64,000 bases of DNA from NCBI GenBank assembly GCA_965279375.1, contig OZ257156.1:128001-192000 (forward strand). Direction: 5' to 3'. The notes beneath the pieces were generated by a model. The model did no database searches. It had not been told where the DNA came from and saw only the letters and a list, made by a program, of their open reading frames with translations. Positions 1 through 64,000 of this stretch are shown here, piece by piece. The first letter of the stretch is position 1. Each line of letters begins with the position of its first letter. A program made the translations under genes and the position numbers. Source of the stretch: Gemmatimonas sp. (GTDB taxonomy: Bacteria > Gemmatimonadota > Gemmatimonadetes > Gemmatimonadales > Gemmatimonadaceae).

Positions 1-1178
1 AGCGGCGGTCGGCCACGGCCCCAGTCACCATAGCCGTCGCCGGCCGCGACGCTGTACGGTTGGCCGCGCTGCAGCGCGAGCTTGGCGCTACGGTGCAACT
101 GATGCACGCCGACGCCGGCGACGACGCGAGCATCGACGCGATGGTCTCTCGCGCGCGCGTAGTCGTAGCGGCGGCGTCACCGTACATCACGAACGGCGAA
201 TCGACGCTGGCCGCGTGCGCGCGCCAGGGCGTGGACTACGTGGACATCTGCGGCGAGCCCGCACATGTGCGGCGCATGATCGACCGCCATCACGGCGCAG
301 CGCAGGCATCCGGTGCGAAGCTGGTGCCCATGTGCGGCTTCGATTCCGTGCCGTCGGATCTCGGTGTGCAACTGCTCGTCGAGCACTTCGCCGAGCGGGG
401 CACGACCGTGCGTGACATTCGCGCGTTGTATCGGTGCGACGGCAGCTACAACAACGGCACGATCGAGTCGGCACGCGAACTGTGGAAGCGCCCGGGCGAT
501 GTCGAGTTGATGCGCGATCCGTTCCTGCTGAACGCTGATTCAGCGACTGCTCGCGACGGAACGCGGCACGCCGACCCGCAGGTCGCCGAGCTCGATGCGG
601 ACGTGCAACGATGGGTGGCGCCGTTCTGGATGGGGCCGATCAACACGCGCGTCGTGCGCCGCAGTGCGTCACTCGCGACGCTGCGCGGAGATCCATACGG
701 CGCAGACTTCGGCTATCAGGAGTACTGGGACCCGGGCGGTACGTTCAACGCTGCAACGGCAATGAGCGCCGCATGGGGCTGGAGTGCGTGGCACGCCATG
801 TCGCGCGTGCCGGGTGTGGCGAATGCGCTGTCCACCACGCTGAGCCCAGCGATGGCCGCGGCCGCATCGATGATGCATCGCAACAGCGGATGGCGTGCGC
901 TGTTCATCGGCACGGGCGCCAATGGCTCACGCGCCTGGGCCAAGCTCTCCGGAGAGGGCGATCCCGCCAACGCGGCGACGGCGATGATGGCTGGTGAATC
1001 GGCGTTGGCGTTGGCGCTCGATCGCGTATCGCTCCCAGGTGGCGATGCACGTGCCGGCGTGCTCACGCCCGCCGACGCGCTCGGCGGCGTGCTGCGCGCA
1101 CGACTCCAGCGCGCGGGGATGCGCGTGGAGTGTCCGTCGCAACCGTCGTGGACGCGCCTCGCGCGGATGGACGACTAG
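1..1178 (+). CDS. Saccharopine dehydrogenase-like / trans-acting enoyl reductase family NAD(P)-dependent oxidoreductase (5' partial)
   Basis: Frame is open to the window edge (…VTIAVAGRD…); family motifs DYVDICGE, CGFDSVPSDLG, GPINTRVVRRS, GVLTPA. Confidence 0.8.
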   Translation, partial: RRSATAPVTIAVAGRDAVRLAALQRELGATVQLMHADAGDDASIDAMVSRARVVVAAASPYITNGESTLAACARQGVDYVDICGEPAHVRRMIDRHHGAAQASGAKLVPMCGFDSVPSDLGVQLLVEHFAERGTTVRDIRALYRCDGSYNNGTIESARELWKRPGDVELMRDPFLLNADSATARDGTRHADPQVAELDADVQRWVAPFWMGPINTRVVRRSASLATLRGDPYGADFGYQEYWDPGGTFNAATAMSAAWGWSAWHAMSRVPGVANALSTTLSPAMAAAASMMHRNSGWRALFIGTGANGSRAWAKLSGEGDPANAATAMMAGESALALALDRVSLPGGDARAGVLTPADALGGVLRARLQRAGMRVECPSQPSWTRLARMDD

Positions 1179-1209
1179 CCTCCATCCGCACGAGCGCGAG
1201 CGTGCCTGG

Positions 1210-4200
1210 CTAGCCTATGGCTAGATCGCCTCGTGAGGCAAGGCTCGAAATCGGCTTGTCGCTCTCGGACGGCGGCGGCGCATCGGCGCCAACGTACCAG
1301 GACTCGTCCCACGACTGCGCCATCGGGAAGATGCGATCGGACTCGGTGCCCGTCGCGCCGCGCCAGATGGCGTAGTCAGGCTTCTGCGCCGTGCGGGCCA
1401 ACTCGTTGAACAGCGCTTCCCGCTGCATCCCCGCGCGGTCACGCGCCAGCCGCACGAGATCCTTCATGATGTCCAGTCGCGCCAGCATGTCATGTCGGAC
1501 GCGCTGCATGAGCATGTCGAGCGACTGCGAGTCAAGCAGCGAATCAGCGTCCGTGGTCGCGGTAGATCCTTTGGTTGAACGCAGCGCGTCCGACGACGTC
1601 CCTTCATCCGCTGCCGTCGTCGGCGCACTCCGCAGCTGTTCCTCCGAGCGTTGCAGCAGCGACACACGCTGCTCAAGCGTCGCACGCGTGGTGCGATCGA
1701 TGTCGGCTCGGGCCTTGAGTTCGGCTTCGGTCTCAGCGTCGGCGTGGCGGTGTTCCGACGCGTCCGGCATCAAGCCGAGCACCCCTTCGAGCGCCGCGTA
1801 CTCGTCGTGCACCATCTTGAGCAATCGCACGCGCGCGTCGCTGGCGTGCACAGAGGACGGGTGATAGTCCGCTGGTTTGTTGGGCGCATCCGCCACACCA
1901 AGCACCTGCTGACTGCCGATCGCCGCCACCGTCTCCAGAAACGCGAGACGCGCGTGCGCCAGTTCGGCCACAGAGATCGGCTTGGCGCCCGGTGCGAGCT
2001 GCGTGACGGGGTGCGAATTGTGCACCAGATCGGCGAGCGCCTCCCAGCACTTTTCCATCTCGGACCATTTCTGCGTAAAGTCGCGCGCGCTGGCGACCAT
2101 GGAGGACGCCTTGCGCATTCGCGGCTCGCCCGGTCGACGCCCAATCTCCTCGACGATGCTGTCGAAGAACTCGTTCTCGATCGTCGCCACACTTGGCTTG
2201 GCCACGCCAGCGAGCCGCGCTTCGAGACGCGCTTCCAGTCGTCGCCGCTCCTGACGCCACCGTGCGTTCTCGCTCCAGTTGCCCCACTCACGCGAAAGCA
2301 CCGACTCCAGCACGGACTGTGGATCGAGCGCTGTCAGCGCCTTCGATGCCTCGATTGGCTCCCGCTGTTCAGACGCGGCGGCGGCATCGCCGAGATCAGA
2401 CGGCAAGACGAGATACTGCGCGCTCAACGGCTCGCTCGCGAACGCCCCTTCCTGCGCCGCACGGCTCAGGCGGCGCGCGTCGCCCTGATCGAGCATCTCC
2501 ACGGCGCTGTCGCCCACGCGACGTGCAGTCGAGACATCGTTCAGGTAAGTCGGACGCGATTCGCCGGTCGTACGCCAACCGTACTCGCCCGCGCGATAGC
2601 CGAAGTTCTCACCAAGCGATTCGTCGAGCGTCACCGACATCCAGAACGGACGTTGCGGCTGCAGGCCGTACACGATGCCTGGCTCGCTGGTCGTGAGCTT
2701 GCGCGCCACAAGGCCGAGCATCTGCACGATGGGCTGCGTGGGATACTCGTGAATGCGCACCGTCAGCGGCTGCTCGATCTCGCGCAGGTCGAACACTTCG
2801 CTCAGCGTACGCTTCACGCGAACGAGCGACTGATAGCACGCACGCTCCGGGCTCGCGACATCGCGATACTGCTTCATCGTGTAGTACGAAATCGGCATGC
2901 CGTTGCCGAGCAATTCGAGCGCGAGCCGCCGCCCTTCGTCGAGCATACCATGCGAGTCGTCGCTGATGTCGGTGTCGGTCGGCGCGACGTCCGGCTTGAT
3001 GCGCCCGCGCAGCGCCTGCTTCCGGCGCAGCTCCGTCTTGAGGAGGTTTCCCCACGTATCCGCGATCGCGCGCCATTCGAGTTCATCGCTCAACTCCACG
3101 GCGCGCCCCTCCTCGATCTCGAGCAACGTGCGGCGCACCGCCTTCTCGCCACGCCCCAACACTGGAATCACTTCTGCTTCCAGCTTGAGCAGCGGCTGCG
3201 TGCTCTCTTCAGCGGGTCCATCGTGCGACATCCAGAGATTGTCGGGCACATGGAACTGCGCGTTGGTGGTGGGAATGCCCAACACCTCCGTGTTCGCTGC
3301 GGTGGCGGTGGGATTGTCCACGAACGTGAACGCCGGCACCACCCCAACCCCCTTGAGCACCCACCGTCCAGCCACCTGCTCCTCGCGGCGCACAGGAATC
3401 AGAAACGAGAGCTCGTACTCCGCCCAGTCGCCGATGTTGTCGTTGGTGGACGTGACGTCACCGAAGTTCGTTGCGGTGAGATAGACGTGCGCGAAATCGC
3501 CTGCCGTGGATGGGCTCCAGAGACTCAGCCGCGCGCCGTTGCGCTCTGCAGCACCATCCGCAAGCGCCTCGTTGAACGTGCTGTCGAGGAACTGCTGCAG
3601 CTTGGCGCGCTCGGCCAGCAGCGGCATCACGCGCACCGTGGTATCGGCGAAGTGGAACGCGCCCGCGATGGTACGGTTTGCCGCGCCGAGCGAGGTGTTG
3701 AACAGCTTGGCGACCTTGGGAGTCTGGTCCACCGTCAGCGGATACGTACGCCCGCTGTTGTCCACCCATTCGCCGCTGTGCGAGCGCCACGCGATGTTCT
3801 CACCCGGCTCGTACACCATGTCCACGTTGTACCAGAGCGGCATCACCGGCTTGAGCACGGCGATGTCGCACCCCGTTCCCGCCCACTGCTTCTCCACTTC
3901 GAGACCGAGCGTCTGTACGATGGGGAGCGAGGGCCAGCGATGCATCACCACCGAGTAGCCGCCCGACAGATCGCCAGCCATCAGCCGCTCCTCGCCGAGC
4001 AGGCCGCCGCCGTTGAAGCCGGTGAAGCGCATCGGGCCGTTGGTTAACGCCTGGTAGCAGTACTCGTCCGGATTTTCCGCGCGGCGGAACTGCTTCAGGT
4101 TCATCGTATTCGCGTAGAGGTTCGGCTTGGGCGGGAAGGCCATGGTGGCCATCTTGTTCATCATCGCGAGGTAGTTGTCCGCGCTCGCCCCCGGGTGTGT

Positions 4201-4908
4201 TGGCAGCACACCCAGCCCCGCCATGATGCCGACCACGTCACGCGACATGCCAGCGACCGCGTTGGCCATCTTCGCGGCCACGTTCCACGGCGCAAACGGT
4301 TGGCTCGCATCGAACGGCAGCCGCAGATGCGAGATGGGCGCCTCGCGCTCGACTTCCAGCAGCGTCTGCATTTCCAACCGCTTAGCCGAGTAGAGCTCGG
4401 AGAACACGGCCGTCTTGATGCGCGCTTCGGTGACGGGCGCCTGGGCATTGCGCACCCAATCGCTGTCTGCCGCTTCGAGGGAGGCGGTCGTCTTGGGCCA
4501 GCCGTACACCGTGCGGCCGGTGGTCATCGAGATGTCGTCGTCCACGTAGATGTACGGCGAGAACGATGCCCAGTCCTTGAAGACGTACTTGCCATTCACC
4601 AGCTGATACCACTCGAGCGGCACGTTGAAGAGAATCTCGCGCTGCGCCAGCCAGCCGTAGTTGCCGATCTCGATCGACATGCGGCCGTAGTCCAGAATCA
4701 TCAGCTGGACGTACGGCGCCGGCACACGAAACCATCCGAGCTCTTTCGGAATGATGTTCAGGTAGCTGTCCACGAGGCGCTGCAGTGAGCCGAGACTCGC
4801 ACGCAGGGGAAACATGCGCGCCGACATCCCCTCGAATGGGAAGGGTGGCTTGACCGGCAGGGACGCACCCGGCAGGTCCGCAAACTTCGGCATCTCGGTC
4901 CACGACAT
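1210..4908 (-). CDS. Large protein with two tandem acetoacetate-decarboxylase (ADC)-fold domains and a C-terminal helical region
   Basis: ADC-type motif YIYVDDDISMTTGRTVYGWPK; internal duplication (LKQFRRAENPDEYCYQAL vs MKQYRDVASPERACYQSL; PSLPIVQTLGL vs PTQPIVQMLGL); GAGG RBS upstream. Confidence 0.7.
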   Translation of the reverse strand: MSWTEMPKFADLPGASLPVKPPFPFEGMSARMFPLRASLGSLQRLVDSYLNIIPKELGWFRVPAPYVQLMILDYGRMSIEIGNYGWLAQREILFNVPLEWYQLVNGKYVFKDWASFSPYIYVDDDISMTTGRTVYGWPKTTASLEAADSDWVRNAQAPVTEARIKTAVFSELYSAKRLEMQTLLEVEREAPISHLRLPFDASQPFAPWNVAAKMANAVAGMSRDVVGIMAGLGVLPTHPGASADNYLAMMNKMATMAFPPKPNLYANTMNLKQFRRAENPDEYCYQALTNGPMRFTGFNGGGLLGEERLMAGDLSGGYSVVMHRWPSLPIVQTLGLEVEKQWAGTGCDIAVLKPVMPLWYNVDMVYEPGENIAWRSHSGEWVDNSGRTYPLTVDQTPKVAKLFNTSLGAANRTIAGAFHFADTTVRVMPLLAERAKLQQFLDSTFNEALADGAAERNGARLSLWSPSTAGDFAHVYLTATNFGDVTSTNDNIGDWAEYELSFLIPVRREEQVAGRWVLKGVGVVPAFTFVDNPTATAANTEVLGIPTTNAQFHVPDNLWMSHDGPAEESTQPLLKLEAEVIPVLGRGEKAVRRTLLEIEEGRAVELSDELEWRAIADTWGNLLKTELRRKQALRGRIKPDVAPTDTDISDDSHGMLDEGRRLALELLGNGMPISYYTMKQYRDVASPERACYQSLVRVKRTLSEVFDLREIEQPLTVRIHEYPTQPIVQMLGLVARKLTTSEPGIVYGLQPQRPFWMSVTLDESLGENFGYRAGEYGWRTTGESRPTYLNDVSTARRVGDSAVEMLDQGDARRLSRAAQEGAFASEPLSAQYLVLPSDLGDAAAASEQREPIEASKALTALDPQSVLESVLSREWGNWSENARWRQERRRLEARLEARLAGVAKPSVATIENEFFDSIVEEIGRRPGEPRMRKASSMVASARDFTQKWSEMEKCWEALADLVHNSHPVTQLAPGAKPISVAELAHARLAFLETVAAIGSQQVLGVADAPNKPADYHPSSVHASDARVRLLKMVHDEYAALEGVLGLMPDASEHRHADAETEAELKARADIDRTTRATLEQRVSLLQRSEEQLRSAPTTAADEGTSSDALRSTKGSTATTDADSLLDSQSLDMLMQRVRHDMLARLDIMKDLVRLARDRAGMQREALFNELARTAQKPDYAIWRGATGTESDRIFPMAQSWDESWYVGADAPPPSESDKPISSLASRGDLAIG

Positions 4909-4935
4909 GATCGGCGCGTCCTCGGTTCGTACTGG

Positions 4936-5982
4936 TCAGGAGCGAGTGAGAACCCAACGAGGCAACGCTTCGATGAAGCGCTTGTCCCGCGAGTCCGGAA
5001 GCTGTCCATACGTCTGCTCAAACTCGGCGTACGCTGCACCGGCGAGTCCGTGCGCCACCTGACGCGCGTACTCGATGCATTCGTACGCCTCCATGCGCTC
5101 GAACACCCACGCCACATCCGCGGCGCTGCGCACGTCGCGCGGCTGCCCCAGGAATGCGGCCAGTCGCGCGCGCTCATCACCGGTGCCCTGCTCCATCAGG
5201 CGGATCAGCATCAGCGTTCGCTTGCCTTCGCGGATATCACCACCCAACTCCTTCCCGTAGGACTCCGCATCGCCCACGAGATTCAGCAGGTCGTCCTGGA
5301 TCTGAAACGCGGCTCCGACAAAGAAGCCAAAGCGAATGAACGGCTCGACGTCCACCATGCCCGCCGAACCGATCAGCGCACCAACGCGACTCGGATGAAT
5401 CGTCGCCAACCAGCACGTCTTCTTGAGCACCATCTCGAGATAGTCGCGCTCGGTCACGTCGATCGCGTTGTCGCGACGCCAGCCAAGTTCCAGCGCCTGC
5501 CCCTCGGCGGACTCACGCGCCATACGCTCGGTTTCTTCGACGAGACGCAACGCGAGGTTCTGACCGAGCACGTGCTGGTTGTCGAGCAGCGGTCGCATCG
5601 CCAGCATCGAGAGCATGTCGCCCGCGTTGATTGACAGCGGAACGCCCTGCATCATGTGCATCGTCGGTCGGCCGCGTCGTTCCTCGCTCTCATCCTGAAT
5701 GTCATCGTGGATGAGCATCGCGTTGTGCAACAGCTCGATGGAGACCGCGGTGCGCAACGCGAGATCGGCATTGCCGCCGAATGCGCGCGCCGTGGCAATG
5801 CACAGGCTCGGACGAAAGCCACGCCCGCCGCGCTGCGGATAGTCCACAAGCAAATCGTACAGGTAGCGACGCGGTTCCATGTCCGGCAGATACTGAAAGA
5901 GCACACGACGGGTCGCGTCCCCGTACTCCTGCAGTACCGCAGGCACGAGCTCCTGCTCCGCCCGCGTCGCCGTGGCAATCAC
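4936..5982 (-). CDS. Polyprenyl (probably geranylgeranyl) diphosphate synthase
   Basis: FARM HDDIQDESEERRGRPT, KKT, SARM FQIQDDLLN, DIREGKRT; start placed at GTG 5982, just after the upstream stop at 5988. Confidence 0.9.
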   Translation of the reverse strand: MIATATRAEQELVPAVLQEYGDATRRVLFQYLPDMEPRRYLYDLLVDYPQRGGRGFRPSLCIATARAFGGNADLALRTAVSIELLHNAMLIHDDIQDESEERRGRPTMHMMQGVPLSINAGDMLSMLAMRPLLDNQHVLGQNLALRLVEETERMARESAEGQALELGWRRDNAIDVTERDYLEMVLKKTCWLATIHPSRVGALIGSAGMVDVEPFIRFGFFVGAAFQIQDDLLNLVGDAESYGKELGGDIREGKRTLMLIRLMEQGTGDERARLAAFLGQPRDVRSAADVAWVFERMEAYECIEYARQVAHGLAGAAYAEFEQTYGQLPDSRDKRFIEALPRWVLTRS

Positions 5983-5987
5983 GCGCG

Positions 5988-6779
5988 CTACCCGCCGATC
6001 GGCGCAAGCTGCACGGTGATCTCGCCGCGTCGATTGCCGCCGCCGTCGAGTACTGGCCCCGCGTACGTGCCGGCAGGCTGCGTATCGGGCACCGTGACGC
6101 GTACCGTGAGGTGGCCGTTCACGCTCTCCAACGTGACGTCGGTCAGCGAGGGACCCGTCGTCCCCTTCGCCTCGGCGAGCGGCTCCACCTTGAGCAGCAT
6201 GAACTCGGCATCCGGATCGAGCGACACCGAGACTGTGGCCGGCAAGCGCGAGCTGACCTGCACGCTGTGTCGTGCCGAGTTCGTACGCATCGGCGCGCCA
6301 CCCATGCCTGCCATGAACTGATTCATCGCGGCGGCACCACCCGGCACGAACGCCGACATCGAGTCGGTCCACATCTTCGCCATTTGCATCCACGGCGCCA
6401 TCATGGGCCCCATCATCGGCGCCATCGAGCCCCACATGCCCCACGGGTTCGCGCCCTGCCGGTTGTCGCTCATATACGGGTTTCCCACTGATGGTGACTG
6501 ATAGCGCTGCGCCGCATCTCGGCCGCGCGCGATGTACTCGTCGATGACTACGTAGGCCGTGTGCACGCCCCGCTCCACCGCGCCCATCAGCGGCTCCGTC
6601 GCGGCCTCCACCACACGCTGCGCCGTCTTCATGCCGTCCGTGACGATGTGTTCAACGCGATGCGCCATGTCCTGCATCGGAGGCACGACGCCGGCGAAAT
6701 TGCGCTGCCGCACCGGACCTTCTCGCTCCGGTGCGTCGCGACGCATACGCTTGCCGTCCTTCTTCTTGCCTTCGCTCAT
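5988..6779 (-). CDS. Hypothetical protein: amphipathic N-terminus, Met-rich middle, C-terminal beta-sandwich-like domain
   Basis: Fills the operon gap exactly (3 bp after the upstream stop, 5 bp before the next start); C-terminus VRVTVPDTQPAGTYAGPV. Confidence 0.75.
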   Translation of the reverse strand: MSEGKKKDGKRMRRDAPEREGPVRQRNFAGVVPPMQDMAHRVEHIVTDGMKTAQRVVEAATEPLMGAVERGVHTAYVVIDEYIARGRDAAQRYQSPSVGNPYMSDNRQGANPWGMWGSMAPMMGPMMAPWMQMAKMWTDSMSAFVPGGAAAMNQFMAGMGGAPMRTNSARHSVQVSSRLPATVSVSLDPDAEFMLLKVEPLAEAKGTTGPSLTDVTLESVNGHLTVRVTVPDTQPAGTYAGPVLDGGGNRRGEITVQLAPIGG

Positions 6780-6782
6780 TCG

Positions 6783-8984
6783 TCAGGGATGGTCGTAGCC
6801 GATGATGTCTGCCAATCGCGGGAGCTTCGAGAGCGCGTGCGCCGCCAGCTTGCCGGAGATGACCGCCGATTCGATGCACCCGGTATCGAGACCAGTCTGC
6901 GTCCAATCGCCCGCGATCGTGAGGTTGTCAAATGAGCGGTCGAGAGGCGAGAGACGATACTGCGACGTGCCGGGCAGCGATAGGACGTAGCGGTCTGTGG
7001 GATTCACGTTGGCGCGAATGTACTGCGTATCGATCGCGTCCGACGTAACGGCCTCGCTCGAGGCCGCCGCTGGGCCAGGCGACGCCGTGCCCGCTTCGGT
7101 GTCCACCAGCAGTTCCCATCGAAAGCCCCCAACGGCGCGCTGCGACTTGGGCCAGAGCGCGCCGATGTCCCGGTCGAGGAACTGCTGGGCGTTCGCTCGC
7201 ACCACCGCATTCTGACGCGACTGCAACCCGGAGTCAGGTAGCCCACCGGCTTCGTCGGGCAACACGCTGCAGAAGTAGGCCACGGATCGCACGTCGGCGT
7301 GCCCCTCCTCGGGGATGAGGTGCGACATGTCCGCCCACGTGTCGAACGGCTCCACGAAGCCGGAGATGTTCACTCCGGGATGCTGCCAACCCAGTGTTGT
7401 CACATCCTCCGCCACCCAGAGCTGCAACGCCTGTGTCTGCACCGTCTTCACCTGCTCGACCATCGTCTTCCAGCGCGGCGAGCTCGCGATCAACTCGCTG
7501 GCCACATGCGGCAGCGCCGCGATGCTGACGCCCACGACGACATAGTCGAAGTCGTCCACCACCTGGAGCGTGCGCGTCCCATCGCGTCGCGCTTCCCAGT
7601 GGCTTTCGAACGCGCGCCCCTCCGCCTGCAACTTCTTTCCCGACACCAGCTGCGAGTAGTCCGGCGCGACCGGCCAGCACGGGACCTGATTGACCGTCAC
7701 CAGCGGCTGATACTCGCCGCCGCCTTTCACGCGCGCCTGCACGTCGAACTCGAGCCGCTCCACGTACGGCGTCTCACCCCGCTCCGCCGGCGCCAACCCG
7801 ATGTTGGTGAGGCGGTGGAAGAACTCGAACTTGGCCCCGCGCGCCTTGAGCACCTGATAGAGCGGCGAGAAGACGACGTCTCCCATGCCGGCATTCATGC
7901 GCCAGAACAACGAGCCGCGATAGGTGAAGAACATGCGCATCGCGCCACGCAGCGCGACGCCTGCGGCGAGTCGCGGGCGCTCGACGTCGCCATCTTCGTA
8001 GGCGAAGGCGAGATCGTAGATGCCGCGCATGAACCCCGAATCCAGCGACTGCTCCGACGCCCCGTGCTTGCGCAGCCAATCGCGCCAGTCGTGGTCGTTG
8101 ATCGCATCGAAGCCGCGCGGATCGAGCGCGAGGCCGTGCATCGTCGACCCACGAATGATCGCGATGATCAGGTCGGCCACCTGCCACAACCGTCGCACCT
8201 CGGTGTCGCCGCTCGACAGACGCGTCAAATGCGAGCACGTGGCCGTCGAGAGCGCGTCCAGCAGCTGCAACAACATCGTCGCGCCCTCCCGCATACGCCC
8301 GGGCAGCCACGCATCCATCGCCTGTCTCAGCGCATCCGTCGCTTCGAACAGCGCCGTGGCCGTCGCCAACTCGCCGTAGCGAATGACCCGCGAGATGAGA
8401 TCGGCGATCGACTGACTCGTCGAGCCTTCAGCCGCCCCTGCCGGAGTCTCCGCGTTGGAATTCGCGTTGGCGTTGGCATCCGCTGCGTGCGCCGAACGAA
8501 TCAGCTCAGCAACCAGCATCGCGGATTGCCGCAGATACGACGCGACGGTGAGCGGATTGCCCGCGTCCGGTGGATCACCCGGCAGTCCGCGGCCAGGCGG
8601 GAAGTGCGCCATCCACGTCTCCCACGCGCCGTCGCTGCCGGCCACGCGATCCGTCACGGCCACCAGCGGCGCAGGTGAAAACGCCTCGTCAAATCGCGCC
8701 AAGCGGCAGGTGGCCGGATCGGCGTTTCGCTCGGCGTACGCCTGCCGCATCATGCCGAAGGCGTTCTCGTAGAAGCCCATCCACAGGTGCAGGCCGTGCT
8801 CTTCAATGCGACCGCTCGCCGTGCGTCCCGAGGCACCCTTGCCACCCAGCCGCCACCCCTGCTGGTAGATCGTCACCTCGAACCGCCCGCCGTGCTCCGG
8901 TCTCGTGAGTTCGAACGCCGCAGTCATCGACGCGCAGCCGCCGCCGAGGATCGCTACGCGGATCGGTGTCACACGCTCAGTCAT
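6783..8984 (-). CDS. FAD-dependent oxidoreductase, PDS/ZDS/CrtU/HpnE-like amine-oxidase superfamily
   Basis: N-terminal VAILGGG…LGGKGASGR…IEEHGLHLWMGFYENAF; C-terminal NLTIAGDWT…CIESAVISG; start at ATG 8984. Confidence 0.8.
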   Translation of the reverse strand: MTERVTPIRVAILGGGCASMTAAFELTRPEHGGRFEVTIYQQGWRLGGKGASGRTASGRIEEHGLHLWMGFYENAFGMMRQAYAERNADPATCRLARFDEAFSPAPLVAVTDRVAGSDGAWETWMAHFPPGRGLPGDPPDAGNPLTVASYLRQSAMLVAELIRSAHAADANANANSNAETPAGAAEGSTSQSIADLISRVIRYGELATATALFEATDALRQAMDAWLPGRMREGATMLLQLLDALSTATCSHLTRLSSGDTEVRRLWQVADLIIAIIRGSTMHGLALDPRGFDAINDHDWRDWLRKHGASEQSLDSGFMRGIYDLAFAYEDGDVERPRLAAGVALRGAMRMFFTYRGSLFWRMNAGMGDVVFSPLYQVLKARGAKFEFFHRLTNIGLAPAERGETPYVERLEFDVQARVKGGGEYQPLVTVNQVPCWPVAPDYSQLVSGKKLQAEGRAFESHWEARRDGTRTLQVVDDFDYVVVGVSIAALPHVASELIASSPRWKTMVEQVKTVQTQALQLWVAEDVTTLGWQHPGVNISGFVEPFDTWADMSHLIPEEGHADVRSVAYFCSVLPDEAGGLPDSGLQSRQNAVVRANAQQFLDRDIGALWPKSQRAVGGFRWELLVDTEAGTASPGPAAASSEAVTSDAIDTQYIRANVNPTDRYVLSLPGTSQYRLSPLDRSFDNLTIAGDWTQTGLDTGCIESAVISGKLAAHALSKLPRLADIIGYDHP

Positions 8985-9213
8985 TCGGGTGCGACGGTAG
9001 TCGCAGACGGCGTCGGCACCCGAGCGAGCAAGGGCGTACCGCACAACAGTGCAGGCACCACGTGAACGCGGTGCCCTGGCAGAGATGAATGCATGCGGCA
9101 ATCTGTGACGGCGGTACCGTATCGTCGAGTGCCAATTGCCGAGCTTGCAGACCGGAGTCGAAACGCCTACGGCTGAGTCTGCCGTATTCCCCAGATCGGT
9201 CGGGCCAAACGCA

Positions 9214-9243
9214 AATCGGGGCGCCATTGCTGGCGCCCCGATT
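9214..9243 (-). terminator. Rho-independent terminator after the PQQ dehydrogenase gene
   Basis: AATCGGGGCGCCA-TTGC-TGGCGCCCCGATT 13-bp stem, T-run on the minus strand. Confidence 0.7.
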
Positions 9244-9272
9244 GTCTGTGCGATCACGCCGACCCTGCGCTG

Positions 9273-11480
9273 TTACTTCTTCGGCAGCTTGAGCGCGACG
9301 AGGCTGGTGTTCTCTTCCGCGCCCGTCGCGAAGACGATGTACTGCGCGCCGTTGTGCAGGAACGTCATCGGAACGGCGGTCGTCTTGGACGGAATCTTGA
9401 CGGCGCCCGCCTGCTTGCCCGTGGCCTTGTCCACCGCGAAGAGCTGCGGCGGCTGCCCCGGCACGCCACCACCACGGCCCGTGCCATAGATCATCAGCGT
9501 CTTGGTGTTCATCACCTGCGCCTGTCCGCCTGCACCAACATCAGGCAGCGTCACGCCGGCAAAGAGCGGATCGCGACTGGTGCTCTTCACCATGCCGCCG
9601 TTGGAGGTCCACCACGACTTGTCGCCGCTGTTCATGTCGTACGCCGTGATGCCGCCCATGGGCTTGGGCTTCACGATCGACACACCGCCGATGCGAGAGC
9701 CCGCGGCGCGCCCGGAGAAGCCGTCGGCCTGCGCAGGACCACGCGGCTTGCTGTAGCCCGGCGGCGGCGCGGGTGCGCCGAGCAGTCCGCAGCTGTCATG
9801 CGGAGAGCTGTAGCGGAACTCCGAGCAGGGATCCTTCTGCAGCGAGGTCGTGCTCATCGGGCTGATGGAAGCGACGAACATGCGACCCGTTTCCGGATCG
9901 ACGGCAGCGCCACCGTCGATGTTCACGCCACCGCTCGCTCCCGGCGCATACCATGAGCAGCGCTTGCCATACTTGCCGCTACCGTCCGCGAGCGACGGCG
10001 GGATGTAGTAGGGGCCCATGCGGCAATTGTTGGCCAGCTTGAGCGCGGAGTCCTTGATGGCGGGCGTGTAGTCGATCAGATCCGCCTCCACCAAGCCTTG
10101 CTGCGCGTACGGTGCCGGCTTGGATGGAATCGGCTGCGTGGGCGACGTCTCTTCATCGGGCACGTCGCTCTGCAACACGGGCGTTTCCACGATCGGCCAG
10201 ATCGGCTCACCCGTCGCGCGATCGAAGGTGTAGATCCACCCCTGCTTGGTCGTCTGCGCGACGGCCTTGCGGAGCTTTCCGTTAACCGTGATGTCGAGCA
10301 GGTTCGGCCCCATCGGCGCGTCATAGTCCCAGATGTCGTGATGCACCATCTGGAAGTGCCACTTCCGCACACCCGTTTTGGCGTCGAGTGCCACGAGGCT
10401 GTTGCCGAACAAGTTGTCGCCGGGACGATGTCCGCCGTATTCGTCCATCAGCGGCATGCCGACCGGGATGTAGACGAGGCCCAGCTCCGGGTCCGCGGCG
10501 TACGGAGCCCACGCGTCGTTCTTGCCGACGCCCGGCGTGCCCGGCTTGGAGCCCTTCTTCCACGTGTTCGCGCCGAACTCACCGGGCTGCGGCACGAGGT
10601 TAAACTTCCACAGCTGCTTGCCGGTGCGGATGTCGAAGCCGCGAATCGTGCCCGGAATGTTGTGCAGCCGCATCGGGTAATAGCCGTGGATCGACGAGTT
10701 GCCGACCACCAGTACGTTGCCCACCACCATCGGCGGTGAGCTGGCCGCAATCTGGCCGGCCGAGGGGTCGATACCGATCGTGCCGTCGGCACCTGTCTTG
10801 GTGACGGGATTCCACGTTTCGCCGGGCTTCGCTTTGCGCATCGGCGCCGCGTCGGAAATGATCAGCGGACCGGAATCGTCCACGGCCAGCGGCACCATCG
10901 GGTAACCCAGCCCTTCCATCAGGTCCACGACGCCGTTCTTACCAAAGAGCGGATCGGGGCGGCCGGTCTTCGCGTCGAGCGAAGCCAGATGATAGCCCGG
11001 CGTGACGACGAGCACGCGCTCGCTGGTGCCGGAGTTCCAGTACGCGAGCCCACGGCCGGCAAACTGACGCGGTGCCTTCTGCCAACGAATGCCTTCTTCG
11101 AGGCGCCACATCCACAGCGTTTCGCCGTTGGACGGATCGATGGCGGCCGTCACGCGACGCGTGGTCGCCACCGTGAACAGTCGACCGTTCGCATACAGCG
11201 GCGTGGTGCGAAAGTACTCGTCCTTGCCGAACGCGCCCGCATTCCACTGCCAGGCCACCTGCAGCGAGTCGAAGTTCTTCGCGTCGATCTGATCGAGCGG
11301 GGAATAGCGTGTGCCCCACGCATCTGCCGCCCAGTAACGCCACTCACCGAACGCGTTGCCACGCGTCAGCGGCTTCGCCTGCGCCGTCGTTCGCTGGGCC
11401 TGCGTCAACAGCACACCACCGATCGCCGCGCATGCGATCGCGGCGAGCCCCACGGTTCGTCTGGTGCTTCGTTGGCTCAT
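9273..11480 (-). CDS. Exported PQQ-dependent dehydrogenase (quinoprotein glucose dehydrogenase-like)
   Basis: Signal peptide; TRYSPLDQI, WHFQMVHHDIWDYD, PMTFLHNGAQYI; ATGA overlap with the upstream stop and a GGAG RBS. Confidence 0.9.
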   Translation of the reverse strand: MSQRSTRRTVGLAAIACAAIGGVLLTQAQRTTAQAKPLTRGNAFGEWRYWAADAWGTRYSPLDQIDAKNFDSLQVAWQWNAGAFGKDEYFRTTPLYANGRLFTVATTRRVTAAIDPSNGETLWMWRLEEGIRWQKAPRQFAGRGLAYWNSGTSERVLVVTPGYHLASLDAKTGRPDPLFGKNGVVDLMEGLGYPMVPLAVDDSGPLIISDAAPMRKAKPGETWNPVTKTGADGTIGIDPSAGQIAASSPPMVVGNVLVVGNSSIHGYYPMRLHNIPGTIRGFDIRTGKQLWKFNLVPQPGEFGANTWKKGSKPGTPGVGKNDAWAPYAADPELGLVYIPVGMPLMDEYGGHRPGDNLFGNSLVALDAKTGVRKWHFQMVHHDIWDYDAPMGPNLLDITVNGKLRKAVAQTTKQGWIYTFDRATGEPIWPIVETPVLQSDVPDEETSPTQPIPSKPAPYAQQGLVEADLIDYTPAIKDSALKLANNCRMGPYYIPPSLADGSGKYGKRCSWYAPGASGGVNIDGGAAVDPETGRMFVASISPMSTTSLQKDPCSEFRYSSPHDSCGLLGAPAPPPGYSKPRGPAQADGFSGRAAGSRIGGVSIVKPKPMGGITAYDMNSGDKSWWTSNGGMVKSTSRDPLFAGVTLPDVGAGGQAQVMNTKTLMIYGTGRGGGVPGQPPQLFAVDKATGKQAGAVKIPSKTTAVPMTFLHNGAQYIVFATGAEENTSLVALKLPKK

Positions 11481-13390
11481 CGCTGCTCCACTCCGTTGCG
11501 GGTATTGGTACGGCTCGTGCTGCGGGTATTCACATGGTCCTGCGACCGAACGTGCGGGTTCGCACGCATCGGCGACAACAGTGGTGTTGATGTCCACGAC
11601 AACTGGCTCGACAGCTCGCGCAACAACTCACGCGTCGGCTTGCTCGGCTCGGACAGCGTGGTATCGAAACGAATCGTGCCCAGCACGGCGGGATCGGCAC
11701 TCAGCTCGGTCTTGCCGGCAGGCATGCCATTCAGCTTGAGCACGTACGCCGTCACCATCACGTACTCGTCTTCGCTCAGGCTGCCCGGCGTGGCCTTGGG
11801 CATACGCTGGCTCACAAAGTCGTACAGTTCGGCGAGCGGACGTCCCATCCACTTGAGCGCGAACGCGGGGCCGGTGTGCGACGCCGATGTGTGGCATCCG
11901 GTGCAGGAGCCCACGAACACGTCTTTGCCGCCGGCCGCCTGCTCCACGGTGTACACTCCCGCCATCGTGCTGCGGAGTGCACGCTGCGCGACAGCAGGAC
12001 GCGGCGCGATCGTGCCAAGCAATGCTGCCGCCAACACGATCGACGCCGTTCGCGCCTGCGCTGGTGCCAGCCAGCGTCGCACGCGCCCCGCCACCAGCCA
12101 CCCCACTGCGCCCAGCACCAAAGCGATTGCCGTTCCACGCATCGCGTCGGCGAGAAACAACGCATCGAGCGTCGGCCACGTGAATCGATACTGCCGCAAC
12201 TGTCCGAACCGCTCAGTCATCCAATGCCACGCCTCATGTCCAACCATTGCCGACAACAGGATCGTTCCGACACGCTCGGCGACGATCTTCGAGAACGCAA
12301 ACGACAACACCGGAATCGCCACCGCGAGTGCAGCGAGCTGCCCCAACTCCACACCCACGTTGAACGACGCCAGCGACACGGCCAGATGCGCGCCCGCGAA
12401 CTGCAGCGAATCACGCAGGGCGAACGAGAATCCGAAGCCATGCACCAGGCCGAACGCAAACGCCATCGGCCAGCGCCGCTCGATCTTCGCACCGACGATG
12501 TTCTCGCACGCCATGTACACGATCGAGAGCGCGATCAGCACTTCCACCAGCGGCGGAAACCAGAGCGCGTCGGGCGCATACCCCGCCGCCGATGCGACGA
12601 GCGTGAGGCTGTGCGCGATCGTGAAGGCGGTGACGAGGACCAGCACCGGACGGACTTTCCGGAACGGAATCACGAGGCACAGCAGAAACAGCAGATGATC
12701 GATGCCGTCGAGGATGTGCGTGAAACCCATTCGCATGAAATGCCACGCGGCGTTCCACCACGTGGGGTCGAGCGAGACGCGACCGGGATCGCCATCGAAT
12801 GTGAGCACGCGATCGGTGCCGTCGCTCCGCACCACATGCAGCACGGTGGTGGTCTTTACGCCGAGGTGTGCGAGTGCGGGCTCGATGGCAAAGCGCGCTG
12901 TTGCGCTGGAGATGCGGTACTCGAGGAGCACATCGAGCATCGCCTGCTGCCACGGCAGTTCTGTTGTGGCCGGTAGGGCGGCGCCCATAAGCAGCGCCAG
13001 CGCATCGTCGTAGCGACCGAACGCGCGATCGGACGGAAGTGCGGCGCGCGCCACGACGATGGTGGGATCGCCGAGCCGTGTGTCGTCTTCGTAGAGCGCG
13101 AGACCGTCGGCGATCCAGAGCTTCGCGGCATCGCGCAGCGTTTCGTCGGCGCGCGCGAGGTCGAGATATGGCGCGCGCGTCGCAGCACCGGCGGCGCCTC
13201 GCAGCGGAAATTCCACGTCTCGCATCGCATCGAGCGGCACACGCACCAGCAATCGCAGTCGCTGTCCCTCGGCCTTCACGAATGCGCGCACGACGACGTT
13301 CGACGGAATCTCGTGTGCAAACGAGACCGCCGGGCGCGCGCAAAGGAGCGCGAGGGCACAGACGAGCAAACGAGTGACGAGACCGGTCAC
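11477..13390 (-). CDS. HupE/UreJ-family membrane protein with a C-terminal c-type cytochrome domain
   Basis: Signal then AHE; HILDGIDHLLF, FTIAHSLT, FGLVHGFGF, FNVGVELGQ; C-terminal CTGCH…MP; start uncertain (GTG 13390). Confidence 0.8.
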   Translation of the reverse strand: MTGLVTRLLVCALALLCARPAVSFAHEIPSNVVVRAFVKAEGQRLRLLVRVPLDAMRDVEFPLRGAAGAATRAPYLDLARADETLRDAAKLWIADGLALYEDDTRLGDPTIVVARAALPSDRAFGRYDDALALLMGAALPATTELPWQQAMLDVLLEYRISSATARFAIEPALAHLGVKTTTVLHVVRSDGTDRVLTFDGDPGRVSLDPTWWNAAWHFMRMGFTHILDGIDHLLFLLCLVIPFRKVRPVLVLVTAFTIAHSLTLVASAAGYAPDALWFPPLVEVLIALSIVYMACENIVGAKIERRWPMAFAFGLVHGFGFSFALRDSLQFAGAHLAVSLASFNVGVELGQLAALAVAIPVLSFAFSKIVAERVGTILLSAMVGHEAWHWMTERFGQLRQYRFTWPTLDALFLADAMRGTAIALVLGAVGWLVAGRVRRWLAPAQARTASIVLAAALLGTIAPRPAVAQRALRSTMAGVYTVEQAAGGKDVFVGSCTGCHTSASHTGPAFALKWMGRPLAELYDFVSQRMPKATPGSLSEDEYVMVTAYVLKLNGMPAGKTELSADPAVLGTIRFDTTLSEPSKPTRELLRELSSQLSWTSTPLLSPMRANPHVRSQDHVNTRSTSRTNTRNGVEQR

Positions 13391-13538
13391 GGGAGGAGGC
13401 GGCAGTCTCTGGACAGCGGTGGGGGGCGGGGTTAGTTCAGGGGCGCGTGGCGTCCAGCACATCGCACACCACGGCGCACGAACATATCATCGCCCTCGGC
13501 AAAGCACACGGGGGCTTGTCACGATTCGGGGGTCGCGC

Positions 13539-14720
13539 ATGACGGGCACGCGGAAACGGGTGGGATGGGGCGCACTGGGCGCCATCGTGGTGGCGCTGGC
13601 GGCTGGGCAGTCGTCGCTGCGAGCCGCGGATCGCCAGATCGTCCAGGCGCCGCGCTTCGAGGTCGATCCAGTATGGCCGAAACCGCTCCCGAATCACTGG
13701 ATTCTCGGCTCGGTGATCGGCGTCGGCGTGGACAACCGCGATCACGTCTTCATCATCCATCGCGGTGACTCCACGATCAACCAGCGCACCGAGGGCGGCG
13801 GCGGTGGCGCCAACCCGATGGGTGAATGCTGTGTCGCGGCCCCCCCCGTGGTGGAGTTCGATCCGGCCGGCAATCTCGTCAAGGCGTGGGGCGGCGCCGG
13901 TCAGGGCTACGATTGGCCGTCGTCCAACCACGGCATCTCCATCGACGACAAGGACAACGTCTGGATCGGCGGCAACGGGGTCGGTGACTCGCACATCCTC
14001 AAGTTCACGCACGACGGCACGTTCCTGAAGCAGTACGGCAAGTCCAAGCAGTCGGCCAGCAGCAACGACACGTCGCACTTCGGGCGCGTGGCCAAGATCT
14101 CGTTCGACAACAAGGCGGGCGAGGCCTACGTGGCCGATGGCTACGGCAACAAGCGCGTGGCCGTCATCGACGTGGGCACCGGCGCGATCAAGCGTTACTG
14201 GGGCGCCTACGGCAACAAGCCGGACGACGCCAACCTTGGCCCGTACAACCCCGACGCGCCTCTCGTACAACAGTTCCGCAATCCCGTGCACTGCGCCGAA
14301 CCGTCCAACGACGGCCTCGTGTACGTCTGCGATCGCCCGAACGACCGCATTCAGGTGTTCAAGAAGGACGGCGCGTTCGTGAAGGAAGTGCGCATCGCGC
14401 CCAAGACGCGCGGCGACGGCTCCGTATGGGACATCGCGTTCTCCAAGGATGCGGCGCAGAAGTACATCTTCCTCGCCGATGGACGCAACGAGAAGGTCTA
14501 CGTGATCGAACGGCAGTCGCTCGAGATTCTCACGAGCTTCGGTGACGGTGGCCGTCAGCCCGGACAGTTCTTCGCGGTGCACAGCATCGCCACCGACTCC
14601 AAGGGCAACGTCTACACGACGGAAACGTACGAAGGCAAGCGCATCCAGAAGTTCACGTACAAGGGCATCGGCGCCGTGACGCGCGCCAACCAGGGCGTGG
14701 TCTGGCCGAAGGCCAAGTAG
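13539..14720 (+). CDS. Exported NHL-repeat beta-propeller (peptidyl-alpha-hydroxyglycine lyase-like family)
   Basis: Signal peptide; FEVDPVWPKPLPNHW, YVADGYGNKRV, YVCDRPNDRIQVF, HSIATDSKGNVY. Confidence 0.8.
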   Translation: MTGTRKRVGWGALGAIVVALAAGQSSLRAADRQIVQAPRFEVDPVWPKPLPNHWILGSVIGVGVDNRDHVFIIHRGDSTINQRTEGGGGGANPMGECCVAAPPVVEFDPAGNLVKAWGGAGQGYDWPSSNHGISIDDKDNVWIGGNGVGDSHILKFTHDGTFLKQYGKSKQSASSNDTSHFGRVAKISFDNKAGEAYVADGYGNKRVAVIDVGTGAIKRYWGAYGNKPDDANLGPYNPDAPLVQQFRNPVHCAEPSNDGLVYVCDRPNDRIQVFKKDGAFVKEVRIAPKTRGDGSVWDIAFSKDAAQKYIFLADGRNEKVYVIERQSLEILTSFGDGGRQPGQFFAVHSIATDSKGNVYTTETYEGKRIQKFTYKGIGAVTRANQGVVWPKAK

Positions 14721-14739
14721 TCACTAGTAGCTGCACAAC

Positions 14740-14776
14740 CAAAAGCGCCGCGCAGAGATTCTGCGCGGCGCTTTTG
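14740..14776. terminator. Bidirectional rho-independent terminator
   Basis: CAAAAGCGCCGCGCAGA-GAT-TCTGCGCGGCGCTTTTG between convergent genes. Confidence 0.85.
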
Positions 14777-14798
14777 CATTCCGATGGCGCGCTCTGAA

Positions 14799-15770
14799 CT
14801 ACTTGCCCGGAATCGCCGCCACGCACTCGATCTCGACCTTGGCGCCGGCCTGCACGAGCGCGGCAACCACCACGGTGGTGCGCGCCGGCGGTGTGGTCGG
14901 GAAGAACTCGCGGTAGGCCGCGTTCATGCCGCCGAAGTCCTTCACGTCGATGAGGAAGACGGTGCACTTGAGCGCCTGGCTCATCGAGCTGCCGGCGGTC
15001 TCGAACACCTGCTTAATCGTGTTGAGCGCCACCTTCGTCTGCCCGCCAACCGTGGTATCCGGATTGGTGCGCGCCACGCCGAGCTGACCGGCGGAGTAGA
15101 CGAGATTGCCCACCTTCACGCCGGCGGAGAGCATCGGGCTGGGGGTGCTCCCCGGAAGCACGACGGCTTCCCGCCCCTGTGCGCGCGCTACGAGTGGGAG
15201 GGCGACGGTGAGCGCCGCAGCCGCGGTAGCGGCGCGAAGCTTGGACGGGACAGAGCGAAACGAAAGCGTACGGGACATCGGGAGCCTCGGAGCGAAGGGG
15301 AGTGAGGTGGAGGCGCTGTGGGAGGCGCTCGATGGCGCGCCAGCCATCGGAATGTCGAGCTTGATGCGGCGCATGAGCGAGTCGATCGGCATCGGCTGTG
15401 CGCCCGCGCGAATTCCGTTGAGCTTCATGATGTACGCGGTCACATCCGAGTACTCGGCCGGCGAGAGCGTGCCCGGCGCGGAGTCGGGCATGGTCGTGCG
15501 CACGAGGTCATACAGGTCATAGACCGTCTGGCCGTTCCACTTGAGGCGGAAATCGGCGTTGGCCATGTCCCGTCGCGTGTGGCACTGCTGGCAGATCTTG
15601 GTGAAGACCTGATCACCGCGCGTCGCCTGCTCGTCGGAGTAGGTGATCGATTCCGCCCCCTGCGCCAGCGCGCGCGGCGGGGTGACGGCGATGGCCAGGG
15701 AGACCGCCGTCAGGGCCCCGGAGGTCAGCGCGCGAAGCGAGCGTTGCACACGTGCAGAAAATCGACGCAT
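14799..15770 (-). CDS. Cytochrome c in frame with a RidA/YjgF-family imine deaminase; the RidA part probably also starts at ATG 15278
   Basis: Signal peptide, CQQCH…MP, then with no stop a second signal-like stretch and the Rid motifs SAGQLG, MNAAYREFF, PARTTV, VEIEC; GAGG lies upstream of ATG 15278. Confidence 0.75.
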   Translation of the reverse strand: MRRFSARVQRSLRALTSGALTAVSLAIAVTPPRALAQGAESITYSDEQATRGDQVFTKICQQCHTRRDMANADFRLKWNGQTVYDLYDLVRTTMPDSAPGTLSPAEYSDVTAYIMKLNGIRAGAQPMPIDSLMRRIKLDIPMAGAPSSASHSASTSLPFAPRLPMSRTLSFRSVPSKLRAATAAAALTVALPLVARAQGREAVVLPGSTPSPMLSAGVKVGNLVYSAGQLGVARTNPDTTVGGQTKVALNTIKQVFETAGSSMSQALKCTVFLIDVKDFGGMNAAYREFFPTTPPARTTVVVAALVQAGAKVEIECVAAIPGK

Positions 15771-15857
15771 GGCGGCCAACCTGCGCACTCGCGCTGTGGA
15801 TTGCAACTGTGCGTGGGAGGGCGCATCTTCGCCGAAACCCTTCACCCCGCGTCTGCC

Positions 15858-17372
15858 ATGTCCAACGACCCCACCGTGCCGAACAACGCGATCCCTTTCG
15901 CGCTGTCCCCGGACGCTTCCCTCGCCGATCCGTCCCTGCTCGACGGGGTGGACGTCAATGGCATCGCGCGCCGCGACTTCCTGCGCATCGCCACGGCCGG
16001 CGCGGGGGCCATTCTCGCCACCGGAAGCGCTGCCTGTGCGTCGGTCCCCGCGGCGACGGTTCGTGGCATCGAGCCACAGAAGCGTGGGGCGGGCAACAGT
16101 GTGGGACATGTCGTCGTGATCGGCGCGGGTGCGTGGGGCGGATGGACCTCATACCATCTGCGGCAGCGCGGGGTCCGCGTCACGCTCATCGACGCCTATG
16201 GCGCCGGCAATTCACGCTCCACCAGCGGCGATGAGTCCCGGGGCATTCGCTCCTCGTACGGCGATCGCGCCACGGGCGAGCTCTGGACGCCGTGGGCACG
16301 CGAAGCCATCAAGCGCTGGGGCGCCTTCGAAGCGGAGTGGGGCCCGGTCTTCCGCACCAAGTTCTATCACCAGACCGGCGACATCATCATGCGCGAGAAG
16401 GACGAGCCGTTCCTCAAGCGCACGATCGAACTCTGGAAGGCCAACAACGTCGCGCACGAAGTCCTGACGGGTGATGAGGTCCGCAAGCGCTGGCCAGTCA
16501 TCAATGCCGACGACACCACCATCGCCATTTACGAGCCCGACGCCGGCGTCGCGCGCGCGCGGGCGTCCACGCAGGCCGTGGCCGCCATCGCGATCAAGAT
16601 GGGCGCAACCTTCATTCAGTCGCGCGTGACACCCGGCCCGATCAAGAACGGACAGATGGATGGCGTCGTGCTGCAGAACGGCGACATCGTGCGCGGCGAC
16701 TCGTACGTGTTCGCCTGCGGGCCGTGGCTGCGGAAGCTCTTCCCATACATGGAGAACCGGATGCGCGTGCCGCTGGGCTACGTCACCTACTGGGGCACGC
16801 CGGTTGGCGATTCGCGGTTCACGTATCCCAACCTGCCGAGCTACAACTTTCCGGGTGTGACGGGGTGGGCGGCGCTTCCCACGGACATGCGCGGTTTCCG
16901 CGTGCGTGGTGGCATTGCCGCACCGCAACCAGTGGAGACGCCAGAGCAGCGCGCGGAACGCGAGGCACGAGCAAAGAACGCGCCGCCTCCACCGCCGCCG
17001 GATCCGCTGCAGAACGATCCCGACACCAGCACGCGCTGGGCTGCGCCAAGCAACGTCGACGGCATGCGTCGCTTCGTGCAGCGCCGCTTCCCGCTGCTCG
17101 CGAATGCGCCGCTGCTCGAGACGCGCTGCTGCCACTACGAGCAGAGCATCAATCGCGACTTCATCGTCGACCATGTCCCCGACACCACCAACGCCTGGAT
17201 CGCGGGCGTCGGTCAGGCCGAAGGATTCAAGTTCGGCCCGGTGGTGGGCGAATACGTCGCACAGCGCGTGTTGGGCGTCACCGGCGATCCCAAGCTCGTC
17301 GCCGCCTTCAAGCTGCCCACCGACCAATACGAAGCGCCGCGCCCGCCGGGTGGCGACGACTTCGAGGAGTAG
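15858..17372 (+). CDS. Tat-exported FAD-dependent amine oxidase (monomeric sarcosine oxidase / fructosyl-amine oxidase-like)
   Basis: Tat motif ARRDFL, possible lipobox SAAC; VIGAGAWG, STSGDESRGIR, GFKFGPVVGE. Confidence 0.8.
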   Translation: MSNDPTVPNNAIPFALSPDASLADPSLLDGVDVNGIARRDFLRIATAGAGAILATGSAACASVPAATVRGIEPQKRGAGNSVGHVVVIGAGAWGGWTSYHLRQRGVRVTLIDAYGAGNSRSTSGDESRGIRSSYGDRATGELWTPWAREAIKRWGAFEAEWGPVFRTKFYHQTGDIIMREKDEPFLKRTIELWKANNVAHEVLTGDEVRKRWPVINADDTTIAIYEPDAGVARARASTQAVAAIAIKMGATFIQSRVTPGPIKNGQMDGVVLQNGDIVRGDSYVFACGPWLRKLFPYMENRMRVPLGYVTYWGTPVGDSRFTYPNLPSYNFPGVTGWAALPTDMRGFRVRGGIAAPQPVETPEQRAEREARAKNAPPPPPPDPLQNDPDTSTRWAAPSNVDGMRRFVQRRFPLLANAPLLETRCCHYEQSINRDFIVDHVPDTTNAWIAGVGQAEGFKFGPVVGEYVAQRVLGVTGDPKLVAAFKLPTDQYEAPRPPGGDDFEE

Positions 17373-17390
17373 ACCGCGGCAAGCCTGCGC

Positions 17391-19832
17391 TTACGTCGTC
17401 GCGAATCGACGCAAGCGCAGGCTGTTGGCGACGACGCTCACCGAGCTCATCGCCATTGCTGCGCTGGCAAGAATGGGGCTGAGCAACACGCCAAGCGCTG
17501 GATACAGCACGCCCGCCGCAACGGGCACGCACACTGCGTTGTAGGCGAACGCCCAGAAGAGATTCTGCTTCATGGTGCGCATCGTGCGCCGCGAGAGATC
17601 GATCGCGCGCACGATGCCCAGCAGATCGGCGCGCATGAGCACCAGATCGGCCGCCTGCTGCGCCACATCAGTACCAGTGCCGATCGCAATGCCCACATCG
17701 GCCTGCGCCAACGCCGGCGCATCGTTGACGCCGTCACCCACCATCGCCACCACACGCCCCTCGCGCTGCAGCCGCGTGATTTCGGCGATCTTGCCCGCTG
17801 GCAATACGCCGGCAACGACGCGCGTGACCCCGACCGCGCTCGCCACCGCATCGGCGGTCTGCTGATTGTCTCCCGTCAGCATCACCACATCGAGGCCGAG
17901 CGCGCGCAACTTCGCGATCGCATCGCGCGAGGTCGAACGGATGGGATCGGCCACGGCGATGATACCAGCGACCACTCCGTCGATCGCGACGTACATCGGC
18001 GTGCGCGCCTGCGCCGCGAGCGCGGCGGCCGTCGTCTGCAACGGCGTGACATCGAGACTCCATTCGCTCATCAGCGCGGCGTTGCCCACCTGCACCGCGC
18101 GATCGCTCACCACCCCCGATGCGCCACGACCCACCGCCGCATCAAACGCCTGTACCTCAGCCAGACCAACACCCTGCTCCGTCGCATAGCGCACAATGGC
18201 CGACGCAAGCGGATGCTCACTGCGTGATTCGAGGGTTGCCACCAATCGCAGCAGCTCGTCGCGCGAGACATCGGCACCTTCGCGTAGCACCACGTCGGTC
18301 ACACTCGGCCGCCCTTCGGTCACCGTGCCCGTCTTGTCCAGCACCACTGTCGTGACGTCGCCCGCACGCTGCAGCGCGTCGCCACCCTTGATGAGCACAC
18401 CCAGCTCCGCACCCTTCCCCGTCGCCACCATCACCGCCGTCGGCACGGCAAGTCCCATCGCGCACGGACAAGCAATGATGAGGACCGCCACCATCGCGGC
18501 GAACGCGCGTACAGTGGCCGCGCCAATCGTTGCACCACTCGTGTGCATCGCCACGAACCACACAACGAAGGTTGCCACGGCGAGCGCAAGGATGACCGGA
18601 ACGAAAATCGCGCTGATGCGATCGGCCAGCGCCTGAATGGGTGCGCGCGTGCCCTGTGCGTCGCGCATGAGTCGCACGATCTGCGCGAGCACACTCGCGT
18701 CGCCAACTGTGGTGGCGCGAAAGCGAAAGGCGCCGGTGCCGTTGATGGTGCCGCCAATCACCGCATCGTGCACGGCCTTGGCCACCGGCATCGGCTCACC
18801 GGTCAGCATACTCTCATCGATGGCACTGGTACCCTCGATGATGACGCCGTCCACCGGCACACGCTCACCCGGTCGCACGAGCACGTTGTCGTCGCGGCGC
18901 ACATCAGCCACTGCCACGTCGATATCCGCAGTACCACCCTCGGGGGTCGGTCGAGCGACACGCGCGGTCGCCGGCTGCAACTGCGCAAGTGCACGCAACG
19001 CACCCGACGTCTGCTGCTTGGCGCGCGCCTCGAACGTGTTGCCTACGAGAATGAGAGCGATGATCAACACCACGGCTTCGTAGTAGACATCCGGCGCGAC
19101 ACCGTGTGTCACGAAAAATCCGGGCGCGACGGTGGCAACGACGGAGTACGAGAACGCGGCCAACGTGCCTACGGCGATCAGCGTGTTCATGTCCGCCGCG
19201 TGGTGCGTGAACGACTGCCACGCCCGCACATAAAAGTGCCGCCCGGCCCACGTCATGATACCGAGTGTGGTGAACAGCAGCGACCACGTGATGACGGCCG
19301 GCGGAATCGCGTAGAGCCACGGGGCCAGCGACTGCAGCATGGGCGTCAGCGCGCCCATCGCACGCTGCATGAAGGGATCCATCTGAACGCCGGCACCACC
19401 CGCCATCCCCGACATGCCATCGACTGATGCGTGCGACGTCATCAGTGGCATCGTGATGATCATGGCGAACGCACCGGCCAGCAGACTCACGATCGCCTGT
19501 CGCTTGAGCGTGGCGTATTCCTCCGCCTGCTGCGCATCACGCTCAGCCTGTTCTTCAAACGGATCGACGTGCGCTTGAGGCAGTGCCGCGCCGTACCCCG
19601 TGCGCTCGATGGCACTCACCAGCGTCGCCGGCGCGGTCGCGGCGCCGTCGAAGGTGACCGTCGCGCTCCCCATCATCAGGTTGACCGCCGCGTCCGACAC
19701 ACCGGGCTGCTTGAGCAGGGTGCGCTGCACGCGCGCGGAACAGGCAGCGCAGGTCATCCCCGTCACAGGAATGACCACCGTGGTACCGCGGTGCTCTTCG
19801 CTCTTCTGCGCGGGCGCGACCGCTGTCGTCAC
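17391..19832 (-). CDS. copA: Cu(I)-translocating P1B-type ATPase
   Basis: GMTCAAC metal-binding domain, TGE, CPC, DKTGT, HP, GDGVND, YN and MAMSS; GTG start with GGAGG RBS. Confidence 0.95.
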
Positions 19833-19924
19833 GACGCGCCTCCGTCCGCGACGAAGAAATACCAGTACACCCACCCGATCACCGCGGCCCCGCCGGCAAT
19901 CACGGCCCAGTCCACGAGCATCAT
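19829..19924 (-). CDS. 31-aa single-TM peptide [31 protein letters not shown], resembling the membrane anchor of copA-linked cupredoxin proteins
   Basis: GGGAGG RBS, ATG 19924, and TGA overlapping the copA GTG (GTGA); absent from the ORF track. Confidence 0.65.
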
Positions 19925-19944
19925 ACGGCCTCCCTGATGGCCGA

Positions 19945-19973
19945 AGGCTATATACCCCCACCCCCTATGTCAA
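19945..19973 (-). promoter_or_regulatory. Sigma70 promoter of the copA unit with a CsoR/RcnR-type operator in the spacer
   Basis: Minus strand TTGACA-TAGGGGGTGGGGGTATA(17 nt)-TAGCCT; G-tract flanked by ATA/TAT. Confidence 0.75.
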
Positions 19974-20002
19974 CGAGGGGCGCCGGCAGGCAGGTTGGGC
20001 GT

Positions 20003-20386
20003 ATGGAACAGGACGGCAGGTCTGACGAGCGCAAGGCGGACGCGGACCCTGACGGTCACCGCGAGTCAGCCGCGCATGCGTCAGCGGCGCTCGTCAGTGT
20101 GCGCTTGGCGCAGAACGCGCTCGTACTGCGCAACGACTCCGGCAGGCGCGTGGGATGCGTCGTCGTGGACGCCGAGTTGATGATGATCGCGCAGTTCCCG
20201 CCGAGCGGCGCGGCGATGATTGCGCTCGAGCCGGGCGCCGAAGCGACGGTGCCATTCGCAGAGATTCTTGGGCACACGGCCGATTCTCGCATGGCCACGT
20301 TGCATTGCTGGCCGCTCCGCGCGCACGGCGAGCCACTCGACGCCGATGACTACGTGCGATCGAGTGAAGTCACGCTGCGCTCGTGA
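20003..20386 (+). CDS. Hypothetical protein
   Basis: Open frame between copA and the radical SAM gene; no motif recognised. Confidence 0.4.
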   Translation: MEQDGRSDERKADADPDGHRESAAHASAALVSVRLAQNALVLRNDSGRRVGCVVVDAELMMIAQFPPSGAAMIALEPGAEATVPFAEILGHTADSRMATLHCWPLRAHGEPLDADDYVRSSEVTLRS

Positions 20387-21809
20387 GCGGCGAGAGCGCC
20401 GCGTAGTAGCGTTCGCGAATGCCAAGCGCGTTGACCTCGCACATCGAGAGCAACTGCCCGTTGATCGGTACACGGAAGACGCAGTGCGCCAGTCGCTCCT
20501 GACCTGCGGGTGACTCCAGCTCTTCTCGACTCATGAAGTGGTGACTGACGATCACCAGCGACGAGATGCGAGACGTGCCACGTACGAGGCGAACCGCGCC
20601 GCGCCACAGGCTTCCCTCCCCGATGCGCCGGAGCCAATGCGCGATGAACGGCGGCAGGATACCGGCGAAGAATCCCGGCGACCGACGCAGCAGCCCTGCG
20701 GCACGTGCGAACATCTGCGCGCGATCGTCGAGACGAAACGAGACTCCACCAAACCGCGAGAGAAAGCCGTCGACCGCTCGCACATCGACGTCGGACTCGG
20801 CATCACGGAGCGCGTGGAACACCGGCTCGTCGTCACGATGTCGCACGACGAATCCATTCACCATGCGATTGCACGCCTGATGCCCGAACCACACACCCAT
20901 GCGCTGCGTGCGTGCGGCGCCCCCCGCGACGCCCAGACCATCGGCCACCCGATCCCACAGCGCATCAACGGAAACGCCTCCACCCAGCCCGTCCTCCGTT
21001 CGACCAACCTGCGCGATCGGCTGAAAGCTGATCAAGCGAAATGCGTCGGTGTTGTGCGTCAGCCAGCGCACGACATCCGGCACGCCATCGAGATTGTCTC
21101 GTGTGACGGTCATGGTGGTCGCCGCACGCAGCTTTCGTCCGGTTGTCCGCTCCGCCTCACGGATCATCGCGGCGAACTCCGCGCGCAACGGATTCAGCTC
21201 CGCTTCGCTGGTCGCGCGGCGATACACCTCTCCGACGCGACCGCGCTGCGTCGTATCCACGTGAATGCTCACCTCGACCAGATTCCCGTCGACCATCAGT
21301 CGTTCCAGCAAGCCGGGACGTCGGCGAAACGAATCGCCGTGCGTCATCAGCATGGGGATGAGGCCGAGCGACTGCGCATAGCGCAACAGTTCGACAACCT
21401 CTTCGACGGGGCGGAGCGTCACCTCGCCATCGGTGAGCTGCAGATTGCCCGCGTGTCCCAGCACCGGGCGAAGCGCGCGCATCTGTGCCTTGATTCCGTC
21501 CAGCGACTCCGGCGGAATGCGATTGGCATCCGAGTTCAGATAGCACCCGCGGCAGGCAAAATCGCAGCGTGGCATGGCGCCGATGGTCGCACCGCAGCCA
21601 TTTCCCTGCCGCCCGAACATCTGCTGCGGCACGCGCATCGCCGGATCGAGCGTCGCCCAGTTCTCGGCCAACAGCCGACGCGCTTCCTCGCCCACAGGCC
21701 GGCGCATGATCTGCACCAGCGATTCTCCGAACGCAGACATCGCTTGAGCGGATGATCCATCGACCGAACGATCGACCGAACTATCGACCAGACTATCGAC
21801 GAGCGGCAT
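20370..21809 (-). CDS. Radical SAM protein of unknown function
   Basis: CDFACRGC (CxxxCxxC), QLTDGEVTL; the true start may lie slightly downstream. Confidence 0.85.
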   Translation of the reverse strand: MPLVDSLVDSSVDRSVDGSSAQAMSAFGESLVQIMRRPVGEEARRLLAENWATLDPAMRVPQQMFGRQGNGCGATIGAMPRCDFACRGCYLNSDANRIPPESLDGIKAQMRALRPVLGHAGNLQLTDGEVTLRPVEEVVELLRYAQSLGLIPMLMTHGDSFRRRPGLLERLMVDGNLVEVSIHVDTTQRGRVGEVYRRATSEAELNPLRAEFAAMIREAERTTGRKLRAATTMTVTRDNLDGVPDVVRWLTHNTDAFRLISFQPIAQVGRTEDGLGGGVSVDALWDRVADGLGVAGGAARTQRMGVWFGHQACNRMVNGFVVRHRDDEPVFHALRDAESDVDVRAVDGFLSRFGGVSFRLDDRAQMFARAAGLLRRSPGFFAGILPPFIAHWLRRIGEGSLWRGAVRLVRGTSRISSLVIVSHHFMSREELESPAGQERLAHCVFRVPINGQLLSMCEVNALGIRERYYAALSPLTSAA

Positions 21810-22617
21810 TCGCCTGGCTGTTGAGCGTCCAGTCGTAGTTGGTCACTTCGACGGTGTAGCTGCCGCTCAGGAGCAGATCACGCTGCGGGCCCGCCGGATA
21901 GTACTTCGCGATGAACTTGCCGACGCTCGCCTTGCTGCCACCGAAGTCCTGGATGTAGTCGCGAAACTCCACGAAGATCGGACTCACGTGGATCGTGCGT
22001 GACGCCACGTCCACGCGGTTCTTCTCGGGTGACTGCAGCAGAAACGTGCGTGCCTGATCGTCCAGCTGCGCGTCGAGCGATGCGCCCGTGTAGGCCTCGC
22101 TCCGAAGTGGCGGACAGCCCATCGCCGCGCACACCAGCGCAAAGTGAATGCGCGGTTCGCTGTAGCGTGGTCGGATGATGTCCTGCTCGATCTCGTCCAA
22201 CCCGTACGCCTTCTTGCCCACGACAGCCATCTTCTCTTTCCAAGGGCCGTATGCCTTCACGAATCCGAGGCTCTTGTTGATGTTGCGGATCGATTCGCGC
22301 TCGCGGTGCGCGTTGATGAGCTGGATGGTGTACGCGTTGTACGCGTTGATCCAGAACGCGAGCTGTTCGCTTCTCGGCAGGCTGGCGGGGTCGGTCGCTG
22401 CCAGCTTGGCGAGGTAGCGTTGAAATTCGGCGGACTTGGCGAAGGCATCGTAGTTGACCATGCCTTTCACGACGTGGGCGCGAAGCAGGGCATCGAACGC
22501 GCTATGGTCCATGACCGCGACCTGCGTCATGCCAGACTGCGGAGAACCGGAGCCCACAGCGCCGAGCGACTGTTCGGCGGGGAGCATGACGAGGAGGAGT
22601 AGGTGTGCGAACCGCAT
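21793..22617 (-). CDS. Exported DUF547-domain protein
   Basis: Signal peptide; LAFWINAYNA, EPRIHFALVCAAMGCPPL, YDWTLN. Confidence 0.9.
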   Translation of the reverse strand: MRFAHLLLLVMLPAEQSLGAVGSGSPQSGMTQVAVMDHSAFDALLRAHVVKGMVNYDAFAKSAEFQRYLAKLAATDPASLPRSEQLAFWINAYNAYTIQLINAHRERESIRNINKSLGFVKAYGPWKEKMAVVGKKAYGLDEIEQDIIRPRYSEPRIHFALVCAAMGCPPLRSEAYTGASLDAQLDDQARTFLLQSPEKNRVDVASRTIHVSPIFVEFRDYIQDFGGSKASVGKFIAKYYPAGPQRDLLLSGSYTVEVTNYDWTLNSQANAARR

Positions 22618-22801
22618 GGCAGCATGGGGCTGGGGGTGAACCGACGCACAATGCTACGCCACTGTCAGCCGGTTGGATCTATCCCGCGCACGCTGCCGCG
22701 ACGTACATCCGGCGTGGGCCGGACGACGTAGCAGGCGACACGCGGTACCCGGCTCGTGGCCGCGTCGTGCCCATCGCCGTTCGCCTCCTTACACTTCCAA
22801 C

Positions 22802-23524
22802 GTGCCTTCTTCCTCCGAACAACGGCCAGCAACGAAGTCCGCAGGCCTCCTGCGACTGCTCCTCGTCGTCGCCATCACCCTGACGCTCCTGCTGCTCCTT
22901 GGCCGGTCGGGCGCCGCGTACCTGCCGCGATTCGTGGACTGGGTGCGGTCCCTGGGAGCGCTGGGGCCGATAGTGTTCGTGCTCGGCTACATCGTGGCCG
23001 CCATTGCCGGAGTGCCGGGCTCGCTGCTGACCTTCGCCGCCGGCGCCATCTTCGGCCTGGGCTTTGGTGTCGTCTATGTATTCGTTGGCGCCACGCTCGG
23101 TGCATCCGCTGCGTTTCTCGTATCACGCTACGTCGCGCGAGGGGCCGTGGAGAAGCGTGTTTCATCCAACGCGCGTTTCCAGTCACTCGACCGCGCTATC
23201 GCGGCCGACGGTCGACGCATCGTATTCCTGTTGCGACTCTCGCCCGTCTTTCCGTTTTCCCTGCTCAACTACGCACTTGGCCTGACCCGCGTCCGTTTCG
23301 CGGACTATCTCATCGCATCGGTTGGCATGCTTCCGGGCACGGTGTTGTACGTGTACTACGGAAAACTGGCAGGCGACGTGGCGTCGGCCGCATCAGGAGG
23401 CACGCCACGCGGCGCAGGCTACTATGCCGTCGTCGGACTTGGGCTGCTCGCGACCATCGCCGTGACCACGATCATCACACGAGTCGCTCGCACGTCGCTA
23501 CGAAACGCAGAGGCCGCGCGATGA
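22802..23524 (+). CDS. TVP38/TMEM64 (DedA/SNARE-associated) membrane protein
   Basis: LLRLSPVFPFSLLNYALGLT, GMLPGT; start at GTG 22802. Confidence 0.9.
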   Translation: MPSSSEQRPATKSAGLLRLLLVVAITLTLLLLLGRSGAAYLPRFVDWVRSLGALGPIVFVLGYIVAAIAGVPGSLLTFAAGAIFGLGFGVVYVFVGATLGASAAFLVSRYVARGAVEKRVSSNARFQSLDRAIAADGRRIVFLLRLSPVFPFSLLNYALGLTRVRFADYLIASVGMLPGTVLYVYYGKLAGDVASAASGGTPRGAGYYAVVGLGLLATIAVTTIITRVARTSLRNAEAAR

Positions 23525-25083
23525 ACGACAGGAATTCGGACACAGGCAAGGCGCCGGAACTCCGCTCGCCGCATCCCACGCTGAGCGACAACGACGCGGA
23601 CGATCAGCGTCTCCGTGCGCAGGTGCACCCGACCTCGTGGCAGAACCCCGTCGCGGCATCGCGCTATCATCTGGTAGTCATCGGCGCAGGCACGGGCGGA
23701 CTCGTGACGGCAGCTGCGGCGGCAGGACTAGGCGCGCGCGTCGCCCTGATCGAACGCCATCTCATGGGTGGCGACTGCCTGAACGTCGGCTGCGTTCCGT
23801 CGAAAGCGATGATCCGTGCGGCGCGCGCGTGGCACGAAGGGCGGGTTGGCGTCGAACGATTTGGAGCACCTGCTGCAGAGCCGGATGGCGATTTTTCCGC
23901 GGTCATGCAACGTGTGCGTCGCCTGCGCGCCGACCTCTCGCCCATCGACGGAGCGGAGCGCTTTCGCGGGCTTGGCGTCGACGTGTTCCTGGGCGACGGA
24001 CACTTCGTGAATGAGCAGACCATCGCCGTGGGCGGGCAGGAACTCTCCTTCCGTCGCGCCGTCATCGCCACGGGGGGCCGTGCGCGCGTTCCGCAGATTC
24101 CCGGGTTGTCCGACGTGCCGTTCTACACAAACGACAGCATCTTCAGCCTCACCACACGTCCGCAGCATCTGGTCGTCATCGGCGCCGGCCCCATCGGATG
24201 CGAACTGTCGCAGACATTCGCGCGCGTGGGCACGCGTGTCACGCTGATCAACCGCGCGCGCAGTCTCAGTCCGTGCAAGGATGCGGAGGCTGCGGGCATC
24301 GTAGAGTCTTCGCTACTCCGCGACGGCGTGATGGTGCTCAACCAAACGCAGGTGGTGGGCGCTGAACATCGCGATGGACAGACCACGCTGCAGGTCAAGG
24401 GGATCCAGCACGACACCGTGCTCCGCTGCGATGCGGTGCTTCTCGCTGTCGGTCGCGTGCCTAACGTCGAGTCGCTGCAACTCGATCGCGCGCATGTGAC
24501 TCGTACGACTGAAGGAGGCGTAGCCGTCGACGATCGCCTGTGCACCAGCAACCCGCGCGTCTACGCGGTAGGAGATGTGTGCTCCGCCGAGCAGTTCACA
24601 CACTCGGCGGATTTTCAGGCGCGGCTCGTGGTGCAGAATGCGCTGTTCTTTGGACGCGGCAAGGCCAGCGCGTTGATCACGCCACGAGTGACGTACACGA
24701 GTCCCGAAGTGGCGAGCATCGGCCTGACGGAGCAGGAGGCCGCAGCTGCCGGTACGCCGGTGGATGTCGTCACGGTTCCGCTCCACGACGTGGATCGCGC
24801 GCGACTCGATGACGAGACCGACGGCTTCTGCAGAGTCGTCCTCGCTAAAGGCACGGATCGCATCGTGGGGGCCACCATTGTCGCAGAGCACGCGGGCGAG
24901 AACATCGGCGAGGTGGCGCTGGCGATGACCGCCAAGCTGGGACTCAGTGCCATTGGCCAGACGATGCACCCGTATCCCACGCAAGGCGAGATGCTGCGCA
25001 AGACGGCCGATCAATGGCGTCGCCGGAAGTTGACGCCAACGGTACGCGCACTCTTTGCGCGCTACTTCGCACTCGTGCGCTAG
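23521..25083 (+). CDS. Pyridine nucleotide-disulfide oxidoreductase (mercuric-reductase-like / Lpd family, no C-terminal Cys pair)
   Basis: VIGAGTGG, GGDCLNVGCVPSK, GAGPIG, HPYPT; ATGA overlap with the TVP38 gene. Confidence 0.85.
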   Translation: MNDRNSDTGKAPELRSPHPTLSDNDADDQRLRAQVHPTSWQNPVAASRYHLVVIGAGTGGLVTAAAAAGLGARVALIERHLMGGDCLNVGCVPSKAMIRAARAWHEGRVGVERFGAPAAEPDGDFSAVMQRVRRLRADLSPIDGAERFRGLGVDVFLGDGHFVNEQTIAVGGQELSFRRAVIATGGRARVPQIPGLSDVPFYTNDSIFSLTTRPQHLVVIGAGPIGCELSQTFARVGTRVTLINRARSLSPCKDAEAAGIVESSLLRDGVMVLNQTQVVGAEHRDGQTTLQVKGIQHDTVLRCDAVLLAVGRVPNVESLQLDRAHVTRTTEGGVAVDDRLCTSNPRVYAVGDVCSAEQFTHSADFQARLVVQNALFFGRGKASALITPRVTYTSPEVASIGLTEQEAAAAGTPVDVVTVPLHDVDRARLDDETDGFCRVVLAKGTDRIVGATIVAEHAGENIGEVALAMTAKLGLSAIGQTMHPYPTQGEMLRKTADQWRRRKLTPTVRALFARYFALVR

Positions 25084-26207
25084 TGGCGAGGCCACACCTG
25101 CTGCTGGTGGGCGGCGGGCATGCGCACCTCGAGGTGCTGCGTTCGGCCACGCTGCGCCCGTTCGCCGCCGAGATAACGGTCATTTCGCTTGCCTCGCGTC
25201 AGTTGTACTCGGGGATGATGCCAGGCCATCTACGCGGTGCCTGGTCGGAGGGAGCGCTCTCGGTGGATCTGCCCGCGTTGTGTCGCCGTGCGAACGCACG
25301 TTTCCTCGAGGCGGCCGTGACGCGCGTGCACGCCACACCGACTCACGTGACGGTGGAAACGTCTGACGAAGCGTTGCATGGCTCGCACTGCTCGCTGGAT
25401 ATCGGCGCATCGCCGTCGGGAATGCAGACTCCCGGCGTGACCACGTACGCGCACGCCACGCGTCCTCGCGAGCAGTGGAATGCACTGCTGGCCGCGGTCG
25501 ACCATCTCGCCTCAGCGACTCCGCGCGCACAGTCGCTGCCGTGTTGCGTCGTTGGCGGCGGTGCGGCAGGCACCGAACTCGCTCTCGCGCTGCAGGCGCG
25601 GCTGAGACGCACGCATCCCAACGCCTCGGTCACGCTCATCAGCGGCGCGGCAGTGGTGCCCTTCGGTTTCGCTCCCACCATCACCGCACGCGTTACCTCG
25701 CTGCTGCAGCGCGCCGGCATTGCGACGGAGTTGCAGGCCACGGTTCGCGAAGTCACCGCCAGCTCCGTGCGCCTCGGCAACGGACGCCAGCTGGACTCGG
25801 CGCTGACCATCTGGGCCACGGGCGCGTCCGCACCGGCGCTCATTCGCGCGTCGGCACTGCCTACCGATGCAGAGGGCTACCTGTCCGTCGATCGCACACT
25901 GCGCGCAACGAGCGGCGTGCCGGTGTGGGGCGCCGGCGACTGCATCGCGCTGGGCGACGCCCCCTGGGTAACCAAGTCGGGTGTGTACGCAGTGCGCGCG
26001 GCTCCAGTTCTCGCGCACAACCTGCGCGTGGCCACGAGCAATAGCGGGGCACCACAGCAGTTCACCCCGCAACGTCACACGATGTTCATCCTGGACACCG
26101 CCGACGAGTCAGCGCTGCTTTGCTGGCGAGGCGTGGCCGTGCACAGTTCATGGGCGTTGCGACTCAAGCATTCCATCGACCAGCGATTCGTGGCGCGCTA
26201 CCGGTAG
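25083..26207 (+). CDS. FAD-dependent oxidoreductase resembling the N-terminal domain of SelD fusions, here stand-alone
   Basis: LLLVGGGHAHLEVL, YSGMMPG, VVGGGAAGTE, GAGDC, KSGVYAVR, IDQRFV. Confidence 0.8.
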   Translation: MARPHLLLVGGGHAHLEVLRSATLRPFAAEITVISLASRQLYSGMMPGHLRGAWSEGALSVDLPALCRRANARFLEAAVTRVHATPTHVTVETSDEALHGSHCSLDIGASPSGMQTPGVTTYAHATRPREQWNALLAAVDHLASATPRAQSLPCCVVGGGAAGTELALALQARLRRTHPNASVTLISGAAVVPFGFAPTITARVTSLLQRAGIATELQATVREVTASSVRLGNGRQLDSALTIWATGASAPALIRASALPTDAEGYLSVDRTLRATSGVPVWGAGDCIALGDAPWVTKSGVYAVRAAPVLAHNLRVATSNSGAPQQFTPQRHTMFILDTADESALLCWRGVAVHSSWALRLKHSIDQRFVARYR

Positions 26208-26211
26208 CGCG

Positions 26212-28104
26212 CTACCGATAGCCCGCCGCCTGGAGATTGAACAGCTCCGCATAGCGCCCCTGCTGCGCGAGCAGTTCTTCGTGCGTGCCTTCGCTCTCCA
26301 CGCGCCCGTGTTCGAGCACCAGAATGCGATCGGCCATGCGCACACTCGAGAAGCGATGTGAAATCAACACCGCCGTGCGACCGCTGCTCAATTCCTTGAA
26401 TCGCTGAAAGACCTCGAACTCAGCGCGTGCGTCGAGGGCCGCTGTCGGCTCATCGAGAATGAGCAGCTGCGCCTCACGCATGTAGGCGCGCGCGATGGCG
26501 ATCTTCTGCCATTCGCCACCAGACAGATCCACGCCGCCGCGAAAGCGCTTGCCCACCTGCTGCGCATACCCCAGCGGCAGCTTGCCCACCACACTGGTCG
26601 CCAGACTGCGCTCGGCCGCCTGCGCCACGCGCGCCGCGTCGTCGCGCGCTTCGATGCGTCCCACCGCGATGTTCTCGCCAGCGGTCATATTGTAGCGCAC
26701 GAAGTCCTGAAAGATGACGCCGATGTTCGAACGAAGCGCGTCGAGATCATATTCGCGCAGATCGTGTCCATCCAGCAGGATGCGCCCTTCCACTGGATCG
26801 TACAGACGCGCGAGCAGCTTCACGAGCGTCGTCTTGCCGGCACCGTTCTCGCCAACCAACGCCAGCACTTCACCAGCGCGCAGCGTGAAGCTCAAATGGC
26901 GCACCGCCCACCGCTCGGCCGCTGGATACTTGAAGCCGACGTCCTCGAACACGATGCCTTGCTGAATGACCGCAGGAAACGGCAACGGGTTGGGCGGGCT
27001 GCTGATGCGTGGCTCGATGGTGAAGAACGAGAACAGATCGTCGAGGTAGAACGCCTGACTCGCCGTTTGCGTGAAGCCGATCAGCAAGCCTTCCAGCAGG
27101 CCGCGCAAACGCCGGAACGATCCCGCGAGGAATGTCAGGTCGCCGATGGAGAATTGCCCCGCCACCGTGCGCCACACGATGAACGCGTACGCGACGTAGT
27201 AGCCCGCCGTCCCGAATGCCGTGAGCGCGCCGCCCCACCACGCCCGCTTGAGCGCGAGCTTCCGGTTTGCCTTGTAGAAATCGTCGGCCAACCGGCGATA
27301 GCGCTCGATCAGGAAGCTGTTGAGGCCGAAGATCTTCACTTCCTTGGCCGTCTCCACACTCGCACCCGTCATCCGCACATAGTCGAGTTCACGACGATCG
27401 GCGGTGCGCGAATACGCCAACGCATAGCTCCGCTCGTTGAAGTACGCCTCGCCGAGGAACGCGGGGATCAGCGCGACAAACAGCAGCACGATCAGCCACG
27501 GCGCGAAGGTGATCATGCCGGCGGCGAAGCTGATGATCGTGATGAGATCCTGCGCCTGGCCGAAGAGCTGGCTCATCAGCGACAGTCGTCCGGACGCCTG
27601 CCGACGTGCGCGTTCCAGCTTGTCCTGCTGCTCGCTGTCCTCGAAATCCTCGAGGTCGAGCGTGGCCGCGTGCTCCATCAGCCGAATGCTGGTGGCATTC
27701 GAGAACTGCTCCATCAGCAGCGAATCGACCAACGCCACCACGCGCCCCAGCACATCGGACAGGACGGCAAGCCCCAGCTCCGCGCCGAGCAGCCAGAGCA
27801 CGCGGCGAGACGCCGCATCGACCAGCCAGGCGCGCACGCCCTCGCCGCTCGCCGCAGACGGTGCGTGGCGCATCACTTCGTCGATGATCAGCTTGCCCAC
27901 GTACAGCGTGAGCACGGGCAGCACGGCGCGAACGAGCCGCAGCAGCATCGACGCGACAGTGAGCGCACGACTGGTACGCCAGATCAGCGCCAGAAAGGGT
28001 GGGACGTTACGTATCGCCCCGAGTCGTTCCCGCAACGAGCGCGTCGGCGCCGCGTTCCCGCGTCCCCCACCGCCTCGCCCCGCTCCACTGTCCGCACGTG
28101 CCAT
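26212..28104 (-). CDS. ABC transporter fused permease/ATP-binding protein
   Basis: GENGAGKT, LSGGEWQ, ILDEPT, ISHR; N-terminal TM domain. Confidence 0.92.
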   Translation of the reverse strand: MARADSGAGRGGGGRGNAAPTRSLRERLGAIRNVPPFLALIWRTSRALTVASMLLRLVRAVLPVLTLYVGKLIIDEVMRHAPSAASGEGVRAWLVDAASRRVLWLLGAELGLAVLSDVLGRVVALVDSLLMEQFSNATSIRLMEHAATLDLEDFEDSEQQDKLERARRQASGRLSLMSQLFGQAQDLITIISFAAGMITFAPWLIVLLFVALIPAFLGEAYFNERSYALAYSRTADRRELDYVRMTGASVETAKEVKIFGLNSFLIERYRRLADDFYKANRKLALKRAWWGGALTAFGTAGYYVAYAFIVWRTVAGQFSIGDLTFLAGSFRRLRGLLEGLLIGFTQTASQAFYLDDLFSFFTIEPRISSPPNPLPFPAVIQQGIVFEDVGFKYPAAERWAVRHLSFTLRAGEVLALVGENGAGKTTLVKLLARLYDPVEGRILLDGHDLREYDLDALRSNIGVIFQDFVRYNMTAGENIAVGRIEARDDAARVAQAAERSLATSVVGKLPLGYAQQVGKRFRGGVDLSGGEWQKIAIARAYMREAQLLILDEPTAALDARAEFEVFQRFKELSSGRTAVLISHRFSSVRMADRILVLEHGRVESEGTHEELLAQQGRYAELFNLQAAGYR

Positions 28105-28174
28105 GTCGAACGCTACCGGGGTGCGCCCTCCGCGGCTACGCGGCCACGGCCGATTGTAACGGTTCCCGCCCCCG

Positions 28175-28200
28175 TGTCGATTTGTCGAGCCCCGACCGTC
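28175..28200 (+). promoter_or_regulatory. Putative ECF42-dependent promoter
   Basis: TGTCGA-N16-CGTC upstream of the DGPF/ECF42 pair, matching the ECF42 consensus as I recall it (-35 TGTCGA, -10 CGA/TC). Confidence 0.65.
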
Positions 28201-28289
28201 GTTTCGCTGTCCGCCCGCTGGTCCACCACTCGACGACGCTGTGCCGGCCGCACAGCTTCGCTTCACGTACCTCATCCGGAGTTCGAGCC

Positions 28290-28640
28290 ATGCGCTACCT
28301 CATCCTGATCTACGGCAGTGAACAGCACTGGAGTGCCCTGCCCCCCGAAGCCGTCAGCGCGTACATGCGGCAGTTCGAGTCCTACACGCAGGAAATGATC
28401 GACTCCGGCGTGATGCGCGGCGGCGAAGAGCTGCAGCCAAGCTTTACCGCGACCACAGTGCGCATGCGCGACGGCGTTGCCTACAACACGGACGGACCGT
28501 TTGCCGAAACCAAGGAGCAGTTGGGTGGCTTCTACCACATCGAGGTGGAATCGCTCGACGACGCGCTGCGATGGGCCGCGAAGTGTCCGGGCGCCCCACT
28601 CGGCTCCATCGAAGTGCGCCCCGTCGTGATGCACGGCTAG
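28290..28640 (+). CDS. YciI/DGPF-family protein
   Basis: TDGPFAETKEQLGGFY, IEVRPV. Confidence 0.9.
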   Translation: MRYLILIYGSEQHWSALPPEAVSAYMRQFESYTQEMIDSGVMRGGEELQPSFTATTVRMRDGVAYNTDGPFAETKEQLGGFYHIEVESLDDALRWAAKCPGAPLGSIEVRPVVMHG

Positions 28641-28658
28641 CCACCGAACACGCAGCAC

Positions 28659-29972
28659 GTGTCAATGCAGATCGGTCAGCAGCCTGCGACAGTGAGCCAC
28701 GCACTCACGCACTTCTGGCAGCGTGAGCGCGTGGCCGTCGTGGCCACGTTGATCGCGTCTGCACGCGGCGACTTCGACGAAGCGGAGGAGGCGCTCGCCG
28801 AGGCAATGCTGCGTGCGACGGAACGGTGGGAACGCGAGGGAATTCCTGAGCGTCCTGCGGCGTGGCTGCTCACCACGGCGCGGCGCATTCTCATCGACCG
28901 GGCGCGCCGCGCGACCGTTGCTTCATCGACAGAGTTGGGCGATACGGTGGCGCGCTCGTACGATAGTGATGATGACGGCGTGCACACCGGCCTGCCTGAC
29001 GAGCGTCTCGCACTGCTGTATACCTGCTGTCACCCCGCGCTCGCCCCGCTCGCGCAGCTCACCCTCGCGCTCAAGACCATCGGCGGACTCTCGGTGCGCG
29101 AGATTGCCCGCGCGTTGCTCGAAGCGGAATCCACCACGGCGCAGCGGTTGGTTCGCACCAAGCGAAAGATCCGCGATGCAGGCATTCCGTACCGCGTGCC
29201 GCAGCGCGACGAGTTGCCACAACGCACGGCAAGGGTTCGAGAGACACTCTATCTGCTCTTCAACGAAGGCTACGGCGCCACCGAAGGCCCGGTCTTTCTG
29301 CGCGTGGACATCGCAGAGGAAGCGATCCGCCTCGCGCGCCTGCTCGTGGTTATGGCGCCTGCTGACGCGGAATCACTCGGACTGCTCGCGCTCATGGTGC
29401 TGCACCACGCACGTCGCGACGCACGCGTCGATCAGGAAGGCGCGATCGTGCCTCTCGAGGAGCAGGACCGCAGCCGTTGGTTCCGTCGAGAAGTTCAGGA
29501 AGGGGAGCATCTGCTCGACCGCGCCATCGCGCTGCGCGATTCGGGCCCGTATCAGCTTCAGGCCGCGATTGCCGCGTTGCACTGTACCGCAGCGACTGCA
29601 TCCGCCACCGACTGGAAGCAGATCGCCATTCTGTACGGCGCGCTGCGCTTCGCCATGCCCACACCAGTCGTGGAGCTCAACGCCGCCGTCGCGCTGGCGA
29701 TGGTGCATGGCCCGGACTGGGGGCTTTCACAGCTCGACGCGCTGGCCACCGAGCGCGGCATGGCCAACTACCACCTGCTGCCGGCCGCGCGCGCCGACTT
29801 GTTGCGGCGCGCGGGACGATACGACGAGGCACGCGACGCGTATTCGCAGGCGCACGCCCTTGCCATGGGTGGTGCGGAACGCCGTTACCTGTTGCGTAGA
29901 GTCAGTGAGTTGCCGCCATCTTCGTCCGGTAGCACCATGGCGCCGCCAGCGTCGTTTCCCCGCACGAACTAG
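28659..29972 (+). CDS. ECF42-type sigma factor with C-terminal TPR extension
   Basis: AWLLTTARR, LYTCCHPAL, YLLFNEGY, LEEQDRSRW, YQLQAAIAALH; adjacent DGPF gene. Confidence 0.9.
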   Translation: MSMQIGQQPATVSHALTHFWQRERVAVVATLIASARGDFDEAEEALAEAMLRATERWEREGIPERPAAWLLTTARRILIDRARRATVASSTELGDTVARSYDSDDDGVHTGLPDERLALLYTCCHPALAPLAQLTLALKTIGGLSVREIARALLEAESTTAQRLVRTKRKIRDAGIPYRVPQRDELPQRTARVRETLYLLFNEGYGATEGPVFLRVDIAEEAIRLARLLVVMAPADAESLGLLALMVLHHARRDARVDQEGAIVPLEEQDRSRWFRREVQEGEHLLDRAIALRDSGPYQLQAAIAALHCTAATASATDWKQIAILYGALRFAMPTPVVELNAAVALAMVHGPDWGLSQLDALATERGMANYHLLPAARADLLRRAGRYDEARDAYSQAHALAMGGAERRYLLRRVSELPPSSSGSTMAPPASFPRTN

Positions 29973-30264
29973 CGACCGACTGCGGATGTCGCTGGCGCGC
30001 CGGCGTGGAGCAACCGCCGTGAGACGCTGAAATCTCGATCCCGGCGCGGCGGCCTCAGTCCGTTACGCAGAACGATGCAGCATGGACTGGGGGTCTATCG
30101 TGTCTTGGCCACAGTTGTGTGGCAACGTGACAACCATCACATATCATAGCTCAGTTGAAAGGGCTCTCTGCCGCCGGTGTGACGTCAGCTGCGCACATCG
30201 TAAGCTGTTGCCAATAAATCACTTGAGAAGATATGTCGACGCTGCGTTCGCGACGAACCGCCGC

Positions 30265-30280
30265 TGGTCCAGGTATTGCT
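30265..30280 (+). promoter_or_regulatory. Sigma54 -24/-12 promoter upstream of a PEP-CTERM gene
   Basis: TGGTCCAGGTATTGCT: GG-N10-GC with TTGC. Confidence 0.6.
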
Positions 30281-30338
30281 GTGATGCCGGCGGTCAGTAA
30301 ACGTCGACGTCCACCCTCCGCCACAGGCTGCCCCCTCC

Positions 30339-31001
30339 ATGTTTGCCTTTCGTCGCGTCCTCCGCCTCGCGGCCGCGCTCTCCACGGTCGCCTTCACGTC
30401 CACTGCCTCGGCGCAGCTTGTCACCTCCGTGGGCGCGCTGGGCTCGCCCAACAGCACCATCACGAATTTCGGACTCACCAACGCGATCGAGAGCAACGGC
30501 TTTACCGCCATCATCGGCGGTTCGGCCAACATCACCATGTCGTACACGGGCAACGACGGTCTCTACAAAGACTACTGCGGCTGGGGGCTCGGCTCGAACG
30601 GTAGCTCGTGCCTTACTCCCTCTGTAGGCATTAACCAGCAGGGGCTCCTGCGCTTCTCGTTCGGCAACGGCCTCATCTCCGGCGTAGGCGTGTCCATGAA
30701 CTACGCCCCCGGCACTTTCGGTCCCGTCTACATCCGTGCGCTGAGTGCCTCCAACGCGGTGCTCGCCCAGTATGAACTGAACGCGGACGCCCCGATTTCA
30801 TCCAACGCGTTTCAGTTTCGCGGCATTCAGTTCGGCGGCGCGTCCATCTCCGCATTTGAAGTCGAAGGTCAGGGCAACCCGTCGCCGATCATCGAGAGCC
30901 TGACGTACACCACCTCCACTGTGCCGGAACCGTCGACGGTTGTGCTCTTCGCCGCCGGCTTCGTCGCCATCGCGGGCGTTGTGCGTCGTCGCTCCGCCTG
31001 A
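30339..31001 (+). CDS. PEP-CTERM sorting domain protein
   Basis: Signal ASA/Q; C-terminal VPEPSTVVLFAAGFVAIAGVVRRRSA. Confidence 0.92.
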   Translation: MFAFRRVLRLAAALSTVAFTSTASAQLVTSVGALGSPNSTITNFGLTNAIESNGFTAIIGGSANITMSYTGNDGLYKDYCGWGLGSNGSSCLTPSVGINQQGLLRFSFGNGLISGVGVSMNYAPGTFGPVYIRALSASNAVLAQYELNADAPISSNAFQFRGIQFGGASISAFEVEGQGNPSPIIESLTYTTSTVPEPSTVVLFAAGFVAIAGVVRRRSA

Positions 31002-31129
31002 GCGCGCGTCCGTACCCAATAGTTACTAAGATTATCGGCGCCGTTCGCGCCGACTGATCCTCGCGGCGTAACGAGGCCCCGTGCAATGTGCATGGGGCCT
31101 CGTTGCATTTGCGAGCACGTTGGTGCCGG

Positions 31130-32548
31130 TCAGCAGCGGGTCAGATAGTTCAGCACATCGCCGGCGCTGTACCACTCACGTCCCGCCAGAAACTTGCCAA
31201 GCACCTTCACGTCGTCACCGCTCGTCACGATGGTCGGCTCGAGGACGCCGTCGTCGCGAACCTGGGGCGCACCGATGCAGGCACAGAGCGCGTTGCACAG
31301 GCACTGCCGATCGACGGTCTCTTCGATCGTGCCACCCTTGGCCAGAAACTGCGCTTCAGGTTCGGCTGCACAGCGATACACGAGCGCGCCATCCTCGCGC
31401 CGCACCGCCTCCCGCAGATAGCCCAGGTCGCACAACCGCTCCCGCGGTTCCACCGGCGCTTTGCTCGCGTCGTCCAGAATGATCTTGAACGGATAGCCCG
31501 TCGGCGAGGCACGCACATCGGTGCGAATGCGAAGTGCATCCTGCGCGGCGCCCGCGATCACGCGCGTCTTGATCTCGTCGGTGAAGCCAGACTCATCGCA
31601 GAACGCGAACAACGTGCCCACCTGAATTCCCGCCGCACCCTCGGCGAGCGCTTGCTCGAGCGCCTCGGGCGAGCCGACGCCGCCCGCCAGCCAGAAGGGC
31701 AAACCGATCTCCCGCATCACCGACAAGTCCACGATATCGCGTTCGCCGTAGATCGGCTCACCCGCCTCGTCGACCTTCAACGCACCGCGCGGTGGGGCAT
31801 TGTGTCCCCCCGCCGTCGGTCCTTCCACGATGAATCCGTCCACGCGCCCGTTCGACTTGCGTGCCAACGTCTGCGCCAGCGATCCCGCCGACACGATCGG
31901 GAAAAAGAGCGGCCGATGCAGCGGCGCGCTGGCCTCGGGGTTCGCGAGATGCGGATCGAACGTGAGCGACTCGGTGACGCCGGCGGGCAGTCCCGCCACA
32001 TCGAAGCGAATCGACGTGGGCTGATGCTGCGCGAGTGCATCGAGCGCACCCGGAATCTCGCGCGGAATGCCAGCGCCCATGAGGATCACATCGACGTTGG
32101 CCAGCATTGCGCCGTAGAGCGTCGGGAGCGTCGGCATCTGGATCTTGGTCAGGAGATTCATCCCCACCATGCCGTCGTGCCCTTCCTTGGCCAGCCACAC
32201 CTCCACGAACGCGGCCAGTACGGTGATCTGCTGTCGGAGCAACGATGCCTCCTGGCGATACAACGGCAGCAGACGATACGGCTGCCCGGCGGCGCGTCCA
32301 CCCTCGAGGAAGTACCCCTTCTCGACGTAGGCCACCACTTCGCGCAGAGGGAAGTGCGACATCGCACGACGCATGTCGCCATGCGGGTCGCCATCCTGAA
32401 GTCGGCGAATGAACACGGTGTCCAGCGCCGTGCCGGAAACCACACCCAGCTGTCCGCGCTGCGCGACCGATCGCGCCATGCGCCAGTTGGAGACGGCGAT
32501 GCCCATGCCGCCCTGGATGATTCGGGGAAAGCCTGCAGTCACAGTCAT
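31130..32548 (-). CDS. Nitronate monooxygenase-family FMN enzyme
   Basis: IIQGGMG, VEGPTAGGHN, LAGG, IQVGTLF, SPTGYP. Confidence 0.85.
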   Translation of the reverse strand: MTVTAGFPRIIQGGMGIAVSNWRMARSVAQRGQLGVVSGTALDTVFIRRLQDGDPHGDMRRAMSHFPLREVVAYVEKGYFLEGGRAAGQPYRLLPLYRQEASLLRQQITVLAAFVEVWLAKEGHDGMVGMNLLTKIQMPTLPTLYGAMLANVDVILMGAGIPREIPGALDALAQHQPTSIRFDVAGLPAGVTESLTFDPHLANPEASAPLHRPLFFPIVSAGSLAQTLARKSNGRVDGFIVEGPTAGGHNAPPRGALKVDEAGEPIYGERDIVDLSVMREIGLPFWLAGGVGSPEALEQALAEGAAGIQVGTLFAFCDESGFTDEIKTRVIAGAAQDALRIRTDVRASPTGYPFKIILDDASKAPVEPRERLCDLGYLREAVRREDGALVYRCAAEPEAQFLAKGGTIEETVDRQCLCNALCACIGAPQVRDDGVLEPTIVTSGDDVKVLGKFLAGREWYSAGDVLNYLTRC

Positions 32549-32752
32549 GGCGTCTCGATAGGGGAGCGCGCACCGCGCTCGAATTGGTCAGCTACCACTG
32601 CAGGGTACCCCACGCGCAGGTCCGACGTAATTCGCGAACCCCTGACAGCGCTGTGGGGGATACGCTGGGACGAGGCGATGTGCACGCCTCGCTTGACCGA
32701 GCGCGACGGATCACCAATAGTGGCCGCATCCCGCAGCCACGGAACTCGCCGA

Positions 32753-33772
32753 ATGCCGTATTACCACTCGCTCAACCCGGCCAAACCGGAAGACCGTCGC
32801 ACCGCGGAGGGGCTGCTTCGACTCCGCGCCGCGCTCGCGCAGGAAATTCCGGCCAAGACCACAGAGTCCACGCTCCTCATCGCGTCGTGGAACCTGCGCG
32901 AGTTCGGCGGCAACGTACTCGGTGGCCGCGAGCGCGAACCGCTGTTCTACATCGCCGAGATCATGAGCGCGTTCGATATCATCGCGGTGCAGGAGGTACG
33001 CGACAATCTCGAGGCGCTCGACCAGCTGATGAATATCCTCGGGAGCTGGTGGGACTACCTCGTCACAGACGTCACGCCGGGCGCGCAGGGCAATCGTGAA
33101 CGGCTCGCGTTCGTGTTCGACAAACGCAAAGTCGTCTTTGGCGGACTCGCGGGCGAAATCTCACCGCAGGCGGAAAAGGGCGAAGACGGCTTGCTCACAT
33201 CACCGCAAGCGTTCGCGCGGTCACCCTACCTCGCAGGCTTTCGCGCCGGCTGGTTCAAGTTCTCGCTCTGCACCGGGCACCTGTACTACGGCCTCTCCAA
33301 GCCGGACGACCCGCAGCGCGTTGTCGAGACGGAACAGCTGGTCGCGATGCTGCAAAAGCGGCTCGACGCCAAGGATCGCTGGGCGCGCAACATCGTCCTG
33401 CTCGGCGATTTCAACGTCTTCAGCAACGACGACGCGATGTTCAAGAAGCTCTACACCGTCTTCAAGCAGCCGCCCGGGCTGGCCACGGTGAAATCGAATC
33501 AGGATCGCACCAAGCCGTTCGATCAGCTCGCCTTCCTCTCGACGTCGAACATGAACGTCATCGACGATTCGAAAAGCGGTGTGTTCGACTACTATCAACA
33601 GGTGTATCGCGCGCAGGACGAAGCGGCGTACAACCGCGGCACCTCCAAACTCAGCTTCAAACAGTGGCGCAGCTACAAGATGAGCGATCATCTGCCGATC
33701 TGGTGCGAGGTAGGCATCGACTTCGGCATCGACTACCTGCAGGGGAAGGCGAAGGTCCCCGAACCCAGGTAG
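32753..33772 (+). CDS. Endonuclease/exonuclease/phosphatase (EEP) family protein
   Basis: ASWNL, DIIAVQEV, LLGDFN, FDQ, MSDHLP. Confidence 0.85.
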   Translation: MPYYHSLNPAKPEDRRTAEGLLRLRAALAQEIPAKTTESTLLIASWNLREFGGNVLGGREREPLFYIAEIMSAFDIIAVQEVRDNLEALDQLMNILGSWWDYLVTDVTPGAQGNRERLAFVFDKRKVVFGGLAGEISPQAEKGEDGLLTSPQAFARSPYLAGFRAGWFKFSLCTGHLYYGLSKPDDPQRVVETEQLVAMLQKRLDAKDRWARNIVLLGDFNVFSNDDAMFKKLYTVFKQPPGLATVKSNQDRTKPFDQLAFLSTSNMNVIDDSKSGVFDYYQQVYRAQDEAAYNRGTSKLSFKQWRSYKMSDHLPIWCEVGIDFGIDYLQGKAKVPEPR

Positions 33773-33776
33773 CGGC

Positions 33777-36606
<2,830 letters not shown>

Positions 36607-36657
36607 TCGACTCTTGCACCTGTGGAAACCGGACGTTAGACGTCCGGTGATGGCCTC

Positions 36658-37572
36658 ATGAGCGCGGCGCTCAAACAGTATCTCGCCTTTCGCCGATCGC
36701 TGCCGCCCAGACCACCGCTGGAACGGGTCGTGGTGCGAGCTCGCGGTCTCGACTTCGCCGTGTGCCGTACGCCCGCGGTGCGCGGCGCATTGCCGTTGCT
36801 CTGCATCAACGGCGGCCTGCTCTTCGGCCACGAACTGCTCTGGCCCGCACTCGCGCCACTCGCACAGCATCGGCAGTTGATTTTCTACGACCAGCGGGGC
36901 CGAGGCGCGTCAGCCGTTCCACCGGGCATCAACGCGTCGCGCATCACGTTTGACGGCGATGACGCACCTGCGCTGCGACGTGCGCTCGGCATCGATCGAT
37001 GGGACGTCCTGGGGCACTCGTGGGGCGGCGGTATAGCGATGCTGGCCACCGCGGCCGATCAGGAAGCGGTACGCCGACTTGTGTTGGTGTGCGCCGTGGG
37101 TGTGACGGGCGACTGGCTTCCCGGCCTGCACGACGCCGCACTCGCGCGCCTCCCTGAAGCGCAGCGCGATACACTCGCCGCATTCGACACAGCCCGGCTG
37201 CGTGAGCCCGATCTCGCTTACCATGCCGCGTACACGAAAGCGTTCTTCCCGGCGTACTTCGCCGATCCCACCTTCGCGTCCGCCATCACGCCACCGACCG
37301 GCACCAGTCACACCGGCGCCGTGATTGCCGCGCGACTGCGCACCGAGGGCTACGACTGGAGCGATCGCGTGCGTGACGTGCGCACGCCAACGCTCGTCGT
37401 CCATGGCGCCGCGGACATTCTGCCAACCAGCCTTGGCGAACGCACTGCGCGCACTCTTTCCAACGCCCTGCTGCTCACCTTGCCGGGCGTTGGTCACAAC
37501 CCGTTCTGGGAAGCGCCCGCAACGTTCTTCGCCGACGTGGACGCCTTCCTGCGCGCGGAGCCACCTTCCTAG
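36658..37572 (+). CDS. Alpha/beta hydrolase (proline iminopeptidase-like)
   Basis: YDQRGRG, GHSWG, HGAAD, GH. Confidence 0.8.
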   Translation: MSAALKQYLAFRRSLPPRPPLERVVVRARGLDFAVCRTPAVRGALPLLCINGGLLFGHELLWPALAPLAQHRQLIFYDQRGRGASAVPPGINASRITFDGDDAPALRRALGIDRWDVLGHSWGGGIAMLATAADQEAVRRLVLVCAVGVTGDWLPGLHDAALARLPEAQRDTLAAFDTARLREPDLAYHAAYTKAFFPAYFADPTFASAITPPTGTSHTGAVIAARLRTEGYDWSDRVRDVRTPTLVVHGAADILPTSLGERTARTLSNALLLTLPGVGHNPFWEAPATFFADVDAFLRAEPPS

Positions 37573-37582
37573 CTCGCACTAC

Positions 37583-38419
37583 ATGAGACTCGCCGAACGT
37601 CTGCTGCTCGTGTGTGTCGCAGCGCTGGCGGGTTTCATCGGAACACAGACGCTGCAATCGCAGCGCACTGCGGAGCATCGCGAGGTCGCCGGCGCAATCG
37701 CCCCAACGCATTCGGCGCGTTCAAGTGATGCGGTCGGCAGCGTCGAATATGTCGCCGCGCTGCGCACCGAAGCGTCATTCGGCACCACCAGCCCGGAAGT
37801 CAGCACCGTTGCCGAGCGCGCTCCAAGCAGCACCACGCCGCGTTCACTCGAGCCGCGCGAACTACGAATGCGCCTCTCCATCGGAGCCTTCGGCACCTAC
37901 ATCGACGATCTCGTCAACGCCCGCGACTCCGCCATCACGCGCTGGCCCGATCGCCTCTCCACACCGCTTCGCGTCTGGATCGCCGAAGCGGAGAACGTGC
38001 CGGGGTGGAACAGCGACTTCATGCCCGCTGTACGCGACGCCTTCGACACCTGGGTGCAGGTGGGCGTGCCCGTGCACTTCACGTTCGTGGTCGACTCGAG
38101 CACCGCCGACGTGCACGTCGGCTTCGTCGAGCGCTTCAACAACGGCATCAGCGGCAAGACCACCTGGAGTCGCAACGCCGCATTCTGGCTCGTCTCGAGC
38201 GAGATCACGCTCGGCGTCGCCCATCCCACCGGCGGCACTGTCTCACCGCCGCAGATGCGCGCCATCGCCCTGCACGAGGTCGGACACCTGCTCGGCCTCG
38301 ATCACTCGCGCGATCTCGACAACATCATGTCGGCCCGCATTCGCGTGCGAGAACTGACGGAAGCTGACCGCGCCACGGTGCGGCTGCTGTATTCCGTGCC
38401 AGCTGGCTCCGTCAAGTAA
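37583..38419 (+). CDS. Matrixin-family (metzincin) zinc metalloprotease
   Basis: HEVGHLLGLDHS plus Met-turn NIM; N-terminal anchor. Confidence 0.85.
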   Translation: MRLAERLLLVCVAALAGFIGTQTLQSQRTAEHREVAGAIAPTHSARSSDAVGSVEYVAALRTEASFGTTSPEVSTVAERAPSSTTPRSLEPRELRMRLSIGAFGTYIDDLVNARDSAITRWPDRLSTPLRVWIAEAENVPGWNSDFMPAVRDAFDTWVQVGVPVHFTFVVDSSTADVHVGFVERFNNGISGKTTWSRNAAFWLVSSEITLGVAHPTGGTVSPPQMRAIALHEVGHLLGLDHSRDLDNIMSARIRVRELTEADRATVRLLYSVPAGSVK

Positions 38420-38717
38420 CATCGGCCGTTGGTCGCCGCAGCCGTTCGAACGAGATCGGCAGCGTAAGCGAGCTCATCATTGCCGAAATATCGCGAGCGT
38501 TAGCGAGCTCGACTTCTGCCACGAAATCACCGGCGAGCTCGACCTTAAATCGCGGGTTTTCAGAGTGAAAACGGGTGCTTTTGCAACGATTCGCCAACTC
38601 CCACGATTCTGTGCGAAATGACCTCTTGACGCTCATGCGTGTTGCACCAAGATTGTCCCACAGCGAGGACGGTCACGGTATGCCCGCACCGCTGTCCCTT
38701 TCACCTATCAGCGATTC

Positions 38718-39389
38718 ATGAAGAACCTCCGCAGCCGTCTGTTTGCCGCCGTACTCGGCGCCTCCGCGCTTGCCTTCGCGCCCGCGGCGCAGGCGCAGAC
38801 GCTCTCCGGTCGCATGACCGTCGACAACTACTTCACGGCATACCTGAGCACGAGCGCGACCTCGCTCGGGACCGCTCTCATCAGCGGCAGCAACTGGCCG
38901 AGCACGTACTCGTTCAGCACGCAGCTGAATCAGGGTCAGAACTACTTCCTGCACATTGCGGCTGGTGACTACGGCGTCATCTCCGGCGTGCTGGGATCGT
39001 TCTCGCTGGCCGGCTCTGGCTTCCAGTTCGCCAACGGACAGCAGACGCTCAACACCAACACGACCAACTGGACGGCCAGCCTCGGCGCGACGCTGCCTTC
39101 AGCCGGTGGCCCGCAGGTCAACCCGCCCGTGTCTTTCGCGAGCCCGGTTGGCGCGCTTCCGACGGGCATTCGCAGCCAGGGCACGAACGGCGTGAACCCG
39201 TGGGGCAATCAGTTCCCGACGATCTCGTCGCAGGCCCAGTGGATCTGGACCACGGACAACTGCATCAACTGCGGCCGCTACTTCACGACGGTCATCACGT
39301 CGACGGTTCCTGAGCCCAGCACGTGGGCGCTCATGGCGACCGGCTTGGTCGCGATCGTGGTCGTCGGACGTCGTCGCCGCTCGGTCTAA
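38718..39389 (+). CDS. PEP-CTERM sorting domain protein
   Basis: Signal AQA/Q; C-terminal VPEPSTWALMATGLVAIVVVGRRRRSV. Confidence 0.92.
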   Translation: MKNLRSRLFAAVLGASALAFAPAAQAQTLSGRMTVDNYFTAYLSTSATSLGTALISGSNWPSTYSFSTQLNQGQNYFLHIAAGDYGVISGVLGSFSLAGSGFQFANGQQTLNTNTTNWTASLGATLPSAGGPQVNPPVSFASPVGALPTGIRSQGTNGVNPWGNQFPTISSQAQWIWTTDNCINCGRYFTTVITSTVPEPSTWALMATGLVAIVVVGRRRRSV

Positions 39390-39410
39390 GCGACGCAGCA
39401 GCAAACAAGG

Positions 39411-39449
39411 CGGGGCGGAGAGACGACACTGTCTCTCCGCCCCGTTTCT
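39411..39449 (+). terminator. Rho-independent terminator
   Basis: CGGGGCGGAGAGAC-GACACT-GTCTCTCCGCCCCG-TTTCT. Confidence 0.8.
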
Positions 39450-39625
39450 ATTTGCGGCATCGAGAGCGGTGCTCCGGCAGGGCGTAGACGGCAGCAAGCG
39501 CCTGCAGCGCGGCCGGACTGACAGCACACGTTCGACAGAGGCCACCAGGATGAACGTTCCCGGTGGCCCCCGAATCACCCGACGCAGGCCGAGCCCGAGA
39601 GGCTCGGCAATGGCACTTCGATTCG

Positions 39626-41002
39626 CTACCAGCGCACCGTCACGGTACGCGGTGCCGCGCCACGCGCAACGACCGTCAGCTTGACCTCGCGCGATCCACT
39701 CGCGGAGAAGGCGCGACGCATGACCGTGAAATCGCGCACCGGCGCACCATTGACGGCACGGATCACCTCGCCCGCACGAATGCCGGCGTCCGCCACAGGC
39801 GTGCCAACCGGAGCACGCATCACCAGTAGCCCCGGCTCAACTCCCAGGCTCTGGGCAAAGTCCTCGTCCACTACCGACAGCTGCGCGCCCGCGATGACCG
39901 CGATCCCCGTGCTCGGAAAGAGCAGACCGGTGGGCGGCAACGGCACAGGAGGCGACGCCGGGGGAGGCGGCGACGGCGGCACGACGTTGAAGCTGAACGT
40001 ACTCGACATCTCGCACACGGAGCCCGTGCTGCAGGTGGAGCGAACGACCGAGACATTGCGATCCGACTGCGGACGCGCCGCCACGGTGACCGGATACTCG
40101 CGTGTACGCGCCCCGCGCCTCACGCGCATGCGAAGGACCTGACCGGGTACCAGCAGCTCACCGTAGTTCACCACATGCAACCGCACGTCGCGACCGTTGT
40201 ACGCCGTCACCGTATCGCCCGCGATGATTCCCGCCTTCTCCACCGGCGAGCCCGCGTCCACCGCTTCGATCACCGGATAGTCGCAGTAGTTGGTCAGCGG
40301 CCCGTCCGGAGACATCACCGTGATCTTCGATTCGGACAGATGCATCCCGAGCCAGCCCGCCGGCGATGACGAGCGCAACGGCGCGCGACTCGGCGTGCCG
40401 CTGCGCGCCGCCTCGGCGAATGCCGCGATCTGCGGCTGCATCGAACGGATCGCGATTTCGATTTCCGGACCCATCATGCGCAGCGAACTGTCCATCATCG
40501 GCGCGATCGTCCGAAGGCTGCCCTCGAGGATCGGCGTGACGGCCCGCAAACCATTCTCCATCGTCTCGAACAGCATCACGTTCGGCGTGAGCAGTCGTCC
40601 ACCCACCATACGCGGAATCGAATCACCACGCCGAATCGTGATCGACTCGCCGTCGCTGCCATCGGGGTTCTTGTAGCGCACCACGATCTGCATCAGCGAA
40701 TCGACACCACGCTGCGCGCGCGAAATGCGACGGATGTCCAACGTGCGATTCGAATCCGTGCGCTGTCCGACCAGCACGGCCGCGTTGTCGAGCTCTCGCT
40801 TGAGGCGCAACAACGCGCGCCCCTCGGGACCATCGGTCAGCATCGTCGGCGATGAGGTCAACTCCACACAACGCGCCGACGAGACGCTGCTCGTGGACGT
40901 GACTCGCTGACGCGTCTGCTGGGCGTCGGCACTGTGCAGCGCGACGCCGCCGAGCGTCAGCGCTGCGATCGCGCGATAGCGGGCGAGGAGTATCGGTCGC
41001 AT
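39626..41002 (-). CDS. Exported protein with two PDZ domains
   Basis: Signal peptide; GWLGM…AVDAGSPVEKAGIIAGDTVTAYNG and PVGTPVADAGIRAGEVIRAVNG. Confidence 0.8.
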   Translation of the reverse strand: MRPILLARYRAIAALTLGGVALHSADAQQTRQRVTSTSSVSSARCVELTSSPTMLTDGPEGRALLRLKRELDNAAVLVGQRTDSNRTLDIRRISRAQRGVDSLMQIVVRYKNPDGSDGESITIRRGDSIPRMVGGRLLTPNVMLFETMENGLRAVTPILEGSLRTIAPMMDSSLRMMGPEIEIAIRSMQPQIAAFAEAARSGTPSRAPLRSSSPAGWLGMHLSESKITVMSPDGPLTNYCDYPVIEAVDAGSPVEKAGIIAGDTVTAYNGRDVRLHVVNYGELLVPGQVLRMRVRRGARTREYPVTVAARPQSDRNVSVVRSTCSTGSVCEMSSTFSFNVVPPSPPPPASPPVPLPPTGLLFPSTGIAVIAGAQLSVVDEDFAQSLGVEPGLLVMRAPVGTPVADAGIRAGEVIRAVNGAPVRDFTVMRRAFSASGSREVKLTVVARGAAPRTVTVRW

Positions 41003-41811
41003 CAGTAACCTTCGATCGTCTTGTCCACCGGCAACGCGCTGCTCAACTGCTGCAACGTGGCCTCACGCGCGGTGGAAGCGGACAGGAAATAGTGATTCAA
41101 CACCGGATCCTGCGGGGCATCGCGCAGCGCGGCCCGCGAGGCCGCCATCATCTGGTCGAGCGCCGCCAGACGCGCACGATACACATCCGGCGAACGCACC
41201 GTCGTGTCGTTGGCGGCCAACCACAACGACGCCCGCTCGTACTCACGCTGCGCCGTGGTGAGCACCTCGGTCGCCTGCGCAACGGACGCGAACGACTCGA
41301 CATTGCTGCGCGATGCTGGTTGCAGACTCGTCGCACCATCGCGCGCAGCGGTCGCGACGCGTCCGCTCGTGCCTGAAGCGAGGTCCGTCCTCGCGCTCGC
41401 CGACCATCGCCCCGCCACCACGCCGGTCGCCATCAAGGCGATGGCCGCTGCGGCCTGCATCCACATCGGCAACGCGCGCGGCGCGCCAGCAGCCGCGGTC
41501 ACGCCGCCGCCCCGCGTGATGCGCGCGCTCGACCCGTCCAAGGCCCGCACCACCAGCGGCGACTCCGACGCGACGGCATCCGACGCGCTCGTGAGCAGTC
41601 CCTCGCGGCGCAGTGCCACCGACAGCGAATCCCAGTCGGACACGCGCGAAGTCTCCGCGTGCGCGTACTCCCCAACCGCGCGCTGCAGCAGCGCCTCGTA
41701 TGAAGCACGCTCGGTGCGGCATTCGGCGCATGCGCTCAGATGCGCGAGCTCCTCAGGGGTCGGGAGCTCGTCGGCCAGCGCGGCCAGTCGTTCAGAATCC
41801 AGGTGCGGCAT
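41002..41811 (-). CDS. Zinc-finger (ZAS) membrane anti-sigma factor
   Basis: MPHL…HLSACAEC (HxxxCxxC), one TM, downstream of an ECF sigma gene. Confidence 0.8.
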   Translation of the reverse strand: MPHLDSERLAALADELPTPEELAHLSACAECRTERASYEALLQRAVGEYAHAETSRVSDWDSLSVALRREGLLTSASDAVASESPLVVRALDGSSARITRGGGVTAAAGAPRALPMWMQAAAAIALMATGVVAGRWSASARTDLASGTSGRVATAARDGATSLQPASRSNVESFASVAQATEVLTTAQREYERASLWLAANDTTVRSPDVYRARLAALDQMMAASRAALRDAPQDPVLNHYFLSASTAREATLQQLSSALPVDKTIEGY

Positions 41812-42370
41812 AGCTGCGTTCAGTCCGGCCGGCATCAGGTACGTCGACGAGCGGTGCGAGGAGCCGGCGAAGCTTCGCACGCGCTTTGAACAGTTGTGAC
41901 TTGGACCCACCACTCGTAATCCCCAGCTCCTGCGCGATCTCTTCGTGGGTGTATCCCTCGACGTCATGCAAGAGAAACACCATGCGTGCACCGGGGGAGA
42001 GTCGCCGCGTGGCCTCGCTGATGGTGGCCGCGAGCATGCTCCGCTCCCCGTCCTGCTCCACAAACGCGGAATCCTCTTCGATCCCGGTCTCCGCCGCAGC
42101 CAGCCGCTTCACACGGCGCAGGGCGTTGAGCGCCCGATTGATCGCCACGCGATGCACCCACGTGCTGAACTTCGCGTCCCCGCGCCACGATGGCAGGGCA
42201 CGAAAGATCTGGATCCAGACTTCCTGCGCGATGTCCTCGGCAAGGTCGGGATCTCCGGCGAGTCGACGAACGACGGCGTCCACGTGCGGCGCATGCTGGT
42301 TCCACAGCAGCCGCATCGCCCGCTCGTCGCCGTCGATCGCCCGTCGGACGATGGCTGCGTCAGTCTCCAT
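41792..42370 (-). CDS. ECF RNA polymerase sigma factor
   Basis: AEDIAQEVW, FSTWVHRVAIN, LHDVEGYTHEEIA…SKSQLFKAR; alternative start GTG 42391. Confidence 0.92.
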   Translation of the reverse strand: METDAAIVRRAIDGDERAMRLLWNQHAPHVDAVVRRLAGDPDLAEDIAQEVWIQIFRALPSWRGDAKFSTWVHRVAINRALNALRRVKRLAAAETGIEEDSAFVEQDGERSMLAATISEATRRLSPGARMVFLLHDVEGYTHEEIAQELGITSGGSKSQLFKARAKLRRLLAPLVDVPDAGRTERSYAAPGF

Positions 42371-42576
42371 GGGGTCTGCCCAATCTGTCACCTCCAGCCC
42401 CCGGCAGGGTTGCCTTCGATGAACACAATCGTGGAGAGAGTGGAAAAGGTGGTATCGACAGGCCCGCCGCGGGGTTCTGTGATATGAGCAAAACTTGACG
42501 GGCTCCTTCGCGGGCCTTAGATGCTCATGACGCCGCCGCCGGCACCATCAGACATTCCTACGCAGGTCGACCGACT

Positions 42577-44091
42577 CTGTTACTCGTCGCCGCATTCGCC
42601 CTCGCGCTCGTGGTGCCCCCGTCCAACGGACTCCCCTCGGGAGAACCGTCGGCGGTCGGCATGTCCGCGGCCCGCCTCTCCACGATCGATCGGGTCGTGC
42701 AGCGTGGGCTCGACGCCGGCGGCTACCCGGGCGCGTCGGTCGTGGTGGGACGCAAAGGGTTCAGCGTCTGGTCCCGCGGTTTCGGGGCGCTCGACTGGAG
42801 CGGCAAGAACGCGGTCACGGCCAACAACAGCATCTACGACCTCGCCTCGCTGACCAAAGTCGTCGGCACCACCACGGCGATCATGGTCCTCTATGACCAG
42901 GGCAAGATCGATCTCGACGCCCCGGTCTCGCGCTACCTCCCCTCCTTCACCGGAGGGCTCAAGGACCAGGTCACGGTCCGCCACCTGCTCACGCACCGCG
43001 CCGGCCTTCCCGCCGGCCGAGAGCTCTGGCGCATCGCCAATACACCGGCTGAAGCGCGCGAAGCGGTGCTTAACGCCCCGATCCAGTGCACGCCGGGCGT
43101 GTGCTACGAATACTCCGATCTGGGCGCGGACATCCTCGGCTTCGTCGCCGAAGCTGCCTCCGGCGTCACGCTCGACGTGTTCCTGCGGCGCAACGTGTTC
43201 GAGAAGCTGGGGATGACCGACACGCACTACCGCCTCGACGCCATCGACATCGAGCGGACGGCCCCCACGGAAATCGCTCCGCCGCGTGGCTATCCGCTGC
43301 GCGGTGAGGTCCACGACGAGAATGCGTGGGCGCTCGGCGGGATAGCCGGCCACGCGGGCTTGTTCAGCACCGCGTCGGATCTGTCCGTTTTCGCGCAAAT
43401 GCTGCTGGACGGGGGCACCTACAACGGCGTCCGCGTCATCGCCGATTCCACGGTCAGCCTGTTCACCAAGCGCGCCGCCGGACACCGCGCGCTTGGCTGG
43501 GATACCTGCGTCGGCGGTGCCGGCTGCGGGCAGTACCTCTCGGAGCGCGCCTACGGGCACACCGGATTTACGGGCACGTCGCTCTGGATCGATCCGGATC
43601 GGCACATGTTCGTCATCCTGCTGACGAACCGGGTGCACGCGGCCCGCGCACGGCGTCCCTCCAAGGTCATCGCTGACGTCCGCAACGACCTCGCCGACGC
43701 GGCCGTCCTCGCCGTCATGGACGACCCCAACGGCGTGTTGGCCATGCCGGCCAGCTTCCGCGCCGACAAGGCGGAAGACTGGAACCGTCCGTTGCGTTCG
43801 AGTCGCGCCCGCAGCTCCGCCGCTCGTCGGCGCGCGGCCGCGGCCAGGCGTGCCAAATCCGGCAAGGCCTCCGCCAAGTCGTCATCGAAGTCATCTTCGA
43901 AGTCATCTTCGAAGTCGTCCGCCAAGCCCGCCTCGGCGAGCTCTGCCAGAGGCTCGAAGTCGTCCAAGGCATCCGCCAGCAAGTCGACGAAGGGCAAGTC
44001 GTCGGCGAAGTCTTCGAGCAAGTCGACATCCAAGTCGACGGCCAGGAAGAAGCCGCCCACCAAGTCATCGCGGTCAGGCAAGACGCGCTGA
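42577..44091 (+). CDS. Serine hydrolase (beta-lactamase/PBP-like) with a long Lys/Ser/Ala-rich basic C-terminal tail
   Basis: SLTK (SxxK), YSD, GHTG; the hydrophobic signal stretch begins at CTG 42577, upstream of the first GTG (42610). Confidence 0.85.
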   Translation: MLLVAAFALALVVPPSNGLPSGEPSAVGMSAARLSTIDRVVQRGLDAGGYPGASVVVGRKGFSVWSRGFGALDWSGKNAVTANNSIYDLASLTKVVGTTTAIMVLYDQGKIDLDAPVSRYLPSFTGGLKDQVTVRHLLTHRAGLPAGRELWRIANTPAEAREAVLNAPIQCTPGVCYEYSDLGADILGFVAEAASGVTLDVFLRRNVFEKLGMTDTHYRLDAIDIERTAPTEIAPPRGYPLRGEVHDENAWALGGIAGHAGLFSTASDLSVFAQMLLDGGTYNGVRVIADSTVSLFTKRAAGHRALGWDTCVGGAGCGQYLSERAYGHTGFTGTSLWIDPDRHMFVILLTNRVHAARARRPSKVIADVRNDLADAAVLAVMDDPNGVLAMPASFRADKAEDWNRPLRSSRARSSAARRRAAAARRAKSGKASAKSSSKSSSKSSSKSSAKPASASSARGSKSSKASASKSTKGKSSAKSSSKSTSKSTARKKPPTKSSRSGKTR

Positions 44092-44131
44092 AGTTGCGGT
44101 CGCCTGCTATGTTTCGGCCATGGAGGAGCTC

Positions 44132-44509
44132 ATGACCGACGAAACCATGTCCGCCCAAGGCGAGACCACGGACTCAATCCCGACAGATGCGATCCCGGTG
44201 GCTGAGGGTGGTGCTATCTCGGCCGATCAAGCGCGCCTCGTGCTTCGTCGCGTGAAAGATCCGGAGCTCAACCTCAACATCGTCGATCTCGGGCTCGTCT
44301 ACGACATTACCGTCGAAGGCACCGCCGTGCGTGTCGACATGAGCCTCACCTCGCCCGGCTGCCCGTCAGGCCCGGAGATCATGGGAGAGGCCGAGCAGCA
44401 GTTGAAGACCATCCCGGGTATCGGCGAAGTGACCATGAATCTCATCTGGTCGCCGCCCTGGACACCGGAGCGCATCGAGCCGCGCGTGCGCGCGTACATG
44501 GGGTTCTAG
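44132..44509 (+). CDS. DUF59/SufT-like metal-sulfur cluster assembly factor
   Basis: DPELNLNIVDLGLVY, LTSPGCP, WSPPW; GGAGG RBS. Confidence 0.9.
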   Translation: MTDETMSAQGETTDSIPTDAIPVAEGGAISADQARLVLRRVKDPELNLNIVDLGLVYDITVEGTAVRVDMSLTSPGCPSGPEIMGEAEQQLKTIPGIGEVTMNLIWSPPWTPERIEPRVRAYMGF

Positions 44510-45270
44510 CGCTCCGCGTGTCGGCCGGCGAGTGCATCCATCAGGTCGAACTCCTCGTTCGATCGCAGATCCACGGCCTTCGCGCGACGCAGCTCAGTGA
44601 ATGACGATTGTCCGAAATCGCTGTTGATGAGGATGGCGCCAACGAGGACGAGATAGCGCGCATTGTTGTACGTGGTCTTGGATGCGAGTAGGTCGATACG
44701 CGCCGAGATCGCCTCGTTCATCACTTCCGTGGCTTCCTTGAGCGGATGCGTCGCCGCCAGAACGCGCGCACGTTCCCGTAGCAGAATCTGCTCGATGGTG
44801 TTCTGCTGATAGTCCAGCGTGTTCACATCGTCGGGAATGATGTGTCCCGACTGGAGCTTCGCTAACGCTGCCCGACATGCTCCGCAACAGCCGCTCGGCT
44901 TGTGCTGACCCTCGCGGAGGATCTGCCCGAGATTCCCTTGCGTGTCGATCCCAATGTGCGGCGCGTGATAAATGAACACCGCCCCATCGTCGGGCACGTG
45001 CCCGGCAAATGCGCCCATTCCCGTGAGTCCTGTAAACGGGAATCCGTCGAGGCCGCCCATTTTGAAAGGCCCCAGCATCTCGTAGGCGCGCTTGGGATAC
45101 TCGATGCTGTTCACGTCATCGCTGCAGATGCTGTCCGCCAGCATCACTCGATTGGGCGGCAGCCCAAAGCGCGTCTTGAACAGGTCCAGCAGCCGATCCA
45201 CGGATTCCATCGTGGTCATGGCGTTCGGATAGTGTCGGCGAACCGTCGCGGCAAAATCGTCTGTAGTCAT
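44506..45270 (-). CDS. LCIB/LCIC-like (theta-class) carbonic anhydrase
   Basis: SICSDD, FKMGGLDGFPFTGLTGMGAFAGHVPD, APHIGI, REGQ…CCGA, giving a putative Cys/His/Cys Zn site. Confidence 0.8.
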   Translation of the reverse strand: MTTDDFAATVRRHYPNAMTTMESVDRLLDLFKTRFGLPPNRVMLADSICSDDVNSIEYPKRAYEMLGPFKMGGLDGFPFTGLTGMGAFAGHVPDDGAVFIYHAPHIGIDTQGNLGQILREGQHKPSGCCGACRAALAKLQSGHIIPDDVNTLDYQQNTIEQILLRERARVLAATHPLKEATEVMNEAISARIDLLASKTTYNNARYLVLVGAILINSDFGQSSFTELRRAKAVDLRSNEEFDLMDALAGRHAER

Positions 45271-45272
45271 GA

Positions 45273-46295
45273 TCACATCAGAATGTTGTTGTGAGGCAGC
45301 AGCGGAGCGGGAATGTCCGCTTCGCCCAACATCTCTCGCAAGTCGATCTCGATCGTGCGTGTCATCGCTGTAATCGGCACATCATTGACGTTGCCCTCGA
45401 ACGGATTCTCGGTCGCTTCGCCGATACGCTCCATCATCAGGAACACCCACGCAACCAGCGCCGAAAAGGGAATGGTGAGCCATGCGAAGCCAGCGCCAAG
45501 TTTGGCGAACTCACTGAGCATCCCGAGCGGTACCAGCCCGTTGAACAACCGGATGAACATCAGGTTGACCGTCGCGTACTGACGCGGATACGGAAAGTTC
45601 TTGATGCGTTCGCACTTCCCTTGCTGCGTGTAGAGATCCACGAGCAGGTTCTGCATCTCCACCTGTCGCAATTCCGACAGCAGTCCGCGCGCATGCAGTT
45701 CGCGGAGGTCGCTCGACTGAAGCGCGATCAGCTGCGTCGCCACGTTGGACTTTCCCAGTACCCGTGACTTCTCGTCGGCACTGATCAGTCCCGTCAGCGC
45801 GTCGGCGAGTGTGGCGCCATCCTGCTCCTCGACAGAAAACTTGACTCTGTATTCGCGGTTCTGCTCCTTCTGCATGTTCTCCCACCCTCGTGGCGCGCGC
45901 AGCTGAAAGCGCAACGCGTGCAACCACGCGAGGTGTCGGTGCATCAACCGCGTGTGCGCCGCGTTGAGGTCGGCTGATCTGTTCGCGCTCTCGGCGCTCT
46001 CAACGGCGACGAAATCCATGGCCATGATGCCCCACGACCGGCTGGTGTTGACGATCGCACCGTAGATCTGGCGAGCCTCCCACAAGCGATTGTAGCTGGC
46101 GTTGTTCTTGAAGCCGACCATGAATGCGACGGCCGTTCCGACAACGGCGATCGGCACCCACGGGATCGCGAGCCAGCTCCAGCCGAGCGCTTGATGGAGC
46201 GCCGTGGGTATCGCTCCCACGAGCAGGTAGAACAGAATGTCGCGACGAGTCCAGTAGAGGACTTCCCGAAGTGTGAATCGGCGACCGGTATGCAT
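45273..46295 (-). CDS. Bestrophin-family anion channel
   Basis: GFKNNASYNRLWEARQIYG, CERIKNFPYP, ENPFEG…DVP. Confidence 0.9.
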   Translation of the reverse strand: MHTGRRFTLREVLYWTRRDILFYLLVGAIPTALHQALGWSWLAIPWVPIAVVGTAVAFMVGFKNNASYNRLWEARQIYGAIVNTSRSWGIMAMDFVAVESAESANRSADLNAAHTRLMHRHLAWLHALRFQLRAPRGWENMQKEQNREYRVKFSVEEQDGATLADALTGLISADEKSRVLGKSNVATQLIALQSSDLRELHARGLLSELRQVEMQNLLVDLYTQQGKCERIKNFPYPRQYATVNLMFIRLFNGLVPLGMLSEFAKLGAGFAWLTIPFSALVAWVFLMMERIGEATENPFEGNVNDVPITAMTRTIEIDLREMLGEADIPAPLLPHNNILM

Positions 46296-46337
46296 TGCGG
46301 AGCGTGTTGATCGTGCAGTTGGGGACGCGGCAGCGCG

Positions 46338-46709
46338 TCACGCGCCGGTCGAGGCGCGCGCTGCCAATGGATGACCAAGCGCGAGGATCACGAATGCCAG
46401 CACTACCACCCAACTTTCCCCAAGCAATCCCTTCCAATCGTGCAGGTGTGCGAACTGCACCAACAGAAACATGATGACGCCGAGGTTCATCCAACTGCCC
46501 CAAACAAAGGTCTTGGGGAAGAACATCATCACGCACCCAGCAAACCCGATCACACCAAGCAGTTGTCGAAGGGGAGCGCTTGTTCCGAATGGCTCGAAGA
46601 ACTTCACCATCGCTTCGCTGCCGGTGACCATTCCCCAGCCAGCGCGGAGGCTCATCCACGCCATCAACAGCATCAGTACGCCACTCAGCGCCCGCAGCAC
46701 CATGTTCAT
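46338..46709 (-). CDS. DoxX-like small membrane protein
   Basis: Four hydrophobic segments, FFPKT. Confidence 0.6.
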   Translation of the reverse strand: MNMVLRALSGVLMLLMAWMSLRAGWGMVTGSEAMVKFFEPFGTSAPLRQLLGVIGFAGCVMMFFPKTFVWGSWMNLGVIMFLLVQFAHLHDWKGLLGESWVVVLAFVILALGHPLAARASTGA

Positions 46710-47111
46710 TTCCATCGCAAGATCGGGTTGCGGGGCTCGGCGCCGAGCCCCGGGTTTCTCTTCCCTGGGCCGCGCTGCTCGCCCGGCGAAATTGTACTGC
46801 CGTGGCTGCGAGCTCGGCGGCGGCGCCCGTTGCCGAACGCGAGTTCTGCGCGACCGCCGCTTCACCGGGTACGTCGACTGGACGTTGGCGCGTCCAGGTC
46901 GGCTGCCGTCGCTGCGCCCGCCGTCGACCGCGATTCCCGTGCGGTTATCGGATACGCTGCTGACCGATTGTTGCCATTATCATCGGCCGCAAGGAGATCA
47001 TTGCGGCAGAGGCAACGGCGTTGGTGTGAACGGAAGCGGACGAGCAGGCACCGCGCACACGCCGCGCAGCGTCGTTCCGGCAATTGATGGACGCCGCGTT
47101 TTACGGCGGGG

Positions 47112-48614
47112 TCATTTGGCTGGGCCTTCGAGCAGCTTCAGTCTGGCCTTTGCGTCCGCATTGTCTGGATTGAGGCGAAGCGCGCGTCGGTACATCGCTG
47201 CGGCCTGATCGCGGCGGCCCGCTGCCTCCAACATCTCGCCATAGCTCTCGCTCAGATTGTCGTCGGACGGCCAGAGCGCGATCGCCGCGCGGAACGTCGA
47301 CAGAGCATCGGTCACGCGCCCGTTCTCGGAAAAATGATATCCGAGGTTGTTCAGATCATTCGCGCTCAAGCTATAGCTCGTTGTGTCGTCCTTGTTCTGT
47401 AGCAGGGCAACGAAGGCCGCATCCTCCCCCTCGGCCGCGAGCGTGCGAGCGTAAATACGCGTCAGCGATCGAGGCGTAGACATGGGCGCGCGACCATTGA
47501 GCATCCGCAATGCCGATAGCCCCATCCTGTAGACATTCTCACTCTCTGTATTGTCGAAAATGACGACCGTCTGATCCGAGTCGAGATTCCGCATGAAGAT
47601 CGTGACGCACCCTGGCATGCCGCCGGCGTGCCACGCGATGCGGCCTTCCGAGCGGTCGCGGAAGATGAACCAGCCGAGCCCGAGGTCCGCCTCGCCCATG
47701 CCGCCGAAGTTCAGCCAGACGTGGACCGGCGTTCCGTCGGCCAGCTTCTGCGGCGTGACCGCCGAGTCCAGCGTCGCCGGCTTGAGCAAGCGGCCATCCC
47801 TGAGGGCCCGATCGAATCGCAGCATATCGCCGGTCGTGCTGACGATACCACCGTTGCCGTAGGTACGACCGTTGTAGTAGCTCTTCGCGCCGTCCAGGCG
47901 CGTGCGTTGGTTCGAAAACCGCAGCGGATACGCGTAGTTCTGCGCAAAAAGCGGCGTATCGGGACGGTTGATCAGCGCGCTCTTGAGATAGGTCTGTCGC
48001 ATACCGGCGGGGCGCAGGATGCGGCTTGCGAGATAGGCGTCGAACCGCTGGCCGGACCGCACCTCCACCAAACGCGCCAGCAACTGATAGCCGAGATTAC
48101 TGTACCACCATTTCTCGCCTTGCTTGAGCGCAGGTGACACGCCCGACGCCGCGATCGCTGGAACGAGATCGCGCATTTCCATCGGTCGACCGAGCGTCTG
48201 TGCATAGCTCGGCGCGATTTCCTGCTCCGACATTCCGGACGAATGCGAAAGCAATTGCCGAACCGTGACGCCCTTGTAGGGAAACTCCGGGACGTAACGC
48301 GCCAGCGGTGCGTCGAGAGCGATCGACCCGCGCTCGACCAGTTGGAGGATCGCCACGGCGGTGAAGAGCTTGCCGACCGACGCCATTTCGAACTCGGTAT
48401 CCGCGGCGTTCGGTCGCTGATTCTCGAAATCGGCATAACCGAACGACCGGGCGTAGATCACGCGCCCCTTCTCCGCGACAAGCACGTTGCCGTTTAAGCC
48501 ACCGCTGCTCGCGTGCGCCCCAAAGAAGGCGTCAAGCTTCGCTGCGCGGTCCTGCGCAGCGGCCGGGGATGGCAGAAGAATCAACAGCGCGGCGGCCAGC
48601 CAACGATTTCCCAT
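47112..48614 (-). CDS. Exported serine hydrolase (beta-lactamase family) with C-terminal TPR
   Basis: SVGK, LLSHSSG, YSN, WHAGG; TPR LNNLGY…YRRALRLNP. Confidence 0.85.
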   Translation of the reverse strand: MGNRWLAAALLILLPSPAAAQDRAAKLDAFFGAHASSGGLNGNVLVAEKGRVIYARSFGYADFENQRPNAADTEFEMASVGKLFTAVAILQLVERGSIALDAPLARYVPEFPYKGVTVRQLLSHSSGMSEQEIAPSYAQTLGRPMEMRDLVPAIAASGVSPALKQGEKWWYSNLGYQLLARLVEVRSGQRFDAYLASRILRPAGMRQTYLKSALINRPDTPLFAQNYAYPLRFSNQRTRLDGAKSYYNGRTYGNGGIVSTTGDMLRFDRALRDGRLLKPATLDSAVTPQKLADGTPVHVWLNFGGMGEADLGLGWFIFRDRSEGRIAWHAGGMPGCVTIFMRNLDSDQTVVIFDNTESENVYRMGLSALRMLNGRAPMSTPRSLTRIYARTLAAEGEDAAFVALLQNKDDTTSYSLSANDLNNLGYHFSENGRVTDALSTFRAAIALWPSDDNLSESYGEMLEAAGRRDQAAAMYRRALRLNPDNADAKARLKLLEGPAK

Positions 48615-48739
48615 GGTGTATTTCGGACTCCGTTCTCAGGTTGGATTGTCATCTCATCTTTGATGTCAATCGTACTGAAAAGGTTGGGTCAGCGCCGATG
48701 TGCCTCGCGGAACTCGACGGCCCCCCGCGGACCGACCGC

Positions 48740-49294
48740 TCAGGCCTTCGCCAACCGCGCCGACGCGCCACGCCGCTCCGCACGAATCGCCACCACCAGC
48801 GACTTCACCACCGGCAGCAGACTCAACGCACCCGTCCACAGCGCGGCGTCTGCAAAGTTCATCACCATGGTGCTGCTCGGCGTCAGCTGAATGGCGAAGA
48901 AGTCCGTCACGCCCGGCGGACCAAAGAGCATGCTGGCCATGTTCCCCATCGCACCACCGGCCACCAACCCGAGCGCGATGCTCGCACGCGGATCGACCTG
49001 CGAGAGCTGCCGCACGATCATCGTGATCATCGCCAGCGCCGCCCCTGTGACCAGCACGTTCAGGTGCCAGGTGTAGGGTCCCACGCTCACGCTGCCGGCG
49101 CTGCCGGTGTTGTACGTCAGCATCAGACCGAAGCGACCCGCCATCTGCCACAGCTCTCCAACGTCGAGCGTGCGCACCGCCGCAAACTTGGTCAGCCAAT
49201 CGAGCGACGCGGCGAGCGCCGCCACGCCGAAGTACAGTGCGAAGCTGACGGGAGAGTTGCTGGACGGGTCGGGGCGAAACGTCGACGATCGCAT
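48740..49294 (-). CDS. Divergent signal peptidase II (LspA-like)
   Basis: LDWLTK, YNTG, GGAMGN, GVTDFF, NFAD. Confidence 0.75.
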   Translation of the reverse strand: MRSSTFRPDPSSNSPVSFALYFGVAALAASLDWLTKFAAVRTLDVGELWQMAGRFGLMLTYNTGSAGSVSVGPYTWHLNVLVTGAALAMITMIVRQLSQVDPRASIALGLVAGGAMGNMASMLFGPPGVTDFFAIQLTPSSTMVMNFADAALWTGALSLLPVVKSLVVAIRAERRGASARLAKA

Positions 49295-49579
49295 GAGTCC
49301 GGGCTCCAGAGCGTGAGGCACAGACCGTGAGCGCGATTGCTCAGCGGACGACATCCTCCATCGCACCCATCATGCCGCGTGACGGACCGGGCCATTGGCT
49401 CGGATTCGGCCTCGCCGTATAACCATAAGTCATTATCCAGCAACACGATACAAAAACGAGCCGACTCCCGGCCCTCACGTGGAGGCGCCTGGGAATCGAG
49501 CTCGTCTGTTGCAACTTCACCTCACCCCCGCCGCCCTGTTGCGACAGGCCAACAACAGATCAGACGCGAAGGGCGCTGA

Positions 49580-50848
49580 TCAGTCTTCGGATTTGTACGG
49601 CGACTCGTCCGGTCGCGCGGGCGCTGCGGCGGCGGTCGCAGTTACGGCGGCCTTGGGGGCACTCCCGGACTTGGGCGGAGACTGCGGCGGAACGGCGGCC
49701 TTGCTCGACGCGGTGAACGACGCGAGCGCCTGCACGAAACCAGCGCCAAGCACCTCCACCTGCCAGCGACGGAGCTCCGGAACCTCGAGCAGATCGTCGG
49801 GGTGACGCGGGTTGCGACGCGCGGCCGCTTCCATACGATCACGCGAGCAGAGCACGCCCGGGTCGAGATCGAGCTCTGTGGCCATCGCATCACGCACCGT
49901 CTTGAGCTTCGCGACGCGCTCGTCGAAATCGGGATCGCGATCCCAACGCGCCGACTTGGCGAAGCGCGGTAGCTCCGACTCGGGCACCGCATTGCCGCGC
50001 ACGATCGCCTGCAACGCTTCGACTGCGCGCGAGTCGGACATGCCCCGCGGAAATCCCTTCACCGCAAACAGTGCTTCTCGCGTTGTGGGTGCCGTGCGCA
50101 CGAGATCGAAGAGCACCTCGTTACCCGCCACGCGGAACGTCGCGCGATCGAGTTCGGCGGCGATGCCGTCACGCCACCGCACCAGTTCGCGCAGACGCGC
50201 GAGTTCACGACGTGTCAGATCACGCGCGCCTTTGATCTTGAGGAAGCTCGTGTCCGGCTCCTCCACATCCCACTTGGTGCCTTCGGCGCGCTGAAATTCT
50301 TCCTGCGCCCAGTGCAGGCGACCCTTCGCTTCGAGCGCGTCGCGCAAACGATCGCGCAAGCCAAGCAAGTGGCGCGTGTCGTGCGATGCATAGTCGAGCA
50401 TGTCTTGCGTCAGCGGTCGCATGCTCCAGTCAGCGCGCTGATGCTTCTTGTCGAGCTTGAGCGAAAAGAACTGCTCGAGCAACGCGGCCAGGCCGAAGGC
50501 GCGAATGCCCAGGAGCTGCGCGGCGACACGTGTGTCGAACAGATGCGTGACACGCCAGCCGTAGTCCTTGTGCATGAGCCGCAAGTCGTAGTCGGCGTCG
50601 TGCAGCACGACTTCGATGTCGCGATCTTCGAGCAGCGCGCCGAGTCGCTCAGGCGTACCGATCGGCAGCGGATCGATGATTGCATCGTGCTCATCGGTCG
50701 ACAGCTGCAACAGGTAGATACGATCGACGAACCGGTGAAAGCTGGCGCCTTCGGTGTCGAGCGCGATGGCGCGGGTCCCCGAGAGTTTCTCGAGGAATCG
50801 ATCCACGGCCTCGGCCGTATCGAGATAGTGGAATGCGGGTGCAGGCAT
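49580..50848 (-). CDS. rnd: Ribonuclease D
   Basis: ALDTE, HDADYD, FDT, DWSMRPL, YASHD, HRDC domain. Confidence 0.9.
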   Translation of the reverse strand: MPAPAFHYLDTAEAVDRFLEKLSGTRAIALDTEGASFHRFVDRIYLLQLSTDEHDAIIDPLPIGTPERLGALLEDRDIEVVLHDADYDLRLMHKDYGWRVTHLFDTRVAAQLLGIRAFGLAALLEQFFSLKLDKKHQRADWSMRPLTQDMLDYASHDTRHLLGLRDRLRDALEAKGRLHWAQEEFQRAEGTKWDVEEPDTSFLKIKGARDLTRRELARLRELVRWRDGIAAELDRATFRVAGNEVLFDLVRTAPTTREALFAVKGFPRGMSDSRAVEALQAIVRGNAVPESELPRFAKSARWDRDPDFDERVAKLKTVRDAMATELDLDPGVLCSRDRMEAAARRNPRHPDDLLEVPELRRWQVEVLGAGFVQALASFTASSKAAVPPQSPPKSGSAPKAAVTATAAAAPARPDESPYKSED

Positions 50849-50941
50849 GAGTAGACGTAACCTACACCGGACCACGGCTCAGGAAGCAGAGGTATCGCAA
50901 TTCGTCATTCCCCCGTACGCCCCCTTGCTCCGGATGCTGTC

Positions 50942-52336
50942 GTGACTGAGAGTTCGACCCTTATGCCTACTGACGCGAATGTGCCCGCGCCCGAGTCGCC
51001 CATGGCGGCCGCCCACCCGCCGTTCAGTTGGCGCACCGGCGACGTGGCGCGTGCAGCGCTTGTCGCGCTGGCCGTCTGGTTCGGCCTCCAGCTCTTCTGG
51101 GCGGTCAACTCGCTCGTCTTTCTGGTCTTTCTGGCGACGCTCTTCGGGCTCGCTGTGGCCAAGGGCGTGGACTACCTCGAGCGCTACAAGATCCGGCGCG
51201 GGATCGGCGCGGCGCTGATCGTCTTCGGGACCTTGGGCGTCATCGGCGGCGGACTGGCGATCACCGCGCCGACGCTCGTCGAGCAGGGGCGCGAGCTGCA
51301 GAACGAGTTCCCCGCCGCCGTGAAGCAGCTGCAGACATGGGTGGACTCCAAGCGGGGCGGTTTCTGGGGCTCCTTGCTCAAGGGCGCTGCAGGGCCGACC
51401 GCGGCCGCGCCAGCCACGGCAGCGCCAGCGACGAGCACCCCGACCGCTGCGGCCCCCGCAACCGGGTCGCCTGGCTTGGCCCCCGCGCCAATCGGGCAGC
51501 GCCCGGCGGGCGCGACGGCCGCAGCGCCCCAGTCCGACGTTATTGCGCAGAAGCTCACCGGTGCGCTGTCAGGCGCCAGCAAGTATCTGCTCTCGTTCGT
51601 ATCCAACACGCTCGCCGTTCTCGGGGCCTTCGTGTTCATCGTCTTCCTCGCCATCTACATCGGCGCGGAGCCCGAGGTCTATCGAGGCTGGCTGCTCTCC
51701 ACCGTACCCGCCGCGTCGCGCGCGCAGGTGCGTATCGTACTGCGCGAGGTCTCCACGGTCCTGCGCAAATGGCTGGTCACGCAGCTCATCGCCATGCTCG
51801 TCATCGGCGCGGCGAGCACGATCATCCTGTTGCTCCTTGGCGTGAAGGCGCCGTACGCGCTCGGCTTCATTGCAGGATTGCTCGAGTTCATCCCCACCGT
51901 AGGGCCGATTCTCAGTGCGGTGCCGGCGATCATCATGGGCTTCGTGGATTCGCCGGAGAAGGCGGCCACTGTGTTGGTGGCCTACTGGGGCATCCAGTTC
52001 GTCGAGAACAACCTGCTCATCCCGTTCCTGATGCGCGGCGAGATGGATCTGCCGCCGGCGATCACGCTGATCGCCCAGACGCTGATGACACTCGTCTTCG
52101 GCTTCGTTGGACTCATGGTGGCGGTGCCGCTGACGGCGGCGGTTCTCGTTCCGCTGCGCATGATCGCCGAGCGTGAGAACGAGCGCGAGCGGGATCTGCA
52201 CCGCGAGCGGAAGCTGGCCGCGCAGGCGCTCTCCGATGTCGAGAATCCCGATCAGGTGGTCTCTGACGCGGACAAGGGACCGGGGCCGTACAATCGGCTC
52301 CCTTCCACGACCGCCACACTCAAGAAGATCACATGA
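50942..52336 (+). CDS. AI-2E family transporter
   Basis: EFIPTVGP, QFVENNLLIP, GFVGLMVAVP; Ala/Pro-rich loop. Confidence 0.9.
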   Translation: MTESSTLMPTDANVPAPESPMAAAHPPFSWRTGDVARAALVALAVWFGLQLFWAVNSLVFLVFLATLFGLAVAKGVDYLERYKIRRGIGAALIVFGTLGVIGGGLAITAPTLVEQGRELQNEFPAAVKQLQTWVDSKRGGFWGSLLKGAAGPTAAAPATAAPATSTPTAAAPATGSPGLAPAPIGQRPAGATAAAPQSDVIAQKLTGALSGASKYLLSFVSNTLAVLGAFVFIVFLAIYIGAEPEVYRGWLLSTVPAASRAQVRIVLREVSTVLRKWLVTQLIAMLVIGAASTIILLLLGVKAPYALGFIAGLLEFIPTVGPILSAVPAIIMGFVDSPEKAATVLVAYWGIQFVENNLLIPFLMRGEMDLPPAITLIAQTLMTLVFGFVGLMVAVPLTAAVLVPLRMIAERENERERDLHRERKLAAQALSDVENPDQVVSDADKGPGPYNRLPSTTATLKKIT

Positions 52337-53133
52337 TCGCTCGTGTGAATGGGATCGATGTGGCCTACGACGACAAGGGCGGCGGTCTCCCCGTGGTCTT
52401 CGTGCACGGCTTCCCGCTCGATCGCATGCTCTGGGTACATCAACGCAGCGCGCTCTCGGCGCGCGTGCGGTGCATCGTCCCCGACCTGCGCGGCTTTGGC
52501 GAGTCAGGGGTCGATGGCCCGTACTCGATGGACCAGTATGCCGACGACCTGGTTGCGCTGCTCGATCATCTGGATATCGAGTCGGCGGCGATCTGCGGGC
52601 TCTCGATGGGTGGATACATCGCGATGGCGATGTGGCGACGACACGCCGCGCGGATTCGTGCGATGGTGCTCTGCGACACGCGCATGGGCGCAGACAGCGA
52701 CGCCGTGCGGGCCAAACGCGATACCATGATCGCTCTGACCGAGTCCGAAGGCGCCGCAGCGATCGCGAATGCGCAGATCGGTGGTCTGATCGGCGCGACC
52801 ACGCGACAGCGCTCCCCCGATGTGGAAGCGACCATTGAGGCGATGATGGCGCGTCAGCCGGTCGCGGGCATTGTGGGGGCGCTCGGCGCCCTGCGCGACA
52901 GACCGGACTCACGGGAGACCGTCCGGTCGATTAGCGTTCCCACGCTTGTGATCGTTGGCGACGAGGATACCGTGACGCCGCCCGCGGACGCACAGGCGAT
53001 GCTGGACGCACTCCCCGAGAGCGCCGCCGCGCGACTGCAGGTCATCGCCGGCGCCGGTCACGTGTCGTGTCTCGAGCGTCCAGCCGCCGTGACACACGCG
53101 CTCGCAGACTTTCTGGCCACCGTGCCCGTCTGA
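52333..53133 (+). CDS. Alpha/beta hydrolase (PcaD-like)
   Basis: HGFP, PDLRGFG, GLSMGG, GDED, AGH. Confidence 0.85.
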   Translation: MIARVNGIDVAYDDKGGGLPVVFVHGFPLDRMLWVHQRSALSARVRCIVPDLRGFGESGVDGPYSMDQYADDLVALLDHLDIESAAICGLSMGGYIAMAMWRRHAARIRAMVLCDTRMGADSDAVRAKRDTMIALTESEGAAAIANAQIGGLIGATTRQRSPDVEATIEAMMARQPVAGIVGALGALRDRPDSRETVRSISVPTLVIVGDEDTVTPPADAQAMLDALPESAAARLQVIAGAGHVSCLERPAAVTHALADFLATVPV

Positions 53134-53158
53134 GATTGCGCGACTCTACCCTGACCGC

Positions 53159-53773
53159 ATGCCCTCGATGACCGGGACTATCTCGGAGTCTGAACGTTCG
53201 TCTGCTGCCCGTATCGGGCAGGTGCTTTTCAAGAACCGTGGCTGGCTTCCTGTTCCGTTTCTGGCCGTGCCCCTGCTCGCGCCGGGCACGCAGACGGTGC
53301 AGACGTGGACCGTCGGTATCGCGCTGGTGCTGCTCGGCGAATTGATCCGCACGGCGGGCGTGGCGGCGGCAGGTACCGTCACGCGGCGCCGCTCGCGCGA
53401 TGTGCAACGCTTGGTCACCTACGGTGCGTTTGCCTGGTGCCGCAATCCGCTGTACGTCGGAAACTTCTTCGCGTGGATCGGCTTCACCGTCGCGTCGGGC
53501 GTGTTCTGGTTCGTGCCGGTGGCCATCGTCATCTTCGCGATCGAGTACACACTCATCGTGCGCTACGAAGAAGGCGTGCTCGAATCGATCTTCGGGCAGG
53601 AGTACCTCGACTACAAGCAGCGCACGCCGCGCTGGTTCGGCCGCCCGCCCGCGAATAGCACGCAGGGGCCGCACAACTGGGGCGAGGCCATCTGGAGCGA
53701 ACGCAGCACCTTTCTGCAGTACATCGCGCTCGGCGTCGCCTTCTGGCTCAAGGTGAAGTACTTCACGCACTGA
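53159..53773 (+). CDS. Isoprenylcysteine carboxyl methyltransferase / PEMT-family membrane methyltransferase
   Basis: LVTYGAFAWCRNPLYVG, YEE, FGQEYLDYKQRTPRW. Confidence 0.85.
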   Translation: MPSMTGTISESERSSAARIGQVLFKNRGWLPVPFLAVPLLAPGTQTVQTWTVGIALVLLGELIRTAGVAAAGTVTRRRSRDVQRLVTYGAFAWCRNPLYVGNFFAWIGFTVASGVFWFVPVAIVIFAIEYTLIVRYEEGVLESIFGQEYLDYKQRTPRWFGRPPANSTQGPHNWGEAIWSERSTFLQYIALGVAFWLKVKYFTH

Positions 53774-53795
53774 GCGCAGCAGCGGCCCACAAAGC

Positions 53796-53832
53796 AAACG
53801 CGCGAATCTTCCGGAGAAGATTCGCGCGTTTT
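53796..53832. terminator. Bidirectional terminator
   Basis: AAACGCGCGAATCTTC-CGGA-GAAGATTCGCGCGTTT between convergent genes. Confidence 0.8.
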
Positions 53833-53861
53833 GCCATGCAGAACTTGTGCGGGATGAACGA

Positions 53862-54125
53862 TTACCGCGTCGGGCGTCCCGGCGGCGTCGGTCCCTTGAA
53901 GACTTCCTTGTTCTTGCCGATGAAGCTCTTGAGCTGGACCGGCACATCTTCCTCGGGGAAGATTGCCGTGACCGGGCACTCAGGCTCACAGGCGCCGCAA
54001 TCGATGCACTCGTCGGGGTGGATGTAGAGCTGATCCTCACCCTCGTAGATGCAATCGACCGGGCACACGTCGACGCACGACTTGTCCTTGACGGAAATGC
54101 AGGCTTCGGTGATGACGTATGGCAT
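53862..54125 (-). CDS. Ferredoxin (FdxA-like dicluster)
   Basis: [17 protein letters not shown] and [12 protein letters not shown]. Confidence 0.92.
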
Positions 54126-54256
54126 GGCGGGGTATCTCGAGTCGGGCGCGCCCCGAACGGCCGGGGCTGTGTGAAGGACGGAAATTAGGGTGGGGTAGAC
54201 GGAGCTACAAGGCGCAACGATGCGTGGAAGCGCTCATCGCGCAGATGAGAAAATTC

Positions 54257-54559
54257 TCACCGCCAAGGCGGCAATTCGCCGCGCTTGAGCTCCGGATTGT
54301 GGCGATACACGGTGAACGTACGGCCGATCACCTGCACCACCTCAGCCGACGCGGCTTCAGCAACCATATTCGCCGCCTCCTTGGCGCTCAGCTCTCCCGC
54401 CTTCGCCACCTGCAGCTTCACCAGCTCATGCGTGCGCAGCACGTCCTCGAGGCTCGCCAGAATGGCCGGCGTGACGCCCTGATGCCCCACGTGGACCTTC
54501 ACGTCGAGATGATGTGCTTCAGCGCGCAGGGCGGCGCGTTCCTTCCCGGTCATGGACAT
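54257..54559 (-). CDS. yhbY: YhbY/CRM-domain RNA-binding protein
   Basis: TGKERAALRAEAHHL, HELVK, VQVIGR. Confidence 0.85.
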   Translation of the reverse strand: MSMTGKERAALRAEAHHLDVKVHVGHQGVTPAILASLEDVLRTHELVKLQVAKAGELSAKEAANMVAEAASAEVVQVIGRTFTVYRHNPELKRGELPPWR

Positions 54560-54611
54560 GCAAGGCTCACTGATGCTGGTGCGGACGCCCTCGCGGAGTC
54601 TCGGTCTGGAC

Positions 54612-55265
54612 TCAGAGCCGGTAGCCGTCGAGCGCAAAGAAGAAGATTGGGTTGATCGGCGGGCCGTCCCACCACGCGCGGCCCACCCCGCGCTTCATCA
54701 CCTGAAAGTGCAGGTGCGGCGCGTCCGGTGGTGCGTTCCCCGTCGTGCCAACGTAGCCAATGACCGTTCCCTTCGCGACCCGATCGCCCACCGCGAGCCC
54801 GGGTCGGTAGCGCTCGAGATGCGCGTAGTAGTAGACGAATCGGCCGTCGATGTCGGTCGCGTAGATGACGATGCCGCCGATCGGTCCGCTGAACATGCGG
54901 CCGATCACGCAATCGTCGGCGGCCAGCACGGCGGTGAAACGCGGCGCCATCAGGTCGAGCGCACCGTGTATCCGACCGCCTGCACGCCCCGCCTCATACG
55001 TGTTCTTCACCGCGCGCCGATCCATCCCCTCCACTGGCACCATGAGCTGTCGCTGCCAGAGCAGGTCGAGATCCGCATCGGTCACGAGCGAGTCGCGAGC
55101 GCCCGAGTACGACGGGCGCGCGCCGACTGCGATGACCTCGGGTACGACGGGCGCCGGTATCGGGCGCGGCGCTTCGATGGGAGGCGCACCGGGCGCGCCA
55201 TGACGGCACGCCGCCAACGACAGCGACAGAGCGATCGTCAGCGCTACGCGGAGTCGCGTGATCAG
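54612..55265 (-). CDS. M23-family peptidase lipoprotein
   Basis: HGALD, YAHL, HLHF; lipoprotein signal ITRLRVALTIALSLSLAAC whose only nearby initiator is CTG 55265. Confidence 0.8.
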   Translation of the reverse strand: MITRLRVALTIALSLSLAACRHGAPGAPPIEAPRPIPAPVVPEVIAVGARPSYSGARDSLVTDADLDLLWQRQLMVPVEGMDRRAVKNTYEAGRAGGRIHGALDLMAPRFTAVLAADDCVIGRMFSGPIGGIVIYATDIDGRFVYYYAHLERYRPGLAVGDRVAKGTVIGYVGTTGNAPPDAPHLHFQVMKRGVGRAWWDGPPINPIFFFALDGYRL

Positions 55266-55675
55266 CCCTTCACCACTTCCGGACGGAAGTACGGCTCGAG
55301 AAAACGCAGCAAGTCGTCGATGGTGCGCACGCCAGACTTCAGCTCATCGAGCTCATGCGCCCGCGGCAGGCGCGCGCCGGCACGATCCGCGATCACGAGC
55401 ACGGCGTCTTCGAGGTCCAGTCCGCCCAAGCCGAACACGCGCTCCAGATCGTCGCCCGGCGCCACGCGATAGTGCGGTTCGACGACACCGTGACGTTCGG
55501 CGAGATAGTGGTAGGTCTGCTCGAGGAGGATTTCGGGGTACCGGCCGCGCGTGCTGTCGCGGAACCGGGAAAGCCCATCCCGCTCGATCGAGCGGAGATT
55601 CAACGATCGCGCGCGCAAGAGCGCGGCCAACCCGATGAGCAACACGACGGCGGCTACAACTACGGACAGTCGCAC
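55262..55675 (-). CDS. Hypothetical membrane-anchored protein with an ACP-like C-terminus
   Basis: N-terminal TM; DDLERVFGLGGLDLED…VRTIDDLL; GGAGG upstream of GTG 55675. Confidence 0.55.
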   Translation of the reverse strand: MRLSVVVAAVVLLIGLAALLRARSLNLRSIERDGLSRFRDSTRGRYPEILLEQTYHYLAERHGVVEPHYRVAPGDDLERVFGLGGLDLEDAVLVIADRAGARLPRAHELDELKSGVRTIDDLLRFLEPYFRPEVVKG

Positions 55676-55910
55676 GGCGGGTCTCGCCTCCGAATGGGAG
55701 ACAGGGGGAAAATGGCCGTCGGCGTGAGGTGCCAAACGGGCTGGACAAGCATGCGCAATCGCACTGGCACTAAGCAAGCATCGCGATCGCGACGCCGCAA
55801 TTCACTTAACGTCAAAACGCCCGATATCGTTGGTGATATTTCTCACCGCAACGCGACGTTCGATCGAAACGGCGGGGACTGCCGAAAGACTTGAGAACGC
55901 GCTTGAATTC

Positions 55911-55953
55911 GTCAACGGTTTCGTTGACGTAGTCGTCAATGCCGATCTATATT
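55911..55953 (+). promoter_or_regulatory. suf operon promoter with a SufR-type operator
   Basis: GTCAACG-GTTT-CGTTGAC (contains CAAC-N6-GTTG) overlapping TTGACG-N18-TATATT; second palindrome TTGACG-TAGT-CGTCAA. Confidence 0.65.
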
Positions 55954-55959
55954 GTCCCG

Positions 55960-56661
55960 ATGCAGGATGTCATCGGGGCACTCGGGGGATTTCGCGGCGT
56001 TCGAGCCGATTTGCTGGTCGCGCTGAAGAAAGCGCAGCCGCTGACGGCGCACGAGCTGGGAGATCGTTTCGGACTCACTGCCAATGCGTTGCGCCGTCAC
56101 CTCAAGGCGCTCGAGGAGGACGGGTTGGTGCGTTTCCGGCGCGAAGTACGCGGGGTGGGTGCGCCGGTCTACACCTTCTCGCTGACGGCGGCGGGCGAGG
56201 CGCTGTTCCCGCGCAGCTATGTCTCGGTGCTGTCCACCGCGCTCGACGCATTGCGCGAGCAACGTGGTGACGACGCCGTCACGCGCGTGCTGGAAGCCGA
56301 GTGGGACAAGCTGGCCGAAGAAGCGGGACCGGTGTTGCGTGCGCTGCCGTTATCGGAGCGCGTTGCGTTGGTGGCGGAGCTGTTGACCGCCAAGGGCTAC
56401 ATGGCGGAGTCGATCGTGCAATCCGTGGAGGGCGAGTCGGAGACGACGACGCTGCGCATTCACAACTGCGCGGTGCGTGAGATCGCCGAACGTTTTCCTG
56501 AAGCGTGTGACGTGGAAGCGAAGTTCGTGGAGAAGCTGCTCGGCGTGCCACTGGTGCGCGGGCAACATCGCCGAGATGGGTGTGGGCGATGTGAATACGG
56601 CGTTGTGAGCGCGGTGGTCGCGGGCACAGCAAACATGGCGTGGGAACAGGAGCAGGCATGA
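55960..56661 (+). CDS. sufR: SufR-like HTH Fe-S transcriptional regulator
   Basis: [16 protein letters not shown]…LT, HNC…AC…C; first gene of the suf operon. Confidence 0.75.
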
Positions 56662-58091
56662 GTTCGACCATCGACGCGCTCGTCAACCGCGAGTACCAGT
56701 ACGGCTTCTCGACGGACATCGAAGCCGACACGTTGCCGCCCGGTCTGTCCGAAGACACGGTGCGCTTCATCTCCGCGAAGAAGGGTGAGCCGCAGTGGCT
56801 GCTCGACTGGCGCTTGAAGGCGTTCCGTCGCTGGCTGACGATGACCGAGCCGCACTGGGCCAACGTGCAGTATCCCCCCATCGATTATCAGGCGGCCAGC
56901 TACTACTCGGCACCCAAGTCGGTGAAGGCGCTCGCGTCGCTCGACGAAGTGGATCCGGCGCTGCTCGAGACGTACGCCAAGCTTGGCATTTCCCTCACCG
57001 AGCAGAAGCGACTGAACAACGTGGCCGTGGACGCCGTGTTCGATTCGGTGTCGGTGGGCACGACGTACAAGGAAGAGCTGAGCAAGCACGGCATCGTGTT
57101 CATGTCCTTCGGCGAAGCGGTGCGCGAGCATCCGGAGCTGGTCCAGAAGTATCTGGGCTCGGTGGTGCCGTACAGCGACAACTTCTTCGCGGCGCTCAAC
57201 AGCGCGGTCTTCTCCGATGGTTCGTTCTGCTACATCCCCAAGGGGGTGAAGTGTCCGATGGAGCTGTCGACGTACTTCCGCATCAATGCAGCGGAGACGG
57301 GACAGTTCGAGCGCACGCTGATCGTGGCGGATGAAGGATCGCAGGTGAGCTACCTGGAAGGGTGCACCGCGCCCAAGCGCGACACCAACCAGCTGCATGC
57401 CGCCGTCGTGGAGATCATCGCCCTCGACAACGCGACAGTGAAGTACAGCACCGTGCAGAACTGGTACGCCGGCGACGAGCATGGCGTGGGCGGCATCTAC
57501 AACTTCGTCACGAAGCGTGCGAAGGCGATGACCAACGCCAAGGTATCGTGGACGCAGGTGGAGACCGGCTCGGCGATCACGTGGAAGTACCCGAGCGTGA
57601 TTCTGCAGGGCGACAACAGCGTGGGCGAGTTCTACTCGGTCGCGGTGGCCAGCAAGCGTCAGCAGGCCGATACGGGCACCAAGATGATCCACATCGGCCG
57701 CAACACGAAGTCGACGATCGTCTCGAAGGGCATTTCCGCGATGCAGGGACAGAACAGCTATCGCGGCAAGGTGCAGATCCTCCCGAAGGCGGAGGGCGCG
57801 CGCAACTACACGCAGTGCGACTCCATGCTGGTGGGCAACGCCTGCGGTGCGCACACGTTCCCGTACGTGGAAGTGGGCAACAACAGCGCGACGCTCGAGC
57901 ACGAAGCGAGCACGAGCAAGATCGGCGAAGACCAGATCTTCTACCTCAAGGCGCGCGGGCTCGACGCTGAACAGGCCGTGTCCATGATCGTGAGTGGGTT
58001 CTGCAAGGAAGTGTTCAAGGAGTTGCCGATGGAGTTTGCGCTCGAAGCGCAGCAGCTCCTCGGCATCACGCTCGAAGGCTCGGTCGGCTGA
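56658..58091 (+). CDS. sufB: Fe-S cluster assembly protein SufB
   Basis: [40 protein letters not shown]. Confidence 0.97.
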
Positions 58092-58093
58092 TC

Positions 58094-58890
<797 letters not shown>

Positions 58891-58894
<4 letters not shown>

Positions 58895-60234
58895 GCACTG
58901 CCGTGAGCACCGCCGAGCGTACGGCGGCTGCATCGCCGTATGCGGAGCTGGCGAACGCATCTGCGTCGCAGGATGCGCCGACTGTATTGCAGGCGCTGCG
59001 CAGCGCGGGGGCGGAGGCGTTTGCGCGCCTCGGGTTCCCGAGCACGCGCAGCGAGGACTGGGCGTACACCAACGTGTCGGCGATCGCCTCGGCGAGCTTC
59101 GTGCCGGCCGCCCAACGGGCGCCGTCCGCGTTCCGTGACGCGTCGCATCTGGAAGAGTTTTCGTTCGGCAGCGCGTGGCCGATGCTCGTCTTTCTCGACG
59201 GCCACTTCATTCCGACGCTCTCGTCGCATGAGGCACTCCCCGAAGGCGTGCGCGTGATGACGTTGGCGCAGGCCGCCGTCAACGAGCCCGAGTTGCTGCA
59301 GAAGCATCTGGGAAGCGCGGCCGCGGCCGATCGCGATGGATTCACCGCGCTCAACGCGGCGTTCACCGGCGAAGGCGCGCTCATTCACGTGGGCAAGGAG
59401 ATGGTGACCGACACGCCGGTCCATCTGCTGCATTTGACCACGGCCGACGGCGCGGGCGTGATGTCGCACCCGCGGCACGTGATTGTGGTGGAGCGGCACG
59501 CCAAGGCGAGCGTGGTGGAGAGCTACGTGTCGCTGGCCGACGTGTCGTATTTCACGAACACGGTGACTGAAGTGGTGCTGGAAGACGGCGCCACGCTGCA
59601 TCACGTGCGTGTGCAGCGCGAGGCGCTGTCGGCGTTTCATGTGGGCACGATCGAAGCGCGTCAGGGGCGCGACAGCCACTTCCTGCAGTTCTCGTTTCAG
59701 ACCGGCGGCCAGCTCTCGCGCTCGAACGTGTACACGGTGCTCAACGGCGAAGGGTGCGGCACGACGCTCAACGGCATCTACATGCTCGATGGCGCGCAGC
59801 ACGGCGATCATCAGACGCGAGTTGAGCATGTGGCGCCCAACTGCTTCAGCCGCGAGATGTACAAGGGGCTGCTCGACGGCCAGTCGCACGGCGTGTTCAA
59901 CGGCAAGGTGTACGTGCACCCCGAAGCGCAGAAGACCGACGGCAAGCAGACCAACAACACGCTGCTGCTCTCGCCGGACGCGCAGATCGATACCAAGCCG
60001 CAGCTCGAGATTTTCGCGGACGACGTGAAGTGCACGCACGGCGCAACCGTGGGCCGCATGGATGAAACGTCGCTCTTCTATCTCAAGAGCCGTGGCGTGG
60101 GTAGCGTGCTGGCCAAGCAGCTGTTGATGTACGCCTTTGCGGCGGACGTGATCGAGACCATCGACAACGACGCGGTGAAGGAAGGGTTGGAAGAGATGAC
60201 GTTGGCGCGGTTCACCGGCATCACGCAGCACTGA
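58891..60234 (+). CDS. sufD: Fe-S cluster assembly protein SufD
   Basis: EDWAYT, PQLEIFADDVKCTHGATVG, FYLKSRG. Confidence 0.95.
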
Positions 60235-60242
60235 GCCGCCCC

Positions 60243-60695
60243 ATGTCCGATCTGCAGGAGCTGTATCAGTCCGTCATCCTGGATCACAACCGCAAGCCGC
60301 GGAATTTCGGCGAGCTTGCGGCGGCGAACCACACGGCGGACGGCAAGAATCCGCTGTGTGGTGATCAGGTGACGGTCTCGCTGGTGCTCGACGGCGATGT
60401 CATCAGCGATGTGAAGTTCACCGGTCACGGCTGCGCTATTTCCAAGGCGTCGGCGTCATTGATGACGGCGGCGGTGAAGGGGAAGTCGCGCGCAGATGCG
60501 GAAGCGCTGTTCGAGCGCTTTCACGCGCTGGTGTTGGGGCAGGATCCGGAGGGCGGCAAGACGCTCGGCCAGCTCGTGGTCTTCTCGGGCGTGTCGCGTT
60601 TCCCGGTGCGCGTGAAGTGCGCGTCGCTGGCATGGCACACGCTCAAGGCCGCGCTCGAGAGCGACGAGTCGGCGCCGGTCGTGACGACCGAGTGA
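60243..60695 (+). CDS. sufU: SufU (NifU-family) sulfur transfer protein
   Basis: LYQSVILDH, NPLCGD, GCAISKASAS, RVKCA. Confidence 0.93.
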   Translation: MSDLQELYQSVILDHNRKPRNFGELAAANHTADGKNPLCGDQVTVSLVLDGDVISDVKFTGHGCAISKASASLMTAAVKGKSRADAEALFERFHALVLGQDPEGGKTLGQLVVFSGVSRFPVRVKCASLAWHTLKAALESDESAPVVTTE

Positions 60696-60727
60696 TGCAC
60701 GCGTGATGAGCATGTGATGAGCAAGAG

Positions 60728-61060
60728 ATGAGCGACTCGTTGCAACGGGCGGCGCTGGTGTCGGAGATCGAGGAAGGATTGCCGCTGGCGGTGACGTTGG
60801 CAGATGGTGCCCGCATCTGTCTCGTGCGCGATGGGGACGCCGTCTACGCCATGGCGGATCGGTGCCCGCATCGGGATTTCGCGCTGTCCGGTGGTGATGT
60901 CGTGGAGCCGTGCGTCATCGAGTGTCCGTGGCACGGTGCGCGCTTCGATGTGCGCACCGGAGAGGTGCTGCAAGGGCCATCCACCGATCCCCTGTGGACG
61001 TATCCCGTGCAGATCGTCGATGGCAGCGTGTGGGTGAACGTGGTGCGCGCCTCGTCGTGA
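60728..61060 (+). CDS. Rieske-type ferredoxin
   Basis: CPH…CPWHGARFD. Confidence 0.9.
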   Translation: MSDSLQRAALVSEIEEGLPLAVTLADGARICLVRDGDAVYAMADRCPHRDFALSGGDVVEPCVIECPWHGARFDVRTGEVLQGPSTDPLWTYPVQIVDGSVWVNVVRASS

Positions 61061-61125
61061 CGCCGCAATGGCGCCGCAGGAAGCGCGGTTGATGTTTCGT
61101 TGATTCGTCGTCTCAGTCCCAGCGA

Positions 61126-62361
61126 GTGTCTCGCATGAGTTCTCTGTCGCCGTTGGCGCCACGCGCCGATTTCCCGCTCCTCGCCGCGCATCCCGAGCTG
61201 CACTACCTCGATTCCGCGGCCACGTCGCAGAAGCCCAAGGCGGTGCTCGACGCCATCAGCGGTTTCTACGAGACGGCCAACGCCAATCCGCACCGCGGCG
61301 CCTATGCGCTGTCGGCGCGCGCGACCGATGCGTACCACGATGCGCGCGCAACGGTGGCCCGTTTTCTTGGCGCGTCGGATTCCGACTGCCTGATCTTCAC
61401 GCGCGGTACGACGGAGTCGGTGAATCTAGTGGCCTCCTCGTGGGGCGGTGCCAACGTGCACGCCGGCGACGAGATTGTGATCACCGCACTCGAGCATCAT
61501 GCGAACTTCGTGACCTGGCAGCAGCTCGCCAAGCGCACCGGCGCGATGCTCCGCATCGTGGAGCTGACGCCGCATCAGGAAATCGACCTCGATCAGCTGC
61601 GCGCCGTGGTGAACGCGAAGACCAAGCTCGTCGCCATCACGCACGTATCGAATGCCGTGGGCGCGATCACGCCGCTGCAGACGGTGGTGGAGATCGTGCG
61701 CGGTCACTCGAGTGCCGTGTTGTTCGTCGACGGTGCACAGGGCGCGCCACATCTGCCGGTGGCGTTCGACACGATGGACATCGACTTCTACGCGTTCAGC
61801 GGGCACAAGATGCTGGGCCCCATGGGCATCGGCGGGCTGATCGGTCGTCGCGCGCTGCTGGAGGCGATGCCGCCGTTTCTCTTTGGCGGCGACATGATCG
61901 AGTGGGTGCACGACTTCGACAGCACCTGGAATGTGTTGCCGCACAAGTTCGAGGCGGGCACGCCGAACGCGGCGGACGCGGTGGGGCTCGCCGCGGCCGT
62001 GCGCTATCTCAGCGCACTCGACATGACCAAGGTACGCGCGCACGAAGTCGCGCTGCTCGAGGCCGCGGCGGCCCAACTGCGCGATCTTCCCGGCTGCACC
62101 ATTTATGGGCCGGTGCCCGAGCGTCGCAGCGGTGTAATCAGCTTCTCGCTGGACGATGTGCATCCTCATGACCTCGCGACCATTCTCGATGAACACGGCG
62201 TGTGCGTGCGCGCCGGCCACCACTGTGCGCAACCGCTGATGCGTCGCCTGGGCGTGAGTGCGACGGCGCGTGCCTCGTTCTACGTGTACAGCGAGCAGAC
62301 CGATGTGGATGCGCTCTGTTCGGCGCTGGCGTCGGCACAACGCCTGTTCGCCAGCGCGTGA
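61126..62361 (+). CDS. sufS: Cysteine desulfurase SufS
   Basis: YLDSAATSQKP, EHHAN, FSGHKM, RAGHHCA. Confidence 0.95.
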   Translation: MSRMSSLSPLAPRADFPLLAAHPELHYLDSAATSQKPKAVLDAISGFYETANANPHRGAYALSARATDAYHDARATVARFLGASDSDCLIFTRGTTESVNLVASSWGGANVHAGDEIVITALEHHANFVTWQQLAKRTGAMLRIVELTPHQEIDLDQLRAVVNAKTKLVAITHVSNAVGAITPLQTVVEIVRGHSSAVLFVDGAQGAPHLPVAFDTMDIDFYAFSGHKMLGPMGIGGLIGRRALLEAMPPFLFGGDMIEWVHDFDSTWNVLPHKFEAGTPNAADAVGLAAAVRYLSALDMTKVRAHEVALLEAAAAQLRDLPGCTIYGPVPERRSGVISFSLDDVHPHDLATILDEHGVCVRAGHHCAQPLMRRLGVSATARASFYVYSEQTDVDALCSALASAQRLFASA

Positions 62362-62864
62362 CCGATGTCGTTGCTGATGGCGTATCTGGTGGCGTGAGCG
62401 AGCAAGGCGGCAGCGCTTCTGCCGCGATGCTCTCGGCGATGTACCAGGAAACGCTGCTCGCGCATCATCGCGCGCCGCACAACCGGCGCCCGATGCCTGA
62501 CGCGACGCATCGCGGCTCGCGGAAGAACCCGTTGTGTGGCGATGCGCTCGATCTCTTCGTGCAGCTCGCGGACGGGCACGTGCTCGATGTGTCGTTCGAG
62601 GGACGCGGCTGTTCGATCGCGGTGGCCTCGGCGTCTATGCTGACGGAGGTGGTGCGTGGCCTGTCGCGCGCCGAGTCGCTGGCTTTGGTCGAGCGCGTGG
62701 AGGGAATGCTGCAGGGCGCGCGGAGCACGAGCGACGTTACGGACGGCGGGGCGCTGCCAGCCGCATTGGACGCGCTGCGTGGTGTGGCCCCCTTCCCCGG
62801 ACGCCACGGCTGTGCGAGCATGCCTTGGCTGGCGCTGCGCGACGCATTGCACGAGCGTCCGTAG
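62358..62864 (+). CDS. Second SufU-like protein
   Basis: YQETLLAH, NPLCGD, GCSIAVASAS, RHGCA; GTGA overlap with sufS. Confidence 0.85.
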   Translation: MTDVVADGVSGGVSEQGGSASAAMLSAMYQETLLAHHRAPHNRRPMPDATHRGSRKNPLCGDALDLFVQLADGHVLDVSFEGRGCSIAVASASMLTEVVRGLSRAESLALVERVEGMLQGARSTSDVTDGGALPAALDALRGVAPFPGRHGCASMPWLALRDALHERP

Positions 62865-62914
62865 CACACCGCGTCTTCGTAGCCGGTCTTCACCACCCGC
62901 CCTCTCTCGGACCC

Positions 62915-63208
62915 ATGTACGCCATCGCGATCCTTCGCTACCGCAAGCCGCTGGAAGAAGTGCAGAAGGCCCTCGACGAACACCGCACCTACCTGCGCGG
63001 CCTCAAGGCGGACGGGCTGCTGCTGGTGTCTGGCCCGCTCAATCCGTGGCACGGCGGCGCACTGCTGCTGCGCGTCCCCGACGATGACGCGACCGCCGCA
63101 CTGGACCGCATTCGCGACGGTGACCCGTACACGAAACTTGGACTCGTGCAGTACGAGCTGTTGCCGTGGGCGCCGGTGATCGGGCTCGACGCGCTGGACA
63201 AGCTCTGA
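62915..63208 (+). CDS. YciI-family protein
   Basis: HRTYL, SGP, GDPY. Confidence 0.85.
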   Translation: MYAIAILRYRKPLEEVQKALDEHRTYLRGLKADGLLLVSGPLNPWHGGALLLRVPDDDATAALDRIRDGDPYTKLGLVQYELLPWAPVIGLDALDKL

Positions 63209-63744
63209 GTCGTCTCGCACGCGTTCTTGCCACGCTGCAGCGTTGGGCTGATGCGGGGTGGTCCGGCAGCGTGGTGTTCGCGTGGGGGCTGCTGCAAGGG
63301 TGCGTCTTTCCGGGGTTCGTTGACCTGTTCTTCCTGCCGCTCGCGATCGCGCGCCCGGCCCGTGCCTATCGGCTCGCGTTGATTGCGACGCTGAGCACGG
63401 TGCTGGGCAGCGTACTGCTCTATGCGTTTGGCGACCGCGCGCTCGCGCTCTTGCAGGGCCCGCTCGCGAACATGCTCAGCGTGACCACGGAGCATCTCGC
63501 GTCCACGCGCGCCACGTTGGCGCGCTACGGGGCGTGGGCGATTCTTGCCAGCACCATCAGCCCGCTCAGCACCAAGCTGACGAGCATCGCGTCAGGTGCG
63601 ATCGGCGTGCCGTGGGCGGAATTCGTGGTGGCGTTGACTGCGGGGCGCGCCCTGCGTGCGTTCGGCCTGGCGTGGCTGGTGCGCCACGGCGGGGCACACG
63701 CGGTGGAACGGTGGATGAAACCCATCGACCGCGTGAAGCCGTAG
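63205..63744 (+). CDS. YqaA/DedA-like membrane protein
   Basis: FPGFVDLFFLPL, SVLLYAFG, SPLSTKL, GRALR; start uncertain (CTG 63205 or GTG 63166). Confidence 0.7.
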   Translation: MSRLARVLATLQRWADAGWSGSVVFAWGLLQGCVFPGFVDLFFLPLAIARPARAYRLALIATLSTVLGSVLLYAFGDRALALLQGPLANMLSVTTEHLASTRATLARYGAWAILASTISPLSTKLTSIASGAIGVPWAEFVVALTAGRALRAFGLAWLVRHGGAHAVERWMKPIDRVKP

Positions 63745-63765
63745 CCGCGTGTTCCGATAAACGTC

Positions 63766-64000
63766 CTACGTCGTACGTCCGTGCTTGAGCTGGATCAATC
63801 GCTCACCGGCCGCATGCAGCGTTTCGTCCTTCTTGGCGAAGTGAAAGCGAATGAGATTGTGAATCGGCTCGCGGAAGAAGCTCGAGCCCGCAACCCCGGC
63901 CACGCCGATCGTCTTGATCATCCACTCCGAGGCGTCGGCGTCGTTGGCGAAGCCGAGTGAGCCGATGTCGACCATGACGTAGTAGGCGCCCTGCGGTTCG
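63766..64000 (-). CDS. PLP-dependent aminotransferase class I/II (C-terminal part, partial)
   Basis: PQGAYYVMVD, GVAGVAGSSF, IRFHFAKKDETL. Confidence 0.8.
   Translation of the reverse strand, partial: EPQGAYYVMVDIGSLGFANDADASEWMIKTIGVAGVAGSSFFREPIHNLIRFHFAKKDETLHAAGERLIQLKHGRTT

Follow-up and report, generated by a model that had tools for sequence, protein, structure and literature searches.

The closest described relatives of the locus reported here are the LCIB/LCIC proteins and the bestrophin-like channels BST1-3 of Chlamydomonas, in which the carbonic anhydrase (CA) lies on the N side of the membrane and the channel leads to the P side, with a BST flux directed from stroma to lumen (PMC6708349, PMC13159521). 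The bacterial unit is built from the same two protein families, shares this topology and likely has the same direction of flow. In contrast to the algal system, its two genes are adjacent, it comes without a pyrenoid or thylakoid lumen, and the other bacterial hosts that were checked are without a true RuBisCO. No compartment like the algal one, an acidic lumen with a second CA next to RuBisCO, is known in the bacterial hosts. In sequence, the bacterial CA resembles diatom PtLCIB more than Chlamydomonas LCIB (CrLCIB), and the channel is closer to the bacterial bestrophin KpBest than to PDB 7ek1, which we take to be plant VCCN1.

Transporters and cytoplasmic CAs are also combined in sulP-can operons and fusions, in which an anion transporter adjoins the enzyme and for which a role in HCO3- handling and pH control is proposed (PMC6458275). 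As in these operons, same-strand adjacency is conserved in the unit described here, and the genome under study carries a sulP-can pair of its own. The unit differs from sulP-can in having a bestrophin channel and not an SLC26/SulP secondary carrier, so that HCO3- accumulation is impossible, in a CA that is usually of the theta type, and in that fusions were not seen for LCIB and bestrophin. Thylakoid VCCN1 is likewise a bestrophin-like channel and is reported to modulate the pmf (PMC5074266), but it belongs to a plant organelle, is remote in sequence and has no linked CA. Our literature search returned no paper describing an LCIB-bestrophin pair from bacteria (subscription papers and supplements, which may name homologues, lay outside it), and no physiological role of bacterial bestrophins was found in the literature searched. 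The locus represents a real, widespread and apparently undescribed module of channel and CA, a variant of the transporter-CA operon.

The window, that is, the whole stretch of 64,000 nt analysed here (C1:128001-192000 of a Gemmatimonas genome), carries the pair on its minus strand (Table 1); the named loci and proteins nearest to it likewise point to a Gemmatimonas-like host. The bestrophin stop codon (TGA, 45275-45273) is separated by 2 nt from the ATG at 45270 that opens the 254-aa LCIB ORF, as the first-pass annotation had placed them; this ORF ends with a TAG at 44506, and the ORF listing offers an alternative GTG start at 45276 that overlaps the bestrophin stop. The Fe-S assembly gene on the left is convergent to LCIB, the two stops overlapping by 4 nt. 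On the other side, the DoxX-like ORF is located 42 nt upstream of the bestrophin gene on the same strand. Its own DoxX_2 match is weak (E 0.043), one member of its cluster reaches E 2e-5 (Pfam), and it clusters with ORFs upstream of bestrophin-LCIB pairs in 13/160 related loci. It is the probable first gene of the unit: while the channel/CA pair proposed at first pass is real, its reading as a two-gene unit gives way to a probably larger one. A promoter scan of the locus found no promoter, and the terminator-like sites, among them the hairpin next to the DoxX-like ORF, are not significant (2 seen vs 3.3 expected by chance). The serine hydrolase scores below all NCBIfam beta-lactamase cut-offs shown and is absent from the recurrent neighbour clusters listed for related loci; it is a passenger in the same inserted segment, outside the conserved module.

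Table 1. Features at and around the LCIB-bestrophin locus, with positions in the window
Feature	Position	Strand	Basis
254-aa homologue of LCIB / theta-class carbonic anhydrases	44506..45270	-	PF18599
Bacterial bestrophin channel subunit, 340 aa	45273..46295	-	PF25539; neck T54/F58/F62
Small DoxX-like membrane protein of 123 aa with 3 hydrophobic segments	46338..46709	-	DoxX_2 weak, neighbour clusters, hydropathy
GC-rich hairpin, directly upstream of DoxX-like ORF	46731..46752	.	terminator-like site scan
Serine hydrolase, beta-lactamase fold + TPR tail	47112..48614	-	PF00144 + TPR (Pfam)
Fe-S assembly gene (left flank)	44141..44509	+	PF01883
Gene on right flank of inserted segment	48740..49366	+	blastn of L299, L301, L302 vs window

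In 3/5 same-genus genomes, blastn placed the PF01883 gene and the match to the right-flank gene, presumably signal-peptidase-II-like from its motifs, within ~600 nt of each other, so that the segment from 44506 to ~48700 was either inserted here or lost there; the remaining 2/5 were uninformative within 1.5 kb of the flanking genes. LCIB is present in 2/41 relatives and 4/201 family genomes, the own genome counted. All three unit genes are GC-poor (0.58-0.60 vs 0.653, sd 0.021) with ordinary GC3 (0.73-0.78 vs 0.765), and since GC3 is ordinary, composition alone does not demonstrate recent transfer.

The CA gene product matches LCIB_C_CA (PF18599) with 214 bits at a cut-off of 25 (Pfam), and its best PDB sequence matches are 6kfs (E 2e-28) and diatom PtLCIB4 5b5y (E 2.5e-26); Chlamydomonas LCIB 5k5w was matched at E 5.5e-11. 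Its AlphaFold model (pLDDT 86.8) aligned to 5b5y and 6kfs with a Foldseek TM of 0.77-0.81, and all 8 Foldseek matches with E <= 0.001 were LCIB-family structures (TM 0.62-0.81), compared with a TM of ~0.4 for classical beta-CAs. The motifs comprise C49-S-D-D, GGLDGFPFTG (72-81), H91, H105 (in PHIG) and C128-C129-G-A, and C49, D51, H91, H105, R119, C128 and C129 are invariant in 90/90 paired LCIB homologues, which bears out the family identity and the Cys/His/Cys set reported at first pass. Going by the alignment to PtLCIB4, C49, H105 and C129 are the probable Zn ligands, and H91 aligns with PtLCIB4 H88. The protein thus shares fold, Cys-x-Asp / His / Cys site and H88 equivalent with PtLCIB4 and 6kfs, but it is ~29% identical to them, bacterial, without a targeting peptide and linked to a channel. 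C128 of the CCGA motif is an extra invariant Cys specific to this clade; a more distant bacterial LCIB clade has SCGA where complete and no adjoining channel in 8/8 loci. Because hydropathy analysis revealed no hydrophobic 19-mer, the protein is probably cytoplasmic. Sequence and predicted structure together confirmed an LCIB/theta-CA with intact Zn-site residues, for which CA activity is predicted. A Flavobacterium homologue was reportedly among those tested in the LCIB structure paper of Jin et al. 2016. In vitro, some of the LCIB proteins that carry the Zn motif lacked activity (PMC5876011).

The channel ORF matches Bestrophin_2 (PF25539) with 163 bits at a cut-off of 27 (Pfam), and the sequence search retrieved KpBest 4wd7 at E 2e-22 and 7ek1 at E 7e-4. 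Its AlphaFold model (pLDDT 94.6) adopts the KpBest fold (TM ~0.91, normalised to target length) with the same layout of neck and aperture at 23-24% identity, in agreement with the bestrophin identity assigned at first pass. The neck is T/F/F, whereas that of KpBest, reported as a Na+ channel, is I62/I66/F70, with I66F shifting it towards Cl-; human bestrophins, with I/F/F, show a HCO3- permeation of 0.44-0.69 of that of Cl- (PMC8496536). The middle Phe is found in 102/102 LCIB-adjacent and 5/5 beta-CA-adjacent channels and also in 77/89 channels without a linked CA, making it a trait of the clade. At the first neck position this clade mostly has Thr, unlike the bestrophins studied, and the aperture residue is variable and uninformative. 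While no proof, the middle Phe favours anion conduction for the whole channel clade, and the anion-type neck together with the pairing with CAs of two unrelated classes (see below) points to bicarbonate as a permeant.

The adjacency recurs in other genomes, in five named phyla. Scoring a same-strand bestrophin within 300 nt as a pair in the best 80 of 302 confirmed LCIB genome hits, we found 67/80 of these closest loci to be paired, with the channel upstream in 56 and downstream in 11, and no adjoining channel in 13/80. Among these best 80 of 302, pairs made up 47/59 loci in Bacteroidota, 10/10 in Gemmatimonadota, 5/6 in Acidobacteriota, 2/2 in Myxococcota, 1/1 in Nitrospirota and 2/2 in two others. 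Metagenome loci were paired in 45/80 cases, or in 32/49 where both sides have at least 500 nt. These counts are biased because the fetched loci are the closest hits. Even draws, each of which counts its centre genome, itself a pair carrier, gave 21/32 paired LCIBs in the family of Runella G240 (151 genomes), 3/4 in the own family and 1/4 in the family of Flavobacterium G243, the unpaired ones including the more distant SCGA-type clade. Against a rough chance expectation of 0.0003 per gene, and with kin being non-independent, the 21/32 in the G240 family show that LCIB-bestrophin adjacency is far above chance. Solo LCIBs share no neighbour gene, and LCIB had no match on plasmids. As to fusions, a word-indexed search, which is a weak test, yielded no LCIB relative in the range of 446-2000 aa, and a Pfam scan of 20 representatives, mostly long ones, detected no bestrophin domain. 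LCIB as a substitute for a missing beta-CA was rejected, as a beta-CA is encoded in 5/5 carriers tested and in 141/151 G240-family genomes; the own genome also has one.

Seen from the channel, the link is one-sided: the clade also lives without a linked CA. In the G240 family draw, 21/118 channel matches adjoin LCIB. The 110 fetched channels of this family adjoin LCIB in 16 cases, a beta-CA in 5, only an ion-transport gene in 8 and none of these in 81, and of the 8 outside the fetched set, 5 adjoin LCIB by coordinates; beta-CA adjacency was counted from the fetched loci, in a family with 226 beta-CA matches. LCIB-adjacent channels amount to 3/10 in the own family and 1/4 in Acidobacteriota, with no CA neighbour in 7/10 and 3/4, respectively. 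For the best 30 of 97 G243-family channels, the neighbour was LCIB in 1, a beta-CA in 1 and neither in 28, and annotated plasmid channel loci had a CA neighbour in 0/4. Further recurrent neighbours have to do with ions or pH: an upstream Ion_trans_2 gene, bearing a K+-filter-like motif, in 33/160 loci, Na+/H+ exchangers in 5/160 and TMEM175 in 3/160. In the family draw, only 7/22 of the K+-channel-like genes lie directly beside the channel. Unrelated DoxX, SnoaL-like and SDR genes share the block in some loci.

The best evidence for what connects the two proteins comes from exchange of the enzyme. A beta-CA directly adjoins the same channel clade in 5/110 and 1/30 loci. In a 76-row tree, the six channels concerned are spread over four places, at least three of which are forced by strongly supported branches. 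Their grouping into a single clade was rejected (AU p 2e-41; group picked after the first tree). Five of the partner beta-CAs are 55-86% identical to one another, the sixth (L321) is ~30% identical to those, and ordinary beta-CAs that stand in for LCIB share ~50% identity with the SulP-linked CA of the host. That unrelated enzymes of one reaction refill the slot is the strongest argument for CO2/HCO3- chemistry as the link, in line with the connection that the first-pass annotation had drawn for the channel. LCIBs have themselves been re-paired, as illustrated by loci L041 and L030, in which LCIB is 78% and the channel 38% identical. Patristic distances in the channel and LCIB trees correlate with r 0.13 over 90 pairs and 27/51 supported channel splits recur in the LCIB tree, leaving strict co-descent of LCIB and channel unsupported. 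Since partners are mixed and matched, coupling of CA and channel is probably through the shared substrate.

These observations are best explained by a modular operon of a cytoplasmic CA, LCIB/theta here and beta in some hosts, and an anion-leaning bestrophin. That the pair handles HCO3-/pH in some way appears likely; for the more specific reading as a valve through which bicarbonate made by the CA leaves the cell, so as to control pH or membrane potential, we estimate a probability of about 0.5. In such a valve, the CA would hydrate CO2 from respiration or diffusion to HCO3- and H+, a bestrophin in the cytoplasmic membrane would open and let HCO3- exit along the inside-negative potential, and the H+ would be retained in the cytoplasm. 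The cycle would amount to pmf-driven H+ entry or base extrusion, acidifying the cytoplasm and lowering the potential, and the K+-channel-like, TMEM175 or Na+/H+-exchanger neighbours could provide charge balance. One H+ being left inside per cycle, this would be a base-extrusion valve and not a pump. In a simple flux model, in which CO2 equilibrates across the membrane, the CA is inside and the driving force on HCO3- equals the pmf, HCO3- left the cell in 12/15 conditions (-60 to -150 mV; outside pH 6-10.5) and entered it in 3/15, at high outside pH and modest potential. With no RuBisCO at the outlet, a topology like that of the alga would yield pH and potential control. The likely use would be pH/membrane-potential homeostasis, for instance when cells face alkaline conditions or a high load of CO2/bicarbonate, with the pair as an accessory to housekeeping beta-CAs and not as a CO2-concentrating device. 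This agrees with pH control, named as a role at first pass, and with the pH role proposed for sulP-can microsynteny (PMC6458275). Against the valve reading stand the LCIB proteins that were inactive in vitro, the many channels with no CA neighbour, the 13/80 LCIBs with no channel, the presence of the neck Phe in unpaired channels too, the mostly Thr first neck residue, the 7/22 figure for the K+-channel-like gene and the unrelated genes in the block. A CA-driven pH valve is not described in the literature searched and would offer a clue to bacterial bestrophin function.

A possible but rather unlikely alternative is inorganic-carbon acquisition, in which HCO3- would enter through the channel and be equilibrated by the CA to serve PEPC or RuBisCO. 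In the present host, a phototroph with CBB genes, the pair would then belong to a carbon-supply system without carboxysomes. In the own genome, the stretch C1:608-612 kb holds a row of genes for form II RuBisCO (NF010002, 887 bits), FBPase and PRK; the genome also has two reaction-centre genes, PEPC, and SulP-betaCA and SbtA-PII-betaCA-LysR clusters, and Type II RuBisCO has been reported from Gemmatimonadota MAGs (PMC10581226). LCIB also lies upstream of PEPC in two, probably near-identical, metagenome loci (L127, L128), influx is possible under the 3/15 modelled conditions, and algal LCIB/C co-purifies with BST1/BST3 (PMC6708349). However, the unit is ~435 kb away from the cbb genes and absent at its site in 3/5 same-genus genomes; the only PF00016 match of the genome, at C1:608975, is outside the window, which as first noted contains no RuBisCO. 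PF00016 matches in 9/49 other LCIB carriers scored 128-230 bits, compared with 404 bits for the true RuBisCO. Of these 9, 6 were classified and all lie far below every RuBisCO cut-off, 5 of them best matching the RuBisCO-like OiaX, while the matches of G380, G356 and G407 were judged from score only, and some LCIB carriers are incomplete MAGs. With a true-RuBisCO-level match in 0/49 other LCIB carriers, a RuBisCO link in other hosts was rejected, the proposal of a counterpart to the pyrenoid CO2-concentrating mechanism (CCM) is weakened, and a CCM role is not general across hosts. A rhodopsin link was likewise rejected, as rhodopsin genomes were not enriched (3/21 vs 49/130). Moreover, being passive, the channel has no means of building up HCO3- against a normal pmf, and together with a cytoplasmic CA it would give efflux under an inward pmf, which argues against HCO3- capture, suggested at first pass, as a general function. 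A carbon-supply role may nevertheless apply to this host with its RuBisCO, PRK and reaction-centre genes.

It is improbable that CA and channel merely form a stress cassette, a mobile and jointly induced block whose members act independently. Most clade channels do stand alone (81/110), solo LCIBs have no common neighbour, DoxX, SnoaL-like and SDR genes occur in the same block, and the spread is patchy (4/201 in the own family). Yet both gene orders exist, LCIB has been re-paired with different channel subclades, and two beta-CA classes occupy the same slot at at least three places; such repeated replacement by an analogous enzyme indicates that the CA is not a passenger.

Similarly little credence can be given, jointly, to two readings with a different chemistry: that the CA only sets the gating pH/HCO3- of a Cl-, other-anion or cation channel, or that the enzyme of LCIB fold acts as a hydrolase on some other one-carbon compound, for instance COS, whose anionic product leaves through the channel. 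COS hydrolysis is known for some beta-CA-fold enzymes. The extra invariant Cys (CCGA) of this LCIB clade, set against SCGA in the distant channel-less clade, and the K+-channel-like and Na+/H+-exchanger neighbours would fit these readings, as would the report of KpBest, the only characterised bacterial bestrophin in the literature consulted, as a Na+ channel (PMC8496536). In contrast, the replacement of LCIB by ordinary beta-CAs, ~50% identical to the host's SulP-linked one, and a neck Phe that matches the anion-favouring state argue against them.

Highly doubtful is a reading of the pair as a bicarbonate-channel/CA metabolon of ancient bacterial origin, with the CA directly feeding or gating the channel. 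Such a metabolon would be a prokaryotic forerunner or a true functional twin of algal BST-LCIB coupling, and in this phototroph (form II RuBisCO, SbtA, SulP) it would take its place in a circuit that supplies carbon without carboxysomes.

The algal model hinges on HCO3- conduction by a bestrophin beside a theta-CA. Here, a small bacterial BST and LCIB come in one unit that is expressible in E. coli, and cultured hosts of the pair are found in Runella, Pedobacter, Emticicia and Flavobacterium.

The gene content of the host genome (G000) would make it a Gemmatimonas-like phototroph with Calvin-cycle potential, as judged from the RuBisCO/FBPase/PRK row and two Photo_RC genes. Its SbtA, PII-like, beta-carbonic anhydrase (CA) and LysR genes form a predicted second inorganic-carbon cluster, in which SbtA matched PF05982 with 371 bits and the beta-CA carried a twin-arginine-like leader, judged by eye. 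The second, distant bestrophin of this genome was ~29% identical, lay in sugar-metabolism-like surroundings and had no adjoining CA gene.

Features in the window and elsewhere in the host genome (C1, contig of G000)
Feature	Position	Loci	Remark
Serine hydrolase	window 42610-44091		
Form II RuBisCO, class 1 FBPase and PRK, consecutive	G000 C1:608498-611785	L310, L315	outside window
Two Photo_RC genes	G000 C1:3117089-3118746		
SbtA, PII-like gene, beta-CA and LysR gene	G000 C1:4813809-4816928	L390, L167	
SulP and beta-CA	G000 C1:535614-538014		third inorganic-carbon cluster
Second bestrophin	G000 C1:1002688-1003581	L004, L005	

Among the fetched loci (L-numbers), a second bacterial LCIB clade without a channel was found in L352-L356 and L363-L365, with the SCGA motif in all six fully read members. 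In L363 and L365, LCIB is followed by a 164-aa ORF with Cys-Pro-Thr-Asp, possibly a remote CA-like protein, for which the L363 copy gave no Pfam match. Solo LCIB genes were also seen immediately behind a membrane H+-pyrophosphatase (confirmed in L072; L359 is of similar appearance) and upstream of PEP carboxylase (L127, L128). The Pfam scan further revealed tandem LCIB domains in the long proteins P0131, P0135, P0140, P0169 and P0184, together with DUF1275, cNMP-binding, Na/Ca-exchanger or fibrillin domains; these proteins are probably eukaryotic, and some may be gene-model fusions.

The DoxX-channel-LCIB unit also occurred in loci L008, L010 and L088, from records labelled Flavobacteriales/Bacteroidota. 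Channel trees placed the L008 and L010 channels within Gemmatimonadota, and either transfer of the whole unit across phyla or mis-binning would account for the loci so labelled. A K-channel-bestrophin-LCIB block of Bacteroidota type was observed on contig L052, labelled Vulcanococcus (a cyanobacterium), which may be a binning contaminant.

In loci where the K+-channel-like gene does not adjoin the bestrophin, the gene directly after it often encodes a conserved ~130-aa protein with hydrophobic stretches (L373, L375, L376, L379, L380, L384, L387). Within the window, the serine hydrolase ends in a low-complexity Ser/Lys-rich tail built from short repeats (43700-44091).
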